From Actinomycetota bacterium (lineage in GTDB: Bacteria > Actinomycetota > UBA4738 > HRBIN12): a stretch of 64,000 nucleotides of DNA. The stretch covers positions 11 to 64,010 of the forward strand of contig JBGGNG010000152.1 in NCBI GenBank assembly GCA_041287635.1, in the 5' to 3' direction. Every line of letters starts with the position of its first letter. Within the stretch, counting starts at the first letter, position 1. Shown here piece after piece: positions 1-64,000 of the stretch. Below the pieces are notes generated by a model. The model did not search any database and had not been told where the DNA came from. It saw only the letters and a list, made by a program, of their open reading frames with translations. The translations under genes and the position numbers were made by a program.

Positions 1-126
1 CAGCGACGCCGGGTCTGCCGGGAGCTCGAGCCTCACCGTTCCGTCGAGTGCTTGCACCGCTTCCTTCCTATACTGAGTCGTCCGCAGCGCGGCGTGCGCG
101 TCATCACGATAGAGGAGTAGTTCTCC

Positions 127-459
127 ATGGAACCATCGTTCGAAACCCGAACGGCCGGAACGTGGACTGTGATCACGGCGCGAGGGGAGCTCGACCTCTC
201 GTCGTCCGAGCACCTGCGCTCGGCCCTTGACGCCGGCTTGGTCGACGGTGCACCCCGCATGGCGGTCGACCTGTCCGAGGTTTCCTTCATGGATTCGAGC
301 AGCCTGGGAGTGTTGGTCGCCGCGCTCAAACGCGCCCGCGACCAGGGCGGAGAGCTCCGTCTCGTCGGCGTGCACGGGTCGCCGCTCAAGGTCATCGAGC
401 TCACGGGACTCGACTCCGCGTTCGCGATGGAGTCCTCCCTCGACGACCTCCCCGCGTGA
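127..459 (+). CDS. STAS-domain anti-sigma-factor antagonist (RsbV/SpoIIAA-like)
   Basis: 110 aa. Typical STAS pattern: ITARGELDLSSSEHLRSAL...VDLSEVSFMDSSSLGVLV...LRLVGVHGSPLKVIELTGL. Confidence 0.85.
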   Translation: MEPSFETRTAGTWTVITARGELDLSSSEHLRSALDAGLVDGAPRMAVDLSEVSFMDSSSLGVLVAALKRARDQGGELRLVGVHGSPLKVIELTGLDSAFAMESSLDDLPA

Positions 460-463
460 CTCC

Positions 464-829
464 GTGAACGGTGGCCACGCGGAACAGCGGTGCGTCCTGC
501 ATGTCCCTTCCGAGGTGCCGATGCTCGCGACGGTGCGTGTCTTCGTGGGTGCGTTCCTTGGGCCATTCGCTGATGATGAACCGATCGAGGACCTCCAGCT
601 GGTCGTCGGCGAGGTCTGCAGCGTCATGCGCCAGGGCGGCGTGGAGATCGCCATCGAGATCGAGGGTGAGCGAGCCCACGTGGCATGCCAGGGGGTCGTG
701 CCACCCGGCGACGACGAGGCCGGCACGATGCGCCTGCAGGTGATCGAGGCGCTCGCCCCAGACGTTGCGTGGGCAGACGGCGCGGTGCGCTTCAGCGTGC
801 CACTCGCACGTGACGCTCAGATCCAGTAA
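464..829 (+). CDS. Hypothetical protein, possibly a degenerate RsbW-like regulatory domain
   Basis: In-frame GTG 5 nt after the STAS stop. The N-terminus (LHVPSEVPMLATVRVFVGAFLG...DLQLVVGEVCSVM) resembles the start of anti-sigma kinases, but no clear ATP-binding boxes are seen. Confidence 0.35.
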   Translation: MNGGHAEQRCVLHVPSEVPMLATVRVFVGAFLGPFADDEPIEDLQLVVGEVCSVMRQGGVEIAIEIEGERAHVACQGVVPPGDDEAGTMRLQVIEALAPDVAWADGAVRFSVPLARDAQIQ

Positions 830-879
830 GCGCCGCCTCTTGCCACGAGGTCCGGCTCGATGGCAAGGTCGGATGTCAC

Positions 880-3285
880 GTGCCGGACGCTGAGGGGGTG
901 GACGAAGCGAGCGGGGCACAGTCTGCACCTGAGAGCGGGCCGGAGCGGACCGCCATGGGTACCGCCGTTCCCGTGGCGGAGCAGCTCACTCTGCTTCGTC
1001 GGTTCACCGAGGTCTTGGCATCGGCTTCCTCGGTCGAGGAGCTGGTCTCCGTGCTCTTCGACCGAGCCCAGCGCACCCTCGGCACCGTAGCGGGGGCACT
1101 CCTCGATCTCGACGGCGAGACGCTCAAGGTCACGGGTTCGTTCGGCTACCCACCCGAGATCGTCGAGACCTGGGGTGAGGTGCCCCTGAGCGCGCCGTTG
1201 CCCGCCCCCGAGGCGGTGCGAACGGGCGAGCCGGTCGTGATCGGTACGCGCGCGGAGTACGAGCAGCGTTTCCCATCGGCGACCGGCATCGTCGCCGACG
1301 AAGGTGCGGTGCTCGCGATCCCGCTCACGGACGACGGCCGCCCCGTCGGTTCCCTCGGGCTCCGCTTCCTCACCGCCCGACAATTCTCCGATGACGATAT
1401 CGAGGTCCTCGTAGCGGCAGCGCAGCAGTTCACCCTCGCGCGCAGCAGGCTCGCCCTACTGGACGGCGAACGGAGCGCCAGGGCCGATGCCGAGAAAGCG
1501 AACGGCCGACTCACGTTCCTGGCGTCCGCTAGCCGCGAGATCGCGACGTCGCTCGACTACGAGCGCACGCTGTCGGCCGTCGCTCGCATGGCCGTGCCGG
1601 GTCTGGCGGATTGGTGTGCCGTCGACCTTCTCGACGACGACGGCGAGCTGCGCCAGCTCGCGGTCGCCCATGTCGACCCGGACAAGGTGACGATGGCGCA
1701 GGAGCTGCGGCGACGCTACCCGCCCGACCCCGACGCCCCCTACGGACTTCCGGCTGCCATCCGATCCGGGCGCTCCGAGCTCATCGAGGAGATCCCTCGG
1801 GAGCTCCTGGAAGAAGCCGTCGCCGACAAGCCGGAGCTCCGGGCGCTCCTCGACGAGCTGCAGCTGCGGAGCTCCATGGTCGTGCCGATGGTGCTGCACG
1901 GCGAGGCGATCGGCGCGATCAGCTTCGTGATGGCGGAGTCGGGACGCCGGTACACACCGCTCGATCTACAGCTCGCGGAGGAGCTCGCCGCCAGGGCGGC
2001 GATCGCGATCGGCAATGCCCGGCTCTACGGCGCCGAACAGCGCGCCCGATCGGCCGCCGAGGAGGCCCGTAGCCGCACGGAGATGCTCGTGGAACTCGGG
2101 GATCGACTGACCTCGTCTCCGGAGCTACAGTCGGCCGCTGCGGCCTTCGCTCGCTTCCTCGCAGATGAGCAAGGGGACGGCGTCACGGTCTGCCTGCTGG
2201 ATCGCGACGGCATCGCCTCGCTCACGGCGCATGCACGCACACAGGACCGAAAGGTTTGCGATGCCTCGCAGCGCGGTATCGCACCGCTCGACGACGATGA
2301 TCCAGACGACCCTGTGAATCGAGCGGTCCTCGACCGCGTGGCGGTGACCGGCCGGTCACCCGACGATGCGTGGATACCGCGCTGGCTCGGTTCGGACCGA
2401 GTGTGGCATTCGGCCGTCGTCGTACCGATCGCCTCCGGCGCCCGGACGCTGGGTGCGGTCGTGATCGGCCGTGAGGAAGATCGCGCACCCTTCTCGCCGG
2501 ACGAGCACCGGTTCATCGACGATCTGGCCGACCGAGCGGCGCAGGCGCTCGATAACGCGAGGCTCTATAGCGAGCAGCGTTTCATCGCCGACACCCTCCA
2601 GACGAGCCTGTTACCCCCCTCCGTTCCCCACGTGCCCGGGTATGACATCGCCTTCGCGTACCGACCGGCGGGTGACGGCAGACAGGTCGGCGGCGACTTC
2701 TACGACGTGGTCGACATGGACACATCGGTGATCCTCGTCGTCGGCGACGTGAGCGGCAAGGGGAGTCGGGCGGCCGCGGTCATGGCTCTATCCCGATACG
2801 CGATCCGTACCGCGGCCCTGCGGAGCACGCGGCCGTCGGAGATGCTCGAGACGGTGAACGAGTCGCTCATGCGTCAGCCGGCGCACGACCGCTTCACCAC
2901 CGCCGCGGTCGTGCGCCTCGCATCGATGGACGGGCGCATGACGGCGGCGGTTGCCGGGCATCCGCTGCCGATCGTCGTGAGGGCCGACGGGGCTGTCGAG
3001 AGGATCGGACGGCCGGGGAGCCTGCTCGGGGTCTTCCCCGACCCCACCCTGCACGACGTCGGCGGACACCTGCACCCCGGCGACCTGCTGATCCTGTACA
3101 CCGACGGCCTGACGGACGCGAGGCGCGGAGACGATCGGTTCGGGGAGGAGCGGCTGGTGGAGGTTCTCTCCCTGCGATCCGGCGGCCCCGAGGAGGTCGT
3201 GGGCCGAGCGATGGAGGCCGTGACGACCTTCGCAGCAGATGACCTCTCCGACGACATCGCCCTCTTGGTGGCGCGACGGCGATGA
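880..3285 (+). CDS. Multi-GAF sensor fused to a PP2C/SpoIIE-type serine phosphatase (RsbU/RsbP-like)
   Basis: 801 aa. It has repeated GAF-like segments and a C-terminal PP2C signature (GGDFYDV...VVGDVSGKG...LLILYTDGLTDAR). The start is uncertain (GTG 880 or ATG 955). Its stop overlaps the next STAS gene. Confidence 0.85.
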   Translation: MPDAEGVDEASGAQSAPESGPERTAMGTAVPVAEQLTLLRRFTEVLASASSVEELVSVLFDRAQRTLGTVAGALLDLDGETLKVTGSFGYPPEIVETWGEVPLSAPLPAPEAVRTGEPVVIGTRAEYEQRFPSATGIVADEGAVLAIPLTDDGRPVGSLGLRFLTARQFSDDDIEVLVAAAQQFTLARSRLALLDGERSARADAEKANGRLTFLASASREIATSLDYERTLSAVARMAVPGLADWCAVDLLDDDGELRQLAVAHVDPDKVTMAQELRRRYPPDPDAPYGLPAAIRSGRSELIEEIPRELLEEAVADKPELRALLDELQLRSSMVVPMVLHGEAIGAISFVMAESGRRYTPLDLQLAEELAARAAIAIGNARLYGAEQRARSAAEEARSRTEMLVELGDRLTSSPELQSAAAAFARFLADEQGDGVTVCLLDRDGIASLTAHARTQDRKVCDASQRGIAPLDDDDPDDPVNRAVLDRVAVTGRSPDDAWIPRWLGSDRVWHSAVVVPIASGARTLGAVVIGREEDRAPFSPDEHRFIDDLADRAAQALDNARLYSEQRFIADTLQTSLLPPSVPHVPGYDIAFAYRPAGDGRQVGGDFYDVVDMDTSVILVVGDVSGKGSRAAAVMALSRYAIRTAALRSTRPSEMLETVNESLMRQPAHDRFTTAAVVRLASMDGRMTAAVAGHPLPIVVRADGAVERIGRPGSLLGVFPDPTLHDVGGHLHPGDLLILYTDGLTDARRGDDRFGEERLVEVLSLRSGGPEEVVGRAMEAVTTFAADDLSDDIALLVARRR

Positions 3286-3641
3286 CCCTGCCTCCCTTCG
3301 AAACAAAGGTCGACGAGGACCGGTCGGTCGTTTCGGCGAGCGGAGACCTCGATCTGTCGAGCGCCCCCGCGCTCGAGCGGGCGATCGAGCGGGCGATCGA
3401 CGGGGACAACGACACGCTTACGCTCGACCTGCGCGGCTTGCGTTTCATCGATTCGACCGGACTGCGTCTGGTGCTGACCACCGATGCCAGGCTCCGAGAG
3501 CGCGGCGGTCACCTGAGCGTCGTGAGGGGCCCTGAGGTGGTGCACCGTGTGTTCGAGCTCGCCGTGCTCGAGGACCGCCTGACGTTCGTGGATGGCCGCG
3601 ACATCGGCGACGGTTCGACCGACGGTGAGAAACCGACATGA
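3282..3641 (+). CDS. STAS-domain anti-sigma-factor antagonist
   Basis: 119 aa with SASGDLDLSSAPALERAI...LDLRGLRFIDSTGLRLVL. The start overlaps the phosphatase stop by 4 nt. Confidence 0.85.
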   Translation: MTLPPFETKVDEDRSVVSASGDLDLSSAPALERAIERAIDGDNDTLTLDLRGLRFIDSTGLRLVLTTDARLRERGGHLSVVRGPEVVHRVFELAVLEDRLTFVDGRDIGDGSTDGEKPT

Positions 3642-4045
3642 CCCCTCCGGTGGTGGTCGTGCTGGAGCCGACGCCGAGCGCGGTCCGGCTCGCGCGTGCC
3701 TCGGTCGACCGTCTGAGGGATCAGCTGACCGAGCGGCAGCTCGACGATGCTCGCCTGCTCGTGAGCGAGCTGGTCACCAACAGCCTTCGGCACGCCGCCC
3801 TCACGCCCGATCAATCGATCGAACTGACGCTGGAGGTCGACGCCGAGGTGTTACGCGCCGAGGTGCGTGACCCGGGGGAGGGATTCGTTCACGAGCCGCG
3901 CGCTCCGGACCCTGAAAGTGCGGCTGGCTGGGGATTGTTCCTCGTGTCGAAGCTCGCGTCCCGATGGGGCGTGCAGCGCGACGGCTCCACGCGGGTCTGG
4001 TTCGAGCTGCCGATATCGGCGTCTGCGTCCACCGGCGAGCACTGA
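3638..4045 (+). CDS. RsbW/SpoIIAB-like anti-sigma factor serine kinase (HATPase_c)
   Basis: 135 aa. N-box SELVTNSLRHA, G1 DPGEGF, G2 GWGLFLVSKLA. Overlaps the STAS stop by 4 nt. Confidence 0.8.
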   Translation: MTPPVVVVLEPTPSAVRLARASVDRLRDQLTERQLDDARLLVSELVTNSLRHAALTPDQSIELTLEVDAEVLRAEVRDPGEGFVHEPRAPDPESAAGWGLFLVSKLASRWGVQRDGSTRVWFELPISASASTGEH

Positions 4046-4052
4046 CCCCGAC

Positions 4053-4078
4053 GTTTCGCCGGACCGGCGCCCGGGTAT
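4053..4078 (+). promoter_or_regulatory. SigmaB/SigF-type promoter candidate (GTTT-N16-GGGTAT)
   Basis: GTTT at 4053-4056, a 16-nt spacer, then GGGTAT at 4073-4078. It lies 43 nt upstream of ATG 4121, which has an AGGAGG RBS. Confidence 0.5.
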
Positions 4079-4120
4079 CTGGCCGCTGATGCTTCCCAGT
4101 GGCGAGCCAGGAGGTCACGG

Positions 4121-4342
4121 ATGAGCCAGATCACGAACGCCTCGGTCGTACGCGGCCGCATGGCCCCGGGAGAGGTCCGGGCGACGTCGGTGCACGGACG
4201 AGGACGTGTGTGCAGGGCCGCAGAGTGCGACACGGTGCTGTCGATGTACAACGCGACCGGATCGTGCTGGCAGCACGAGGAACCACACACCTACGTGCTC
4301 CAGGCCCCTCGCAAGAAGCGACGCGACGCGAGGGTGGCGTAG
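4121..4342 (+). CDS. Small Cys/His zinc-finger-like protein
   Basis: 73 aa. Motif CRAAECDTVLSMYNATGSCWQHE, a strong RBS (AGGAGG), a stress-type promoter upstream, and GC3 about 84%. Confidence 0.5.
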   Translation: MSQITNASVVRGRMAPGEVRATSVHGRGRVCRAAECDTVLSMYNATGSCWQHEEPHTYVLQAPRKKRRDARVA

Positions 4343-4546
4343 ATGGAAGTGCGGCGGCCCCCCCTGCCGCACGCGCCGAGTCGGGGCCGGGGGCACGATC
4401 CGGTGCCTCCGCCCCGGCCGCCGGCGCCGCCGCAGCCACCTCCACCGCCGGAACCGACCCCGCAACCGGCGCCGGTTCCACCGCCACCGGTGATCGTCGT
4501 CGGCAGTTGACACGTACGAGCAACCATACGAATGGAAGGAGCACTG

Positions 4547-5266
4547 ATGCGAACCACCACCATCGACATCGATCGACCTCGAGGTGGGCCGTTGGTCCGC
4601 TGGGGCGCGATCGTGACCGGCGCGGTCTGGGGCCTCGCGATCATGGCCGTCCTGACCTCGCTCTGGCTTGCGCTCGCCTTCCCGTCCGGCATCGACGTGG
4701 TCCGCGACGAGCTCGAGTGGTTCCTCGCTGGATCGGGCGCCTTCGCCCTCTTCGTCGCGGGGCTCCTCGCCGGAATCCTCACCGACAATCGGGGCCCGGG
4801 CTCGGGCTGGCTGCATGGCATGACCGCGTGGGGCACGCTGCTGATCGCGACGCTCATCTTCGGCGTTCCCTCGATCTTCGGACTCTTCTCCGAGGTCCAG
4901 CTCCGGACGATCGACGGCGGCGATGTGCTCGGCACGGGCGTAAGCGACGCGATGTGGCCGACGTTCATCACGCTCGTGGTCGGTGCGGTGGCTGCCGCGA
5001 TCGGGGGTCTGATCGGTGGAGCGCCGCGCCGCTCGGTCGGCTCGAGCGGGCTCGAGGCCGCCCGGTACGCCGAGTTCGACCGACGCTCGGACACGGAGCC
5101 ACTCGACGACGAGCCACGCCTGCGCACGAACGCGGGCGACGTCGAGGGCGACGACGACCGGGTGATGGTTCGCCGGGCCGCCGACGGCAGCTACGTCGAT
5201 CAGCACGGCCGCCGGTTCACGCCGGAAACAACCGGCGCTCGCGGTTCCGACATCGATATCAGCTGA
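4547..5266 (+). CDS. Integral membrane protein, function unknown
   Basis: Several hydrophobic helices (WGAIVTGAVWGLAIMAVLTSLWLALAF and others). AAGGAG lies 5 nt upstream of ATG 4547. The alternative ATG at 4532 sits inside the RBS. Confidence 0.6.
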   Translation: MRTTTIDIDRPRGGPLVRWGAIVTGAVWGLAIMAVLTSLWLALAFPSGIDVVRDELEWFLAGSGAFALFVAGLLAGILTDNRGPGSGWLHGMTAWGTLLIATLIFGVPSIFGLFSEVQLRTIDGGDVLGTGVSDAMWPTFITLVVGAVAAAIGGLIGGAPRRSVGSSGLEAARYAEFDRRSDTEPLDDEPRLRTNAGDVEGDDDRVMVRRAADGSYVDQHGRRFTPETTGARGSDIDIS

Positions 5267-5371
5267 GCTCGCCGACCCACACCGGCGCGTGCGGGCCGGG
5301 GCCTGCCTCCTGGAGACCCCGGCCATGCGGCGTCTCGAGCGGGATCGCGCCCGGGGTAGGATTCCCGGGCC

Positions 5372-6277
5372 ATGAACCCGGTGAAGGCAGCACTCCTGTG
5401 GGCATCAGAGAGTGCGCTCCTTAGGACCCGACTCCCACAGCTGTCGTTCGTGCAGCGCTCCGTCGCCCGCTTCATGCCGGGCGAGGACGCCGAGGACGCC
5501 CTGGGAGCAGCGGGTCGGCTGGCCTCTGAGGGCATCCCCGTGTCGTTCACGCGCCTGGGCGAGAACACGACCGATCTCGCCCAGGCCGCGGAGGCGGCGG
5601 GCGACTACCTGAGGCTCCTCGACCGGATCGAGGAGCTCGGGCTCGATGCCGAGATCTCCGTGAAGCTCACCCAGCTCGGGTACGACCTCGACCCGGCCGT
5701 CACCGCCACCCACCTGGGACGCCTCGTCGACCGTTCAGCCGAGATCGACCGGACCTGCTGGATCGACATCGAGTCGACCCCGTACGTCGACGGCACCCTC
5801 GATCTCTACGAGGCACAGCTCGCCCGCTCGCCGAAGGTCGGGTTGTGTCTGCAGGCGTACCTGCGTCGCACCTACGACGACATCCAGCACCTGCTGCCTT
5901 CCGGTCCTTCCATCAGGCTCGTGAAGGGTGCCTACCGGGAGCCGAAGGACCTCGTCTTCACATCGAAGGCCGCGATCGACGAGAGCTACTACAGGCTCGC
6001 GCAGCACCTCGTGCAGGGTGGAGCCCGCCGCGTGGTCCTGGGGTCGCACGACACCGATCTGATCGGGCGCATCGAGACATCGCTGGGGGGGCACGACGAC
6101 TTCGAGATCGCGATGCTCTTCGGCATCCGCGGCGACGAACAGCGGCGATACGCGAGCGAGGGCTACGCGATCCGCACCCTGATCTCGTACGGTCCGTCGT
6201 GGTACCCATGGTTCATGCGCCGGATCGCCGAGAAGCCGGTCGAGAACACGCTGCTGGCACTCCGCAACCTCGTCTAA
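5372..6277 (+). CDS. Proline dehydrogenase family protein
   Basis: 301 aa. Typical monofunctional PRODH pattern (FMPGEDAEDAL...ISVKLTQLG...IRLVKGAY...GSHD). Confidence 0.85.
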   Translation: MNPVKAALLWASESALLRTRLPQLSFVQRSVARFMPGEDAEDALGAAGRLASEGIPVSFTRLGENTTDLAQAAEAAGDYLRLLDRIEELGLDAEISVKLTQLGYDLDPAVTATHLGRLVDRSAEIDRTCWIDIESTPYVDGTLDLYEAQLARSPKVGLCLQAYLRRTYDDIQHLLPSGPSIRLVKGAYREPKDLVFTSKAAIDESYYRLAQHLVQGGARRVVLGSHDTDLIGRIETSLGGHDDFEIAMLFGIRGDEQRRYASEGYAIRTLISYGPSWYPWFMRRIAEKPVENTLLALRNLV

Positions 6278-6308
6278 GTCGGCTGCGCCTCCACGTAGAC
6301 TCCCGGCC

Positions 6309-7178
6309 ATGATGCCACGCCTGCACGGGGCGATCGCGGCGAGCGTGACCCCGATGCGTGAGGGTGGCCGAGCCGTCGACGTCGACGCGATCGAGGGCCT
6401 CACCCGGTTCCTCGCCGACGGGGGGGTCGACGGCGTGCTCGCATGCGGCACCACGGGAGAGGGCGTGCTCCTCGACGTGGTGGAACGTCGCGCGGTCTCG
6501 GAAGCCTTCGTGGCACATGCTCCCGAGGACTTCGATGTCGCCGTCCACGCCGGGGCTCAGACGACGAGGGACACGATCGCGCTCGCTGCCCACGCCCAGG
6601 AGATCGGCGCCGCGGCGGTCGCTGTGATCGCCCCGCCGTACTTCCCGCTCGACGGCTACGAGCTCACGCGCCACCTCGCAAGCGCGGCGAACGCCGCGGA
6701 TCCTCTGCCGTTCTACGTCTACGAGTTCGCGGGGCGCAGTGGATACGCGATCCCGCTCGCCGTGGTGGCCCGGGTGCAGGAGTCGGCTCCGAACGTCGTG
6801 GGCATGAAGGTCTCGGACTCCCCCTTCGCCGCGGTCGAGCCCTACCTCGGGCTCGACCTCGAGGTCTTCATCGGGTCGGAGCCACTCGCGTTGCAGGGCA
6901 TGGCGGCTGGCGCGATCGGTACCGTGAGCGGCCTGGCCGCCGCGTTCCCCGCGATCACGGCCTCCCTCGTGCACGAGCGGAGCGACGCCGCGCACACCCA
7001 GGTCTGCCGCCTGCGAGACGAGCTCGCCGGTATCCCCTTCCACGCCGCGCTCAAGGAGGTGCTCGTCGCCCGCGACGTGCTCGTGGACCCCGCCGTGCGG
7101 GCTCCGTTGCGCGGGCTCGACGACATCGAGCGCGAGCGCGTGCTGGGACTCTCCCGGGAACTGCTGGGCCCAAGCTAG
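6309..7178 (+). CDS. Dihydrodipicolinate synthase/N-acetylneuraminate lyase family (DapA-like) aldolase
   Basis: 289 aa. N-terminal pattern AASVTPM...GVDGVLACGTTGEGVLL. Adjacent to proline dehydrogenase, so a hydroxyproline or proline-derivative catabolic role is possible. Confidence 0.8.
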   Translation: MMPRLHGAIAASVTPMREGGRAVDVDAIEGLTRFLADGGVDGVLACGTTGEGVLLDVVERRAVSEAFVAHAPEDFDVAVHAGAQTTRDTIALAAHAQEIGAAAVAVIAPPYFPLDGYELTRHLASAANAADPLPFYVYEFAGRSGYAIPLAVVARVQESAPNVVGMKVSDSPFAAVEPYLGLDLEVFIGSEPLALQGMAAGAIGTVSGLAAAFPAITASLVHERSDAAHTQVCRLRDELAGIPFHAALKEVLVARDVLVDPAVRAPLRGLDDIERERVLGLSRELLGPS

Positions 7179-7654
7179 CTCGGCTTCTCCGGTGGCGGGA
7201 GGTGCCGCGCCTCGGCGTGTCGCAGCACGAACGAGAAGGTGCCGTCGGGCTCGATCACCCCATAGCGGATGAGGGCGAGGTCGGCGATGCCCTGCTCCCG
7301 TGCCGACGACACGACTTCCTCCGAGGTGAGGCGCTCCATCACCAGCGGCTCATCGAGGAGCCTGCCCTCGTCGACCACGACGATCGGGACGCCCTCGATC
7401 ACCTTCTTCGAACCCCGCCATCGGTAGCCCACGTACGACGTCGCCACGACCAGCAGCGCGATCGTGCCGACCGCGAGCATGGCGCCGGTCACCGACATGT
7501 CCTCCTGGGTCACGCCCTGCTGCACGAGGTCGCCGATCGTCACGATCAGCACGAGCTCGAACGCCGACATCTCGGCGAGCTCCTTCTTGCCGATCGCGCG
7601 GGTGAGCATCCACAGGAAGGCGTAGATCACGACCGCCCGCAGCACGATCTCCAT
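7175..7654 (-). CDS. DUF421 (YetF-like) membrane protein
   Basis: 159 aa with MEIVLRAVVIYAFLWMLTRAIGKKELAEMSAFELVLIVTIGDLVQQ, characteristic of DUF421. Confidence 0.8.
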   Translation of the reverse strand: MEIVLRAVVIYAFLWMLTRAIGKKELAEMSAFELVLIVTIGDLVQQGVTQEDMSVTGAMLAVGTIALLVVATSYVGYRWRGSKKVIEGVPIVVVDEGRLLDEPLVMERLTSEEVVSSAREQGIADLALIRYGVIEPDGTFSFVLRHAEARHLPPPEKPS

Positions 7655-8106
7655 CAGGGCATCACCACCGTTCGGTACTCCACCGACAGTGGGGGAAGAC
7701 CCTCGGACTCGATCGCGGTGACGGCGCTCGCGCCGAGGTTGAAGGTCGGTGTCGCACGACCGTCGAACGAGAGCTCGAACACCTCGCCCTGCGGGCGCTC
7801 GAACGTCAGCAGCAGGTCGTCACCGCGAACCGTCGTGGCTGAAGGCTCCGGGTACCACTGATTGAAGTCGAACGACTCGAAGTACCCCTTGGTGGTGACG
7901 ATCGTCACCGGCCCCGGGAACCCGGCGTCGCGACGGACCTCGACGCTCCACGGGGTCGAGAGGCCCGGTCTCGTGACCGAGGCGTAGGTCACCGCCAGGC
8001 TCGTCCCGTCGGATTCGGCGGACGCCTGGCCGACCCGCACGCCGACGAGGTTCGCGACACCGAGCACCACGAGCACACCGAGGACCCCGGTACCGACGCG
8101 ACGCAT
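7654..8106 (-). CDS. Secreted or membrane-anchored hypothetical protein
   Basis: 150 aa with an N-terminal signal/anchor (MRRVGTGVLGVLVVLGVANLVG). Its stop overlaps the DUF421 start (ATGA). It is embedded in a long artefactual ORF. Confidence 0.55.
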   Translation of the reverse strand: MRRVGTGVLGVLVVLGVANLVGVRVGQASAESDGTSLAVTYASVTRPGLSTPWSVEVRRDAGFPGPVTIVTTKGYFESFDFNQWYPEPSATTVRGDDLLLTFERPQGEVFELSFDGRATPTFNLGASAVTAIESEGLPPLSVEYRTVVMP

Positions 8107-8186
8107 CGCTCGGAACCGGCGCTGACTCTCGATCGGCACATCGTCGGGCCGGGTCGACGTGGCGCTCCCCCCCTCGGCCACGTGAC

Positions 8187-8534
8187 TCACCGACTTCGTC
8201 GACCGGTGCGGCGGTTCACCGCCCGCAGCAGCTGCTCCTTGTTCATCCGGGATCGACCGTCGATGTTCAGGTCCTTCGCCTCCTCGTACAGCTGATCCCG
8301 GGTACGACCACCGGCGCCTCGATGCGAACGGAGACCCCCACGGCGTCCGCTCGAGATGTCCTCGCGTGACGAGCGAGAGCTCGTCTTCGCCTCCCCCGAG
8401 CGGGCGCGCTCCTTGTTGACCGTGCGCGCCGCGATCTCTTCGGACGAATCCTCGGACCGGCCGCGTTCGCGCAGCCCCTCCTTGATGTGCTCGTACTGGC
8501 GTTCCCGCTTCGCGTTCCACCCCTTCTGCGGCAT
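8187..8534 (-). CDS. Small basic stress-type protein with a Rho-N-terminal-like (SAP-like) C-terminal motif
   Basis: 115 aa starting MPQKGWNAKRERQYEHIKEGL and ending QLYEEAKDLNIDGRSRMNKEQLLRAV. Confidence 0.6.
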   Translation of the reverse strand: MPQKGWNAKRERQYEHIKEGLRERGRSEDSSEEIAARTVNKERARSGEAKTSSRSSREDISSGRRGGLRSHRGAGGRTRDQLYEEAKDLNIDGRSRMNKEQLLRAVNRRTGRRSR

Positions 8535-8565
8535 CACGCATCCCTCCTCGTCGGACGCCTCGGTG

Positions 8566-8591
8566 GTTCCCTCCGGATCGGGTCGGCAAAC
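8566..8591 (-). promoter_or_regulatory. SigmaB/SigF-type promoter candidate (GTTT-N16-GGGAAC)
   Basis: The minus strand reads GTTTGCCGACCCGATCCGGAGGGAAC, about 30 nt upstream of ATG 8534. It shares the 11-mer GTTTGCCGACC with the site at 15463-15473. Confidence 0.4.
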
Positions 8592-8853
8592 GCGGTTTGA
8601 CATCGGTTCCGCGACGCGGATACGTTGCACCTGCAAATCCGACCTGAGGGGTACGAATCAACGTGATCCGCACGCGCACGGCCGGGCTGGTGGGGGCCAT
8701 GATTCCCTCGCGCCTCTGCGGCATGGCCGCGACCTGCGGCGCCTCGAGCGCCGACCCGCGCGCGCGGACCTGACCTTCCCCACTCACCACCGCACCGCCC
8801 GGGCCGCCGCGATCGGCGGCCCTTCGCGTTCCCCGGACCGGCAGCACCGGACG

Positions 8854-10581
8854 ATGCCTATGACCGACACCTCGACCCCGGCCCCACGAACCCCACGCCC
8901 TCGCGGCGAGGGGCAGTGGGGCATGGGTTACCACGAGCCACTGAACCCAGCCGAGCAGATCAAGAAGGAAGACGACGGACTCAACGTCCGCGAGCGGATC
9001 GAACACATCTTTGCGCCCGGCGGCTTCCGATCGATCGGCAAGCAGGACCTGCGCAGCCGCATGCGGTGGTGGGGGTTGTACACGCAGCGCACGCAGGGCG
9101 TGCCGGGCGACCGCACCGGCAGCGCCGAGCCCGAGGAGCTCGAGGACGAGTTCTTCATGATGCGCATCCGCATCGACGGCGGGGCGATGACCGCCGACCA
9201 GCTCCGGGCGATCGCGTGGGCGAGTGAGCGCTTCGGCCGCGACGTCGCCGACGTGACCGATCGCCAGAACGTGCAGCTGCACTGGATCCGCATCGAGGAC
9301 GTGCCTCCGATCTGGGAGCGCATCGAGTCGGTCGGCCTGTCGACGCAGGAAGCTTGCGGCGACACGCCGCGCGTGATCCTCGGCTGCCCACTCGCGGGGG
9401 TCACCGCCGACGAGGTATTCGACGCGACGCCCGATGTCCGGGCGGTCGCGGAGCGGTTCGTCGGCGACCCGGCGTTCTCGAACCTGCCGCGCAAGTACAA
9501 GACCTCGATCAGCGGGTGCGCCGCCGGATGCACGAACCACGAGATCAACGACGTCTCCTTCGTGGGCGTGGCCGGACCCGGCGGCGAGCTCGGGTACGAC
9601 CTGCAGGTGGGGGGCGGCCTCTCGACGAACCCGATGTTCGCGCAGCGCCTGGGCGCGTTCGTGCCCCGCGAGCGCGTCCCGGAGGTCTGGGCGGGGGTCA
9701 CGGCGTTGTTCCGCGAGTACGGCTACCGGCGCTCGCGCAACCACGCCCGCCTGAAGTTCCTCGTGAAGGACTGGGGCGCCGAACGCGTGCGTGAGGTGCT
9801 GGAGCGGGAGTTCCTCGAACACGGGCACCTGGCCGACGGACCCCCACCCCAACCGGCGCCGATGGGGGCCCGGGAGCACCTCGGGGTGATGCCGCAACGC
9901 GACGGCCGGGTGTCGGTGGGGTTCGCCCCTCGGGCGGGTCGCGTCGCCGGGCACCAACTGCGCCTCGTCGCCGATCTGGCCGACAGGTTCGGCTCGGGAT
10001 CGGTTCGGGCGACCGCACAGCAGAAGCTCGTGATCGTCGACGTGCAGGCATCCCGGGCCGACGAGCTCGTCGCCGACCTCGACGGGCTCGACCTGCGAGC
10101 TCGCGGCAGCGTCTTCCGGCGGTCGACCATGGCGTGCACGGGCATCGAGTTCTGCAAGCTCGCGATCGGCGAGACCAAGGGCCGGGCGACCTGGATCACG
10201 AGCGAGCTCGAGGCTCGGATGCCGGACTTCGACGAGGATGTGCGGATCCACGTGAACGGGTGCCCGAACTCGTGCGCACGGTTCCAGGTCGCGGACATCG
10301 GACTGATGTCGGCGCTGCGCGCGAGACCCGACGGCACGAAGAGCGACGCGTTCCTCGTGCATCTGGGGGGCACGATGGGCGACGGCGCGGCTTTCGGCCG
10401 CAAGGTCCGCGGGGTGAAGGTCTACGCCGAGGACACCGCCGACTACCTCGAGCTGCTGCTGCGCCGCTACGGAAGCCAGCGTGCCGACGGCGACACGTTC
10501 TCGTCGTTCGTGAACGGCCTCGACGCCGATGCGCTGGCACGGTTCGCGGAGCCCGCGGCCGCCCACGGGGAGCTGCGATGA
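8854..10581 (+). CDS. sirA: Ferredoxin-dependent sulfite reductase (NirA/SirA family, sirohaem-4Fe4S)
   Basis: 575 aa starting at MPMTDTS. Nitrite/sulfite reductase repeats with the Cys cluster (CTGIEFCKLA...NGCPNSCAR). Sits directly upstream of cysH and siroheme genes. Confidence 0.85.
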   Translation: MPMTDTSTPAPRTPRPRGEGQWGMGYHEPLNPAEQIKKEDDGLNVRERIEHIFAPGGFRSIGKQDLRSRMRWWGLYTQRTQGVPGDRTGSAEPEELEDEFFMMRIRIDGGAMTADQLRAIAWASERFGRDVADVTDRQNVQLHWIRIEDVPPIWERIESVGLSTQEACGDTPRVILGCPLAGVTADEVFDATPDVRAVAERFVGDPAFSNLPRKYKTSISGCAAGCTNHEINDVSFVGVAGPGGELGYDLQVGGGLSTNPMFAQRLGAFVPRERVPEVWAGVTALFREYGYRRSRNHARLKFLVKDWGAERVREVLEREFLEHGHLADGPPPQPAPMGAREHLGVMPQRDGRVSVGFAPRAGRVAGHQLRLVADLADRFGSGSVRATAQQKLVIVDVQASRADELVADLDGLDLRARGSVFRRSTMACTGIEFCKLAIGETKGRATWITSELEARMPDFDEDVRIHVNGCPNSCARFQVADIGLMSALRARPDGTKSDAFLVHLGGTMGDGAAFGRKVRGVKVYAEDTADYLELLLRRYGSQRADGDTFSSFVNGLDADALARFAEPAAAHGELR

Positions 10582-10727
10582 CGGGCGTGCGCGCGGTGCC
10601 CTTCTACTGCCCGTTCTGCGGCGAGCAGGACATCCGGCCCGACGACGCCGCCACGACGGCATGGCGTTGCGAGTCGTGCGAGCGCGGCTTCGAGTTGACC
10701 GCGATCACCGTCGGGGGTGGGGGCTGA
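10578..10727 (+). CDS. Small four-Cys zinc-ribbon protein
   Basis: 49 aa with CPFC...CESC. Its start overlaps the sirA stop (ATGA) and its stop overlaps the cysH start (TGATG). A small ORF occupies the same position in other actinobacterial sirA-cysH clusters. Confidence 0.6.
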   Translation: MTGVRAVPFYCPFCGEQDIRPDDAATTAWRCESCERGFELTAITVGGGG

Positions 10728-11554
10728 TGGCCGACTCGGATCCGCGGGCACCCTGGCACGAGCCGGCGATGCCGGTCCTCGACGAGGAAGCCGCGTGGGT
10801 GCACGACGCCGCCCAGCGGTTCGAGCACTCGAGGGCCGAGGAGCTGCTCGGATGGGCGCTCGACAGCTTCCACCCGAAGCTCGCGATCAGCGCGGCGGGC
10901 GGCGTCGACGGCATGGTGCTGATCGATATGGCGTGGCGGCTGGATCCCGCCGTGCGCGTGTTCACCCTCGACACGGGGCGACTGCCACCCGAGACGTACA
11001 CGCTCTTCGAGGAGGTCCGGGAGCGCTACGGCATCGCCGTCGAGTTCGAGTACCCCGACACGTCGGCGGTCGCCTCCCTCGTGAACCGCGAAGGCCCGAA
11101 CCTCATGTATCGGGGCGTGGACCTGCGGCTCGCGTGCTGCGCCGTGCGCAAGGTCGAGCCGCTCCGGCGCAAGCTGGCCTCCCTCGACGCGTGGATCGCC
11201 GGCCTGCGCCGGGAACAGTGGGCCTCGCGCCGCAACATCGCCAAGGTCGAGCTCGATCGCGACCACGGCGGCATCGTGAAGCTGAACCCGCTCGCCGACT
11301 GGACCCTCGACCAGGTCTGGGACTACGTGCGCACGCACGAAGTGCCCTCCCACGAGCTCTTCGACCACGGGTACACCTCGATCGGATGTGCGCCGTGCAC
11401 CCGTCCGGTCGAGCCGGGGGAACCCGAACGGGCAGGTCGGTGGTGGTGGGAGCACGACACCGCGAAGGAATGCGGCATCCACTGCAGCGTGGAGCTCGCG
11501 GGGTCACGGAGCGATCGCGAGAAGGCGGAAGCCGCCGTTGAAGGAGGCTCGTGA
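10727..11554 (+). CDS. cysH: Adenylylsulfate (APS)/PAPS reductase, Fe-S type
   Basis: 275 aa. It has a PAPS-reductase fold, a CC pair (LACCAVRK), CAPC and the C-terminal KECGIH motif. Confidence 0.9.
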   Translation: MADSDPRAPWHEPAMPVLDEEAAWVHDAAQRFEHSRAEELLGWALDSFHPKLAISAAGGVDGMVLIDMAWRLDPAVRVFTLDTGRLPPETYTLFEEVRERYGIAVEFEYPDTSAVASLVNREGPNLMYRGVDLRLACCAVRKVEPLRRKLASLDAWIAGLRREQWASRRNIAKVELDRDHGGIVKLNPLADWTLDQVWDYVRTHEVPSHELFDHGYTSIGCAPCTRPVEPGEPERAGRWWWEHDTAKECGIHCSVELAGSRSDREKAEAAVEGGS

Positions 11555-12204
11555 TGCCGTTCGGCTATCCCGTGATGCTCGAGCTGTCGGGGCGACGGTG
11601 CGTCGTGATCGGCGCCGATGCCGTACGAGAAGGCAAGGTCGAGGCGATGATCGCCGCCGGTGCCGACGACGTGCTGGTCGTGGCGTCGGGTCCGGCGGAC
11701 GCACTCGACGGACTCGCGAGGATCGACGGCGTTGCCGTGGAACGCCGCTCGTGGCGCGCCGCCGACCTGAACGGGGCGTTCCTCGTAGTGGCGGCGAGCC
11801 GCGACCACGGCGAACGCGACGCGATCGCCCGTGAAGCCCGCTGCCGCCGGGTGCTCATCAACGTGATGGACGACATCCCCAACTGCGACTGGTCGGCGCC
11901 GAGCGTCGTGCGCCGTGGTGAGCTCGTACTGGCGATCGCGACCGGAGGCGCGTCACCGGCCCTGGCGAAGAAGTTGCGCGCGCAACTATCGGCGTCCCTC
12001 GGCGAGGAGTGGTCCGAGGTCCTGGCGGTCCTGCGTACGGTGCGCGCCGAGACGATGCCGGCGCTGCCCGACTTCACGATCCGGGCTCAGCGATGGGCCG
12101 AGGCGCTCGACCTCGACGAGGCGGCCACCCTCGCGCGCGAGGGGCGTGGCGACGAGCTCGCCGCCAGGCTCCGTGAGCGCCTGCTGCAGGAGGCGCCGGC
12201 ATGA
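11551..12204 (+). CDS. Precorrin-2 dehydrogenase / sirohydrochlorin ferrochelatase (SirC/Met8/CysG-N-like)
   Basis: 217 aa with an N-terminal Rossmann-like segment (RRCVVIGADAVREGKV). Sits between cysH and the uroporphyrinogen methyltransferase, with 4-nt overlaps on both sides. Confidence 0.7.
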   Translation: MMPFGYPVMLELSGRRCVVIGADAVREGKVEAMIAAGADDVLVVASGPADALDGLARIDGVAVERRSWRAADLNGAFLVVAASRDHGERDAIAREARCRRVLINVMDDIPNCDWSAPSVVRRGELVLAIATGGASPALAKKLRAQLSASLGEEWSEVLAVLRTVRAETMPALPDFTIRAQRWAEALDLDEAATLAREGRGDELAARLRERLLQEAPA

Positions 12205-12986
12205 CCGGGCGCGTGGTGCTCGTCGGTGCGGGCCCCGGCGATCCGGAGCTGATCACCGTGAAGGGAGCCAGGGCCCTCGCCGTGGCCGACGTCGTCGTCT
12301 ACGACCGCCTCGCCGCCCCGGCCCTGCTCGACCTGGTCCCGCCGGGCGCCCGCCGCATCTACGCCGGCAAAGAGCCTGGCAAGCAGGCGATGGGGCAGCA
12401 TGAGATCGGTGTTCTGCTCGTGCAGGAGGCCGCGCGCGGCCATGTGGTCGTGCGCCTCAAGGGGGGCGACCCGTTCGTCTTCGGGCGCGGTGGCGAGGAG
12501 ATGCTCGCATGCGAGGAAGCCGGCATCCCGGTCGAGATCGTCCCCGGCATCACCAGCGCCGTCGCGGCACCGGCCGCGGCCGACATCCCCCTGACCCATC
12601 GCTCGATCGCACGATCCTTCGCCGTGGTCACCGGGTCGACCGCCCACGCCGAGGACACCGTCGATCTCACTCGCATGGCGATCGCCACCGACACGCTCGT
12701 CGTGTTGATGGCGGCCGGGAGGCTGGCCGAGACGTGCGCCACGCTGATCGACGCCGGGCGGCCCGGGTCGACACCCGCCGCGGTCGTGCAGTGGGCGTGG
12801 ACCGACGACCAGCGCACCGTCGTCGGCACCCTCGACGACCTGCCCACGCTCGCGGCGGCTGCGAGCATCGGGCCCCCCGCAACGCTCGTGATCGGCGACG
12901 TCGTCTCGGTGCCGAGGTCGGTGGCGCCCGCCGGAGATCCTCGTCCCGCGGCGACGACGCGTGTGGACCGAACCACTCCTGGGTAA
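12201..12986 (+). CDS. cobA: Uroporphyrinogen-III C-methyltransferase
   Basis: 261 aa with VVLVGAGPGDPELITVKG...VVRLKGGDPFVFGRGGEE. Confidence 0.9.
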   Translation: MTGRVVLVGAGPGDPELITVKGARALAVADVVVYDRLAAPALLDLVPPGARRIYAGKEPGKQAMGQHEIGVLLVQEAARGHVVVRLKGGDPFVFGRGGEEMLACEEAGIPVEIVPGITSAVAAPAAADIPLTHRSIARSFAVVTGSTAHAEDTVDLTRMAIATDTLVVLMAAGRLAETCATLIDAGRPGSTPAAVVQWAWTDDQRTVVGTLDDLPTLAAAASIGPPATLVIGDVVSVPRSVAPAGDPRPAATTRVDRTTPG

Positions 12987-13041
12987 CCCGCCCATACCGA
13001 CGCCGGGCATCTCGCCCGGCACGAGCGATGGGAGGATCGAC

Positions 13042-13494
13042 ATGGCGAGTCGCATGGCCGAACGCATGGGCGATCTCGGCGATCGAGCCCGGGAACGCAT
13101 GACGGAGACACGTCTGGACAAGATGGATCGGGAGAACGACCGTCTCAAGCACGAGGTGCGCCTGCTCCGCGAGGACCTGCACGAAGAGCGTGGTTCGCTG
13201 TCGCGAGCGCTCGACGCGCTGGCTCGCAACGAGCACGTGACCGTGGAGACGAAGACGCCGAGGCGCCGCGGCAGGATCGTCCGCACCCTGGTGATCGGTG
13301 GGGGAGCCTACGTGTTGGGGACCCGAGCCGGGCGGGAGCGCTACGACCAGATCGTGGGGAAGCTCCGCGCGATGAGGTCCTCCGTCCAGGACCGGCAGGA
13401 TTCGACCGGCGAGCAGGCTCCGTGGCAGGCAGCGAGCCCTGACTCGGCACGGACCGCCATGACACGGTCGTCTGAAACGACGCCCACCGTCTGA
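13042..13494 (+). CDS. Hypothetical coiled-coil protein
   Basis: 150 aa from MASRMAERMG. GGGAGGA RBS lies 6 nt upstream. Charged heptad-like N-terminus and one hydrophobic segment. Confidence 0.5.
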   Translation: MASRMAERMGDLGDRARERMTETRLDKMDRENDRLKHEVRLLREDLHEERGSLSRALDALARNEHVTVETKTPRRRGRIVRTLVIGGGAYVLGTRAGRERYDQIVGKLRAMRSSVQDRQDSTGEQAPWQAASPDSARTAMTRSSETTPTV

Positions 13495-13509
13495 TTGCGA
13501 TCTACGGGC

Positions 13510-13548
13510 ACGAACGGGCGCGAGGGATACATCCTCGCGCCCGTTCGT
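13510..13548. terminator. Bidirectional hairpin between convergent genes
   Basis: Perfect 16-bp stem (ACGAACGGGCGCGAGG / CCTCGCGCCCGTTCGT) with a 7-nt loop. Confidence 0.6.
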
Positions 13549-13588
13549 ACGTTCGGGGGACACGGCCCCTCAAGGACCGACCTCCCGA

Positions 13589-13891
13589 TCACGACCTTCC
13601 GTCGGCGTGAGGGTCCTCCGTGCGCAGGCTCGGGTAGGTGGCCACCAAGGCTCCGATCGCCGTACAAACCAGCGCGGCACCGACCGAGACGATCCACGAC
13701 ATCGACTCGCCGTCGTCGCGGACGAGCTCAGCCAGAAGCCACCCGGCAGGGATACCGACCAGCAGTCCCCACACGCCGCCGATGATCATGTACCGCAGTT
13801 GGCGTCGCACCGTCCTCGGGGCGCCGACCACCTGGTCAGGCGGCCGGTCGAGGGGCTCGCCGGTCGCGGGATGGGTCGATGATCGCCTCAT
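13589..13891 (-). CDS. Small membrane protein
   Basis: 100 aa with two hydrophobic helices. Its start overlaps the stop of the upstream acidic-protein ORF. Confidence 0.45.
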   Translation of the reverse strand: MRRSSTHPATGEPLDRPPDQVVGAPRTVRRQLRYMIIGGVWGLLVGIPAGWLLAELVRDDGESMSWIVSVGAALVCTAIGALVATYPSLRTEDPHADGRS

Positions 13892-14079
13892 GCGTCGCCT
13901 TCGCCGTCCGTCGGGCCGGGCACGGGCTGACCGATCTCCGGGCTCTCGGGCTCGAGCGTGCGCTCCAACGCGTCGTCCTCGCTCTCAGGCAACTCCTCGG
14001 GGCGTTCGCCTTCCGGCAGTTCCTCGGGCATCCCGCGTCCTGGCGTCTCGATGTGCACGTGGGCTCCTTCCCGGCTCAC
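13888..14079 (-). CDS. Small acidic hypothetical protein
   Basis: 63 aa, Glu/Pro-rich. A stress-type promoter candidate lies just upstream. Confidence 0.4.
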   Translation of the reverse strand: MSREGAHVHIETPGRGMPEELPEGERPEELPESEDDALERTLEPESPEIGQPVPGPTDGEGDA

Positions 14080-14105
14080 GCACCGTGCGCCGAGCCGGGG
14101 TCACC

Positions 14106-14131
14106 TTTCCCGGCACCGCCGGATGGGAAAC
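14106..14131 (-). promoter_or_regulatory. SigmaB/SigF-type promoter candidate (GTTT-N16-GGGAAA)
   Basis: The minus strand reads GTTTCCCATCCGGCGGTGCCGGGAAA, about 27 nt upstream of ATG 14079. Confidence 0.4.
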
Positions 14132-14179
14132 GGGTGTGGGAACGACACTGAGTGGCGAGGAGTAAACCCACGGCAGCAG

Positions 14180-14212
14180 AACGGCCCGCCCGGCTGCGCC
14201 GGGCGGGCCGTT
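14180..14212 (-). terminator. Hairpin downstream of csbD-like gene
   Basis: 14-bp perfect stem (AACGGCCCGCCCGG / CCGGGCGGGCCGTT) with a 5-nt loop, 18 nt after the stop codon. Confidence 0.5.
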
Positions 14213-14229
14213 GCTCTGAGACGTCTACG

Positions 14230-14415
14230 TCAGCGGTCGCCGTCGAGCGCGTCGTGCACCTTCTCCTTGACGGTGTCGACTGCGTCGCCGGCCTTCTCCT
14301 TCACGTCGGCGCCGGCGCGGTCCATCTTGCCCTCACGCTCGAGCCGTTCGTCGTCGGTCAGGTCGCCGACGTTCTCCTTGATCGTTCCCTTCGCCTTGTC
14401 CACGTGCTCACCCAT
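14230..14415 (-). CDS. CsbD-family general stress protein
   Basis: 61 aa: MGEHVDKAKGTIKENVGDLTDDERLEREGKMDRAGADVKEKAGDAVD. Confidence 0.85.
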   Translation of the reverse strand: MGEHVDKAKGTIKENVGDLTDDERLEREGKMDRAGADVKEKAGDAVDTVKEKVHDALDGDR

Positions 14416-14441
14416 CGCGATCCCTCCGTTCGTCGTCGGTA

Positions 14442-15185
14442 CTAGAGCGTGCCGGTGCCCACCTCGGGCACCGCTTCGTCGTCGTTGCCTCGTGACTGGA
14501 CCTCGGCCTGGACATCGCGGGCCGTGGACTCGGCCGAATGGCTCCAGCGCTCGAGCCAACGGCGGGCGATCGGGATGCCCCCGACGCCGAACGCGACGAC
14601 CGCCGAGCCGACCACCATGATCAGCAGCGCGTAGAAGAGCCCGGTCACGATCGCGGGTGCGACCTGCAGTTGATCGAGAGCGGCGAAGATCCCGACCACC
14701 AGGATCGCGATGCCCGCGCCCTTGGCGATCACGGAGCCGCCGCGCACCGCGCCGAGCATCGGCTCGAGGACGTCGGTCAACGCCCTCGCGAGCACGGCCG
14801 CGATCACCAGGATCACGACGGCGACGATCAGGTTCGGCAGGTAGGCGATCAGCCCTTCCAGCAGGTCGCTGATCGGGTTCGGACCCCAGATGCCGAACGC
14901 GAGTTGCAGCGCGATCAGGAACACGAGCCAGAAGACGATCACGCCGATCACGTCCGACGGATCGGTCTTGCTGCGCTCGAACGCCTGGCGCATCGACCCC
15001 CGCTCCACGAGGTTGTCGAAGCCCACCCGCTCCAGCAGCGCATCAGCGAGCTTCGACAGCGCCTTCGCGACGAAGTAGCCGATCAGCAGGATCACGAAGA
15101 AGCCCAGAAGCTTCGGGGCGAACGTGACGACGTCGGCCCATGCCTCTTCCAGACCTTGCTCGATGTCGATCTGTGCCAGCACCAT
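14442..15185 (-). CDS. Membrane protein with conserved-TM-helix repeats (mechanosensitive-channel-associated type)
   Basis: 247 aa with repeated helix units (APKLLGFFVILLIGYFVAKAL...; YLPNLIVAVVILVIAAVLARAL...). Confidence 0.65.
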   Translation of the reverse strand: MVLAQIDIEQGLEEAWADVVTFAPKLLGFFVILLIGYFVAKALSKLADALLERVGFDNLVERGSMRQAFERSKTDPSDVIGVIVFWLVFLIALQLAFGIWGPNPISDLLEGLIAYLPNLIVAVVILVIAAVLARALTDVLEPMLGAVRGGSVIAKGAGIAILVVGIFAALDQLQVAPAIVTGLFYALLIMVVGSAVVAFGVGGIPIARRWLERWSHSAESTARDVQAEVQSRGNDDEAVPEVGTGTL

Positions 15186-15197
15186 GAGAGGCCTCCG

Positions 15198-15395
15198 TCA
15201 GTCCAGGATGCTCACGCCACCGGGGCCGACCAGCAGGCCAGCGATGATCAGCAGGATGCCCCAGAGCAATGCCCCACGAACGATGGACACGATGCCTACG
15301 ACCACAAGCACAGCGGCGATGATCCACAGGATCGTGTCCGTGGCACCCTCATTCCCCCCGTTCTGGGCGAGCAGCGCAAAACCAGTCTGCAACAT
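15198..15395 (-). CDS. Small membrane protein ending in a GPGG motif
   Basis: 65 aa from MLQTGFALL with two TM helices and ...LLVGPGGVSILD. The longer start at 15455 would overlap the promoter candidate. Confidence 0.55.
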   Translation of the reverse strand: MLQTGFALLAQNGGNEGATDTILWIIAAVLVVVGIVSIVRGALLWGILLIIAGLLVGPGGVSILD

Positions 15396-15447
15396 GATTC
15401 CCTCCCTCAGCGCGCACGGTGCGCGGTCATGGATGTCGGGAGGTGTC

Positions 15448-15473
15448 TTGTCCATCCATGCCGGTCGGCAAAC
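15448..15473 (-). promoter_or_regulatory. SigmaB/SigF-type promoter candidate (GTTT-N16-GGACAA)
   Basis: The minus strand reads GTTTGCCGACCGGCATGGATGGACAA, upstream of the operon of small membrane protein, TM-repeat protein and CsbD. Confidence 0.4.
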
Positions 15474-15491
15474 CTCGCCGAGGGTGTCGAG

Positions 15492-15713
15492 TCAGGCCCG
15501 ACGGGTCCCGAAGCGTCGGTGCAAGAGCCCGCGCAGCCAGCCGACACGGCTCGACGCCTGATCGGCCTTCACGGCGGCGTCGTCAAGCACCTCGGCGACC
15601 TGGGGGTCGTCGTTCACCTTCGCGGCCTGTTCGATCGCCTCTGCGGTCTCGATCGAGGCCGCATGCGCGGCGTCGGCTCCGGCGAGCTCCGAGGGGTCTT
15701 CTTCGGCTGGCAT
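15492..15713 (-). CDS. Small acidic hypothetical protein
   Basis: 73 aa from MPAEEDPSEL. It sits 11 nt after the upstream C45-family gene. Support is weak. Confidence 0.3.
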   Translation of the reverse strand: MPAEEDPSELAGADAAHAASIETAEAIEQAAKVNDDPQVAEVLDDAAVKADQASSRVGWLRGLLHRRFGTRRA

Positions 15714-15724
15714 CGACACCCAAC

Positions 15725-16732
15725 CTACAACGACGGTGGGGATGGCGGGAACACGACCTCGTGCTCGCCTTCGGCGAACGAGTCGAACCGCAGAGGGAGC
15801 CTGAACGTGGGCCAGGCGTACGTGATGTCGCCCTCCGCCGGGTCGTACGCGGCCGTGTACACGGTGCCCCGGCCGACGTCGTGAGCGAGGCTGTACAGCG
15901 GCGGCACGAGGAACGCACCGAGGAACCGTTCGCGGTCGACATCGGGATCGTCGAGCAGTCGCAGCAGCCACCACTCCCGCTGCAGCGTGCTCTCTGCCAA
16001 CACCGGATCCCACGACTCCACCGCCCACTGGTGGTTCACGGCGATCGGCAATCGCCGGAACGACGGCGGACGATCGGGGTTCAGGTAGGCGGTGATCACG
16101 CCTCCCCCCGCGTCGACGATCGTGAGGTTGTGGGTGTGGGCGATCGGCAAGCGCGCGAGCACGGCGCGCGCGTCGTCGACCGTCTCGCACGTCTCGAGCA
16201 GGTAGCGGATCACGATCGGCACGCCGAACCCTTCGCCCATCGACGCCCGCCCACCGAACGTGAGTGAGACGGCCAACCCGCGATCGTTCATCCCGTCACA
16301 GAGCCCCCAGACCGCGTCGGTCACCCCGATCACACCGGCGCCCGTGAAGGCACTCCGCAGGATCACGGCGTCCATCAGCTCGGCGGGGTAGTCGTAGTTG
16401 CGCACGAGGCGCGGACCACGCTCACCCTCCTGCAGCACGGCCTGCGAACAGGCAATCGCCGCCCCCGGAGGCTTCCACATCGTGAACATGCGGGCGAAGA
16501 CGGGATCGTCGCCGCCGACCTCACGCACCATCGCCTCGTAGATCGGCAGCAGCTCGGGCATGTGCACCGTGAGCGCATCGACACCTTCGGCCACCGAGGG
16601 ACGGGCCTCGTCGCCGTCCTGCAGGTACCACGCGGCGTACGCCTGCGCCCTCGTCGAGAACACCGCCGCGAGCTTCGAGCCGGGGTGCGACTCGTCGATC
16701 GTTCGGAACATGGCTCCGGGTACCATCGCCAT
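15725..16732 (-). CDS. C45-family Ntn-hydrolase (acyl-CoA:6-APA acyltransferase-like peptidase)
   Basis: 335 aa. Candidate nucleophile context AIACSQAV plus LVRNYDY...GMNDRGLAVSLTF, typical of the family. Confidence 0.6.
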   Translation of the reverse strand: MAMVPGAMFRTIDESHPGSKLAAVFSTRAQAYAAWYLQDGDEARPSVAEGVDALTVHMPELLPIYEAMVREVGGDDPVFARMFTMWKPPGAAIACSQAVLQEGERGPRLVRNYDYPAELMDAVILRSAFTGAGVIGVTDAVWGLCDGMNDRGLAVSLTFGGRASMGEGFGVPIVIRYLLETCETVDDARAVLARLPIAHTHNLTIVDAGGGVITAYLNPDRPPSFRRLPIAVNHQWAVESWDPVLAESTLQREWWLLRLLDDPDVDRERFLGAFLVPPLYSLAHDVGRGTVYTAAYDPAEGDITYAWPTFRLPLRFDSFAEGEHEVVFPPSPPSL

Positions 16733-16823
16733 CGGCGGTTCCTCCTACCGGCTCGTCTCACGTACGCTCCTGCAAGGCTACGCGTCTGCGACGCCGAGAC
16801 GACGACCAGGCACGAGGCTCCGG

Positions 16824-17954
16824 ATGGCACACCACACCAGCGACCATGCACGCTCGCCGCAGGCGCCCAACGCCGCGCGCGTGGAACCCTCCCACGTGCG
16901 GTCGGTCGACGAGGCCGTCGGCGAGGTCCGGGTCGAGGTCCGGACGAAGCGCAGGGCGATTGTCCTGCGTCTGGTGTTCCTGATCATCACGGTCATCGCG
17001 CTCTACATCCTGTGGCCCAGCCTGCTCACGGTCTTCGAGACGTGGCCGGAGCTCCTCGACCTGAACCCGGCCTGGTTCGTCGCGATGCTCGCGTTGGAAG
17101 CCCTGAGCTTCTTCTGCATCTGGGGGCTGCAACGCATCGCGCTCGTCACCGACCGCTGGTTCGGGGTGGCGACGGCGCAGCTCGCGGCGAACGCGTTCAG
17201 TCGGGTGGTGCCGGGCGGAGCCGCCGCCGGCGGAGCGCTGCAGTGGCGCATGCTCACCGACTCAGGCGTCGACGGCGCGCGTGTGGCGACCTCGCTCACG
17301 GCCGCGTCGTTGATCAGCACAGGCACACTGTTCATGTTGCCTCTGCTCACCGTGCCGGCGGCGTTGCTCGGCCGGCCCGTTCCGGGGGGGCTCGCCCAGG
17401 CCGCGTGGCTGGGGGGCGTCGTGTTCGTCGCGGCGTTCGTGTTCGGCTGGCGCTTGCTGTTCCACGATCGGCTATTGCGCCGCATCGGGCGCGGTGCGCA
17501 GTGGCTGCGGAACAGGTTCCAGCGAGGGAAGCCGCCAGTGACCGACCTGCCGGCTCGCCTCGTCGTGCAGCGAGACCAGATCCGCGACGCGCTCGGCGAC
17601 ACGTGGTGGAAGGCGTTGCTGTTCTCGCTCGGCAACTGGCTCTTCGACTACCTGGCGTTGCTGGCGGCGATCACGGCTGTCGGATCGCGGCCACGTCCGA
17701 CGCTCGTGCTGCTCGCGTACTCGGCGTCGATGGTGCTGGCGATGATCCCGATCACGCCGGGCGGCCTCGGATTCGTGGAGGCGGGCCTCACCGGACTGCT
17801 GACGCTCGCGGGCGTGCCGGCCGGTGACGCAGTGCTGGCGGTCCTCGCCTATCGGCTCGTGTCGTTCTGGTTGCCGTTGCCGGCGGGGGGTGTGGCGGCC
17901 TACCTGCACCGACGTCACTATCGAGGGCGGGAGGCAGTCGCGGGCCCCGGCTGA
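16824..17954 (+). CDS. UPF0104/YbhN-type membrane protein (lysylphosphatidylglycerol-synthase TM-domain family)
   Basis: 376 aa from MAHHTSD. Multiple TM helices and the C-terminal ITPGGLGFVEAGLTGLL motif. Confidence 0.7.
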   Translation: MAHHTSDHARSPQAPNAARVEPSHVRSVDEAVGEVRVEVRTKRRAIVLRLVFLIITVIALYILWPSLLTVFETWPELLDLNPAWFVAMLALEALSFFCIWGLQRIALVTDRWFGVATAQLAANAFSRVVPGGAAAGGALQWRMLTDSGVDGARVATSLTAASLISTGTLFMLPLLTVPAALLGRPVPGGLAQAAWLGGVVFVAAFVFGWRLLFHDRLLRRIGRGAQWLRNRFQRGKPPVTDLPARLVVQRDQIRDALGDTWWKALLFSLGNWLFDYLALLAAITAVGSRPRPTLVLLAYSASMVLAMIPITPGGLGFVEAGLTGLLTLAGVPAGDAVLAVLAYRLVSFWLPLPAGGVAAYLHRRHYRGREAVAGPG

Positions 17955-18014
17955 AGCGGTCACCGTCCGAGCGCGTCGGAACGGCAGCTCTGGCGTTGCT
18001 CCCAGCCACTAGGC

Positions 18015-18058
18015 AAGGAACTCCGTAGTGGCACCTGCGATCCACTACGGAGGTCCTT
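18015..18058. terminator. Hairpin between convergent genes
   Basis: 17-bp stem with one mismatch (AAGGAACTCCGTAGTGG / CCACTACGGAGGTCCTT) and a 10-nt loop, in a locally lower-GC spacer. Confidence 0.4.
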
Positions 18059-18153
18059 GACGAGACTCGCCGACGAAGGCACATCCTCGGCTACCCCGGC
18101 ACGAGCTCGAGCACCTCGCGCAGGTCGGCGATCGTGGCCGAACAGGTCGAAGA

Positions 18154-18711
18154 TCACCGCGGGCGGTCCCGCCACTCTTCCGCCAGCATCGAGTACACGA
18201 CGATGTCGTAGTAGCCGCCGAGCCCCCGGCCGCCGCCGCGCTCCACGCTCTCCTCGACGTAGCCGAGCCGCTCGGGGACAGCACGGCTGCGCACGTTCCC
18301 CATGCCCGCCCGGATCACGACCCTGTTGAGTCCGACGTGCTCGAAGGCGAGGCGGGTGAACTCCTGAGCGGAGCGCGTGATCAACCCTCGCCCCTCGAAC
18401 GGCGCCCGGGTCCAGTAGCCGATCTCACCCGCGATGCCGTACCCGTCCCACGTCAGCCCGACCCCGCCGGCGAGCTCGCCGTCGACGAAGATGCCGCAGC
18501 CTTCCAGCCCCGCGGACTCGCCGACGACCTTCTCGAGCCACGCCCGCTGCACATCGACCGAGGTCGTCCCCTCGACCCAGGGCATCCACTCCCCGAGGCG
18601 CTCGCGCTCGCCGGCAGCGACCGCCCAGATGGCATCGAGATCGTCCATCACGTACCGGCGCACGACGGCGCCCTCACCAAGGTCGATCGGCAGCGGATCG
18701 GCGGCGGTCAC
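18154..18711 (-). CDS. GNAT N-acetyltransferase (RimJ/RimL-like)
   Basis: 185 aa from a GTG that overlaps the fadD stop (GTGA). Contains GEIGYWTRAPFEGRGLITRSAQEFTRLAFEHVGLNRV. Confidence 0.8.
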   Translation of the reverse strand: MTAADPLPIDLGEGAVVRRYVMDDLDAIWAVAAGERERLGEWMPWVEGTTSVDVQRAWLEKVVGESAGLEGCGIFVDGELAGGVGLTWDGYGIAGEIGYWTRAPFEGRGLITRSAQEFTRLAFEHVGLNRVVIRAGMGNVRSRAVPERLGYVEESVERGGGRGLGGYYDIVVYSMLAEEWRDRPR

Positions 18712-20432
18712 GTCGAGCCGGCCGCTTCCCGCTTCTTCCTCTCCTCGTCCTGCAGCACGCGGCGCAGCACCTTGCCGATCAGCGTCTCGGGCAGCTCCTC
18801 GCGGAACTCGATCTCCTTCGGCACGCGGTAGCCGGTGAGACCCTGGTCGGGATCGCGGCACCACTGCGCGATCTCGTCGGCGGTCGCGGTCTCGCCCGGC
18901 TTCAGCACGATGAACGCCTTCACGCGCTCGCCCGTCGTGTCGTCGGGCACGCCCACGACCGCGCATTTCAGGATCTTCGGATGATGGAAGAGCACGGCCT
19001 CCACTTCGGTGGGGTACACGTTGAAACCCGACACCAGGATCATGTCCTTGATGCGATCGACAATCTTGAAGTAGCCCTGCTCGTCCATGATCGCGACGTC
19101 GCCGGTGTGCAGCCATCCGTTGCGGATCACCAAGCCGCTCTCGTCAGGGCGGTTCCAGTAGCCGAGCATCACCTGGGGGCCTTTGATGCACATCTCCCCT
19201 CGCTCACCCTGGGGCACCTCGCGATCGGGCTCGTCGAGGTCGACGAGCTTCACATCGGTGTCGGGCAAGGGCATGCCGATGAAGCCCTCTTTGCGCTCGC
19301 CGACCAAGGGGTTGGCGTGCGTGACCGGGGAACACTCGCTCAAGCCGTAGCCCTCGACGACCGTCGCACCGCCCGTGATCTCCTCGAACCGCTTCGCCAC
19401 CGCCATCGGCAGCGGGGCCGCGCCCGAGATGCACGCCTTCAGCGACGCGAGGTCGTGCTTGGGCGTGCGCGGGTCCTGGTTCAGGGCGATGTACATGCGC
19501 GGCACGCCGGGGAACAACGTCGGCTTCTCCTTCGAAATCGCCTTCAGCGCCATATCGATCTCGAAACGGGGCAGCAGGATCAGCTTCGCGGCCTTCGTCA
19601 TCGAGAAGTCCATCACGAGCGTGCCGAAGGAGTGGAAGAAGGGCAGCGCCGCCACGATGCCGTCCTCGCCCTGGCGCACGACGTTGAGCCAGGCCGACGC
19701 CTGCAGGGCGTTCGAGACGAGGTTCGAGTGTGACAGCATCGCCCCCTTCGACAGGCCCGTCGTACCGCCCGTGTAGACCAGGGCCGCCACCTCGGAGGCC
19801 GGGTCCTCGACGACCGCTTCGGGCGGCACCGGACCAGCCTGACCCATCACATCGGCCCACCACCGAACCCGGTGGTCGGTCGGGATGAACGGCAGCGGCG
19901 TGCCGAGCTTGCGAGCGTCCGACTTGAACTTCAGGGGCGCGAGCCACTTGATCGGCGGCTTCATGTAGTGGTTCAGCTTCACCGCGATCACTTCCTGGTC
20001 GCCGGCGTCGTCGCGGATCTGACCGAACCGGTGGTAGATCTGGTCGAGCACGATCATCACCTTCGCGCCCGAATCCTTGATCTGGTGTTCGAGCTCGCGC
20101 TCGGTGTACAAGGGGTTGTTGCCGACCGCCACCGCGCCGATCCGCTGGCACGCGAAGAACGCGATCACGTACTCCGGGCAGTTCGGCAGGATCATGCCCA
20201 CCCGGTCGCCACTGCGGACCCCGAGCCCGGCGAGCACCGCCGAGAACCGCTCGACCTCGGCGAGCAGCTTCGCGTAGGTCATATGGGCCCCGAAGAACGC
20301 GAGCGCCGGCTTGTCGGGGAATCCGGCAGCCGCGTTGCGCAGCAACGCATAGACGGACTCCCTCGGGAACGGCTCGAGCGAGTGCGGCACGTCGGGCGGG
20401 TACGCGTCGAACCACGGTCGGTGGCTGGTCAT
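18708..20432 (-). CDS. fadD: Long-chain fatty-acid--CoA ligase
   Basis: AMP-binding motif YTGGTTGLSKGA and C-terminal GYRVPKEIEFREELP. The start is uncertain, between 20432 and 20468. Confidence 0.9.
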   Translation of the reverse strand: MTSHRPWFDAYPPDVPHSLEPFPRESVYALLRNAAAGFPDKPALAFFGAHMTYAKLLAEVERFSAVLAGLGVRSGDRVGMILPNCPEYVIAFFACQRIGAVAVGNNPLYTERELEHQIKDSGAKVMIVLDQIYHRFGQIRDDAGDQEVIAVKLNHYMKPPIKWLAPLKFKSDARKLGTPLPFIPTDHRVRWWADVMGQAGPVPPEAVVEDPASEVAALVYTGGTTGLSKGAMLSHSNLVSNALQASAWLNVVRQGEDGIVAALPFFHSFGTLVMDFSMTKAAKLILLPRFEIDMALKAISKEKPTLFPGVPRMYIALNQDPRTPKHDLASLKACISGAAPLPMAVAKRFEEITGGATVVEGYGLSECSPVTHANPLVGERKEGFIGMPLPDTDVKLVDLDEPDREVPQGERGEMCIKGPQVMLGYWNRPDESGLVIRNGWLHTGDVAIMDEQGYFKIVDRIKDMILVSGFNVYPTEVEAVLFHHPKILKCAVVGVPDDTTGERVKAFIVLKPGETATADEIAQWCRDPDQGLTGYRVPKEIEFREELPETLIGKVLRRVLQDEERKKREAAGST

Positions 20433-20490
20433 GTCGCGCATCATCCCCGGGCGGCGCTGAGCTAGCAAGCCGCCGGGACGCCGGCCGACA

Positions 20491-21438
20491 TCAGCCGGCG
20501 CCGTAGAGCCGCGTCAAGTGGGCGCCCCGCTCCGCGAGCTCTTCGCGGACATCGTCGGGAGCGAGCACCTCGACCCAGGGCGCGAACGTGACGAGGTCCG
20601 AGGCCGCCGCGTGCGCCGACCAACTCCGGATGCGCACGTCGAGGCGGCCGTCGGGACGTTCCTCACCGAGGGTGACACGTCGGTCGAACGCGGCGCGCAA
20701 CCAGCGCAGCGCCTCGGGCTCGGCGGCCGCCTCGACCTCGAAGGTCGCCCGTTCCCGGTCGAGCCGAGCGACGGTGTCGTTCCAGGCGGCGGCGAGATCG
20801 AACCCCTCGGGGCGAACGACGGGTTCGTCGAGCATCTCGGCCGACGTGACCCGGCTGACCCGGAACGTGCGCATGCCCGCGTCGGTGCCGGCGAGCAGGT
20901 ACCACACCGATGCCTTCGACACGAGGCCGAACGGGTGCACGACCCGCACGCTGCCGGGACGGTCCGGACCCTGGTACCCCAGCCGTACCTGGCGAGCCTC
21001 CACGGCCGCGTGCTGCAGAACCTCCAGGTGCTCCGGCGGCTGGGCGGGGGTGCGATCCCAGCTCGTCGGATCGATCACGACCGCCGCTGCGGCGGCTTCC
21101 GCCTCGGCGCGGAACGGCTCGGGCAGGGCACGCACGAGCTTGCGCAATGCTGCCTTGATCTGCGGCGTCGCGGCCGCCGACGGCCCCGCGACGAGGAAGA
21201 GGGTGCGAGCCTCCGCCGCGGTGAGACCGCTGAGGTCGGTGCGGGCGCCGCCGACGAGCGACCAGCCACCACCACGTCCGGCCTGGGAGTACACCGGAAC
21301 GCCGGCCATGGCGAGCCCCTCGAGGTCGCGGCGGGCGGTGCGCTCGGAGACCTCAAGCTCGTCGGCGAGCTCCGCGGCGGTCACGCGCCCGCGCGCCTGC
21401 AGGATCAACAGGGCTGCCACGAGGCGGTCGGCTCGCAT
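20491..21438 (-). CDS. HTH + WYL-domain transcriptional regulator (YafY family)
   Basis: 315 aa. N-terminal HTH (RVTAAELADELEVSERTARRDLEGL) and a central WYL-like segment (SVWYLLAG). Confidence 0.8.
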   Translation of the reverse strand: MRADRLVAALLILQARGRVTAAELADELEVSERTARRDLEGLAMAGVPVYSQAGRGGGWSLVGGARTDLSGLTAAEARTLFLVAGPSAAATPQIKAALRKLVRALPEPFRAEAEAAAAAVVIDPTSWDRTPAQPPEHLEVLQHAAVEARQVRLGYQGPDRPGSVRVVHPFGLVSKASVWYLLAGTDAGMRTFRVSRVTSAEMLDEPVVRPEGFDLAAAWNDTVARLDRERATFEVEAAAEPEALRWLRAAFDRRVTLGEERPDGRLDVRIRSWSAHAAASDLVTFAPWVEVLAPDDVREELAERGAHLTRLYGAG

Positions 21439-21559
21439 GCGACGAACCTTCTCACGGAAACCAGTCAGAGGATGGCCAGTTCACGAGCGATGATGTTCAC
21501 GGTCCAGGGGGGTCTCACCGAACGACGCATCTCGAACCGCCAGTGAGGAGGGGTACGAC

Positions 21560-22561
21560 ATGGGCAACGCAGCGATCCACGTGGAAGGTCTCGTGAAGAC
21601 TTTCGGTACGGTGCGAGCGGTCGACGGCATCGACATGGTGGCCCGAGAGGGGACCGTCTTCGGTCTGCTCGGGCCGAACGGCGCCGGCAAGACGACCACG
21701 ATCCGGGTGCTCTCCACCCTGTTGAAGCCCGACGCCGGGCGGGCGACGGTCGGCGGCCACGACGTGGTCGAGCATCCCGCAGAGGTCCGCCGCATGATCG
21801 GACTGACCGGCCAGTACGCGGCGGTCGACGAACTGCTCTCGGGCAAGGACAACCTCGTCATGATCGGGCGACTCCTCGGCCTCAAGGCGTCGGAGGCCCG
21901 CAGCCGCGCGACGCAGCTGCTCGAGGACTTCGACCTCTCCGATGCCGCCGGGAAGTTCGTGAAGTCCTACTCGGGCGGCATGCGCCGCCGCCTCGATCTC
22001 GCGGCGAGTCTGGTGGGGCGTCCCGCGTTCCTCTACCTCGACGAGCCGACGACGGGGCTCGACCCGCGGAGCCGGCTCGACCTGTGGGGCATGATCCGGC
22101 GGCTCGTGGCCGACGGCACCACGGTGCTGCTCACGACGCAGTACCTCGAGGAGGCCGATCGTCTCGCCGACGAGATCGTCGTGATCGACCATGGCACCGT
22201 GATCGCGGCCGGCACGTCAGCCCAGCTCAAGAGCCGGGTCGGCGGGCACGTGCTGCACGCGCGGCCGGTCATGCCCGAGGACCTGCCGACGACCGAGAAG
22301 GCGCTGACCCCGTTGGTGAAGACGGGCGAGTCGGCGTTCAACGACGGTCAGGTCGTCATGCTTCCGATCGAAGACTCGTCGGCGCTCGGACAGGCGGTGC
22401 TCCGCCTCGAGGAGGCCGGCGTCGCGGTCGACGACCTCTCGCTGCGGCGGCCGAGCCTCGACGAGGCGTTCCTGGCGCTCACGGGGCACGTCGCCGAGGG
22501 CGAGGAAGACCCGCGCGACGTGACCGACGACGATCTCTCGAACCGCAGGAGGGCCTCATGA
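21560..22561 (+). CDS. ABC transporter ATP-binding protein (DrrA-like)
   Basis: Walker A GPNGAGKTT, signature YSGGMRRRL, Walker B LYLDEPT. Confidence 0.9.
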   Translation: MGNAAIHVEGLVKTFGTVRAVDGIDMVAREGTVFGLLGPNGAGKTTTIRVLSTLLKPDAGRATVGGHDVVEHPAEVRRMIGLTGQYAAVDELLSGKDNLVMIGRLLGLKASEARSRATQLLEDFDLSDAAGKFVKSYSGGMRRRLDLAASLVGRPAFLYLDEPTTGLDPRSRLDLWGMIRRLVADGTTVLLTTQYLEEADRLADEIVVIDHGTVIAAGTSAQLKSRVGGHVLHARPVMPEDLPTTEKALTPLVKTGESAFNDGQVVMLPIEDSSALGQAVLRLEEAGVAVDDLSLRRPSLDEAFLALTGHVAEGEEDPRDVTDDDLSNRRRAS

Positions 22562-23343
22562 GCACCGTCCCCGTCTCCCACGTCAACGGCAACGTGATCA
22601 CGAACACGCTCACGATCGCCCGACGCAACCTGCTGCACATCAAGGCCACGCCCGAGCAGCTCGTCGAGATGACGATCCAGCCGATCATGTTCCTCGTGCT
22701 GTTCGTCTACGTGTTCGGCGGGGCGATCGCCGGCTCGAGCAGCGAGTATCTGGAGTTCGCGCTGCCGGGCATCCTGATCCAAAGCGTGTGCTTCTTACCC
22801 TTCACGACCGCGCTCGCGCTCAACACCGACTTCTCGCGCGGGGTGATCGACCGCTTCCGGTCGCTGCCGATGGCGCGATCGGCGGTGATCGGCGGGCGCA
22901 TCATGGCCGACGGCGTGCGCATCGCGTGGAGCGCCGTGATCATCGTGGGGTTCTCGATGATCCTCGGGTTCCGCTTCGGCGGGTCGGCGGCGGAGGCTGT
23001 GGCTGCCCTGCTCGTGGTCATCGCGTTCGGCCTCGCGATGTGCTGGCCGCTGGCGTTCATCGGCATCACGGCGCGCAGTACCGAGTCGGTCAACACATGG
23101 GGCTTCATGATCATCCTGCCGCTCACGTTCGCGAGCTCGGCCTTCGTGCCGACCGAGAGCATGCCTGGATGGCTCCAGGCCTTCGCCGAGATCAACCCGG
23201 TCACCTACGCGATCAACGCCGCGAGGTCGCTGATGCTGGGCCTGCCGCTGGAGGGCTGGCTCACCGGCACGATCGTGTGGATCACGGTCCTGGTCGGGGT
23301 GTTCGCCCCACTGGCCATCGTGCGCTACCGCCGCCGCATCTGA
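22558..23343 (+). CDS. ABC-2 type transporter permease (DrrB-like)
   Basis: 261 aa with six hydrophobic segments. The start overlaps the ATPase stop (ATGA). Confidence 0.85.
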   Translation: MSTVPVSHVNGNVITNTLTIARRNLLHIKATPEQLVEMTIQPIMFLVLFVYVFGGAIAGSSSEYLEFALPGILIQSVCFLPFTTALALNTDFSRGVIDRFRSLPMARSAVIGGRIMADGVRIAWSAVIIVGFSMILGFRFGGSAAEAVAALLVVIAFGLAMCWPLAFIGITARSTESVNTWGFMIILPLTFASSAFVPTESMPGWLQAFAEINPVTYAINAARSLMLGLPLEGWLTGTIVWITVLVGVFAPLAIVRYRRRI

Positions 23344-23435
23344 ACGGCGGGCGTCCGAACAGCGTGTTTGCTTCGACCCCTCGGGGGTGCGAGCATCGAG
23401 CGTCACGTTCGCACCACGAGGGGGAGGACTTCGTC

Positions 23436-24014
23436 ATGAGGAAGAAGGCACTGTTCGGGCTGCTCGCGGTCCCGCTGGCCCTATTGCTGAGCGGTTGTTT
23501 CCTGCTCCAAGGATTTTGGATCAACTCCAACCAGATCAGCCCAGGCGGCAAGGGCACGAAGGCTACGTTCCAGATCCACCCGGCCCGCTCAGGGGGTGAC
23601 GACACCGCCCATCAGTTCTTCCTCGTCGGGGTCCAGAACGCCGACCTCAAAGTCACCAAGGGGACCTGGGGGACGAATGGCGTCTTCGGTGGTCCGTACC
23701 CGCTGACATCGGCCCCGGGGCTCGAAACCATCATCGGCGACCAGTGCCAGTCCAACGGTTTCAACCTTGCCGATGCGACTGGGTTGACCTGGAAGGGATT
23801 CCGGACGCCATCGGCCGTGAACGATCGCGACAAGACCAAGAAGGACGTGATCGTCGAGGTAGGACTCAAGGCACTCGCGTCCGCGAGCCCGGGAGACTAT
23901 GGGGTGGTCGGTGTGACCGGTGCATGGGTCGACGACGGTGACAACGTTCCCGAGGCATCCGATGGCTTCCTTTGCACAGGCGTGAGCCAGGTCTCGGTGA
24001 ACGTGTCGGCCTGA
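23436..24014 (+). CDS. Lipoprotein, function unknown
   Basis: 192 aa with signal plus lipobox (LALLLSGC). GGGGGAGGA RBS upstream. Confidence 0.65.
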   Translation: MRKKALFGLLAVPLALLLSGCFLLQGFWINSNQISPGGKGTKATFQIHPARSGGDDTAHQFFLVGVQNADLKVTKGTWGTNGVFGGPYPLTSAPGLETIIGDQCQSNGFNLADATGLTWKGFRTPSAVNDRDKTKKDVIVEVGLKALASASPGDYGVVGVTGAWVDDGDNVPEASDGFLCTGVSQVSVNVSA

Positions 24015-24151
24015 CCTTCCAGCCAACCATCTGAGGCCGCGGCGCTCGTCGCCGCGAACCTCGCACCACGGGCGCCGGCTCGCGCGGTTCGTACGATGCG
24101 TGGGCTGGCGTTCGTGCTGTGCGCCCGCCACCGTCCTCGTGAGGAATCACC

Positions 24152-25936
24152 ATGCAGGTAGCGACATCCACATCGACGCCCACCGTCGACCGGGCGATCT
24201 TCCGCCGCGGCGTGCGATTGGTCGTGTCCTACGTGCGCATGCACCCCAAGCCGTTCGCGGCCGCGGTCGCCGGCGCCGTCCTGTTCGCGTTCGCCTCACT
24301 CTGGCTCACGGAGGCGCTCGCGCGTGCCACCGACGAGGTGCTCACCCCCGCCTTCGAGGGAGACCTCGACACCTCGAAGGTCTGGGTCGCCGTCGGCGGC
24401 TTGATGCTCGGCGGCATCGGGCGCGCCCTCGGCATCATGGTGCGCCGCTATTACTCCGGCGTGGCCGGCGAGCGCGTGATGGCGACGCTGCGCACCAGGG
24501 TCGCCGAGCGCTACCGCGCGCTCTCGCTCCGCTACCACCGCGAGACACCCACCGGCGAGCTGCTCGCCCACATGGAGGCCGACGTGAAGGCGGCGGTCGA
24601 CGTCTTCTGGCCGGTGCCGTTCGCGATGGGGGTGATCGTGCTGACGGGGCTGGCCCTGATCGCGCTGCTGACCACCGACCCGGTGCTCGCGCTCGTCGGC
24701 CTGTTCGTGTTCCCGACGCTCGCGATCATGAACCAGATCTTCGCTCGTCGCATGGAGGAGCCGACCCGCCTGGCGCAGGAGCGCATCGGCGAGGTGAGCG
24801 CGGTCGCCCACGAATCGATCGACGGCGCCCTCGTCGTGAAGACGCTCGGCCGGGAGCGGGCCGAGACCCAGCGGCTGCTCGAGAAGGCCCGGGAGCTTCG
24901 TGACGAGCGTGTGCGCTCGGGATCGATCCGGGCGACGTTCGAAGCCGCGCTCGACGCCCTGCCGACCCTCGCGATCGCGCTGCTGCTCGCCGTCGGGTCA
25001 TGGCGTGTGTCGACGGGCGACATCACGCTCGGAGATCTGATCGGGTTCGTAGCGCTCTTCCAGTTGCTGGCGTGGCCGATGCGTTTCATCGGCTGGATCC
25101 TCGCCGAGCTCCCGCGTGCCGTCGTCGGGTACGACCGCATCGAGGAGGTCTTCCAGGAGCCGGTGACGGTCACCCCCGTACGGGAAGGCTCGCCGCTGCC
25201 CGAGGGTCCGCTAGGGATGCACGTGCACGACCTGCGGCTCGAGTACGAGCAGCAGTCCCCGGTGCTCGAGGGGGTGACGTTCGAGGTCGCACCCGGCGAG
25301 TCCGTCGCGATCGTCGGCCCGACCGGTGTCGGCAAGAGCACGCTCACCCAGCTGATGGTGCGGCTCGTCGACCCCGACCAGGGACACGTCGAGGTCGGCG
25401 GGGTGGACCTGCGCCACGTCGACGTGGCGCAGCTGCGCGGCGCGGTCGCGGTCGTGTTCCAGGAGAGCTTCCTGTTCGCGGAGAGCGTGCGGTCGAACAT
25501 CGCGCTGGACTCGGGGGCGAGCGATACCGAGGTCGAGCACGCGGCCGTGATCGCGGCGTGCGACCGGTTCATCCGAGCACTTCCCGACGGGTACGACACG
25601 GTCGTCGGCGAGCGCGGCCTCACCCTGTCGGGCGGCGAGCGACAGCGCGTGGCGCTCGCGAGGGCGTTGGTGCGCACGCCCCGGCTGCTGATCCTCGACG
25701 ATGCGACGAGCGCGGTCGATCCCTCGATCGAAGCCGAGATCCTCGGGGCGCTCCGTCGTGAGTTGTCGACGACGCTGGTCGTGGTGGCCTATCGCCTCTC
25801 CACGATCCGGCTCGCGGACCGCGTGATATTCCTGCGGAGCGGACGGGTCGAGGCGACCGGCTCCCACGACGAGCTGCTCGAGACGCAGCCCGGCTATGCG
25901 GCGATCATCCGGGCGTACGAACGAGGTGAACGATGA
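24152..25936 (+). CDS. ABC exporter, fused TMD-NBD (type I, MsbA/CydC-like)
   Basis: 594 aa. Walker A GPTGVGKST, signature LSGGERQRV. Confidence 0.9.
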   Translation: MQVATSTSTPTVDRAIFRRGVRLVVSYVRMHPKPFAAAVAGAVLFAFASLWLTEALARATDEVLTPAFEGDLDTSKVWVAVGGLMLGGIGRALGIMVRRYYSGVAGERVMATLRTRVAERYRALSLRYHRETPTGELLAHMEADVKAAVDVFWPVPFAMGVIVLTGLALIALLTTDPVLALVGLFVFPTLAIMNQIFARRMEEPTRLAQERIGEVSAVAHESIDGALVVKTLGRERAETQRLLEKARELRDERVRSGSIRATFEAALDALPTLAIALLLAVGSWRVSTGDITLGDLIGFVALFQLLAWPMRFIGWILAELPRAVVGYDRIEEVFQEPVTVTPVREGSPLPEGPLGMHVHDLRLEYEQQSPVLEGVTFEVAPGESVAIVGPTGVGKSTLTQLMVRLVDPDQGHVEVGGVDLRHVDVAQLRGAVAVVFQESFLFAESVRSNIALDSGASDTEVEHAAVIAACDRFIRALPDGYDTVVGERGLTLSGGERQRVALARALVRTPRLLILDDATSAVDPSIEAEILGALRRELSTTLVVVAYRLSTIRLADRVIFLRSGRVEATGSHDELLETQPGYAAIIRAYERGER

Positions 25937-27750
25937 CTGCCGAGCTGACCCGCCTACGAGGGTTGGACGACGATCTGCCGGTCCCCGAGGAGCTCAAGGG
26001 GTCGTTCGCGGTGCTCCGCCGCGGCGTGCGCGAGAGCCCCGAGCTGCGCAAGGGCCTCGGCTTCACGCTCGTCGTCTCCCTGGGTATCACCGCGATCTCG
26101 CTCGTCACCCCGATCCTCGTGCAGCAGGTGTTCGATCACGGCTTCACGCCCGAGTTCAAACCGAGGTTCGTCTACGGCATCTGCGCGCTGGCGTTCCTGC
26201 TGGTGATCGTGGCGTTCCTGGCGGCGCGCACCGCCGGGCGCCGGCTCGTGCGCGCCTCCGAAGAGGCGTTGATGAACCTGCGCGTGCGCACGTTCGCGCA
26301 CATCCACCGACTCTCGATCGCGGAGCAGAGCGAGGAGAAGCGTGGCGTCTTCGTGGCCCGTGTGACCGCCGACGCCGACTCCCTGCAGCAGTTCACGGAG
26401 TGGGGCGGCATCGCGTGGCTGATCTCGTTCGTGCAGGCGTTCGCGGCGCTCGCCGTGATGCTCGTGTACTCCTGGCAGCTCTCGATCGTGGTGGTGCTGC
26501 TGATGGTGCCGCTCGTGGTGATCATGGGCTCGATGCAGGCTCGGCTGTCGGCGGCGTTCGATGCCGCACGCACGCGCGTCGGCGAGATGCTGAGCGAGGT
26601 GAGCGAGAGCGTGATGGGCGCGGCGGTCGTGCGCGCCTACGGCCTCGACGACACGATCCATGCGCGGGTCACGGGCGCGATCGGACGCCGCTACGACGCC
26701 GAGGTGAAGGCGCACCTGCGTGCGGCGACCTTGTGGCCGATGTCCAGCGTGTTCTACGCGCTCACGCTGGCGGTCGTGATCGCCGTGGGCGCCCTGTTCG
26801 GCCCGGAGTGGGGCCTGACCCTCGGCACCGCTACGGCGTTCCTGTTCCTGGGAGACGTCTTCCTCAGCGTGTTCGAGGACCTGCCGGAGATCTACTCCGA
26901 GACCCAGACGGCGATCGCGGGCTGGCGGAAGATCCTCGCCGTGCTCGACCTGCCGATCGAGATCGAGGAGCCGGCCGACGGGGTGCGGCTGCCGACCCAC
27001 GGGGCCCTGGACGTCGAGGTCAACGATCTGACGTTCGGCTACCGCGGCGGACCGCCGGTGCTGCAAGACATCGAGGTCGCGATCCCGGCCGGGGCCCACG
27101 TGGCGATCGTGGGCGAGACGGGAAGCGGCAAGACGACGTTCGCGAAGCTGCTGACCCGCCTCGCCGATCCTCGGATGGGCTCGATCGAGGTGGGCGGCGC
27201 CGACCTGCGCGAGATCGACCCGTCGTCGCGCCGTGTCGCGATCCGCATGGTGCCGCAGGACGGCTTCCTCTTCGACTGGTCGGTTCGGGAGAACGTCAAG
27301 GTCGGGCGCGAGGGTGCCACCGACCGCGAGGTCGACGCAGCCTTCGAGGAGCTGGGGCTCGGCGAGTGGGTGCGCGCGCTCCAGGACGGCTTGGACACGC
27401 GAGCCGGCGAGCGTGGCGAGCAGCTCTCGGTGGGTGAGCGACAACTGATCGCGCTCGTGCGGGCCCAGATCGCCGACCCGGGCCTGCTGATCCTCGACGA
27501 GGCGACCAGCGCGGTCGATCCTGCGACCGAGGCGCGCATCACGGAGGCGCTCAGGCGGCTCTCTGCCGGGCGCACCACCGTGACGATCGCGCACCGGCTC
27601 TCCACCGCCGAGCACGCCGACCGCGTGTTCGTCTTCGACAGGGGCGAGATTGTCGAGCGGGGCACCCACGACGAGCTCGTCGCGATGGGAGGCGTCTACG
27701 CCGGGCTCTACGAGAGCTGGCTCGGCAACATCAGGGACGACCCGGCGTGA
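25933..27750 (+). CDS. ABC exporter, fused TMD-NBD (heterodimer partner)
   Basis: 605 aa. Walker A GETGSGKTT, signature LSVGERQLI. Overlaps the upstream gene by 4 nt. Confidence 0.9.
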   Translation: MTAELTRLRGLDDDLPVPEELKGSFAVLRRGVRESPELRKGLGFTLVVSLGITAISLVTPILVQQVFDHGFTPEFKPRFVYGICALAFLLVIVAFLAARTAGRRLVRASEEALMNLRVRTFAHIHRLSIAEQSEEKRGVFVARVTADADSLQQFTEWGGIAWLISFVQAFAALAVMLVYSWQLSIVVVLLMVPLVVIMGSMQARLSAAFDAARTRVGEMLSEVSESVMGAAVVRAYGLDDTIHARVTGAIGRRYDAEVKAHLRAATLWPMSSVFYALTLAVVIAVGALFGPEWGLTLGTATAFLFLGDVFLSVFEDLPEIYSETQTAIAGWRKILAVLDLPIEIEEPADGVRLPTHGALDVEVNDLTFGYRGGPPVLQDIEVAIPAGAHVAIVGETGSGKTTFAKLLTRLADPRMGSIEVGGADLREIDPSSRRVAIRMVPQDGFLFDWSVRENVKVGREGATDREVDAAFEELGLGEWVRALQDGLDTRAGERGEQLSVGERQLIALVRAQIADPGLLILDEATSAVDPATEARITEALRRLSAGRTTVTIAHRLSTAEHADRVFVFDRGEIVERGTHDELVAMGGVYAGLYESWLGNIRDDPA

Positions 27751-30059
27751 GCGGCACACCCGACCCGATGGCCGGCCTGCGCGCGATGGCGGCGGGGGCG
27801 CTGTTCCCGACCGGCGGCGAGGTCCGCGTCGAGGGCATCCTCGAACCGGTCACCGTGCGCCGCGACGCCTGGGGCGTGCCCTACATCGAGGCGGCATCGC
27901 TCGACGACCTCTGGTTCGCGCACGGGGTCGTGACCGCCGGCGAGCGGCTGTTCCAGCTCGAGCTCACCCTGCGCGCGGCCAACGGACGGCTCAGCGAGCT
28001 CTTCGGCGAGCGCACCCTCGATGAGGACCGGCTCGCCCGCACCGTGGGCTTCCACCGGGCCGGCGCTCGTATCGCGGCCACCTGGGACGATCGATCGAAG
28101 GCCATGCACGCGCGGTTCCGAGCGGGCGTTCGGGCGTGGGTCGACGCGATGCCCGCCGCACCGCTCGAGTACACGCTGCTCGACACGACGCCGTGGGTCC
28201 CCGACGACGAGGCCGTGTGGGCGTCGGCGTTCGTGCTGCTCGCATGGGGACTCTCGGGCAACTGGGACACGGAGCTGCTCCGCTCGTGGATCGGGGATGC
28301 GGGCGGCGACGACGCGGTCGCTCGACTCCTGCCACCCTTGCCGGCCGATCCCCTCGAGGTCGTCCCTGGCGCCCTCGCCGGCGCCTTGTTCGACGCGGCG
28401 CCACGCGCGAAGGGACAGGGCTCCAACGCCTGGGTGGTCGCGGGAAGCCGGACCTCGACCGGTGCGCCCCTGCTCGCGAACGATCCCCATCTGCTCGCGA
28501 TGCAGCCGGGCATCTGGATGGAATGCCACCTCTCGGCGCCCGGGTACCGGGCGCGAGGCGTGTCGTTGCCGTTCTCCCCCGGCGTGTTGCTCGGCTGCAC
28601 CCCTCACCACGCCTGGGGGGTCACGAACGTCAGCGGCGACGTGCAGGATCTGTTCATCGAGCGTCTCAACCCCGAGCGCACGGCCGCGGAACACGCCGGG
28701 GGGTGGGAACCCCTGACCGTGCGTCGGGAGGAGATCGTCGTGCGGGGAGAGGAGCACCCGGTCTCGCTCGAGGTTCGGGAGACGCGCCACGGGCCGTTGC
28801 TCGACACGTTCGTCTCCGGGTCGCTGCGACCCGAGTACGTGGCGTTGCCCAACGAACCGAGCTATGCCCTCTCGTGGGTCGGCCTCGAGCACGGCATCGG
28901 GCCCTCGCTCGTGCTCGACGTCGCCCAGGCCGCATCGTTCGAGGCCTTCCGTGCCGCGGCGCTCGAGGGGCTCGCCTGCCCGGGCCAGAACGTCGTGTAC
29001 GCCGACGTGGACGGCACGATCGGCTACGCGTGCACCGGCCGCTACCCGGTGCGCTCGAAGGGCGACGGCACCGTGCCCGCACCCGGCTGGACGGGGGCGA
29101 ACGGGTGGAACGGCCAGGTGCCGCCCGAGGAGCTTCCCTGGGGTGCTGATCCTGCGCGGGGGTACCTCGTGACCGCGAACCATCGAATGCACGACGAGGA
29201 CTACCCGCACCTGATCGGTCACGACTTCCATCCATCGCTCCGGGCTCGTCGCATCGCAGAGGTCTTGGCCGCCCGCGACGACCACGACGTCGCCGCGATG
29301 GCCCGGCTGCAGACAGACGTCGTCTCGCTCGCCGCGATCGAGAACGTCGGCCTGCTGCTCGAGCGGCTCGGAGCCGGGGACGACGGCGAGCGAACGTCGG
29401 TGGTCGGTCTGTTGGCATCGTGGGACGGTTCACTGACCGCGAGGTCGGGTGCCGCCGCGATCTACCAGGTCTGGTGCTCGCATATCGCGCGCCTGGCGCT
29501 CTCACCGACGCTCGGCGGCGAGCTCTTCAGCCGTTACCACGCGTGGCGTGAGCCGTTCCAGTGCGGTGCGCTCCCCCGCATGCTCCGCGCCGGCGAGCTC
29601 GACGCGGAGCTGCTCGCCGAGGCGCTCGACGCCGCCGTCGCCGAGCTCCGGGCGGTGCTCGGCGAGGACCGAGCCGGTTGGCGCTGGGGCGATCTGCACC
29701 GGGTCGCTCTCGCGCATCCGCTGGCCGCGATCCCGGGGTTCGAGACGTTGTTCGTGGCGCTCGAGGCCGGTGTAGGCGGCGACGACCAGACCGTGCTGCA
29801 GACGGGTGTGGACGCCCGCGACGGGTATCCGGCGGCGGTGATCCCGTCGTGGCGAGCCGTCTACGACCTGGCCGATCTCGACAACAGCGTCGGGGTGCTG
29901 CCCGCCGGCAACAGCGGGAATCCCGCGAGCCCGCACTGGAACGACCAGGCGCCGCTGTGGCTCGCCGGCCAGACGCACCCGCTGCCCTTCTCCGAGACCG
30001 CGGTCGAGTCGGCGACGGTCGCCCTCGCTCGCCTCGTGCCGGGTACCATCTCTGGCTGA
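27747..30059 (+). CDS. Penicillin acylase (S45 Ntn-hydrolase) family protein
   Basis: 770 aa with WGVPYIEA...DLWFAHG and a beta-chain nucleophile context GQGSNAWVVAGSRTSTGAPLLANDPHL. The GTG start overlaps the ABC gene stop. Confidence 0.85.
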   Translation: MSGTPDPMAGLRAMAAGALFPTGGEVRVEGILEPVTVRRDAWGVPYIEAASLDDLWFAHGVVTAGERLFQLELTLRAANGRLSELFGERTLDEDRLARTVGFHRAGARIAATWDDRSKAMHARFRAGVRAWVDAMPAAPLEYTLLDTTPWVPDDEAVWASAFVLLAWGLSGNWDTELLRSWIGDAGGDDAVARLLPPLPADPLEVVPGALAGALFDAAPRAKGQGSNAWVVAGSRTSTGAPLLANDPHLLAMQPGIWMECHLSAPGYRARGVSLPFSPGVLLGCTPHHAWGVTNVSGDVQDLFIERLNPERTAAEHAGGWEPLTVRREEIVVRGEEHPVSLEVRETRHGPLLDTFVSGSLRPEYVALPNEPSYALSWVGLEHGIGPSLVLDVAQAASFEAFRAAALEGLACPGQNVVYADVDGTIGYACTGRYPVRSKGDGTVPAPGWTGANGWNGQVPPEELPWGADPARGYLVTANHRMHDEDYPHLIGHDFHPSLRARRIAEVLAARDDHDVAAMARLQTDVVSLAAIENVGLLLERLGAGDDGERTSVVGLLASWDGSLTARSGAAAIYQVWCSHIARLALSPTLGGELFSRYHAWREPFQCGALPRMLRAGELDAELLAEALDAAVAELRAVLGEDRAGWRWGDLHRVALAHPLAAIPGFETLFVALEAGVGGDDQTVLQTGVDARDGYPAAVIPSWRAVYDLADLDNSVGVLPAGNSGNPASPHWNDQAPLWLAGQTHPLPFSETAVESATVALARLVPGTISG

Positions 30060-30060
30060 G

Positions 30061-30321
30061 ATGCCGGTTTCCAGGGGACGCCAGAAGAAGAAGACCCCGC
30101 GCTACCGCGCCGCGCCGCAGCAGCCGAAGAAGCGCCACCGGTCGAGCCCGCGCTGGTACGGCCCGCTGCTGATCACGCTCATGGCGCTGGGGGTCATCGT
30201 GATCGTCGCGAACTACATGGGGCTGATCCCCGGCACCGACGGCACCGCCTCGTCGGTCTGGCTCTGGATCGGGCTCGGCATCCTCGGCGCCGGCTTCGTC
30301 GGCACCAGCTTCTGGTACTGA
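30061..30321 (+). CDS. crgA: Cell division protein CrgA
   Basis: 86 aa with a basic N-terminus (RGRQKKKTPRY...SPRWYGPL) followed by two TM helices, the usual actinobacterial CrgA architecture near oriC. Confidence 0.8.
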   Translation: MPVSRGRQKKKTPRYRAAPQQPKKRHRSSPRWYGPLLITLMALGVIVIVANYMGLIPGTDGTASSVWLWIGLGILGAGFVGTSFWY

Positions 30322-30334
30322 GGCCGCCGGTCGA

Positions 30335-30350
30335 ATCACACGCGTGTGAT
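30335..30350. repeat. Perfect 16-bp palindrome ATCACACGCGTGTGAT
   Basis: Read directly, 14 nt after the crgA stop. It could be an operator or a short terminator hairpin. Confidence 0.9.
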
Positions 30351-30351
30351 C

Positions 30352-30500
30352 CCTCCACATGTTTCCCACCGCTGTGGACGAACACCCTGCGGATCCACCC
30401 ACCGTTCGCTCCGTCGTCACGTCGTGTGGAGAACCCGGTGAAGGACCGGTGGAGAACCCCTCGAGAACGTGAGGCTCGCGGTGGAACGTCGGTGGAAAAC
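30352..30500. promoter_or_regulatory. Cluster of about 8 DnaA-box-like motifs (GTGGA/GTGGG core)
   Basis: Motifs seen: GTTTCCCAC 30361-69, TGTGGACGA 30373-81, ATCCACC 30393-99, TGTGGAGAA 30425-33, GGTGGAGAA 30448-56, GGTGGAACG 30480-88, GGTGGAAAAC 30491-500. These are the same motif variants found in the dnaA-dnaN spacer. Confidence 0.4.
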
Positions 30501-30510
30501 CTGCCGCCGT

Positions 30511-30774
30511 TCAGATGCCCGCAGGCCGTCGCTCGACCTGCATCTTCTCCCCGCAGTGGCGGGGAACCTGCATCTCGCCGAGCCGCGACACCTTGAGCTC
30601 GGTGCCGCACTCCCCGCACACGAAGTACACCTCGAGCGCTTCGACATCCTCGGCCTCGGCGGGCGCGGGCACTTCGTCGGGATCGGGCGAGAACACGCGC
30701 AACGACGCGATGCCGATGCGCCAGATCAGCGCACCGACCAGGATCGCGGTCACCACGAGCAACCAGTCGGGCAT
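30511..30774 (-). CDS. Small membrane-anchored zinc-ribbon protein
   Basis: 87 aa with an N-terminal TM helix and C-terminal CGECG...PRHCGEKM. Confidence 0.5.
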   Translation of the reverse strand: MPDWLLVVTAILVGALIWRIGIASLRVFSPDPDEVPAPAEAEDVEALEVYFVCGECGTELKVSRLGEMQVPRHCGEKMQVERRPAGI

Positions 30775-30820
30775 CCACCCACGCTAGCAGCCGGGTCGTC
30801 CGAACCAGCCGCGCTCGGAG

Positions 30821-32200
30821 CTAGATCACGCCCTGGGCGAGCATCGCGTCGGCGACCCGGCGGAACCCGGCGATGTTCGCCCCGTGCACGTAGTTCCCGG
30901 GCTCCCCGTACTCGTCGGCGGTGTCGCGACACTGCTCGTGGATGCGCCGCATGATCTCGCGCAACCGCTGGTCGACGCCTTCGCGGGTCCAGGACAGACG
31001 CATCGCGTTCTGCGACATCTCGAGGCCGCTGACCGCGACCCCGCCCGCGTTCGCCGCCTTCCCGGGCCCGTAGAGCACCCCCGCCGTCACGAACTGGTCG
31101 ATGCCCTCGGGCTCGGTGGGCATGTTCGCTCCCTCGCTCACCAGGAACACACCGTTCGAGATCAGGTTCGCCGCATCCTTGCCGTTGATCTCGTTCTGGG
31201 TCGCGCTGGGGAACGCGCAGTCGGCAGGAACCTCCCAGAGCGCGTTGTGGTCGTCCGACGGATCGGCGGGCGTGAACGTCGCGGTCGGGAACCGCTCCGC
31301 GTAGGCCATGATGCGGCCGCGGCGTTCGTTCTTGAGGTCCATCACCCACGCGAGCTTCTCTTCGTCGATGCCGTCGGGGTCGTGGACGAAGCCGCCCGAG
31401 TCCGACAGCGTCACGGGCCTGGCCCCGAGGTGGATCAGCTTCTCCACCGTGTACTGGGCGACGTTGCCCGAGCCGCTCACGAGGCAGTTCTTGCCCTCGA
31501 GCGAATCGTCACGGGTCCCGAGCATCTCCTGGGCGAAGTAGACGGCGCCGTAGCCCGTCGCCTCCGGTCTGATCAGGGAGCCACCGGTCTCGAGCCCCTT
31601 GCCGGTGATCGCACCCGTGAACTCGTTCGTGATGCGCTTGTACTGACCGAACAGGTAGCCGATCTCTCGTCCTCCGACTCCGATGTCGCCGGCCGGCACG
31701 TCGGTGTTCGGCCCGATGTGGCGATGGAGCCCGGTCATGAACGCCTGGCAGAACCGCATCACTTCCTGCTCGCTCTTGCCCTTGGGATCGAAGTCGGCGC
31801 CACCCTTGCCCGCGCCCAGGGGCAGCGTCGTGAGCGCGTTCTTGAAGACCTGCTCGAAGGCGAGGAACTTCAACATGCCCAGATACACGGTCGGATGGAA
31901 TCGAAGGCCACCCTTGTACGGACCGATCGCGCTCGACATCTCCACCCGGTAGCCGCGGTTCACCTGCACCTGGCCGCGGTCGTCGACCCACGAGACGCGG
32001 AACGTGATCACGCGCTCGGGCTCCACGAATCGCTCCAGCACCCTTGCGTCGCGGTAGACGGGGAAGCGATCGACGCAGAGCTCGATCGAGCCGGCCGCCT
32101 CTCGCACTGCCTGCAGGAACTCCGGTTCGTTCGCGTTCCTGGCCGTGACATCGGCCATCAGACGCCGGACGTACTCACCCACCGATTCTCGCGCCCCCAC
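30821..32200 (-). CDS. gdhA: NADP-specific glutamate dehydrogenase
   Basis: 459 aa with EPEFLQAV, KGGLRFHP and GAGKGGADFDPKGKS motifs. Confidence 0.92.
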   Translation of the reverse strand: MGARESVGEYVRRLMADVTARNANEPEFLQAVREAAGSIELCVDRFPVYRDARVLERFVEPERVITFRVSWVDDRGQVQVNRGYRVEMSSAIGPYKGGLRFHPTVYLGMLKFLAFEQVFKNALTTLPLGAGKGGADFDPKGKSEQEVMRFCQAFMTGLHRHIGPNTDVPAGDIGVGGREIGYLFGQYKRITNEFTGAITGKGLETGGSLIRPEATGYGAVYFAQEMLGTRDDSLEGKNCLVSGSGNVAQYTVEKLIHLGARPVTLSDSGGFVHDPDGIDEEKLAWVMDLKNERRGRIMAYAERFPTATFTPADPSDDHNALWEVPADCAFPSATQNEINGKDAANLISNGVFLVSEGANMPTEPEGIDQFVTAGVLYGPGKAANAGGVAVSGLEMSQNAMRLSWTREGVDQRLREIMRRIHEQCRDTADEYGEPGNYVHGANIAGFRRVADAMLAQGVI

Positions 32201-32294
32201 CGGTTCGTGCGTTGCCGAACCGACCCGTCATCCTGCCACGACGACCGCCCGGGGCGATACCCCTCTCCGCACCCGGTCATTGCCGTGCAATCCA

Positions 32295-33194
32295 TCACGA
32301 CGCAGCGAAGGCGCGACGGAGCGCCTCGCGGAACGGCATCGGCTGGATCGCCGGGAAGCGTCTCGTCGCCTCGTCATCCTGCACGACCATGGGGGTTGTC
32401 ATCCCCTCGATGAGCGGCCTGGCGAGCGCCGCCGGAACCGAGGTGGTCAGGCCACACCAATACGAGGAGAGGCGGGGGGTGAGCAGCGGCACACCGACGA
32501 TCAGAGGATGTCGACCTCGTTCGGCCGCCACCGTCTCGATCATGTGCCGGTAGGTCGTGACGTCGGGCCCACCGATCCCGACGATCGTCCGGTGCTCCCC
32601 CAGCGGGGTCTCGAGCCCGGCCACGAGGTAGGCGAGCACGTCGTCGATCGCGATCGGCTGCGAGGGCGTATCGACCCAGCGCGGCACGACCATCGCGGGC
32701 AGCCGGTTCACGAGATCGGTGAGCATCGTGAACGACGCGCTGTCCGCACTCACGACCATCGCCGCTCGGAACTCCAGCAGCGGCGGCCCCGACTCCGCGA
32801 GGATGCGGCCCGTCTCGTGCCGGCTCGCGAGATGCTCGGAGAGATCTGCATCGTCCGCGCCGAGGCCGCCCAGGTAGATCACGCGCTCGACCCCGGCCGC
32901 TCGCGCAGCCTCGCCGAAGAACCTCGCGCCCTCGGCGTCGCGCTCACGGAAGTCCCCGGCCGCCGCCGGTTCCATCGAGTGCACCAGGTAGTACGCGGCC
33001 CTCACGCCCTCGAGCGCGGGGCCGAGTGTCGCCGGACGCAGCACGTCGAGCTCGACCGCCGCCAGGCCGGGCCATCGCTCGTGCAGGGACGGTGGTCGAC
33101 GAGACGCGACCCGGGGTTCCCGCCCCTCGGCCACGAGCCGATCGACGAGCCGCCCCCCGATCGCGCCGCTCGCGCCGGTGACCAGGATCGTCAT
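32295..33194 (-). CDS. NAD(P)H-binding (NmrA/atypical SDR) family protein
   Basis: 299 aa. N-terminal MTILVTGASGAIGGRLV. Confidence 0.75.
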   Translation of the reverse strand: MTILVTGASGAIGGRLVDRLVAEGREPRVASRRPPSLHERWPGLAAVELDVLRPATLGPALEGVRAAYYLVHSMEPAAAGDFRERDAEGARFFGEAARAAGVERVIYLGGLGADDADLSEHLASRHETGRILAESGPPLLEFRAAMVVSADSASFTMLTDLVNRLPAMVVPRWVDTPSQPIAIDDVLAYLVAGLETPLGEHRTIVGIGGPDVTTYRHMIETVAAERGRHPLIVGVPLLTPRLSSYWCGLTTSVPAALARPLIEGMTTPMVVQDDEATRRFPAIQPMPFREALRRAFAAS

Positions 33195-33202
33195 GGTCGA
33201 CG

Positions 33203-35011
33203 CTAGGGCACCCGAACGCCGGGCACGTTCCGTTCGAGGAAGCCCAGGATCGCTCGCATCTGGCGGATCTCCTCGTCGATGTCGTTCGAGCCGTGGCCCG
33301 TGCCGAACAGCACGACCTCATGGGGGTGGTTGCGCTCACGGAGCTTGTCCACGAACGCCATCGCCTGGCGCAGGGGACACCGGGAGTCGTTCTCCCCGAT
33401 CAGGAAGATCATCGGTGCCCGCACGTCGTCGGCGAAGTGGATCGGATTACGGTCGCGCATCAGCTCGGGCACCTGATCGGGGGTGCCGCCGAGCAGGGCC
33501 CGGTCGTACGCCTGCAGCTCGGGCGAGAGGTCCTCGTAGCCCAACTCGTAGTCGCCGATGGGGATACCGGCCACCCCGGCCAGCCACATGTCGGGGTGCT
33601 TGCAGAGCTCCATCACGGTGATGTAGCCGCCCCACGACCATCCGCCGACGACCGCACGAGCGGGGTCGCCGATGCCGCGCCCGACGAGGTCCGCCAGCCC
33701 GGCGTTCACGTCGACGAGTTCGGGGCCTCCGATGTCGCCTATCAGACGGTCGCGCCACTCGCGCCCGTACCCGGTGGACCCCCGGTAGTTGACCATGCCG
33801 ACCGCGAACCCCATGTCGACGTAGGCCAGCACCTCGGGATCCCAGGCGTCGGTGTCCTGCCCGGTTGGCCCCCCGTGCACGAGCATCACCACCGGGAACG
33901 CGCCGTCGCCTTCGGGCGTGACGTAGAACCCGTGCACTCGATCGCCCTCGCCGTTGTCGAAGTGCCATGAGTGGAACGGCCGGCCGGCCGGCGCGCGATC
34001 ACCGTCGGCCCGCACCACGTCGGCGCCGGCCGTATCGAGCGTCACCGACGACCGTTCTCCGCTCGAGAGCCGGAACCACACGTCGCCGTCGGGTCGCACG
34101 CGCGCCGCGCCGATCGTGCCGCGATCGTGCTCGATCGGGGTCAGCGAGCCCGACGCGAGCTCGTATCGGTAGAGGCGGTCACGGCCCTCGTCGTTGTGCG
34201 CGACGAGGAGCGAGGCGGCATCGGGCCACCAATCCACGGCTTCCACCGGACCGGCGAGGCCGAGATCGAGGTCGGTCCACACGCCGCTCGCGAGGTCCCA
34301 GATCGCGGGACGCTCCTCTCCCTCGCGCTCATGGGTGACGACGAGCCGTTGGTCGCCCGGCCGAGGGGACCAGCACGACGCGAGCAGCGCCATGCCCTCG
34401 TCGATCTGTTCGGCGACCGTCGCACCGGTCCGAGGATCGACGACTCGAAGCGCCGGGTGCAGGCTGTCGCCGTGCTCGGCGTGCTCGAGCGCGAGCATCG
34501 ATCCGTCGGCCGAGAGCCCGCCCAGCCCCCCACGCCCGAGATCCGAGCCCCCGATGCTGATGTGCTCGGTGCTGCGCCAGATCTCCTTCGCCGGCTCGCC
34601 GTCGGCCGAGACGTACACCGCGAAGCCGTCGGCGTCGCTGATAGCGGCGGCCAGGAGCCCCGGCATCTGTGCGAGACCCTGGTTCCAGCCGGTCGGCACC
34701 CCGGCGAGGAACGGCACCGCGTCGCCACCGGAGAACGGCTCGGCGTACCACCGGCCGGCCTCGCTGCCGGTCTCGTCCTGCCAGAAGAGCACACGCTCAC
34801 CGTCGTCGGTGAGCTCACCCGCGAGCACCCCGACCGGATGGTCGGTGACCTGTCGTCGCAGGCCCGTCGCCCGGTCCCAGACGTGCACCTGATAGACGCC
34901 ACTCTCCGTACTCCAGAAGACGAGGCGCTCGGGTGCCGACCGCGCCCAGCGGGGGAGGGACACGACCGGCGCGCGGAACCGACGCTCCCAGGCAGGAAGA
35001 TGATCGCTCAT
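33203..35011 (-). CDS. S9 prolyl-oligopeptidase-family serine peptidase (acylaminoacyl-peptidase-like)
   Basis: 602 aa. N-terminal beta-propeller-like region and a C-terminal alpha/beta hydrolase domain with GGWSWGGY (GxSxGG). Confidence 0.85.
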   Translation of the reverse strand: MSDHLPAWERRFRAPVVSLPRWARSAPERLVFWSTESGVYQVHVWDRATGLRRQVTDHPVGVLAGELTDDGERVLFWQDETGSEAGRWYAEPFSGGDAVPFLAGVPTGWNQGLAQMPGLLAAAISDADGFAVYVSADGEPAKEIWRSTEHISIGGSDLGRGGLGGLSADGSMLALEHAEHGDSLHPALRVVDPRTGATVAEQIDEGMALLASCWSPRPGDQRLVVTHEREGEERPAIWDLASGVWTDLDLGLAGPVEAVDWWPDAASLLVAHNDEGRDRLYRYELASGSLTPIEHDRGTIGAARVRPDGDVWFRLSSGERSSVTLDTAGADVVRADGDRAPAGRPFHSWHFDNGEGDRVHGFYVTPEGDGAFPVVMLVHGGPTGQDTDAWDPEVLAYVDMGFAVGMVNYRGSTGYGREWRDRLIGDIGGPELVDVNAGLADLVGRGIGDPARAVVGGWSWGGYITVMELCKHPDMWLAGVAGIPIGDYELGYEDLSPELQAYDRALLGGTPDQVPELMRDRNPIHFADDVRAPMIFLIGENDSRCPLRQAMAFVDKLRERNHPHEVVLFGTGHGSNDIDEEIRQMRAILGFLERNVPGVRVP

Positions 35012-37389
35012 GACGGCGAGCCTATCGACGAAGCGGGGTCGGCGTTCCGCTTCCTTGCTCGTGCCTCTTGAAGGGCCATCCAGACCCGCTCCGAGGTGAG
35101 CGGCAGGTCGAGGTGGCGCAGGCCCCAGGGCGAGAGCGCGTCGATCACGGCGTTCTGCACCGCAGGGGTGGAGCCGATCGTCGCGGACTCCCCGATGCCC
35201 TTGGCCCCCAGGGGGTTCACGGGCGTGGGGGTCTCGGTGCGCGCCGTCTCGAAGTGGGGGAACTCGACCGCCGACGGCATCGCGTAGGTCGTGAGCGTCG
35301 ACGTGACCGGGTTGCCTGCCTCGTCGTAACGGACCTCCTCATAGAGCGCCTGGGCGATGCCCTGGGCGAGGCCGCCGTGCACCTGTCCTTCCACCAACGC
35401 GGGGTTCAGCACCCGGCCGCAGTCATCGACCGCCACATGCCGCACGAGTCGCACCTCGCCGGTCTCGGTGTCCACCTCCACCACGGCGACGTGCGCGCCG
35501 AACGGGAACGTGGAGCCGGGCTCGCGGTAGACGCCCTCGGCACGCAGCCCCGTGTCCATCCCCGGCGGCAGCGTCCGCGCGTCGTGCGATGCGGTGGCGA
35601 GCTCGGAGAGCGAAAGGGACCGGCCGGGCGCACCGCGCACCGCGAACCCGCCACCGGGAGCCACCTCGAGGTCGTTCGGGTCGGCCTCCAGCAGATGCGC
35701 CGCGAGCGCTCGCGCCCCCTCGAGCACCTCTCCACTGCGCTCGAACACCGACGATCCGCCCGCCTGCAACGAGCGAGAGCCCCACGTGCCCGCCCCCCGC
35801 TTCACGAGTCCCGTGTCGGAATGCACCACCCGGATCGCCTCGATCGGCACCCCGAGCACCCCCGAAGCGAGCTGCGCGAACGCCGTCTCGTGGCCCTGTC
35901 CGTGCGGCGAGGTCCCCGTGATCACGGAGACCGTGCCGTCCGGATACGCCTCGACCGCGGCGAACTCCTTCGAGCTGAACGACGTGATCTCGACGTAGGT
36001 GGCGAGGCCGATGCCCAGGGCCATGTGATCGCCCCGTTCCCGTCGGGCGGCTCGCTCGGCGCGAAGGGCGTCGATCCCGGCGAGCCGCTCCGCCTCGCCC
36101 AGCGCGCGCTCGTACTCACCGACGTCGTACACGGTCCCCGACGCCGTCCGGTAGGGGAACGCCTCGGGAGGGATCAGGTTCCGGCGTCGCACGTCGCGAG
36201 GGTCCATGCCGAGCTCGGCGGCGACGAGGTCGATCGCGCGCTCGATCAGGGCGGTGGCCTCGGGCCTGCCGGCCCCCCGGTAGGGTGCGATCGGCGTCGC
36301 GTTCGTCACGACGCTGCGCCCCCTCGAAGCGATGCGCGGGATCGTGTAGACGCCCGCCAGCATCTCGTGCGTCGTGTTCGGCAGGAAGGCCCCGATCGGG
36401 TAGGCGCCCATGTCCGCGATCAGATCCGCCCGCAGACCCACGAGCGTGCCATCGTGTCGAGCGCCGATCTCGACGTGCTGCACCTGCCCCCGTCCGTGGG
36501 TGAGCGCGAGGAGCCCCTCCGACCGGGACTCGACCCAGCGAACGGGGCGCCCGAGCCTCGCCGCGACCGCGGCAACCACCAGGTACTCGGGGTAGACCTG
36601 CAGCTTCGCGCCGAACCCACCGCCGACGTCGGGGGCGATCGTGCGGAAGGAGTCCTTCTCCACCCCGAGGGCGTCGGCGAGGTCGTCACGGACGTCGAAC
36701 GGCACTTGGGTCGAGACCCATGCCGTGAACGATCCGTCGCCGTGCGGTTGCACGGCGATCGCGTTGCCTTCCATGGGCACGGGCGCGACGCGTTGGTTCA
36801 CGAACCGCCCGCGCGCCACGACGTCGGCCCCGGCGAGGACGTCGTCGTCCCATGCCGCCTCGAACGAGGCGACCACGTTCGAGCCGTGCTCGGGCCACAG
36901 GCGCGGGGCCGCCGCGTCCAGCGCCGTCTCCGGGTCGGTCACGGCGGGCAGGGGGTCGTAGTCGCCGACGACCGCTTCGGCCGCATCCTCGGCCTGCGCG
37001 AGGGTGCCGGCCACGACGATCGCGATCGCCTCACCGACGAACCGCACCAGCTCTCGAGCCAGCGCTTCGCGCCCGAAGGGCCCCTCGAGCGCATCGGTCG
37101 AGCCTTCCACCACGCCGCTCGCCGGCAGGCGATCGAGGTCGAGGTCGGCGGCGGTGAACACACCGGCTACGCCGGGCATCGCGCGGGCGGCAGTGACCTC
37201 CACGGCGTTCAGGCGTGCATGCGGCATGATGGAGCGGACGAACACGGCGCGCAGGGCGCCCTCGATCGGCAGGTTCTCCACGTACCGGCTGCGACCCGTC
37301 AGGAAGCGTGGGTCTTCAGAACGGAGGGCCGACACGCCGAACGTCGAGGGAGGCAACGTCGTCACGGGAGCCATGCTCCCAGAGCGCAC
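35008..37389 (-). CDS. Xanthine dehydrogenase/CO dehydrogenase family molybdopterin-binding large subunit (form-II CoxL-like)
   Basis: About 790 aa. Contains PYRGAGRPE (AYRGAGR-type motif). The likely start is MAPVTT at 37374. The stop overlaps the S9 peptidase start (ATGA). Confidence 0.85.
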   Translation of the reverse strand: MRSGSMAPVTTLPPSTFGVSALRSEDPRFLTGRSRYVENLPIEGALRAVFVRSIMPHARLNAVEVTAARAMPGVAGVFTAADLDLDRLPASGVVEGSTDALEGPFGREALARELVRFVGEAIAIVVAGTLAQAEDAAEAVVGDYDPLPAVTDPETALDAAAPRLWPEHGSNVVASFEAAWDDDVLAGADVVARGRFVNQRVAPVPMEGNAIAVQPHGDGSFTAWVSTQVPFDVRDDLADALGVEKDSFRTIAPDVGGGFGAKLQVYPEYLVVAAVAARLGRPVRWVESRSEGLLALTHGRGQVQHVEIGARHDGTLVGLRADLIADMGAYPIGAFLPNTTHEMLAGVYTIPRIASRGRSVVTNATPIAPYRGAGRPEATALIERAIDLVAAELGMDPRDVRRRNLIPPEAFPYRTASGTVYDVGEYERALGEAERLAGIDALRAERAARRERGDHMALGIGLATYVEITSFSSKEFAAVEAYPDGTVSVITGTSPHGQGHETAFAQLASGVLGVPIEAIRVVHSDTGLVKRGAGTWGSRSLQAGGSSVFERSGEVLEGARALAAHLLEADPNDLEVAPGGGFAVRGAPGRSLSLSELATASHDARTLPPGMDTGLRAEGVYREPGSTFPFGAHVAVVEVDTETGEVRLVRHVAVDDCGRVLNPALVEGQVHGGLAQGIAQALYEEVRYDEAGNPVTSTLTTYAMPSAVEFPHFETARTETPTPVNPLGAKGIGESATIGSTPAVQNAVIDALSPWGLRHLDLPLTSERVWMALQEARARKRNADPASSIGSPS

Positions 37390-37452
37390 ACGCGGGAGGG
37401 ATCAGTCACGCGACGACATCGCAGGACCCTCGGCATCGCCGCGGCGGCGATC

Positions 37453-38541
37453 GTGATGGCGACGACGCCGATGGCCCCGGCCTTCGCCGGTAGCGCGCCG
37501 TCGGTCCGGGTGGTGACCGTCGCCGAGCTCGAGCAGCCGGTCGGCTTCACATTCGCTCCCAACGGACGCATCGTCTACCTGGAACGAGCGACCGGCGCCG
37601 TGCGCTCGCTCGACCCCCGCACCGGTCGCGATCGGCTCCTGCACCGCATCACCGGCGTGAACAGCGACGGCGAGCGAGGCGCGCTGGGGGTCGCCCTGCA
37701 CCCTCGGTGGCCGCGTGAACCCTGGGTCTACGTCTACGTCTCGAGGGCCCCGGCCGGCGGCGAACTGCGGAACCAGCTGCTGCGCCTGCGCATCCGCGAC
37801 GGCCGGTCGGTCTCGCGGGAAGTGCTCCTGAACTCGCCGATCGGCGGCCGCGCCAACCACAACGGCGGTCGCGTCGCGTTCGGCCCCGACGGCAAGCTCT
37901 ACGTCGTGATCGGCGACGGAGGCGAGGACCCCGGCACCGCACAGACGATCGTCGACGAGCCTCGCGGGAAGATCCTTCGCCTGAACCCCGACGGCTCGGT
38001 GCCCGCCTCGAACCCGTTCGCCTCGCCCGTCTGGTCGTTCGGTCATCGCAACTCGATCGGCTTCGCCTTCGACCCCGTCACCGGGCGGTTGTGGGAGAGC
38101 GAGAACGGTCCCGAGTGCAACGACGAGTTGAACCGCATCGTTGCGGGCGGGAACTTCGCCTGGGGTCCCTCACAGGACTGCGGCACGCCATCGATGGTCG
38201 AGGACACGAACCGCGACGGACCCGACCCCCGGCGCCTGCCCGAGTTCACGTTCGCCGAGACCGTGGCCGCGACCGGCGTCGCGTTCTGCGATCGGTGCGG
38301 ACTCGGCGCTCGCTACGACGGCACGATGCTCGCGGGCTGCTCGAACGGCACCTGCAAGGCGACCGTCGGGCCCGTGATGCACGTCCCGCTCACGTCCGGG
38401 CGCTGGTCGTTCGCCGGCCCGCCGGCCGAAGTTCCCCTGACGAACCACGACGGCGCGGTGTATTCCATGGAGGTCGCGCCCGACGGTCGGATCTACTTCA
38501 GCGACGGAGAGGGCATCTACCGGCTGAGGCCTACCGGCTGA
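37453..38541 (+). CDS. PQQ-dependent (soluble glucose/sorbosone dehydrogenase-type) sugar dehydrogenase, secreted
   Basis: Six-bladed-propeller family pattern (ERGALGVALHP...HNGGRVAFGPDGKLYV...GKILRLNPDGS...GHRNSIGFAFDP). The start is uncertain. A signal-like peptide lies upstream in-frame without a canonical start codon. Confidence 0.75.
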   Translation: MMATTPMAPAFAGSAPSVRVVTVAELEQPVGFTFAPNGRIVYLERATGAVRSLDPRTGRDRLLHRITGVNSDGERGALGVALHPRWPREPWVYVYVSRAPAGGELRNQLLRLRIRDGRSVSREVLLNSPIGGRANHNGGRVAFGPDGKLYVVIGDGGEDPGTAQTIVDEPRGKILRLNPDGSVPASNPFASPVWSFGHRNSIGFAFDPVTGRLWESENGPECNDELNRIVAGGNFAWGPSQDCGTPSMVEDTNRDGPDPRRLPEFTFAETVAATGVAFCDRCGLGARYDGTMLAGCSNGTCKATVGPVMHVPLTSGRWSFAGPPAEVPLTNHDGAVYSMEVAPDGRIYFSDGEGIYRLRPTG

Positions 38542-38548
38542 GGCCGGC

Positions 38549-39706
38549 ATGAGGCCCGCCGACCCACCGATGACGCACGAGGAGGCCGAGGACCCGATGC
38601 ACATCCGAGCCGCGAAGACGCTCGCAGGAGCCCTGACGATCGTGCTCACCGCCGCCCTGATCGCCTCCGTGGTCGCCGGCTCCGCCGCGGCTGGAGCCGG
38701 CGTCGGCACGGTGAAGGTGGCGGACGGACTGAACGGACCCGCCGCGTTCACGTTCACGCCCAAGGGCACGATCGTCTACCTCGAGCGGGCCACGGGTGTG
38801 GTTCGCTTCCGCAACCCGACGACGGACTTCGACCGCCTGTTCTTCCGCATCCGCGGTGTGAGCGGCGCTGGCGAGCGCGGCGCGCTGGGGGTCGCGCTGC
38901 ACTCGCGCTGGCCCGAGAAGCCTTTCGTCTACGTCTACGTCACGCGACGCGCCGACGGCAGGCTCCGCAACCAGATCGTGCGGATCCGCGACCGGGGAGG
39001 GAGGGGCGCGGGACTCACGACGATCCTGGCGACCCCCGCGAGCTCCAGCCCGTACCACAACGGCGGCCGCATCATGTTCGGCCCCGACGGCAAGCTCTAC
39101 GCGATCGTCGGGGACGGCCACAACGCGAGGAACGCTCAGGACCGCACGGGGAACCTCCGCGGCAAGATCCTGCGCATGAACCCCGACGGCTCGGTGCCCG
39201 GCACGAACCCGATGATCGGAGGGCGGCGCAGTCGCATCTTCGCCTACGGCATCCGCAACTCCTTCGGCTTCACGTTCGACCCCGCGCAGGGGAACCTCTG
39301 GGAGACCGAGAACGGCTCGGAGTGCTACGTCGAGATCAACTAGTTGCAGCCGGGCGACAACTACGCCTGGGGACCGGGTCAGAGCTGTCCCGACACGAAC
39401 CAGGACGGACCCGAGCCGCGCCGTCAACCCGAGGTGACCTTCTCGAACACGATCGGCATCACCGGCGCCGCTTTCTGCGACGGCTGCGGCCTCGCCGGAC
39501 GTGATGGCGACCTGCTGTTCGGCGCGTGTTGCGACGGCGGTCTCGTGCGCCGGGTCTCGCTCGACGCCGCGCGCGACGACGTCGTCGGCGGCCCGATCAC
39601 GATGCTGGACGCCCCCGGAGGATCGGTCTACTCGATGGAGGTCGGCCCGAACGGGAGCATCTACTTCAGCGACAACGACTCGATCTATCGGCTCCTCGAC
39701 GCTTAG
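38549..39706 (+). pseudogene. Paralogous PQQ-type sugar dehydrogenase interrupted by one in-frame TAG (39341-39343)
   Basis: ORFs 38549-39343 and 39344-39706 are in the same frame and together align along the whole upstream paralogue (ECNDELNRIVAGGNFAWGP versus ECYVEIN*LQPGDNYAWGP). Confidence 0.65.
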
Positions 39707-39795
39707 GCGGCCGCAGGGAGCCGATACCCAGAACGGCCGGCCGGGAGTAGGCTCGATGGGAGCCGGGACCGCCCGAGACCCTCCGGGGGTGAGCG

Positions 39796-39945
39796 ATGGA
39801 CATCGGACAGCCAAAGCGGATCATCGAGATCGAACCGGCGACGCTGCCACTGCCGGGAGAGATCGAGCCCGACCCCGAGGCCGAACCCGCGGTTCGGCCC
39901 GCCCGCGAGCCGGAGCCGGCCGTTCCCGAACGTCGTCCGTCGTGA
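39796..39945 (+). CDS. Small acidic/Pro-rich ORF (49 aa)
   Basis: MDIGQPKRIIEIEPATLPLPGEIEPDPE... A GGGGGTGAG RBS-like sequence lies upstream. The stop overlaps the GTG of the next gene (GTGA). GC3 is only about 78%. Confidence 0.35.
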   Translation: MDIGQPKRIIEIEPATLPLPGEIEPDPEAEPAVRPAREPEPAVPERRPS

Positions 39946-40517
39946 ACCATCGGTCCGCGACGCTCGAGGGTCTCCCCACCGACGTTCGCGCCGAGCCGAT
40001 CGTCGCGTGGCGTGCGTGGGCCCTGACGGGCCACCGCGACGGCACGGGCCTGTTGCTGCGACCCGTCGCCAAGCGCGCTCGTCTCTGGCGGCCTCGCGAG
40101 ATCGTGGAAGCCTCATGCCGCACGTCTCGTCGGCACGAGGCTCCCGACCCCCGGTGCACGTGCGGGCTGCACGCCACGCACACGATCGACCCGCTCCGTC
40201 GCACCAGGTCCCCCGCCGTGCTCGGACGTGTCGCGCTCTGGGGTCGAGTGGTCGAGCACGAGCACGGGTTCCGCGCGCAGTACGCCTATCCACAGCGGCT
40301 GCGGTTGATCTGTCAGTTCTGCTTCTGGATGAGCGAACCACGTCGGTCGACGCCCGACCACGTCGGCTGGTTCCCGCACGACGAGCTGATCCCCGTCTGC
40401 GAGGAGCACCTGGCGGTCGCTCGCCGCAACGGTGTGTCACCGCGGCTCGTGCTCCCCGCCCCAGAGGTGGTCCAGCGGCTGCGCGACACCTACACCGTGG
40501 ACCCGCTGGCGGTCTGA
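39942..40517 (+). CDS. Cys-rich hypothetical protein
   Basis: 191 aa with AWRAWAL...ASCRTSRRHEAPDPRCTCGLHA...CQFCFW...PVCEEH. I recall this pattern from uncharacterised actinobacterial and actinophage proteins. Not verified. Confidence 0.55.
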   Translation: MNHRSATLEGLPTDVRAEPIVAWRAWALTGHRDGTGLLLRPVAKRARLWRPREIVEASCRTSRRHEAPDPRCTCGLHATHTIDPLRRTRSPAVLGRVALWGRVVEHEHGFRAQYAYPQRLRLICQFCFWMSEPRRSTPDHVGWFPHDELIPVCEEHLAVARRNGVSPRLVLPAPEVVQRLRDTYTVDPLAV

Positions 40518-40518
40518 G

Positions 40519-41100
40519 CTACCGCCCGTCCCTCGCCGCCCGCTTCCGCGCGGCCGTGCGGGCGAGCCGATCTCGCAGATCAGCGGCCTGACGGGCGACG
40601 TCATCGGTGGGTTCGGAGGATTGGGGCTCCGCGTCGTCGTGGCCCGCCGGCTCGGGCGACGCGCCGAGCGCCGGAGCGATCTCGCCGCGCGTCGCAGCCT
40701 CGATCCGCGCGCTGATCTCATCGAGCCGGCGCTCAGCGTCACGAACCCGGCGCTCGGCGTCCTCGACCCGGCGTTCGAGCGGGGCGAGCGACGCCAGGCG
40801 GTCGCGGATCAGTCGCTCACGCTCCTCGGCTTCTGATGCTCTTGCGATCGACACGTCGCGCTCGTGCGCGACCTCGACGAGTGCCATCGCCGCGTCGTCG
40901 GCGGGTGCGGCAGCGGCCACGGGCGCAGGAGCGTCAACGGGCATGTCGGCTCCGACGCGGGCCACGATGTCGGCCTCGACGGGCGGTTCGACGGACGGCT
41001 CGACGGACGGCTCGTCGCTCGCCGGCGAGCCAGACTTCGAGCCCCGAGACCGGAACCATCGCCCCGCAGGACGTTTGGGATCCTCCATGACCTGCATCAT
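40519..41100 (-). CDS. Coiled-coil hypothetical protein
   Basis: 193 aa. EPSVEPSVEPPVE repeat and a long charged helix (ERERLIRDRLASLAPLERRVEDAERRVRDAERRLDE). Confidence 0.5.
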   Translation of the reverse strand: MMQVMEDPKRPAGRWFRSRGSKSGSPASDEPSVEPSVEPPVEADIVARVGADMPVDAPAPVAAAAPADDAAMALVEVAHERDVSIARASEAEERERLIRDRLASLAPLERRVEDAERRVRDAERRLDEISARIEAATRGEIAPALGASPEPAGHDDAEPQSSEPTDDVARQAADLRDRLARTAARKRAARDGR

Positions 41101-41193
41101 CGGCCGCCAGGTCGCGTTCCTTCACCCTTCGCCGATCCCCATCGGATTGGCTCTCGACGTGACGGACGTCACCGACCCACCTCGCCCGGCCGG

Positions 41194-41223
41194 CTCAAGC
41201 TACGAGGACTCTCCTCCGATACC
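41194..41223 (+). promoter_or_regulatory. Sigma28/WhiG-like promoter candidate (CTCAAG-N16-CCGATACC)
   Basis: The motif ends 35 nt upstream of the M23 peptidase ATG. The same arrangement occurs upstream of the paralogue at 54274-54304. Confidence 0.4.
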
Positions 41224-41258
41224 GAGACGGAACCCCCTGACGGAGAAGCTCGCAGTCC

Positions 41259-42065
41259 ATGACGTCCCCCCGATCGATCCGCCATGCCCTGACGGTCGTC
41301 ACGCTCATGACGGCCGTGCTCATCCCTGCCGTGCCCGCGCACGCCCGCTCGGTGCTCGAGGGCGAACTCGCCGAACGCTCCGCGATCATCGACTCGATCG
41401 AGCAGATGCGCGACCGTCGGGGTCGCAGCGTGACCCGCATGCGCTCCGTGATCGCCGATACCTCACATCGATTGCGGCATATGCCGAGCCGGGTTGTCAT
41501 CGCGAACCCTGAGCGGTTCCTGCATCTGCGCAGGGAGCTGCGCCAGCAACGCGATGAGGCGGAACGCCGTATCGAGCGGTCGGGGCGGTTCGTCGAGCGG
41601 CGCATCGGCGCGCTGCAAGCGCGCCGCCGAACGATCGACGCCTGGGTGGCGACCTGGGGCATCTTCGAGCACTGCCCGATCCGCGGGTGGCACTCGATCT
41701 CCGACAACTTCGGCATCACGGTGCGGCTCCCGGGGGTGCCCGTCCATCGACACATGGGCAACGACATCCTCGCCGCCGCAGGTACACCCATCGTGGCGCC
41801 GTTCGACGGGTACGCGACGGCTTCGACGGGTGTGCTCGGAGGCCTCGAGGTCCGTGTCAGCGGGGCTCGAGGGTACGTCTACAACGCGCATCTCTCGTCG
41901 TATGGCACGCTCGGCCAGGTGAGCGCCGGAACCGTGATCGGCTACGTCGGTGCGACCGGCGATGCGACCACTGCCCACGACCACCTGGAATGGCACCCGA
42001 ACGGCGGGTTGGCCGTCGATCCCTACCCGTACCTGGTCGTCAGCTGCGACGCGGCCGCCCAGTAG
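41259..42065 (+). CDS. M23-family peptidoglycan metalloendopeptidase with an N-terminal coiled coil
   Basis: 268 aa with a signal peptide, HRHMGNDILAAAGTPIVAPFDG and AHDHLEWH (HxxxD / HxH motifs). Confidence 0.85.
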   Translation: MTSPRSIRHALTVVTLMTAVLIPAVPAHARSVLEGELAERSAIIDSIEQMRDRRGRSVTRMRSVIADTSHRLRHMPSRVVIANPERFLHLRRELRQQRDEAERRIERSGRFVERRIGALQARRRTIDAWVATWGIFEHCPIRGWHSISDNFGITVRLPGVPVHRHMGNDILAAAGTPIVAPFDGYATASTGVLGGLEVRVSGARGYVYNAHLSSYGTLGQVSAGTVIGYVGATGDATTAHDHLEWHPNGGLAVDPYPYLVVSCDAAAQ

Positions 42066-42079
42066 TCCGTGACGGACTA
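42063..42079. terminator. Palindrome TAGTCCGTGACGGACTA containing both convergent stop codons
   Basis: Read directly. TAG (M23) is at 42063-65 and CTA (M15, minus strand) is at 42077-79. Confidence 0.4.
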
Positions 42080-42730
42080 GCGGCCATTGACCGAGAAGTG
42101 CTGGTAGTCCTTCTCTCCGGCCCAGTCGCCGCCCCACTCCCACCCGACGGCGTGGAACGCCCACCACACCCGGTCGTGATGGTGCACCATGCCTCGGCGG
42201 TGGTTCGATCGATCGAGGTACGTCTCACCGGCGGGCGGTGAGACGCCACCGCTCCATACGAACGGGTTCTGCACCGGGTTCAGGTCGAGTGCGCGGCCGT
42301 ACGCGTGCTGCGACCAGCGGCAGCACACACCGGCGCGCCAGCGGCAGTTGAACGCCGACGTGTTGTTCGCCTTCATCGAGCGCATGTCGTCGGCGCCGTA
42401 GTGGTCGACGAGGCGCATGCGTCTGATCGGGAACCGGTCGTCGTAGAGGCGACGGAACACCCGCGCGATGTCGTCGGCGTACCAGCGGTGCAGGACCATG
42501 CGCCCGGTATGGGCCTGGCGGTCAAATCCCCAGTACGTCATACGGACGATCCGCAGGTCGGCGAAGCCCACCGGGCAGCCGGGCCGCCACGACCGTCCGG
42601 TCATCAGCTCGCGCGTACCGGGCCCGATCGGCGAGATGCGCGACTCGTACTCCGGCGCGCCGGCCCGGGCCGGCGACCCCCACGCCACGACCGCGGCGGC
42701 GACCAGGGCGAGGGCGACCAGGCGGCGCAC
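42077..42730 (-). CDS. M15-family (VanY/D-Ala-D-Ala carboxypeptidase-like) metallopeptidase
   Basis: 217 aa from a GTG 2 nt after the upstream stop. Signal peptide, then SQHAYGRALDLNP and DYQHFS zinc-ligand motifs. Confidence 0.8.
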   Translation of the reverse strand: MRRLVALALVAAAVVAWGSPARAGAPEYESRISPIGPGTRELMTGRSWRPGCPVGFADLRIVRMTYWGFDRQAHTGRMVLHRWYADDIARVFRRLYDDRFPIRRMRLVDHYGADDMRSMKANNTSAFNCRWRAGVCCRWSQHAYGRALDLNPVQNPFVWSGGVSPPAGETYLDRSNHRRGMVHHHDRVWWAFHAVGWEWGGDWAGEKDYQHFSVNGR

Positions 42731-42732
42731 GC

Positions 42733-43476
42733 TCAGCTTCGCACCTTCCCGAGCAGCCGCAGGATCTCGAGGTACAGCCAGATCAGCGTCGCGATCAGCC
42801 CGAACGCGCAGTACCACGACATGTACGTGGGAGCGCCGGCCTTCGCGCCTTCCTCGATGAAGTAGAAGTCGACGAAGAGGTTCAACGCCGCCACGATGCA
42901 GATGCCGACGCTGACCGCGATGCCGAGCGGCGTCGGGTCGTTGATGAACCCGAGCTCCACCCCGAACAGGCCGAGGACGATCGCCACGACGTACATCAGC
43001 AGGATGCCGAGCGTCGCCATCATCACGACCGCCACGAACTTCTTCGTCACCTTCACGATGCGCGAGCCGTAGAGGAACAGCGCGCCCGCGAACACCGCGA
43101 AGGTCGCGAACACCGCCTGCAGCACGATGCCGTCGAACTCCTGCTCATAGCCGAACGAGATCACGCCCGCCCAGAAGCCCATGACGACGGAGTACAGCGG
43201 GCCGGTGAACGGCGCGATCTGCGGCTTGAACGCGGTGACGATCGACAGCACGATGAGTCCCAGCAGGCCGATCATCATGATCGTGCCGACGGTGCCCGAG
43301 ATCTGGTCCCCGAAGGACCAGCCGTACGTCGCGCTCGCGATCGCGAGCACGAGCAGGAACGCCGCCCTGAAGATCGTGCCGTTCAGCGTCATGACCTTGG
43401 GCGCGACGTCGGGTCGGCCTGGGATCGTGATCGGTTCCAGGTGCGGCGCGTTCTGGAACGTCTTCTCGTTCAGCAT
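42733..43476 (-). CDS. Bax-inhibitor-1/YccA-family membrane protein
   Basis: 247 aa from MLNEKTF with seven hydrophobic helices and a C-terminal charged tail typical of the family. Confidence 0.8.
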   Translation of the reverse strand: MLNEKTFQNAPHLEPITIPGRPDVAPKVMTLNGTIFRAAFLLVLAIASATYGWSFGDQISGTVGTIMMIGLLGLIVLSIVTAFKPQIAPFTGPLYSVVMGFWAGVISFGYEQEFDGIVLQAVFATFAVFAGALFLYGSRIVKVTKKFVAVVMMATLGILLMYVVAIVLGLFGVELGFINDPTPLGIAVSVGICIVAALNLFVDFYFIEEGAKAGAPTYMSWYCAFGLIATLIWLYLEILRLLGKVRS

Positions 43477-43548
43477 CTGTCGGGACACGCGGGGTTCCTC
43501 CTCGTCGAGTCGACTCGCTCGCGCGATCGTATGACGCACGCGGCGCAG

Positions 43549-43624
43549 TGGTGGAGACGACCGGGATCGAACCGGCGACCTCCGGCTTGCAAAGCCGGCG
43601 CTCTTCCAACTGAGCTACGTCCCC
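43549..43624 (-). tRNA. tRNA-Ala (anticodon TGC)
   Basis: GGGGACGTAGCTCAGTTGGAAGAGCGCCGGCTTTGCAAGCCGGAGGTCGCCGGTTCGATCCCGGTCGTCTCCACCA. Cloverleaf folds with a G3:U70 pair and an encoded CCA. Confidence 0.95.
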
Positions 43625-43698
43625 TCGTCGTGCTCCGAGTCTATCGAGGCACCACGCCCCGGTGCGGATGTGGAACCATCCGTGGATGGCAGCGGCCG

Positions 43699-44364
43699 AT
43701 GGAGGTGCATGACACGGTGACGGCGTTCACGGGATGGCCGGTGGAGGCACTCGAGTTCTACGAGGGGCTCGAGGCCGATAACTCGAAGACGTACTGGCAA
43801 GCGAACCGGTCCGTCTACGACGGATACGTGCGCGCCCCGATGGAGGCGCTGCTCGCTGATCTCGAAGCCGAGTTCGGCCCCGGGAAGGTCTTCCGTCCGT
43901 ACCGAGACGTGCGCTTCAGCCGGGACAAATCGCCGTACAAGACCCATATCGGGGCGACGATCGGCGACGGGTACGTGCAGCTCGACGCCGGCGGGCTTGC
44001 TACGGGCGCGGGGATGTGGGAGATGGCGCCGGACCAGCTCGAGCGATACCGGGCCGGCGTCGACGACGCGAGGGCCGGGGCCAAGCTCGTCGCCCTCGTC
44101 GAGGAGGCTCGCGCCGACGGGATCTCCGTGATGGGACACGGTGAGCTGAAGACAGCGCCGCGCGGCTTCCCTAAGGATCACCCGCGCATCGAGCTCATGC
44201 GTTACAAGGGCCTCGTGACCTGGCGCGAGTGGCCGGCGGGGCCGTGGCTGGGCACGAGACGCGCGGGGCAACGTGTAGTCGAGTTCCTCCGGGCTTCGCA
44301 GCCGATCGTCACCTGGCTCTCGGCCACCGTGGGACCGTCGACGCTGCCGCCTCGCCGCGCCTGA
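43699..44364 (+). CDS. DUF2461 (TIGR02453) family protein
   Basis: 221 aa with ALEFYEGLEADNSKTYWQANRSVYD...FRPYRDVRFSRDKSPYKTH. Confidence 0.65.
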   Translation: MEVHDTVTAFTGWPVEALEFYEGLEADNSKTYWQANRSVYDGYVRAPMEALLADLEAEFGPGKVFRPYRDVRFSRDKSPYKTHIGATIGDGYVQLDAGGLATGAGMWEMAPDQLERYRAGVDDARAGAKLVALVEEARADGISVMGHGELKTAPRGFPKDHPRIELMRYKGLVTWREWPAGPWLGTRRAGQRVVEFLRASQPIVTWLSATVGPSTLPPRRA

Positions 44365-44377
44365 CCCGCCTCTTCGG

Positions 44378-46411
44378 TCACGCTCCGGATTCGACCGCCG
44401 AGAGCGGGAACACCCCAAGACACCGCTCCGCGCCTTCCCCGTAGGTCACGACCTCGGCGTGCAGGGCCACGCACGACGTGGCGACGATCGGCCCGATCTC
44501 GCGCATCCAGCCCTCGAGCTCGTGCCACCGGGCCGTCCCGCGGCCGACGGGGTATGCGAGCGAGAGATGCGGGATCCAACCATCGAGCGCGACCCGGTCG
44601 CTCTCCGCGATCGGCAGCCCCGCCTCGGCGGATGCGGAGCGCAGGTCCGACATCGCTGAGAGGATCGCCGGCCCATCGAGTCGGACGATCGGGATGCCGT
44701 CTTCGCGAAGGATCTCGAGCGCGGTCGCGTGGAGCTCGAGCCCGCCGTGCGACGCCGCCCACGCCTGCACGACCTCGACGATCCGCCGCTCGTCCTCGCC
44801 GGTGAGGGGCGAGCCCTGCGCTCCGAACGCCTTCAGGGTGGCGTGCCCGGACGGGGCTGCGCATCGCACCCCTATGCGATCGAGCGTCTCACCCTGCCAA
44901 CCGGTGAACGCCTGCGCCAGGGCACCGACCGGTCGCACGATCACGCAGGCGGTGCCCACGGCCTCGCGCACCTTCCACTCGTCGACGATGACCGGGGACT
45001 CGGACGGAGCAAGCCGATCCTCGATCTCGAGCCACTGCACGAGGCCTTCGTGGTTCAGTCCGATCTCGACACGCGCATCGCCGCCGGCGGTGGTGAAGGT
45101 CCCACGCACCGGCGTCTCGGCCTCAACCGACTCCACCGCCAGGTCCCCCGAGCGCGCCACCAGGCGACCCGCCTGAGCGGCGCGCCGTTCGTAGGATTCG
45201 TCGGACCCCACGTTGTCGGCGAACAGCGCGCGGGCCTCGGAGTCGCTCCACGACGACAAGAGGGCCGCGGCTCTCGTCGCACCCTCTGCGAGCGACGCGG
45301 CTTCCACCTCGCGTCGAGGTCCCAGCTCGTTGCGATCCGCGAGCACCTCGAGCGCCTCGATGCAGGCGCCGTGCATGTTCCCGTACGTGACGTTCGAGAG
45401 ACCGATCACGCCGACGTCGTGTTGGGGCAGCCAACGCATGTGCGAGCCGTACCCCGGCAGCCCCCCGCTGTGGCCGACGGATGTGCCGAGCCGTTCGTCG
45501 ATCCGCACGCCCAGGCCGATGCCGTAGCCGGTCGCGCTCACTCGCGACGATCCGCTCGGCGACGGGCGGTACCGGGTCACCTCGTCCACCCGGCGGAGCT
45601 GCTGCATCTCTCGGCGCGCCCATCGGGGCAGCGGGCCGTCATCGGCCTCGTCGCGCGGAGGCCACGCGTCGAGGAAGAACCCGACCCAGCGCGCGAGATC
45701 TCGTACGGTCGTCCACAGGCCGCCCATGGGGGCGATGGTGCCGTCGCCGAGGGGTTCCCCCTCGTGCGTCCACACACCGTCCTGCAGACGGTAGGGCTCC
45801 GCCACGACGGCGGAGCCGGGCCGCTCCCACGTCGTCGACGTCATGCCGAGCGGTTCGAGCAGTGATCGGACGACGAGGTTTTGCACGCGCTCACCGGCCA
45901 CGCGCTCGATCACCCGACCGACCAGGCCCCAACCGAGGTTCGAGTACTCGAACCTCGTACCCGGGGTCCATGCGAAGACCGCCCCCGCGTCGATCAGCGC
46001 GTCCATCGCCCCCGGCGAGAGATCCAGGTGCCGATCCGCCCACTCGTCGTCGGTCGGGAGTCCCGCTTCCATCGAGACGAGGTGCCGCACGGTGATCGGC
46101 GGACCGTCCGACGTCGGCCCCCGCCAGGTCGAGAGCTCGGGGACGTGCACGGACACCGGGTCGTCCAGCCGCAGCCGGCCGTCGACCACGAGCATCATCA
46201 GCGCGGCCCCTGTGAAGCTCTTGGTCATCGACGCGATGCGGAACACGCTGTCGGCGTCGGGCGTTGCCGGCTCGTCGAGGCTCAGCGTGCCGTCGCCGCC
46301 CGAGCCCACGAGCTCCCCGCCTCGCACGAGGCCCCACGCGACACCGGGGATGCGATCGCGTCGCATCCTTCGCGCGAACACCTCTGCGAGCGCTCGATCA
46401 CCCGTCGCCAT
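44378..46411 (-). CDS. Beta-lactamase-family serine hydrolase fused to a C-terminal 2H-phosphoesterase-like domain
   Basis: 677 aa. SxxK motif (ASMTKSF) in the N-terminal half. The C-terminal region has two Hx(T/S)x motifs (GHATLKAF, PHLSLAYP). Confidence 0.8.
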   Translation of the reverse strand: MATGDRALAEVFARRMRRDRIPGVAWGLVRGGELVGSGGDGTLSLDEPATPDADSVFRIASMTKSFTGAALMMLVVDGRLRLDDPVSVHVPELSTWRGPTSDGPPITVRHLVSMEAGLPTDDEWADRHLDLSPGAMDALIDAGAVFAWTPGTRFEYSNLGWGLVGRVIERVAGERVQNLVVRSLLEPLGMTSTTWERPGSAVVAEPYRLQDGVWTHEGEPLGDGTIAPMGGLWTTVRDLARWVGFFLDAWPPRDEADDGPLPRWARREMQQLRRVDEVTRYRPSPSGSSRVSATGYGIGLGVRIDERLGTSVGHSGGLPGYGSHMRWLPQHDVGVIGLSNVTYGNMHGACIEALEVLADRNELGPRREVEAASLAEGATRAAALLSSWSDSEARALFADNVGSDESYERRAAQAGRLVARSGDLAVESVEAETPVRGTFTTAGGDARVEIGLNHEGLVQWLEIEDRLAPSESPVIVDEWKVREAVGTACVIVRPVGALAQAFTGWQGETLDRIGVRCAAPSGHATLKAFGAQGSPLTGEDERRIVEVVQAWAASHGGLELHATALEILREDGIPIVRLDGPAILSAMSDLRSASAEAGLPIAESDRVALDGWIPHLSLAYPVGRGTARWHELEGWMREIGPIVATSCVALHAEVVTYGEGAERCLGVFPLSAVESGA

Positions 46412-46465
46412 CGGATGCGTAGCCTACGAGGCCCCGAGGTGGGCGGTCGCTGCCACGATGGCGCC

Positions 46466-47113
46466 ATGGAGTTCGACGGGCACATCCTCGGCGCGTCGTT
46501 CGCCTCGGGCGATCGGATCGTGGTGGGTCGGTGGCTCCGCTCCCCGTTCGGCCCCTTCGCCGACGTGATGTGGTGCGGGCCCGACGGTCGACGCGTGCTG
46601 CTCGCCCCCGACGGGCGAGTGCGGGACTTCCTCGCCGGTCACTACGCGTTCGACGAGCTCCACGTCGATCGCGTCACGGCCGAACGAACGGGAACCGGCG
46701 CGATCGGGGTCTCGGCCGGGCCGGTGCGGCTGACCGTGCGCCCGAGCGGGCCCGGGTGGGCGTCACGCCTGCTCGCCCTGCGGCCGCAGGGACTCCGCAC
46801 TGCGAGGGCCTGGATCGACCTCGAGGACCGAGTGCTCCGGCCGCTCGTGCGACCGCTGTTCGCGGCCGCCAACGTGTGGACCTCCGGCGTGACCCTCGCA
46901 GGCGCTCGAGAGCGGTACGCGATCCACGACTTCCGACACGCGGAGGCGAACGCCTCGGTCGACGGCGTCGATCTCGGACCCACGGCTCCCTGTGCGGCGG
47001 CGGGATTCGGGTTCAGCGAGTTCCCGACGACCCCCGCGGTCGTGCGCGTGACGTCGATGTTCGAGAGAGTCGCGAAGACGGAGGCCGTCTCAGGCGGACC
47101 CCGCGGTCGCTGA
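46466..47113 (+). CDS. Hypothetical protein
   Basis: 215 aa from MEFDGHILG. No recognisable motif. Confidence 0.45.
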   Translation: MEFDGHILGASFASGDRIVVGRWLRSPFGPFADVMWCGPDGRRVLLAPDGRVRDFLAGHYAFDELHVDRVTAERTGTGAIGVSAGPVRLTVRPSGPGWASRLLALRPQGLRTARAWIDLEDRVLRPLVRPLFAAANVWTSGVTLAGARERYAIHDFRHAEANASVDGVDLGPTAPCAAAGFGFSEFPTTPAVVRVTSMFERVAKTEAVSGGPRGR

Positions 47114-47713
47114 CGGACTGTTCGTCGGGGTCGGCGACATGCCGGGGCGCCACTGTTCGACGGCGCCGTCGTCGGGAGCACGGTCGAGGCAGGTCCGCCG
47201 GCAGACCTCGCCGGTGAAGCTCGTCATCGCCCACCAGAAGTACGAGGTGCGGAAGCGTCCGAACTCGAGGGTCTTGATAGGCACCGCGACCGACACGCCG
47301 TCGGACGACTTGCGCCGGACCTTCACGTTGCGCAGGAACAGGTCGCGGCGGTCGCGGCGGTCGCGCCAGAGGGAGGCATGCAGGTCGGAGCCCGTGCTGC
47401 GGACGACCACGAAGTACTCGGCGTCCTCGCCCCCTGCAGTGTCGAGGAAGACGTAGCCGTTGCCCCGGTCCCAGATCGACGCGGCCGTCCAATCAGCGAA
47501 CGCGATCACCGTGACCTCGGTGCCGCCCTCGTGCTCAAGGCGGACCCTGCGCACGTCGAGCAGCCCCCGGGTGTCGTTGGGGTCGTTGACGTCGCTGTGG
47601 AACGACGGCGCGGCCAGCGCGACCAGGGCCATCGCCACGATCAGGGCCGCGACGAGGAACGGCACGACCGAGCGCAACGGGGTGGCGGCCCACCGGCCGC
47701 GAGTCGGGGTCAC
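47090..47713 (-). CDS. Secreted or membrane-anchored hypothetical protein (last gene of the Mau-like cluster)
   Basis: 207 aa. The GTG start overlaps the MauE-like stop (GTGA). N-terminal anchor (VVPFLVAALIVAMALVALAAP), then a beta-rich domain. Confidence 0.5.
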   Translation of the reverse strand: MTPTRGRWAATPLRSVVPFLVAALIVAMALVALAAPSFHSDVNDPNDTRGLLDVRRVRLEHEGGTEVTVIAFADWTAASIWDRGNGYVFLDTAGGEDAEYFVVVRSTGSDLHASLWRDRRDRRDLFLRNVKVRRKSSDGVSVAVPIKTLEFGRFRTSYFWWAMTSFTGEVCRRTCLDRAPDDGAVEQWRPGMSPTPTNSPSATAGSA

Positions 47714-48834
47714 GCGGGCCTCCCCCGGCCCAGCCACCTGATCGCCGTCCACGCGGTGAAGCCTGCCACGCCGAGCCCCGCGAAGACCAACACCATCGGC
47801 AAGAACTCCCCGGAGGTGGGCCATCCCGGCCACGAGACAACCGGCTCCGGGGCGGGACGAAGCGCGACGACGATCGCGAGCGCCGCGAGCGCCGCGTTGC
47901 GTACCAGCAGGGCCCCCGGCTTCACCGCCTCGCGACCGCCGAAGCACCCGCACGGCACCTGCGGACCGAAGCGACGCCACGCGCGCACCGCTTCCGCGGT
48001 GAATACGACCAACAGCACGAGTGCCCAGACGCCCGCCGCCCGTGTCCACCCCGACGCGACCAGGATCGGCACGAGGGCCTCCGCGGTCGGCACGGCGAAC
48101 GTGGCGACGCTCTCGACACCGTGCGGGAGCCCGTGCTCATCGAGCGTGCCCCGCCACTCTCGGAGATCGACCACCTTCGACGTCGCCGCCCATCCGAACG
48201 CGATGGCGAGGACCGCGGTCGCGAGCGAGGCCCACCCGTCGTCGGCTCCGATCGCGAGCGCGACCGACACCATGGCGACGATGACGAGCACGCCGCCGTT
48301 CGCGAGGTTCCGTCGGCCCTCCGGCGATCCGGCCAGGCGGTCGACCAGCCGTTGGGACTCCTGCTGGGTGGAGACGCCGGCGGACCTGGCCGCCGAGAGA
48401 CCCCGCACGAGCCCGAAGGGCGCGACGATGAGCGCCCCCACCGCGGGATCACCCGAGGCGAGCGCGGCGAGCGTCACGACGACGAGGGTGCCGTGGGAGA
48501 CGTAGGTGAAGAACCCGATGCCGAGACCGGCGCCGTACAGGGTCGCAGCGATCGGCCAGGAGAAGAACTCACGCCACCAATCAGGGACCTGCCGTCGGAG
48601 CTGCGGCACCGATGCCGTCACGCGCGGAAGCTCTCCCACCGCGTAGACGATCGCCGTGATCGCGATCACCAGCGCGCCGGCGCGGCCCCAGGGCGCCTCG
48701 AGCAGCGCCCCGGCGACGCCCAGCGCGGCGCCGAAGAGCGCGGCGGTGACCGTCGCGCCGGCGGCGTGCAGGGCCAGGGCGACGGCCCACCGCGTGCGCC
48801 CCCCGTACACGACGGGGGTGATGGTCTCCACCAT
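47710..48834 (-). CDS. Double-length membrane protein with a C-terminal MauE/DoxX-type domain
   Basis: 374 aa, polytopic. The C-terminal half carries the PCGCFGG motif I associate with MauE-family proteins. The N-terminal half is an extra, unassigned TM domain. Confidence 0.7.
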   Translation of the reverse strand: MVETITPVVYGGRTRWAVALALHAAGATVTAALFGAALGVAGALLEAPWGRAGALVIAITAIVYAVGELPRVTASVPQLRRQVPDWWREFFSWPIAATLYGAGLGIGFFTYVSHGTLVVVTLAALASGDPAVGALIVAPFGLVRGLSAARSAGVSTQQESQRLVDRLAGSPEGRRNLANGGVLVIVAMVSVALAIGADDGWASLATAVLAIAFGWAATSKVVDLREWRGTLDEHGLPHGVESVATFAVPTAEALVPILVASGWTRAAGVWALVLLVVFTAEAVRAWRRFGPQVPCGCFGGREAVKPGALLVRNAALAALAIVVALRPAPEPVVSWPGWPTSGEFLPMVLVFAGLGVAGFTAWTAIRWLGRGRPA

Positions 48835-48843
48835 CGACAGCCC

Positions 48844-48948
48844 TCAGGGGCCGTAGAGCGCCGACCACCCGGCGATCGCCGACGCGGCGGCGAGCACGAG
48901 GAGCAGCGACGTCGCGAGCGCGTCGCCGCCGAACGGATCGGTCAACAC
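48844..48948 (-). CDS. Micro-ORF encoding a 34-aa single-TM peptide
   Basis: VLTDPFGGDALATSLLLVLAAASAIAGWSALYGP. The GTG overlaps the MauA-like stop and the stop lies 9 nt before the MauE-like ATG. 33 of 34 codons end in G/C. Confidence 0.4.
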   Translation of the reverse strand: MLTDPFGGDALATSLLLVLAAASAIAGWSALYGP

Positions 48949-49478
48949 CTCTTGTTGAGCTCCCGGTAGGTGATACAGAAGACCTTCAACGGCCGCGGGC
49001 AGTATCCCCGCACCGCATAGTCCCCGTTGATGCGGATGTCCGAACGGGAGCAGCAGTCCTGGATGTGTCGGAGCCGCCCCGAGCAGCACCGTGTCCAACC
49101 GCCCCCGTACCGCGGTGACCCGGTGAACGGGTACGCCTCTGGCACGACCTCCTCGCACGTCTTCCGCCGGGACTGGTTGCGAGGATCGACGAACTTGTCC
49201 CCGGCGTCGTCGACCGGGTACCCGTATTGGGGATGCATCGGGTAGCCGTAGCGGTCCGTGCGGGACAGCGGCGAGTACGGGTGGGGGCAGGATCCCGTCG
49301 TGTAGGTGTGCCCGCAGATGTGATACGCCTGCGCACGATCGGGCGCGATCGCGGTGGCCACCAGGCCCCCGCCGGCGAGCGCCACCACCCCCCGGCCGAC
49401 GCGGCCGAGGAAGCTGCGGCGGCTGGTGCGCGTGGCGAGCGATCGCTCCGCCCGTTCGATCGAGGTCAGCTTGCCCAC
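48942..49478 (-). CDS. Tat-exported Cys-rich protein resembling the methylamine/aralkylamine dehydrogenase light chain (MauA-like)
   Basis: 178 aa. Twin-arginine signal (TSRRSFLGRVG...AQA). The mature part has 10 Cys and a single Trp (GGGWTRCCSG...DCCSRSD), resembling the W-x2-C...DCC core of MADH light chains. Confidence 0.65.
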   Translation of the reverse strand: MGKLTSIERAERSLATRTSRRSFLGRVGRGVVALAGGGLVATAIAPDRAQAYHICGHTYTTGSCPHPYSPLSRTDRYGYPMHPQYGYPVDDAGDKFVDPRNQSRRKTCEEVVPEAYPFTGSPRYGGGWTRCCSGRLRHIQDCCSRSDIRINGDYAVRGYCPRPLKVFCITYRELNKRC

Positions 49479-49975
49479 TGCTCGCCATCCTCCGTGATCC
49501 GTCGGTTGGCGGTGTCCACGAGACCCTCGACCTGTTCGAGATTGTTCACGGTTCCCTTCGCGCGCACGACCCCATGCTCATCGAGCACGACGACGAACGG
49601 GGTGCCGGGGACCGCGAGCGCTCGCTCGGCTTCGGTGTCGTGCACGACGATCGGCTCCAGCCGTCCGGCAGCGGCGGCGGCCGGCACCCCCGGCGTGACC
49701 TCGAGGCAGACGACGCACGTCTCCGAGGCGAACAGCACGAGGCGTGGCCGACCCGCACCGCCGAGCACCACCGCCCCTCCGTCGGCGTCGTGCGCCGAGA
49801 GCGCGGGCAGCGGCTCGCCGAGCGGGGGCCCCTCGTCGTCGATCTCGAGGGCGCCTCGCGGACCGAGCCGCAGATGCAAGGTGCCGACCTGCCGGGCGAG
49901 GGCGATCACCACGATGCAGAGCACGACCACGAGCAGCCACAGCACGACGAACGCCAGCGCCCACCACCCGGTCAT
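49466..49975 (-). CDS. MauD-like membrane-anchored thiol:disulfide oxidoreductase (TlpA/thioredoxin fold)
   Basis: 169 aa. N-terminal TM helix, ALARQVGTLHLRLGPRGAL, a CVVC active site and GVVRAKGTVNNLEQVEGL, which match my recollection of MauD. Confidence 0.75.
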   Translation of the reverse strand: MTGWWALAFVVLWLLVVVLCIVVIALARQVGTLHLRLGPRGALEIDDEGPPLGEPLPALSAHDADGGAVVLGGAGRPRLVLFASETCVVCLEVTPGVPAAAAAGRLEPIVVHDTEAERALAVPGTPFVVVLDEHGVVRAKGTVNNLEQVEGLVDTANRRITEDGEQWAS

Positions 49976-50011
49976 CCGGCCATCACCGTTCGACCTGCGC
50001 TTCCCACGGCC

Positions 50012-50572
50012 TCAGCGCATCGTCCAGGTCGGCTGCTTCGTCTCATCGAGGAACTGTACGAACGGCGAACCGTCGCCGGCCAGTCCGACGATCGCCCGGA
50101 GCTCGCCCGCCCGATCGAGCAGGCGGAGCACCGGCGAGCCCTCGGCGGCCAGGCCGAGGCGGACCCGTACCTTGCCCGCGTGGTCGTAGAGACCGAGCGT
50201 CGGGGACCCTTGCTCCGCGAGGGCGTAGACCTGGGAGAGCTCGCCGTCGGCCACCTGCATCCCCATCGTGGGTGACGCCTCGGGTGCGAGACCGAACTTG
50301 GCCCGGATGCGCCCGTTCTTGTCGCCGAACGCAAGGCTCGCACTGCCGTCGCTCGACAGTCCCACCGTCGCCCGCACCTTGCCGTTCTCGTCACCCACCG
50401 CGAGCCCGGCGGCGCCGTCGGCGGACAGGCCGAACCGCATGCGCACCTGCCCGTCCGGCGACAGCAGCGAGAAGAACGGGTCCTCGTCGTTCGAGAGTCC
50501 GATGCGCACCCTGACCCGGCCGTCATCATCGACGACCTCGAACTCACCCGCTTGCACGACCCGCTTCTTCAT
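50012..50572 (-). CDS. Repeat protein with 7-8 tandem units of about 22 aa (predicted beta-hairpin repeats), no signal peptide
   Basis: 186 aa from MKKRVVQ (GGAG RBS). The recurring unit is [DN]G-x-[VIL]R-x-x-[VIFL]GL-x-x-[DE]G. First gene of the Mau-like cluster. Confidence 0.6.
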   Translation of the reverse strand: MKKRVVQAGEFEVVDDDGRVRVRIGLSNDEDPFFSLLSPDGQVRMRFGLSADGAAGLAVGDENGKVRATVGLSSDGSASLAFGDKNGRIRAKFGLAPEASPTMGMQVADGELSQVYALAEQGSPTLGLYDHAGKVRVRLGLAAEGSPVLRLLDRAGELRAIVGLAGDGSPFVQFLDETKQPTWTMR

Positions 50573-50806
50573 GTCACTCCAGGCCCGCTCGGTGGGGAGG
50601 CGACGATCCGGCGGATGCCGGGTTCGCGGTGCGCGGCGGACGCGTCTGCGTATGGTCGCCCGTGCGAGCCCTCGGCTCAAGCACATGGGAAGACGCGGAC
50701 GGACCCAGGAAGTGAGAAACCGCCGGAACCCGGGGGCCCCAGCGGTCTCTCATGGCGGACGATACGGCCGGTGAGCCCGGGGCGTCAAACCCGAGCGGGG
50801 TTCTTG

Positions 50807-51919
50807 TCACACTTTCCCGACCGACTCTCGGCGCAGCGTCGTCTCGGCGAGGCGATCGGCGCGAGGAGCCACCCCGATGCCCGGTCCCACGGGCACCGCC
50901 ATCGTGCCGTCGAGGGCCATCACGAACGGCTCGGTGAGGTCGTCGACGAAGTACCGAGCGCTCGCGCTGGTGTCGCCGGGCAGCGTGAACCCCGGCATCG
51001 CCGCGAGGGCGAGGTTCTGCGCCCGTCCGACCCCGGTCTCGAGCATGCCTCCGCACCAGACCGGCACCCCGGCCGCCCGACACACGTCGTGCACCCGCCG
51101 CGCCTCGACGATGCCCCCCACCCGCCCCTGCTTGATGTTCACGATGCGACAGCTGCCCAGCTCGAGCGCCGCGACGGCGTCGGAGGCCGACCTGATCGAC
51201 TCGTCGAGACACAGGTCCGTGCGGACCGCGCGCTGTAGCTCGGCGTGGCGCACGAGGTCGGTGTGATGCAGGGGCTGCTCGATCATCAGCAGGTCGTAGG
51301 CGTCCAGCGCCCGGAACACGTCCTGGTCCTCGATCGTGTACGCCGCATTGGCGTCCACGCTGAGAGCGATGTCGGGATGCGCGGCTCGCACCGCGCCCAC
51401 ACGCTCGACGTCGATGCCGGGCTCGATCTTGAGCTTGATCCGGCGGTACCCCTCGGCGAGGTAGCCATCGACCTGATCGAGCAGCGCCCCGGTGGTGTCG
51501 GTGATGCCGATCGACACCCCGCAGGCCACCCGGTCGCGATCGGCACCCAGCCACTGCGCCAGCGAGACACCGTCCGCGCGGAGCCGAGCGTCGACCACGG
51601 CGTCGATCAACGCGGCCTTGGCCATCGGGTTCCCACGGACGTGCCCGAGGAGGCGGTCGAGATCGTCGATCGCGACCTTATCGGCTCGCAGGAGCGCAGG
51701 GGCCAGATGGTCGCGGATCACGAGCCAAGCGCCTTCGTTGAACTCCTCGCTGTAGCCGGGCTCGACGTCGGCGACGCACTCCCCCCACCCTTCCCCCTCG
51801 TCGGTCTCGACCCGGACGAGGATGCACTCCTTCGCGGTCGACGTCCCGAAGCTCGTGCGGAACGGTCGCACCAACGGCAACCCGATCAGGCGCAGCTCGA
51901 CGTTGCGCACGATGCTCAT
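50807..51919 (-). CDS. Enolase-superfamily o-succinylbenzoate synthase / N-succinylamino-acid racemase
   Basis: 370 aa with LIGLPLVRPFRTSFGT...GWGEC and metal-ligand and KxK-type regions typical of the OSBS/NSAR family. Confidence 0.85.
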   Translation of the reverse strand: MSIVRNVELRLIGLPLVRPFRTSFGTSTAKECILVRVETDEGEGWGECVADVEPGYSEEFNEGAWLVIRDHLAPALLRADKVAIDDLDRLLGHVRGNPMAKAALIDAVVDARLRADGVSLAQWLGADRDRVACGVSIGITDTTGALLDQVDGYLAEGYRRIKLKIEPGIDVERVGAVRAAHPDIALSVDANAAYTIEDQDVFRALDAYDLLMIEQPLHHTDLVRHAELQRAVRTDLCLDESIRSASDAVAALELGSCRIVNIKQGRVGGIVEARRVHDVCRAAGVPVWCGGMLETGVGRAQNLALAAMPGFTLPGDTSASARYFVDDLTEPFVMALDGTMAVPVGPGIGVAPRADRLAETTLRRESVGKV

Positions 51920-52749
51920 GGCGTCGGCTCCGAGGCGAGCAGATATGTCGGGCGCCCGCCCTCGCGGTCGGGCTCGAAGGCGACGACGGAGAGGCCGGCG
52001 GCCATGCAGGCGTCGAGCATCGAACCGGCGGCCTCACGCCATGCCGAGCCGAGCGACGGGTCGGCGGCGCGCACCGCCGCGTGGTCGCGAGGGATCTGCA
52101 CGGCGACCACCTCGCCCCGGCGCGGGTCGCCCACGACCTCGGGGGCGGGAGCCTCGACCGAGCCGGTGCTGCGGAGGATCACCCGTGCGCCATCGGGGAT
52201 CGGTGGGGCGGCGGGGGTCGCATCGAGCGTCCACCGGACCACGAGCCGGTCGCTGCGGTCGCCCGTGTTGATCGAGTCGGGCATCTGTCCGTAATAGTCC
52301 CGATGGAACAAGTCGCAGGTGGCTCCCAGCTTGTTCACGTTCAGATGCGCGTTGCGGGCGACCAACGGGTCGAACGTCCAGCGCACGAGATGGATGCCGC
52401 GATCGAGGCACGCCGCGCGTTGTGCGAGCTTGAGCGCGTAACCGACGCCGGCATGCCGCCGATCGGGGAGGGCGGCGAGCATGTGCGAGTGTTCGTGGAG
52501 TCCGTCGCCAGGCGAGATGGCGGCCCAGCCGAGCACGTATCCGACCAACTCGTCGCCGTCGTGCGCACCCCACGGCACGTTGCCGGATCCCGCGAGCGCC
52601 CTGACCGTCTCCCTGGGGATCGCCTCACTCCACGTGGCCATCATGACGCGCAGGATCGCGTCCGCGTCGTCGAGGGAGGTGAGGGGGCGCAGGCGCACAC
52701 CGGCCGCCGACGCCGCGTCGTTCGCCAGTGCCCACGCGGGTCCGTCCAC
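51916..52749 (-). CDS. GNAT-family acyltransferase co-transcribed with the NSAR-like gene
   Basis: About 277 aa from GTG 52749. Contains GYVLGW...RRHAGVGYALKLAQRA. The stop overlaps the downstream start by 4 nt. Confidence 0.7.
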   Translation of the reverse strand: MDGPAWALANDAASAAGVRLRPLTSLDDADAILRVMMATWSEAIPRETVRALAGSGNVPWGAHDGDELVGYVLGWAAISPGDGLHEHSHMLAALPDRRHAGVGYALKLAQRAACLDRGIHLVRWTFDPLVARNAHLNVNKLGATCDLFHRDYYGQMPDSINTGDRSDRLVVRWTLDATPAAPPIPDGARVILRSTGSVEAPAPEVVGDPRRGEVVAVQIPRDHAAVRAADPSLGSAWREAAGSMLDACMAAGLSVVAFEPDREGGRPTYLLASEPTP

Positions 52750-52881
52750 GCGCCGGAGTCTATCGACGGGCCCCTTCGGGCAGTCGCCCTCCAGGCCGTG
52801 ACGGTCGACGAAAGGCGGAAGGCCCGCCGCATGGCGGGCCTTCCGTGGAACGAACCGCCGGCACAACCGGCGGTAGCTCGA

Positions 52882-53073
52882 TCAGCCGCCGGCGGGCGGC
52901 GGCAGTTCCTGCCACTCGACGTCATCGAGATCGTCGCCGCGGCGACGTTTCACGAATGCCACGACCGCCGCGACGATCGCGCCGATCACGGCGATCTTCA
53001 TGAGCTTCTTCAAGAATCCGCCCTTCTTCTTCTCCTCGACGGCCTCGACCGTCACGGTGGCTTCATCTGTCAT
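52882..53073 (-). CDS. Small single-TM protein
   Basis: 63 aa with KIAVIGAIVAAVVAFV followed by RRRGDDLDDVEWQELPPP. Its position next to tRNA-Ile resembles small proteins seen there in other actinobacteria. Confidence 0.5.
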   Translation of the reverse strand: MTDEATVTVEAVEEKKKGGFLKKLMKIAVIGAIVAAVVAFVKRRRGDDLDDVEWQELPPPAGG

Positions 53074-53096
53074 GGGAGGAGCCCTCCTTCCGGGAG

Positions 53097-53171
53097 TGGG
53101 CCTGGATGGACTTGAACCATCGACCTCTTCCTTATCAGGGAAGCGCTCTAACCGGGCTGAGCTACAGGCCC
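53097..53171 (-). tRNA. tRNA-Ile (anticodon GAT)
   Basis: GGGCCTGTAGCTCAGCCCGGTTAGAGCGCTTCCCTGATAAGGAAGAGGTCGATGGTTCAAGTCCATCCAGGCCCA. Cloverleaf folds. CCA is not encoded. Confidence 0.9.
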
Positions 53172-53249
53172 CAACTCATCGGGGCCGGTCGCCCTCGTGG
53201 CAGCGTAGCCACGGCCAGAAACACGTGTCAAACGAACGTTCGACGGCCG

Positions 53250-53888
53250 TCAATGACGAGGTCGCTCGGCGAGGGTGACCTCGACCCCACCGATGATGTC
53301 GCTGATCAGGTTGTAGAGCATCGCGATGAAGACGTTGATCACCGACCAGACCGCGACGAAGGTCAGCCCGCCGAAGAGCCCCCACATGAAGAGCGAGCCA
53401 CCGTCGATCTCGATCGGTTCCGCGCCCCCGGTCGAGGTCGTGCCCGTGCCGAAGACGTAGCCGAGCACCGTTTCGAGCGAGTCGATCGCCCCCGCCGCTG
53501 CGAGGACCCCGTAGACGATCACCATCGCGAACAGCACGATCAGCATCAGGCACAGGTAGAACAGCAGCGAGAACTTCAGGACCGACAGCGGCCCGACCTT
53601 GCGCACCACCACGCGGGTGCGGCGCGGCGCCGAGCGCATGCGTGGCGGGCGTGAGGGCTGAGCCGCGTCCCCACGAGGCGTCTGCGGGCTGGCGGCGAAC
53701 GATCCCTCATGTCCGGAGGACGGCGTCGAGGTGGTCGGCGCTGGTGACGCGGTGGGGGACGCTGCCGGCGCCGGGGCGTCGATCGCGGTCGCGACCACGC
53801 GCGGCTGTGGCACCGGCACACCCGTGTCGGGGCCGCGCTGCGGCTCACGCGGTTCGGCGGTCTCCGGTTGCTCGGCCGTGTGCACCAT
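53250..53888 (-). CDS. DUF3566-type membrane protein (Rv0007-like, gyrA-proximal)
   Basis: 212 aa. Pro/Ala-rich N-terminus and a C-terminal TM domain (LSVLKFSLLFYLCLMLIVLFAM...YNLISDIIGGVEVTL). Confidence 0.7.
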   Translation of the reverse strand: MVHTAEQPETAEPREPQRGPDTGVPVPQPRVVATAIDAPAPAASPTASPAPTTSTPSSGHEGSFAASPQTPRGDAAQPSRPPRMRSAPRRTRVVVRKVGPLSVLKFSLLFYLCLMLIVLFAMVIVYGVLAAAGAIDSLETVLGYVFGTGTTSTGGAEPIEIDGGSLFMWGLFGGLTFVAVWSVINVFIAMLYNLISDIIGGVEVTLAERPRH

Positions 53889-53943
53889 CTCCTCGGGACG
53901 AAGTCCTAAGGGTACGCCCTGGCCAACGCAAGTACCCGGAGCC

Positions 53944-54237
53944 TCAGGTTCGGAACGGGCCGCCGGGAGCGAACAGCACGTGGGCGTGTACCACGGCCAG
54001 GATCGCGCCTGCGACCGGCGCGATGATCCACGAGGCGGTATCGACCTGGCCCTGCACGAGGAGGCAGCCGATCGCGATGCCTGCGCCGGAGGCGGCGAGC
54101 ACGGTGGACCACATCCCCAGCGCCCGCCCGGAGCGCACGCCGAACAGACCGACGAGGAAGAGCACCGTCCCCAACCCGATCGTCGCGGGGCCGCCGTCCA
54201 TGGACCGCATCATCCCGTATGTAGCCTCCGCCGACAT
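53944..54237 (-). CDS. Small membrane protein
   Basis: 97 aa with three hydrophobic segments. Confidence 0.45.
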   Translation of the reverse strand: MSAEATYGMMRSMDGGPATIGLGTVLFLVGLFGVRSGRALGMWSTVLAASGAGIAIGCLLVQGQVDTASWIIAPVAGAILAVVHAHVLFAPGGPFRT

Positions 54238-54273
54238 CAGGCCGAGATGACTACGTAGTTCTCACCCGGATCG

Positions 54274-54304
54274 CTCAAGGCCCGCCGTCCTCCCTGCCGA
54301 TACC
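54274..54304 (+). promoter_or_regulatory. Sigma28/WhiG-like promoter candidate (CTCAAG-N17-CCGATACC)
   Basis: The motif ends 36 nt upstream of the second M23 peptidase ATG. Paralogous to the site at 41194-41223. Confidence 0.4.
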
Positions 54305-54340
54305 GCAGTAGGACATCGAGGGGAGAGGGAGAACGATCTG

Positions 54341-55126
54341 ATGCGGAACCGTACGGCACGCCTGATGGCGATCGCGGTGACAGGAAGCTTGGTGATCGCC
54401 GGGCTGGTCGTGGCGGCCAACGCGGAATCATCCGTGGATGTCGCCCTGCGCCAGAAGCACGATCTCCAGAAGCGCATCGAGGAGTTGCAGGAGACCAGAC
54501 GCCTGCGCCGTGTGGGGCTGCACCAGCGCATCCGGTTCACCCAGGCGCGTCTCCGCAACGCCCCGGGGGCCGCCAACGTCGGCGACCGGGCGCGTTCCCG
54601 CATCTACCGCCAGCGCCAGATCGAGCGGATCGAGGACCTGCGCACCGAGGAGCGCGAACTGGTCCGCACGACCCGCGCGCGCATCCGCAACCTCAGGTCG
54701 AAGCGCACCGGGCTCGCGGAGTGGATCGAATCGCTTCCGCTGCAGCGGTGCCCGGTCGACGGCCCCGTGGTGATCTCCGACGGCTTCGGTGACATCCGTG
54801 ACATGCCGGGCACGCCCCGCCACATCCACCAGGGCAACGACATCATGGCTCCGACCGGCGCGCCGATCATCGCACCGTTCGACGGCGAGGCCGTCGCCGG
54901 TTCCAGCGATCTCGGGGGCACCTCGGTCAAGGTCTACGGCGCGGGCGGTTACGTCTACAACGCCCATCTGTCGGCCTACGGCAAGCTCGGCGCCGTGCAG
55001 GCCGGGGACGTGATCGGCTACGTCGGCAGCACTGGCAACGCGACGGCGCCGCACAACCACTTCGAGTGGCATCCGGGCGACGGCGCTGCGGTGGACCCTT
55101 ACCTGTTCCTCACGGCGGTCTGCTGA
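54341..55126 (+). CDS. M23-family peptidoglycan metalloendopeptidase with an N-terminal coiled coil (paralogue)
   Basis: 261 aa with a signal peptide, HIHQGNDIMAPTGAPIIAPFDG and PHNHFEWH. Confidence 0.85.
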   Translation: MRNRTARLMAIAVTGSLVIAGLVVAANAESSVDVALRQKHDLQKRIEELQETRRLRRVGLHQRIRFTQARLRNAPGAANVGDRARSRIYRQRQIERIEDLRTEERELVRTTRARIRNLRSKRTGLAEWIESLPLQRCPVDGPVVISDGFGDIRDMPGTPRHIHQGNDIMAPTGAPIIAPFDGEAVAGSSDLGGTSVKVYGAGGYVYNAHLSAYGKLGAVQAGDVIGYVGSTGNATAPHNHFEWHPGDGAAVDPYLFLTAVC

Positions 55127-55140
55127 GACGAGACGATCGG

Positions 55141-55161
55141 TAGGGCGGGGGCGCCCCCGCC

Positions 55162-55164
<3 letters not shown>
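55141..55164. terminator. Perfect 24-nt palindrome TAGGGCGGGGGCGCCCCCGCCCTA between convergent genes
   Basis: Read directly. Its last 3 nt are the gyrA stop codon (CTA on the plus strand). Confidence 0.55.
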
Positions 55165-57612
<2,448 letters not shown>

Positions 57613-57664
57613 CCGCTGCGCCTTCGGCTACCTGAGCGACGTGCCACGGTGTGTGATCAGCTCC

Positions 57665-59773
<2,109 letters not shown>

Positions 59774-60115
59774 CTACCTGGGATTTCGCACCACGACGCG
59801 GACCCGGTGCACCCGGTCGCCGCCGAGCGCCTCGTCCGCCTTGCGGCGGATCTCCTCGTGCAGGAACTTCGCCTGGGCCCCCCACGGACCGCTCGAGACC
59901 TCCACCGTCAAGACCCCGTCGTCGAACGCTGCGGGCGCCGTCTCGCCGGCGAGCCGCTCCCCCACGATCTCGGGCCACCGCGACGCCAGTTGCGCCACGG
60001 GCATGCCGCGGCTGAACACCTGCTCACGCATCAACCCGTCGACGATGTCGCCCAGCGAGACGGTATCGTCCGAGCGCGGCCGCTTGCGGCCACCGAATCC
60101 CTTCGCGTCGGGCAT
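59774..60115 (-). CDS. dciA: DUF721/DciA-like protein
   Basis: 113 aa from an ATG overlapping the recF stop (ATGA). It has the conserved recF-gyrB position, and LASRWPEIVGERLA...LTVEVSSGPWGAQAKF is typical of DUF721. Confidence 0.7.
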   Translation of the reverse strand: MPDAKGFGGRKRPRSDDTVSLGDIVDGLMREQVFSRGMPVAQLASRWPEIVGERLAGETAPAAFDDGVLTVEVSSGPWGAQAKFLHEEIRRKADEALGGDRVHRVRVVVRNPR

Positions 60116-61227
60116 CAGCCGGTTCCCCCTGCGGCCACAGCACGCGGCGTCACGAACCCGGCCTGAACGTCCCACACCGCGTCGGCGTGCGTTGGCACGT
60201 CGGCCTCGTCGGCGACCGATACGAAGACCTGGCCTGCACGCGCCGCCAGGCGGGTGAGAAGGCGGTCGCGCCGGGCGGGGTCGAGGGCGCTGAATGGATC
60301 GTCCACGAGCAGCACCGGGGGCTCCCCGAGCTCGTCGGTCACCGCGGACGCCAGTCCGATCCGCAAGCAGAGCGCGGTCGACCACGTCTCGCCATGGGAG
60401 CCGGCCCAGCGCGCGCCGAGGTCGCGCACCTCGAGCGTGAGATCGTCGCGATGCGGTCCGACGAGCGACGTGCGCCGGGCGAGCTCGTCGCCTCGGCGCT
60501 CCGCGATCCTCGCCCGGAACGCGCCCTCCAGGTCGGACGCATCCCACACATTCGGGTGGTAGCGCACGACGAGCTCGTCCCCGGCGAGGTGCTCGAACTC
60601 CGCGGCGGCATGGGGTGCGAGGCGCTCGATCGCCTCATGGCGCGCCTGCACCAGGGCCGTCCCCGCCTGCGCCAGCTCCTCGTCCCATGCCTCGATGCCG
60701 GCGGGCACACCGGGACGGTCCCACTCCTTCAGCAGGCGGTTGCGCTGGCGCAGTGCGCGATCGTAGGTGGTGAACGCGCTCTCCTTCAGCGGCCAGAGCG
60801 CCGTGACCGCCTCATCGAGGAACGTCCGCCGTTTCGAGGGATCGCCGATCACGATCGGCAGGTCGAACGGCCCGAACATCACCGCGCGGACCTGGCGTCG
60901 GAGGTCGCGTTTCCGACGCACGGGCGACCGGTTCACCTTGACGCGGCTCGCGCCTTTCACGGGAATCTCGACCTCCACGAGCGTCTTGCCCTGCGCGGTC
61001 TCGAACTCCCCGCGGGCGTACGCCGCGTCGTGGCCGTCCTGCACGAGTGCCGAGGTCGCCGAGGCCCTGGGCGAGCCGAGCGCATACAGCACGAACATGC
61101 CCTCGAGCAGATTCGTTTTGCCCTCGCCGTTGGGCGCGACCACGACCGTCAGGCCGTCGCGCAGCGGATCGAGGTGCGTGTGCTCGTGGTTGCGGAACCG
61201 TCGCAACTCGATCCAGGCCAGGCGCAT
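60115..61227 (-). CDS. recF: DNA replication/repair protein RecF
   Basis: 370 aa with Walker A APNGEGKTNLLE and the C-terminal LLVDDPFSALD. Confidence 0.95.
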   Translation of the reverse strand: MRLAWIELRRFRNHEHTHLDPLRDGLTVVVAPNGEGKTNLLEGMFVLYALGSPRASATSALVQDGHDAAYARGEFETAQGKTLVEVEIPVKGASRVKVNRSPVRRKRDLRRQVRAVMFGPFDLPIVIGDPSKRRTFLDEAVTALWPLKESAFTTYDRALRQRNRLLKEWDRPGVPAGIEAWDEELAQAGTALVQARHEAIERLAPHAAAEFEHLAGDELVVRYHPNVWDASDLEGAFRARIAERRGDELARRTSLVGPHRDDLTLEVRDLGARWAGSHGETWSTALCLRIGLASAVTDELGEPPVLLVDDPFSALDPARRDRLLTRLAARAGQVFVSVADEADVPTHADAVWDVQAGFVTPRAVAAGGTG

Positions 61228-61254
61228 CGCGGGTGGGGACCCGATCGTCGGCGA

Positions 61255-62367
61255 TCAGGAGACAGCCGCAGGTAGCCGCACGGGCATCACCAGGTAGGTG
61301 AACTCGTCGCTCTCGCCCCGCACGACTCCGGGCTTCAACCCGTCGCGAACGTCGATGCGGACGCTCTCGCCGTTCGCCGCGCGCAGCCCGTCGGCCAGGT
61401 ACTGCGGATTGAACGCGACGGTGAGATCGTCGCCCTCGTACCTCGCCTCGACGGTCTCCACGGCTTGGCCGAGATCGGGGCTCGACGACGACAGCTTGAC
61501 CCCGAGCGCGTTGAACTCCAGTCTCACCGGCGTGGTGTCGCGCGCCATCAGCCCGACGCGACTCACCGCATCGAGCAGCTGCTGGCGACTGATCGTCAGC
61601 CGGCTCTCGTGCTGATCGGGCAGGAGCTGGCGGTAGTTCGGGAACTCGCCCTCGATCAGCCGCGACGTGAGCGTGAGCTCGCCGACGCGGAACGCCACCT
61701 GCGACTCGTCGACGAAGATCTCGAGCGATGCCTTCTCATCGGCGGCGGCGCCCCGGCCTGCCTCACTCAGCGCGCGCTCGGGCACGATCGCCTTGGCTTC
61801 GCCGTCGGCGGTCGCCACGAGCTCGCGGACGGCGAGCCTGTACGAGTCGGTCGCCACCATCACCACGCCCTCACGGCTGACCTCGATCAGCACCCCCGTC
61901 AGCACCGGACGAGCCTCGTCGCGCGATGCGCCGCGCGCGACCTGATGAACCGCCTCGGCGAACGCACCCGCCTCGGCGGTGATCTTCGTGCCGCTCGGTT
62001 CTTGCAGGCCCGGGAAGTCCTCGGCCGGCAGGAGACGCAGGGTCCCCTCATATGCGGCGCAGCGGATATGGGCTTGCGACTGATCGGTCTCGACATCGAC
62101 GGGGGCATCGGACAACGACTTCACGGTGTCGCCGAGCAAGCGGGCCGGCACGAGGTCGATGCCCGGCTCGCTCACCTGCGCGTCGGTCGCCAGGCGGGCC
62201 GAGACCTCGAGGTCGGTCGTCGTCAACGTGAGACGGCCGTCGTCGGTCGCCTCGATCAGCACCCCCGTGAGCGCCGGGATGCCCGGCCTCGACGACACCC
62301 CGCGCTGAACGGTCTGCAGCGCCTCGGACAGCGCATCGCGGTCACACCGGAACTTCACTCGGTCCAC
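61255..62367 (-). CDS. dnaN: DNA polymerase III beta sliding clamp
   Basis: 370 aa with typical three-domain clamp sequence. GTG start. Confidence 0.95.
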   Translation of the reverse strand: MDRVKFRCDRDALSEALQTVQRGVSSRPGIPALTGVLIEATDDGRLTLTTTDLEVSARLATDAQVSEPGIDLVPARLLGDTVKSLSDAPVDVETDQSQAHIRCAAYEGTLRLLPAEDFPGLQEPSGTKITAEAGAFAEAVHQVARGASRDEARPVLTGVLIEVSREGVVMVATDSYRLAVRELVATADGEAKAIVPERALSEAGRGAAADEKASLEIFVDESQVAFRVGELTLTSRLIEGEFPNYRQLLPDQHESRLTISRQQLLDAVSRVGLMARDTTPVRLEFNALGVKLSSSSPDLGQAVETVEARYEGDDLTVAFNPQYLADGLRAANGESVRIDVRDGLKPGVVRGESDEFTYLVMPVRLPAAVS

Positions 62368-62602
62368 CCCCTGCTTCTACTGTCTTGAAGGAAAGAAGAA
62401 CATCGGTAGTAGTAGGCACTGTGGAAACCTGCATGGACGGCCCGTTCCTGCAGCGTAGCCGCGCCGTGTGACATGTGGGAAACGTGTGGGGAAAACGTGT
62501 CGCTCCCGGCGGACCCCCGCAACGGAGCCCCGGTTCCCACCGGCAACGCCGATGTTGTCCACAGGTCGGCGCACACGCCGTGGAGCGATCCGGCAGGCGC
62601 GT
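62368..62602. other. oriC candidate (dnaA-dnaN spacer) with DnaA boxes and an AT-rich stretch
   Basis: Boxes: TTGTCCACA 62555-63 (actinobacterial consensus), TGTGGAAAC 62420-28, TGTGGGAAAC 62474-83, TGTGGGGAAAAC 62485-96, GGTTCCCACC 62532-41. The lowest-GC stretch is at 62371-62420. Confidence 0.7.
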
Positions 62603-64000
62603 TCATGCGGCGCGCACCCGGCCGCGGATGATGCGTGTGAGGTCCTGGACTTGGCGGAACGTGGCGTCGCGAGCCCGCATCTCGTCCTCGACCTTGCGGA
62701 TGCCGTGCAGCACGGTCGTGTGGTCACGCCCGCCGAAGATCTCGCCGATCTTCAGCAGCGAGAGGCCCGTGCACTCACGCGTGAGGTACATCGCGATGTG
62801 CCGGGCCTGGGTGAGCGGGCGCGACCGCGACTTCGACATCAGGTCCGCCGGCGACAGCGAGAAGTACTTCGCGGTCTCGTCGAGGATCAGCGGCGGCGGG
62901 ATCTCGTTCTGGGTCTGGGGGATGAGGTCCTCGAGCGCACGCTCGGCGAGCGTGTTGTCGATCGGCTGGCCGGTCAACTCGCTCCACGCGACCACCCGAA
63001 CGAGCGCTCCCTCGAGCTCACGCACGGACTGGTCGAACTTGGAGGCGACGAACTCGATCACGTCGGCAGGCACGGTGATGTGCTCGCGCTCGGCCTTCAG
63101 CTGCAGGATCGCGATGCGGGTCTCGAGGTCGGGAGGCTGCACGTCGACGCAGAGACCCCACCGGAACCGGTTCACCAGCCGCTCCTCGAGCCCCGAGAGC
63201 TCGTGCGGAGGACGATCGGACGCGATCACGATCTGCTTGCCGGCCCCGTGCAGGTGGTTGAACGTGTGGAAGAACTCGGTCTGGGTCTCCTCGCGCTTGG
63301 CCAGGAACTGGATGTCGTCCACCAGCAGCACGTCGACCTCGCGGTAGCGCTGACGGAACGCGTCGCCGCCCTGGCGCTCCCGGACCGCGGTGATGAACTC
63401 GGTCACGAACTGCTCCGACGTGACGTACTTCACGCGGAGCGCAGGCGCGAGCCGGTACATGTGGTGGCCGACCGCGATCAGCAGGTGGGTCTTGCCGAGG
63501 CCCACGCCTCCGTAGATGAACAGCGGGTTGTACGCCGTTGACGGCGGCGCCTCGGCCACGGCCATCGCCGCGGCGTGAGCGAACCGGTTACTCGGTCCGG
63601 GCACGAATGCGTCGAACGTGTAGCTCGGGAACGGCAGCCCCGGCGCACCGAGCGTTTCCCGCGCAGCCGACGGCGCCTCGGGGGCGCCGATCGTGGCGTA
63701 TGAGGCAGGAGATCGATCGGCCCGGTCGAGGGGGGTGCTCTCGAACGCCCCGGCCGCCTGCTCGCGGAGGGCCTCGTCGATCGAGAGCTCGATCGTCAGC
63801 GGCCGGCCGGCCGCCTCCTGTGCGGCGCGCTCGATCAGCGGAAGATGATTGTGCTGCAGGCGTTCACGAACGAGGGGGCTCGGCACGGCGAGCGTGATCG
63901 AGTCCTCGACAAGGCTCACGGGCCGCACGTCGGCGAACCACATGACGACGGTGGTCTCCGGCAGCTCCTCGCGTGCCCGATCCAGGACGTGGGCCCACGC
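62603..64000 (-). CDS. dnaA: Chromosomal replication initiator DnaA (5-prime end lies beyond the window)
   Basis: AAA+ Walker A GGVGLGKTHLL, and the C-terminal DNA-binding domain (HTTVLHGIRKV). The reading frame stays open to position 64000. Confidence 0.95.
   Translation of the reverse strand, partial: AWAHVLDRAREELPETTVVMWFADVRPVSLVEDSITLAVPSPLVRERLQHNHLPLIERAAQEAAGRPLTIELSIDEALREQAAGAFESTPLDRADRSPASYATIGAPEAPSAARETLGAPGLPFPSYTFDAFVPGPSNRFAHAAAMAVAEAPPSTAYNPLFIYGGVGLGKTHLLIAVGHHMYRLAPALRVKYVTSEQFVTEFITAVRERQGGDAFRQRYREVDVLLVDDIQFLAKREETQTEFFHTFNHLHGAGKQIVIASDRPPHELSGLEERLVNRFRWGLCVDVQPPDLETRIAILQLKAEREHITVPADVIEFVASKFDQSVRELEGALVRVVAWSELTGQPIDNTLAERALEDLIPQTQNEIPPPLILDETAKYFSLSPADLMSKSRSRPLTQARHIAMYLTRECTGLSLLKIGEIFGGRDHTTVLHGIRKVEDEMRARDATFRQVQDLTRIIRGRVRAA

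Follow-up and report, generated by a model that had tools for sequence, protein, structure and literature searches.

The closest described counterparts of the locus analyzed here are the mau cluster of methylotrophs (mauFBEDACJGLMN, for example, Methylobacterium locus L091) and gene sets in which mau-type genes occur without most of that cluster. MauE was described in a 2026 preprint as a general DsbB-like oxidase, with MauA present in only about 10% of the species that carry MauE (bioRxiv 10.64898/2026.03.05.709764), and in Streptomyces, mauE and mauD were found beside genes for precursors with at least 8 Cys, the other mau genes being absent (PMC7794033). The preliminary description of the window, that is, of the whole 64,000-nucleotide stretch of DNA analyzed, had treated the orphan status of its mau-like genes as remarkable. 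It is not, because MauE without MauA was already known to be common.

Layout and conservation of the operon

The six packed, codirectional ORFs at 47090-50572 of the minus strand were confirmed, and they are separated by gaps of no more than 36 nt or overlap. Gene order was kept in almost every one of 80 genome loci, the succession from the MauD-like gene through the genes for the Cys-rich protein and the MauF-MauE fusion to that for the downstream protein being found in approximately 78 of the 80, from different species. The host lineage consists of uncultured soil actinobacteria, in which the operon is conserved; the complete genome OY969934.1 is among the carriers. The cluster adjoins gyrB-gyrA in most genomes, a housekeeping neighborhood. 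In a sister clade, the order is a MauE-MauD fusion, the Cys-rich protein, and a MauF-like protein, and some proteins join all three of MauE, MauD, and the Cys-rich protein in a triple fusion; such fusions argue for a functional link. Tblastn searches with the canonical mau cluster found no MauB, MauG, or amicyanin gene across the 64 kb of the window or in the 6- to 10-kb flanks of approximately 80 related loci, none of which had PF06433 (MauB) or MauG near the cluster, and no cluster protein contained a CxxCH heme motif. For the window and the cluster proteins, these absences had been claimed earlier, and they support the view of a conserved module of Mau accessory type with no heavy chain, MauG, or amicyanin close by.

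The first gene (50012..50572, minus strand) encodes a 186-residue repeat protein, an accessory operon member that lacks a signal peptide, as had been stated, and has no Cys. Its units of approximately 21 to 23 residues are beta-hairpin-like, and it lies 5' of the MauD-like gene in approximately 90% of related loci at 59 to 100% identity (mean column identity, 75%), being missing from L002, L003, L079, and L082. No match was found in Pfam or NCBIfam, and its profile matched nothing but engineered constructs of OspA beta-hairpin repeats (E 1.8e-6), a match of repeat pattern and not of homology. A consensus match to a promoter, TTGACG-18-TATCGT, lies upstream of this gene (50759..50788, minus strand) and was the sole sigma-70-like match within 46800-51000 (mean in shuffled sequences, 0.2); it is a possible start of the operon. 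The last gene (47090..47713, minus strand) encodes a 207-residue protein with the conserved motifs DPNDTRG, WDRG, and CxxxC-D, which had been called secreted and is membrane anchored or secreted. Its start overlaps the stop of the MauF-MauE gene in a GTGA arrangement, and almost every complete locus has it 3' of the fusion gene (identity, 34 to 94%); it had no Pfam, NCBIfam, or PDB profile match.

The MauD-like protein and the MauF-MauE gene with its in-frame UGA

The assignment of the second gene (49466..49975, minus strand) to a MauD-like, membrane-anchored thioredoxin-fold protein with a CVVC site held. Its 169-residue product matched TIGR02661 (MauD) with an E value of 1.4e-22 and a score of 80 bits, under the model cut-off of 188.6, and was 33% identical to a canonical Methylobacterium MauD by BLASTP (E 7e-26). 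The CxxC was invariant across 83 related loci, and the gene overlaps that of the Cys-rich protein by 13 nt.

The 374-residue protein with a PCGCFG motif had been described as MauE type, and this was upheld by a match to PF07291 (MauE) above the cut-off (E 1.5e-22, residues 204 to 325), with CGC-F, a Lys, and a Glu of this domain invariant in related loci. Its N-terminal half had been overlooked and is, by profile-profile comparison with canonical MauF, a MauF homologue (hhalign probability 99.1%, E 1.3e-18, 194 columns). The 34-codon ORF upstream does encode a TM helix, as proposed, but it is not a usual independent gene: it corresponds to the first TM helix (TM1) of the MauF-like domain and is in frame with the 374-residue ORF, from which only the TGA at 48844-48846 separates it. 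One MauF tblastn HSP runs across this TGA, and a GTG or ATG start is kept 25 to 34 codons upstream of it. Joined, the two ORFs give a MauF-MauE gene of 412 codons (47710..48948, minus strand; GTG start at 48946-48948) with the TGA as codon 35 and the MauE CGC motif at residues 333 to 335 of the product.

The TGA (48844..48846, minus strand) is a candidate selenocysteine (Sec) codon in the motif GP-U-GLSMVET, the product context being ...LYGP-U-GLSMVETITPVVYGGR. It was present in 78 of 78 genome loci and 120 of 120 metagenome contigs, with TGY or TGG in none. It aligned with Cys86 of canonical MauF (WSPCGYS) in an unbiased tblastn HSP and with a Cys of the sister-clade proteins (AWSPCGFSMVET). 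Downstream lies a SECIS-like RNA of two hairpins (48800..48835, minus strand), with covariation and frozen synonymous sites: hairpin 1, GAUGGU-GGAG-ACCAUC, at 48820-48835 (-8.5 kcal/mol) and hairpin 2, CCCCCGU-loop-ACGGGGG, at 48800-48818 (-13.7 kcal/mol). Of all alignment cells, 96.8% were paired, compensatory changes occurred at three pairs, and none of 500 shuffles matched the observed score. Codons +3, +5, +7, +10, and +14 after the UGA had third-position entropies near 0, versus 1.0 to 1.8 bits elsewhere in the gene. Rules for bacterial SECIS elements (bSECIS) call for a loop of 3 to 9 nt with a G in its first two positions (PMC13188914); hairpin 2, 32 nt from the UGA with a stem of 7 bp, fits the bSECIS rules, and hairpin 1, at 14 nt, is slightly below the usual distance of 16 to 37 nt. 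Both hairpins were missing from the homologues with a Cys codon, and neither matched an Rfam SECIS family. From these data we infer that Sec is inserted at the UGA and that the fusion is probably a new selenoprotein.

The strongest alternative, which we nevertheless consider unlikely, is that translation does end at the TGA and that a divided MauF-like gene gives two products, a TM1 peptide of 25 to 34 residues and a 374-residue protein started at the ATG, with no selenocysteine. The GAGG overlapping the stop would then be the ribosome-binding site, and the hairpins would enforce translational coupling. An invariant UGAGG 7 nt before the ATG could indeed act as both stop and Shine-Dalgarno sequence for the ATG 9 nt on, and this ATG is contained in hairpin 1, a sequestration that coupling would predict. 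TGA is also the dominant stop codon of these genomes, there was no Cys-codon form at this position within the clade, public gene calls annotate two genes (34 and 374 aa), and selA, selB, selC, and selD were not found in the 1.66 Mb searched (window, flanks of the genome loci, and metagenome contigs). However, the residue deleted by a split would be precisely the single conserved Cys of MauF, while all other MauF motifs are still under selection. The supposed spacer between TGA and ATG is always 9 nt long and varies as codons do: it encodes G-[L/F/M]-S and changes only at third positions (entropies of 1.67 and 1.17 bits), the second positions being invariant. In addition, coupling has no need of the covarying hairpin 2, which lies 25 to 45 nt into the downstream coding region, and without a covalent TM1, the remaining helices would presumably be inverted in topology relative to MauF.

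The Cys-rich exported protein

The third gene (48942..49478, minus strand) encodes a 178-residue protein for which the SRRSFLG twin-arginine leader, the 10 Cys, and the one Trp were all as had been reported. Residues 1 to 51 form the leader, and the mature domain of 127 residues has 10 invariant Cys, His53, His57, and His66, and an invariant GGGW motif. The Trp of this motif, the only one, is invariant and belongs to GGGW-x-RCC; a DCC motif comes after it. At 70 to 90% identity over approximately 190 species, in fixed synteny beside gyrA, it has 720 close homologues, all annotated as hypothetical and without a Pfam domain, and at least 2,845 further homologues in the sister clade. The leader is, by profile comparison with hhalign, homologous to that of MauA (E 3.3e-11; probability, 97%). 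The two leaders agree at E(-12), R(-8), A(-5), R(-3), and TS-RR, and a regular expression for the motif occurred only in this gene among 3.3 million six-frame residues.

Taken together, we regard as rather likely a reading in which the operon would be a dedicated extracytoplasmic thiol-oxidation machine of Mau accessory type with its own client, the UGA encoding selenocysteine. The 178-residue precursor would be exported through Tat, after which the CxxC of the MauD homologue would introduce or shuffle the five disulfides of the client. The CGC of the MauE domain would reoxidize MauD and, as in DsbB, electrons would presumably pass to quinone. The MauF domain, ahead of MauE, would supply a single conserved redox residue where its first TM helix ends; this residue here is UGA encoded and most likely selenocysteine, the conserved hairpins directing its decoding; the supposed micro-ORF and the 374-residue ORF would thus be one selenoprotein of 412 residues. 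Because the leader is shared with MauA, it suggests that the MauF/E/D set recognizes or handles the client through it.

A proposal that overlaps with this reading makes the Cys-rich protein a disulfide-rich secretion product, for instance, a factor of bacteriocin or RiPP type or a protein that binds metal, with the Mau-type genes providing only its private oxidative-folding enzymes. In addition, it commits the protein to being a toxin or a metallophore, for which the Streptomyces precedent of mauE/mauD beside precursors with at least 8 Cys (PMC7794033) and the invariant H-x-C-G-H...C-P-H-P motif of the mature N terminus can be cited. The high identity and the gyrA synteny suit a housekeeping role better than an arms race, and no immunity, transporter, or protease gene was found in the operon with Pfam or NCBIfam, making this commitment improbable.

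The label of MauA-like had been extended to the whole Tat protein, one option named for it being a light chain with another protein-derived quinone, for example, of Cys-Trp type, acting without a heavy chain. It was correctly argued that TTQ cannot form, since there is one Trp only, and the label stands for the leader but not for the mature domain. What speaks for a diverged light chain, beyond that leader and the adjoining MauF, MauE, and MauD homologues, is the invariant Trp followed by DCC, with the DCC segment giving the best local match to the MauA profile (LRHIQDCCS/LIAYRDCCG) and, in a permissive alignment, VFC placed on the IWC of MauA. Yet a Pfam profile search found no PF02975 match in the mature domain, TIGR02659 matched leader residues 6 to 35 only, and the profile comparison of the mature domain with MauA was not significant (hhalign E 0.08). 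There was no PDB sequence match, an AlphaFold2 model (pLDDT 91.8) had no Foldseek match in the PDB at E<0.4, and no MADH, AADH, or QHNDH chain appeared in the PDB sequence searches or among the best 50 of 182 Foldseek matches. Nor did the operon contain a MauG, radical-SAM, flavoprotein, or heme gene (Pfam, NCBIfam, tblastn, and CxxCH scan) or the cluster any cofactor-forming enzyme. We therefore reject the mature domain as an MADH light chain and hold the proposal of a light chain with an alternative quinone to be unsupported and very improbable; the domain is a new family, not a TTQ light chain, and the fold predicted by the model has no PDB counterpart. Small, irregular folds rich in disulfides can escape Foldseek, so there may be a very remote kinship with MauA. 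An ordinary dehydrogenase for methylamine or another amine, whose MauB and MauG genes would lie at some other place in the genome, is scarcely credible: genes beyond the window and the flanks searched could exist, but neither the mature domain of MauA nor a second Trp is present in the client, PF06433 and MauG are absent near all of the loci, and the neighborhood is a housekeeping one.

Comparison with known systems

With the methylotroph mau cluster, the thiol-oxidation operon proposed here shares MauF, MauE, and MauD homologues, a client with an extended Tat leader of MauA type, and the adjacency and translational coupling of MauD and client, the sister clade retaining the canonical E-D-client order. 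It differs in having no MauB, MauG, amicyanin, MauJ, MauL, MauM, or MauN, in a client with 10 rather than 12 Cys, one Trp, no PF02975 domain, and a different predicted fold, and in the fusion of MauF with MauE, the MauF Cys codon being UGA. The DsbB-like MauE (bioRxiv 10.64898/2026.03.05.709764) likewise has CXC followed by F-G and a Lys and a Glu in its first two helices, occurs without MauA, and has a thioredoxin-fold partner; here, MauE stands behind a MauF domain and shares its operon with a single, specific Cys-rich client, unlike a stand-alone generalist. As in bacterial selenoproteins predicted from Sec/Cys pairs and bSECIS elements (PMC13188914), there is an in-frame UGA with coding conservation on both sides, a Cys, probably redox active, at the aligned site of homologues, and a 3' stem-loop that fits the bSECIS rules. 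None of the 119 families listed there includes MauF, MauE, or another mau protein, and the candidate Sec here is at the end of a TM helix. Finally, the candidate RiPP clusters found in Streptomyces by decRiPPter (PMC7794033) also place mauE and mauD by a gene for a product with at least 8 Cys, in genomes that have no other mau genes, a likeness of gene context; in the present operon, the client has a Tat leader and a folded domain of 127 residues, and it is accompanied by a MauF domain with the UGA, by the repeat protein, and by another secreted protein.

Organization of the cluster and its MauE and MauD-like proteins

The cluster consisted, as initially described, of six tightly packed ORFs on the minus strand between positions 47090 and 50572, with adjacent genes overlapping by 13, 7, and 4 nt and the sole gap, of 36 nt, located at the first junction. 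From upstream to downstream these were a repeat protein of 186 aa (50012-50572), a protein of 169 aa that is TM-anchored and has a CVVC site (49466-49975), a 10-Cys protein of 178 aa whose leader contains TSRRSFLG (48942-49478), a hydrophobic micro-ORF of 33 or 34 codons upstream of the next ORF, a 374-aa membrane protein with a PCGCFG motif (47710-48834), and a 207-aa anchored downstream protein (47090-47713). A promoter-like site was located upstream of the repeat-protein gene. Upstream of the cluster lie gyrA (55162-57612) and gyrB (57665-59614), and the cluster is bracketed by genes for tRNA-Ile (53096-53171) and tRNA-Ala (43549-43624), all on the minus strand. The adjacency of gyrA and gyrB, together with the recurrence of both flanking tRNAs among relatives (76 tRNA-Ile and 59 tRNA-Ala in the loci fetched), places the cluster in a stable, origin-proximal housekeeping neighbourhood. 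Downstream of the cluster, a 677-aa minus-strand ORF (44378-46411), whose N-terminal half has a beta-lactamase fold (PF00144 according to a matching public gene call) and whose C-terminal extension is long, was kept only in the closest relatives.

The 178-aa Cys-rich protein had 720 close homologues, approximately 70 to 90% identical, all unnamed and carrying no Pfam domain, and a scan of one genome per species returned 192 relatives, the best 80 of them nearly all from uncultured Actinomycetota or Actinomycetes MAGs. The gene order in these best 80 loci was GNAT-like, enolase-superfamily, repeat, MauD-like, Cys-rich, membrane, and downstream protein, which was kept almost everywhere, usually with gyrB-gyrA within a few kilobases, demonstrating that the module is real and conserved. 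Four loci in a different context (L002, L003, L079, and L082) retained the last four genes alone, so the repeat protein is an accessory. One carrier (L047, CAWJVX010000007.1) is labelled as an uncultured Gemmatimonadales MAG among otherwise nearly exclusively Actinomycetota/Actinomycetes carriers, and this label could reflect either a binning error or horizontal transfer. In some relatives a DUF3352 gene of about 580 to 630 aa (7073-8812 in locus L001, 6810-8711 in L004) lies between the enolase-superfamily and repeat-protein genes; it is absent from the window.

The repeat protein showed 75% mean column identity and had neither Cys nor a signal peptide. In the PDB its profile resembled nothing but engineered OspA repeat constructs of the "single-layer beta-sheet" kind (E = 1.8e-6), a match that we treated as repeat mimicry and not as homology and that suggests a run of beta-hairpins. 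No relation to MauJ was found. The downstream protein has an N-terminal anchor and one CxxxC, and profile comparison detected no relatives of known function. Neither of these two proteins was related to the C-terminal domain of the MauF-like protein of the sister clade, a divergent branch of the Cys-rich family that carries Cys and not UGA in that protein.

The MauE assignment of the C-terminal half of the 374-aa protein held, with PF07291 matching residues 204 to 325 at 80.7 bits against a cut-off of 27 and with the CGC(F) motif, as well as the Lys and Glu of the first two helices, invariant in related loci. MauE proteins able to take over from DsbB in E. coli carry a CXC motif followed by F-G, together with a Lys and a Glu in the first two helices (bioRxiv 10.64898/2026.03.05.709764). 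The MauE domain studied here is, with all of these sequence features present, a predicted DsbB-like oxidase. The CVVC protein aligned, anchor included, with the MauD of the canonical Methylobacterium mau cluster (BLASTP; 33% identity, E = 7e-26), its CxxC was invariant, and it combined an anchor and a thioredoxin fold with adjacency to MauE and the Cys-rich client. Its resemblance to MauD therefore stands, but the TIGR02661 score (80.1 bits, E = 1.4e-22) fell below the equivalog cut-off of 188.6, so the protein is to be named MauD-like.

No CxxCH motif was found in any cluster protein. Searches by tblastn with MauB, MauG, amicyanin (MauC), MauJ, MauL, MauM, and MauN found none of them either in the window or in the sequence flanking related loci, and the Pfam lists of neighbouring genes contained no heavy chain MauB (PF06433), di-haem MauG, or amicyanin, in agreement with the preliminary description. 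That description was aware of no function for such a heavy-chain-less module. The literature already accounts for its orphan state: MauA is present in only 10.2% of MauE-bearing species (bioRxiv 10.64898/2026.03.05.709764), so an orphan MauE is the rule, and mauE and mauD beside genes for Cys-rich precursors had been noted earlier in Streptomyces (PMC7794033).

Leader and mature domain of the Cys-rich protein

When the full precursor profile was compared with that of MauA, a strong match was obtained (hhalign probability 97.2%, E = 3.3e-11) that was confined to 38 columns of the leader, and the TIGR02659 match was likewise limited to leader residues 6 to 35 (E = 0.013). Position profiles revealed an n-region common to both families, with a hydrophobic residue at -13, Glu at -12, Arg at -8, a hydrophobic residue at -6, Ala at -5, and Arg at -3, followed by T-S-R-R. 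Six-frame translation of all the DNA fetched (3.3 million residues) contained 85 matches to a regular expression for this motif, each of them in the Cys-rich gene, and the motif is therefore more than a generic Tat motif. Of the Tat signals, TSRRSFLG, a hydrophobic stretch, and AQA were present, and TIGR01409 scored 15.3 bits, short of its cut-off of 16.7. The sequence thus indicates that the leader of the Cys-rich protein is long and of the MauA twin-arginine type, its n-region being conserved.

The mature domain gave different results. No PF02975 match was obtained at E <= 0.1, and Pfam and NCBIfam scans of all cluster proteins yielded no MauA domain. Local, permissive, and global hhalign comparisons of the mature domain with MauA were not significant (E = 0.08), the sole local match being LRHIQDCCS against LIAYRDCCG. 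In the MauA light chain, W57 and W108 form TTQ, and 12 Cys are present. The Cys-rich protein has, as first described, one Trp and 10 Cys in its whole length, and an invariant Phe lies opposite MauA W108 in the permissive alignment on which this placement is based. Searches of PDB sequences with the single sequence and with the profile returned no match. With an alignment of 115 sequences, sister clade included, AlphaFold returned a confident model (pLDDT 91.8, pTM 0.83); a shallow alignment of 25 close homologues gave a pLDDT of only 45, and that model was discarded. The N-terminal half of the confident model is irregular, and the model has one helix and a three-stranded sheet. Foldseek matched it to no PDB structure (best E = 0.43, TM approximately 0.18), and no MADH or AADH chain was among the best 50 of 182 Foldseek matches. 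Invariant elements of the protein are an N-terminal H-x-C-G-H...C-P-H-P, GGGW-x-RCC, and D-CC-S.

The resemblance to MauA thus holds for the leader and not for the mature domain, which failed the Pfam, profile-profile, PDB sequence, and fold tests, and the proposal of a light chain with a new protein-derived cofactor is not supported. The protein instead represents a highly conserved, widespread soil-actinobacterial family with thousands of sequences but no annotation or known fold.

The UGA codon of the MauF-MauE gene

The micro-ORF had been presented as a separate unit; it shares its frame with the 374-aa ORF, from which a single TGA (48844-48846) separates it. An unedited, single tblastn HSP of MauF ran from 48870 to 48340 through this TGA (E = 2e-13) and placed it on MauF Cys86 (WSPCGYS), the motif being retained as GP-[UGA]-G. 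When the two pieces were joined, the N-domain alignment matched canonical MauF over 194 columns (hhalign probability 99.1%, E = 1.3e-18). The start of a 478-aa protein of the sister clade, ...AAGVTGAWSPCGFSMVETLAP..., aligned with the end of the micro-ORF (...AIAGWSALYGP), the stop, and the beginning of the 374-aa ORF (GLSMVETITP...), and the predicted readthrough junction is ...LYGP-U-GLSMVETITPVVYGGR. Every locus has a GTG or ATG start 25 to 34 codons before the TGA, in an overlap with the stop of the preceding Cys-rich gene. Given the shared frame, the MauF match across the TGA, and the conserved start, the gene spans 47710-48948 and has 412 codons, of which codon 35 is UGA. Public gene calls split it into proteins of 34 aa (48844-48948) and 374 aa (47710-48834) in every genome seen, and the split is identical in two loci that carry the exact window protein, L089 (10531-10635 and 10645-11769) and L090. 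If the UGA is read through, this two-gene annotation is a systematic misannotation. The TM1 segment before the UGA (48847-48945 in the window) is 9 residues longer, at 34 versus 25 codons, in the window's close relatives (L006-L012, L016, and L017), most of the clade having 25 codons.

Canonical MauF (4599-5456 in the Methylobacterium locus L091) is a membrane protein of 285 aa that is conserved and carries the motif WSPCG. Neither Pfam nor NCBIfam has a model for it, and NCBIfam gave none for the window MauF-MauE protein. A weak match of the N-domain to DsbD_2 (PF13386; E = 0.0015 to 0.0017, 1 of 15 members) was set aside in favour of the direct comparison with MauF. To our knowledge, no role has been assigned to MauF since mau clusters were first described, and among the matches listed in a literature search for "MauF," unrelated abbreviations alone were found.

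TGA occupied the MauF position in 78 of 78 genome loci and in 120 of 120 JGI metagenome contigs, the latter retrieved by a TGN pattern. Amino acid conservation runs on both flanks of the UGA, and the residue aligned with it in homologues is Cys, both in canonical MauF (Cys86) and in the sister clade (SPCGFSMVET). The spacer between TGA and ATG was constant at 9 nt, encodes G-[L/F/M]-S, and varied as codons do, with third positions at 1.67 and 1.17 bits of entropy and second positions invariant. Two minus-strand hairpins follow the UGA. Hairpin 1 (48820-48835; 6 bp, loop GGAG, 14 nt from the UGA, -8.5 kcal/mol) was invariant even at synonymous sites, while hairpin 2 (48800-48818; 7 bp, loop CGUGU or GUC, 32 nt from the UGA, -13.7 kcal/mol) showed compensatory changes in three pairs and fits published rules for bacterial SECIS elements (PMC13188914). 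Across the hairpin alignment 96.8% of cells were paired, and the observed covariation was reached by none of 500 shuffles. Third-position entropy was near zero at codons +3, +5, +7, +10, and +14 after the UGA compared to 1.0 to 1.8 bits elsewhere, and two codons within the loop of hairpin 2 varied freely. Both hairpins were missing from the Cys-codon homologues. Taken together, these features point to a UGA that probably encodes selenocysteine.

A true stop between two genes is distinctly less probable but retains an appreciable share of our judgement. The sequence UGAGG may serve as both the stop and a Shine-Dalgarno site for the ATG, which sits inside hairpin 1, an arrangement that would fit translational coupling. 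These genomes usually end their genes with TGA; because it dominates everywhere in them, stop-codon usage does not discriminate between the two readings. In favour of the split gene, the Cys-codon form of the clade (GP-TGY-G) had no match in the metagenome scan, and an Rfam scan around the TGA returned no SECIS family. In addition, neither SelA, SelB, and SelD (tblastn) nor tRNA-Sec (selC; ARAGORN) was found in the window plus 1.66 Mb of locus flanks, a search confined to flanks, with E. coli Sel sequences serving as probes only. The continuity of the MauF match across the TGA and the codon-like variation of the spacer sit with a single translated frame. A further possibility is that Cys might be inserted at the UGA in a SelB-dependent manner by a tRNA-Sec-like tRNA-Cys. 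Trp at this position in one database protein (P0139) looks like an indel-rich assembly or a call under a different genetic code and was set aside.

A 2026 review lists 119 prokaryotic selenoprotein families and names no Mau protein among them; the few membrane-embedded members of the bacterial selenoproteome include YeeE/YedE and a rhodanese/DsbD fusion (PMC13188914). Selenocysteine in MauF, if true, would add a bacterial selenoprotein family and, by pointing to one redox-active residue, give the first hint of what MauF does.

A predicted maturation system and its counterpart in the sister clade

The locus brings together MauE, as a DsbB-like domain, with a thioredoxin-fold partner of the MauD type, a MauF domain whose Cys/UGA position is conserved, and a Cys-rich putative Tat client that has a MauA leader. 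In such a system, the quinone-linked MauE, through its CGC motif, would keep MauD oxidized, MauD would form or shuffle the five disulfides of the client outside the cytoplasmic membrane, and the Sec or Cys of MauF may join the disulfide relay. The client might be gripped through the n-region of its leader, either by the system itself or by a partner of the precursor in the cytoplasm, and the repeat protein is one guess for such a partner. The common leader predicts that MauF, MauE, and MauD recognize clients via the MauA-type n-region.

We lean slightly toward a broader interpretation, in which selenocysteine replaces the single conserved Cys of MauF at the end of TM1, within a new membrane selenoprotein family fused to a DsbB-like MauE; MauF is redox active in the Mau relay; and MauF, MauE, and MauD carry out leader-guided maturation of at least two unrelated types of Cys-rich Tat clients, MauA and the 10-Cys family. 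The novel elements are a MauA-type leader carried by an unrelated conserved client family, the MauF-MauE fusion, and the candidate selenocysteine. The locus contains a probable new selenoprotein as well as a client family that is new and whose MauA leader is borrowed.

The sister clade emerged from searching 1.8 billion representative proteins with a profile and then searching again for homologues. It is the larger and more divergent branch, comprising at least 2,845 proteins, each about 190 aa long, and takes in Capillimicrobium and Candidatus Solirubrobacter pratensis. Single polypeptides of 440 to 480 aa in this clade (P0132, P0391, P0430, and P0489; also 8001-9335 in locus L087) join MauE, MauD, and the Cys-rich protein, and the twin-arginine leader then falls in the middle of the protein. 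This gene fusion ties the client to the enzymes. The gene order in the sister clade, a MauE-MauD fusion followed by the Cys-rich protein and a protein of 480 to 500 aa, repeats the E-D-A order of the canonical mau cluster.
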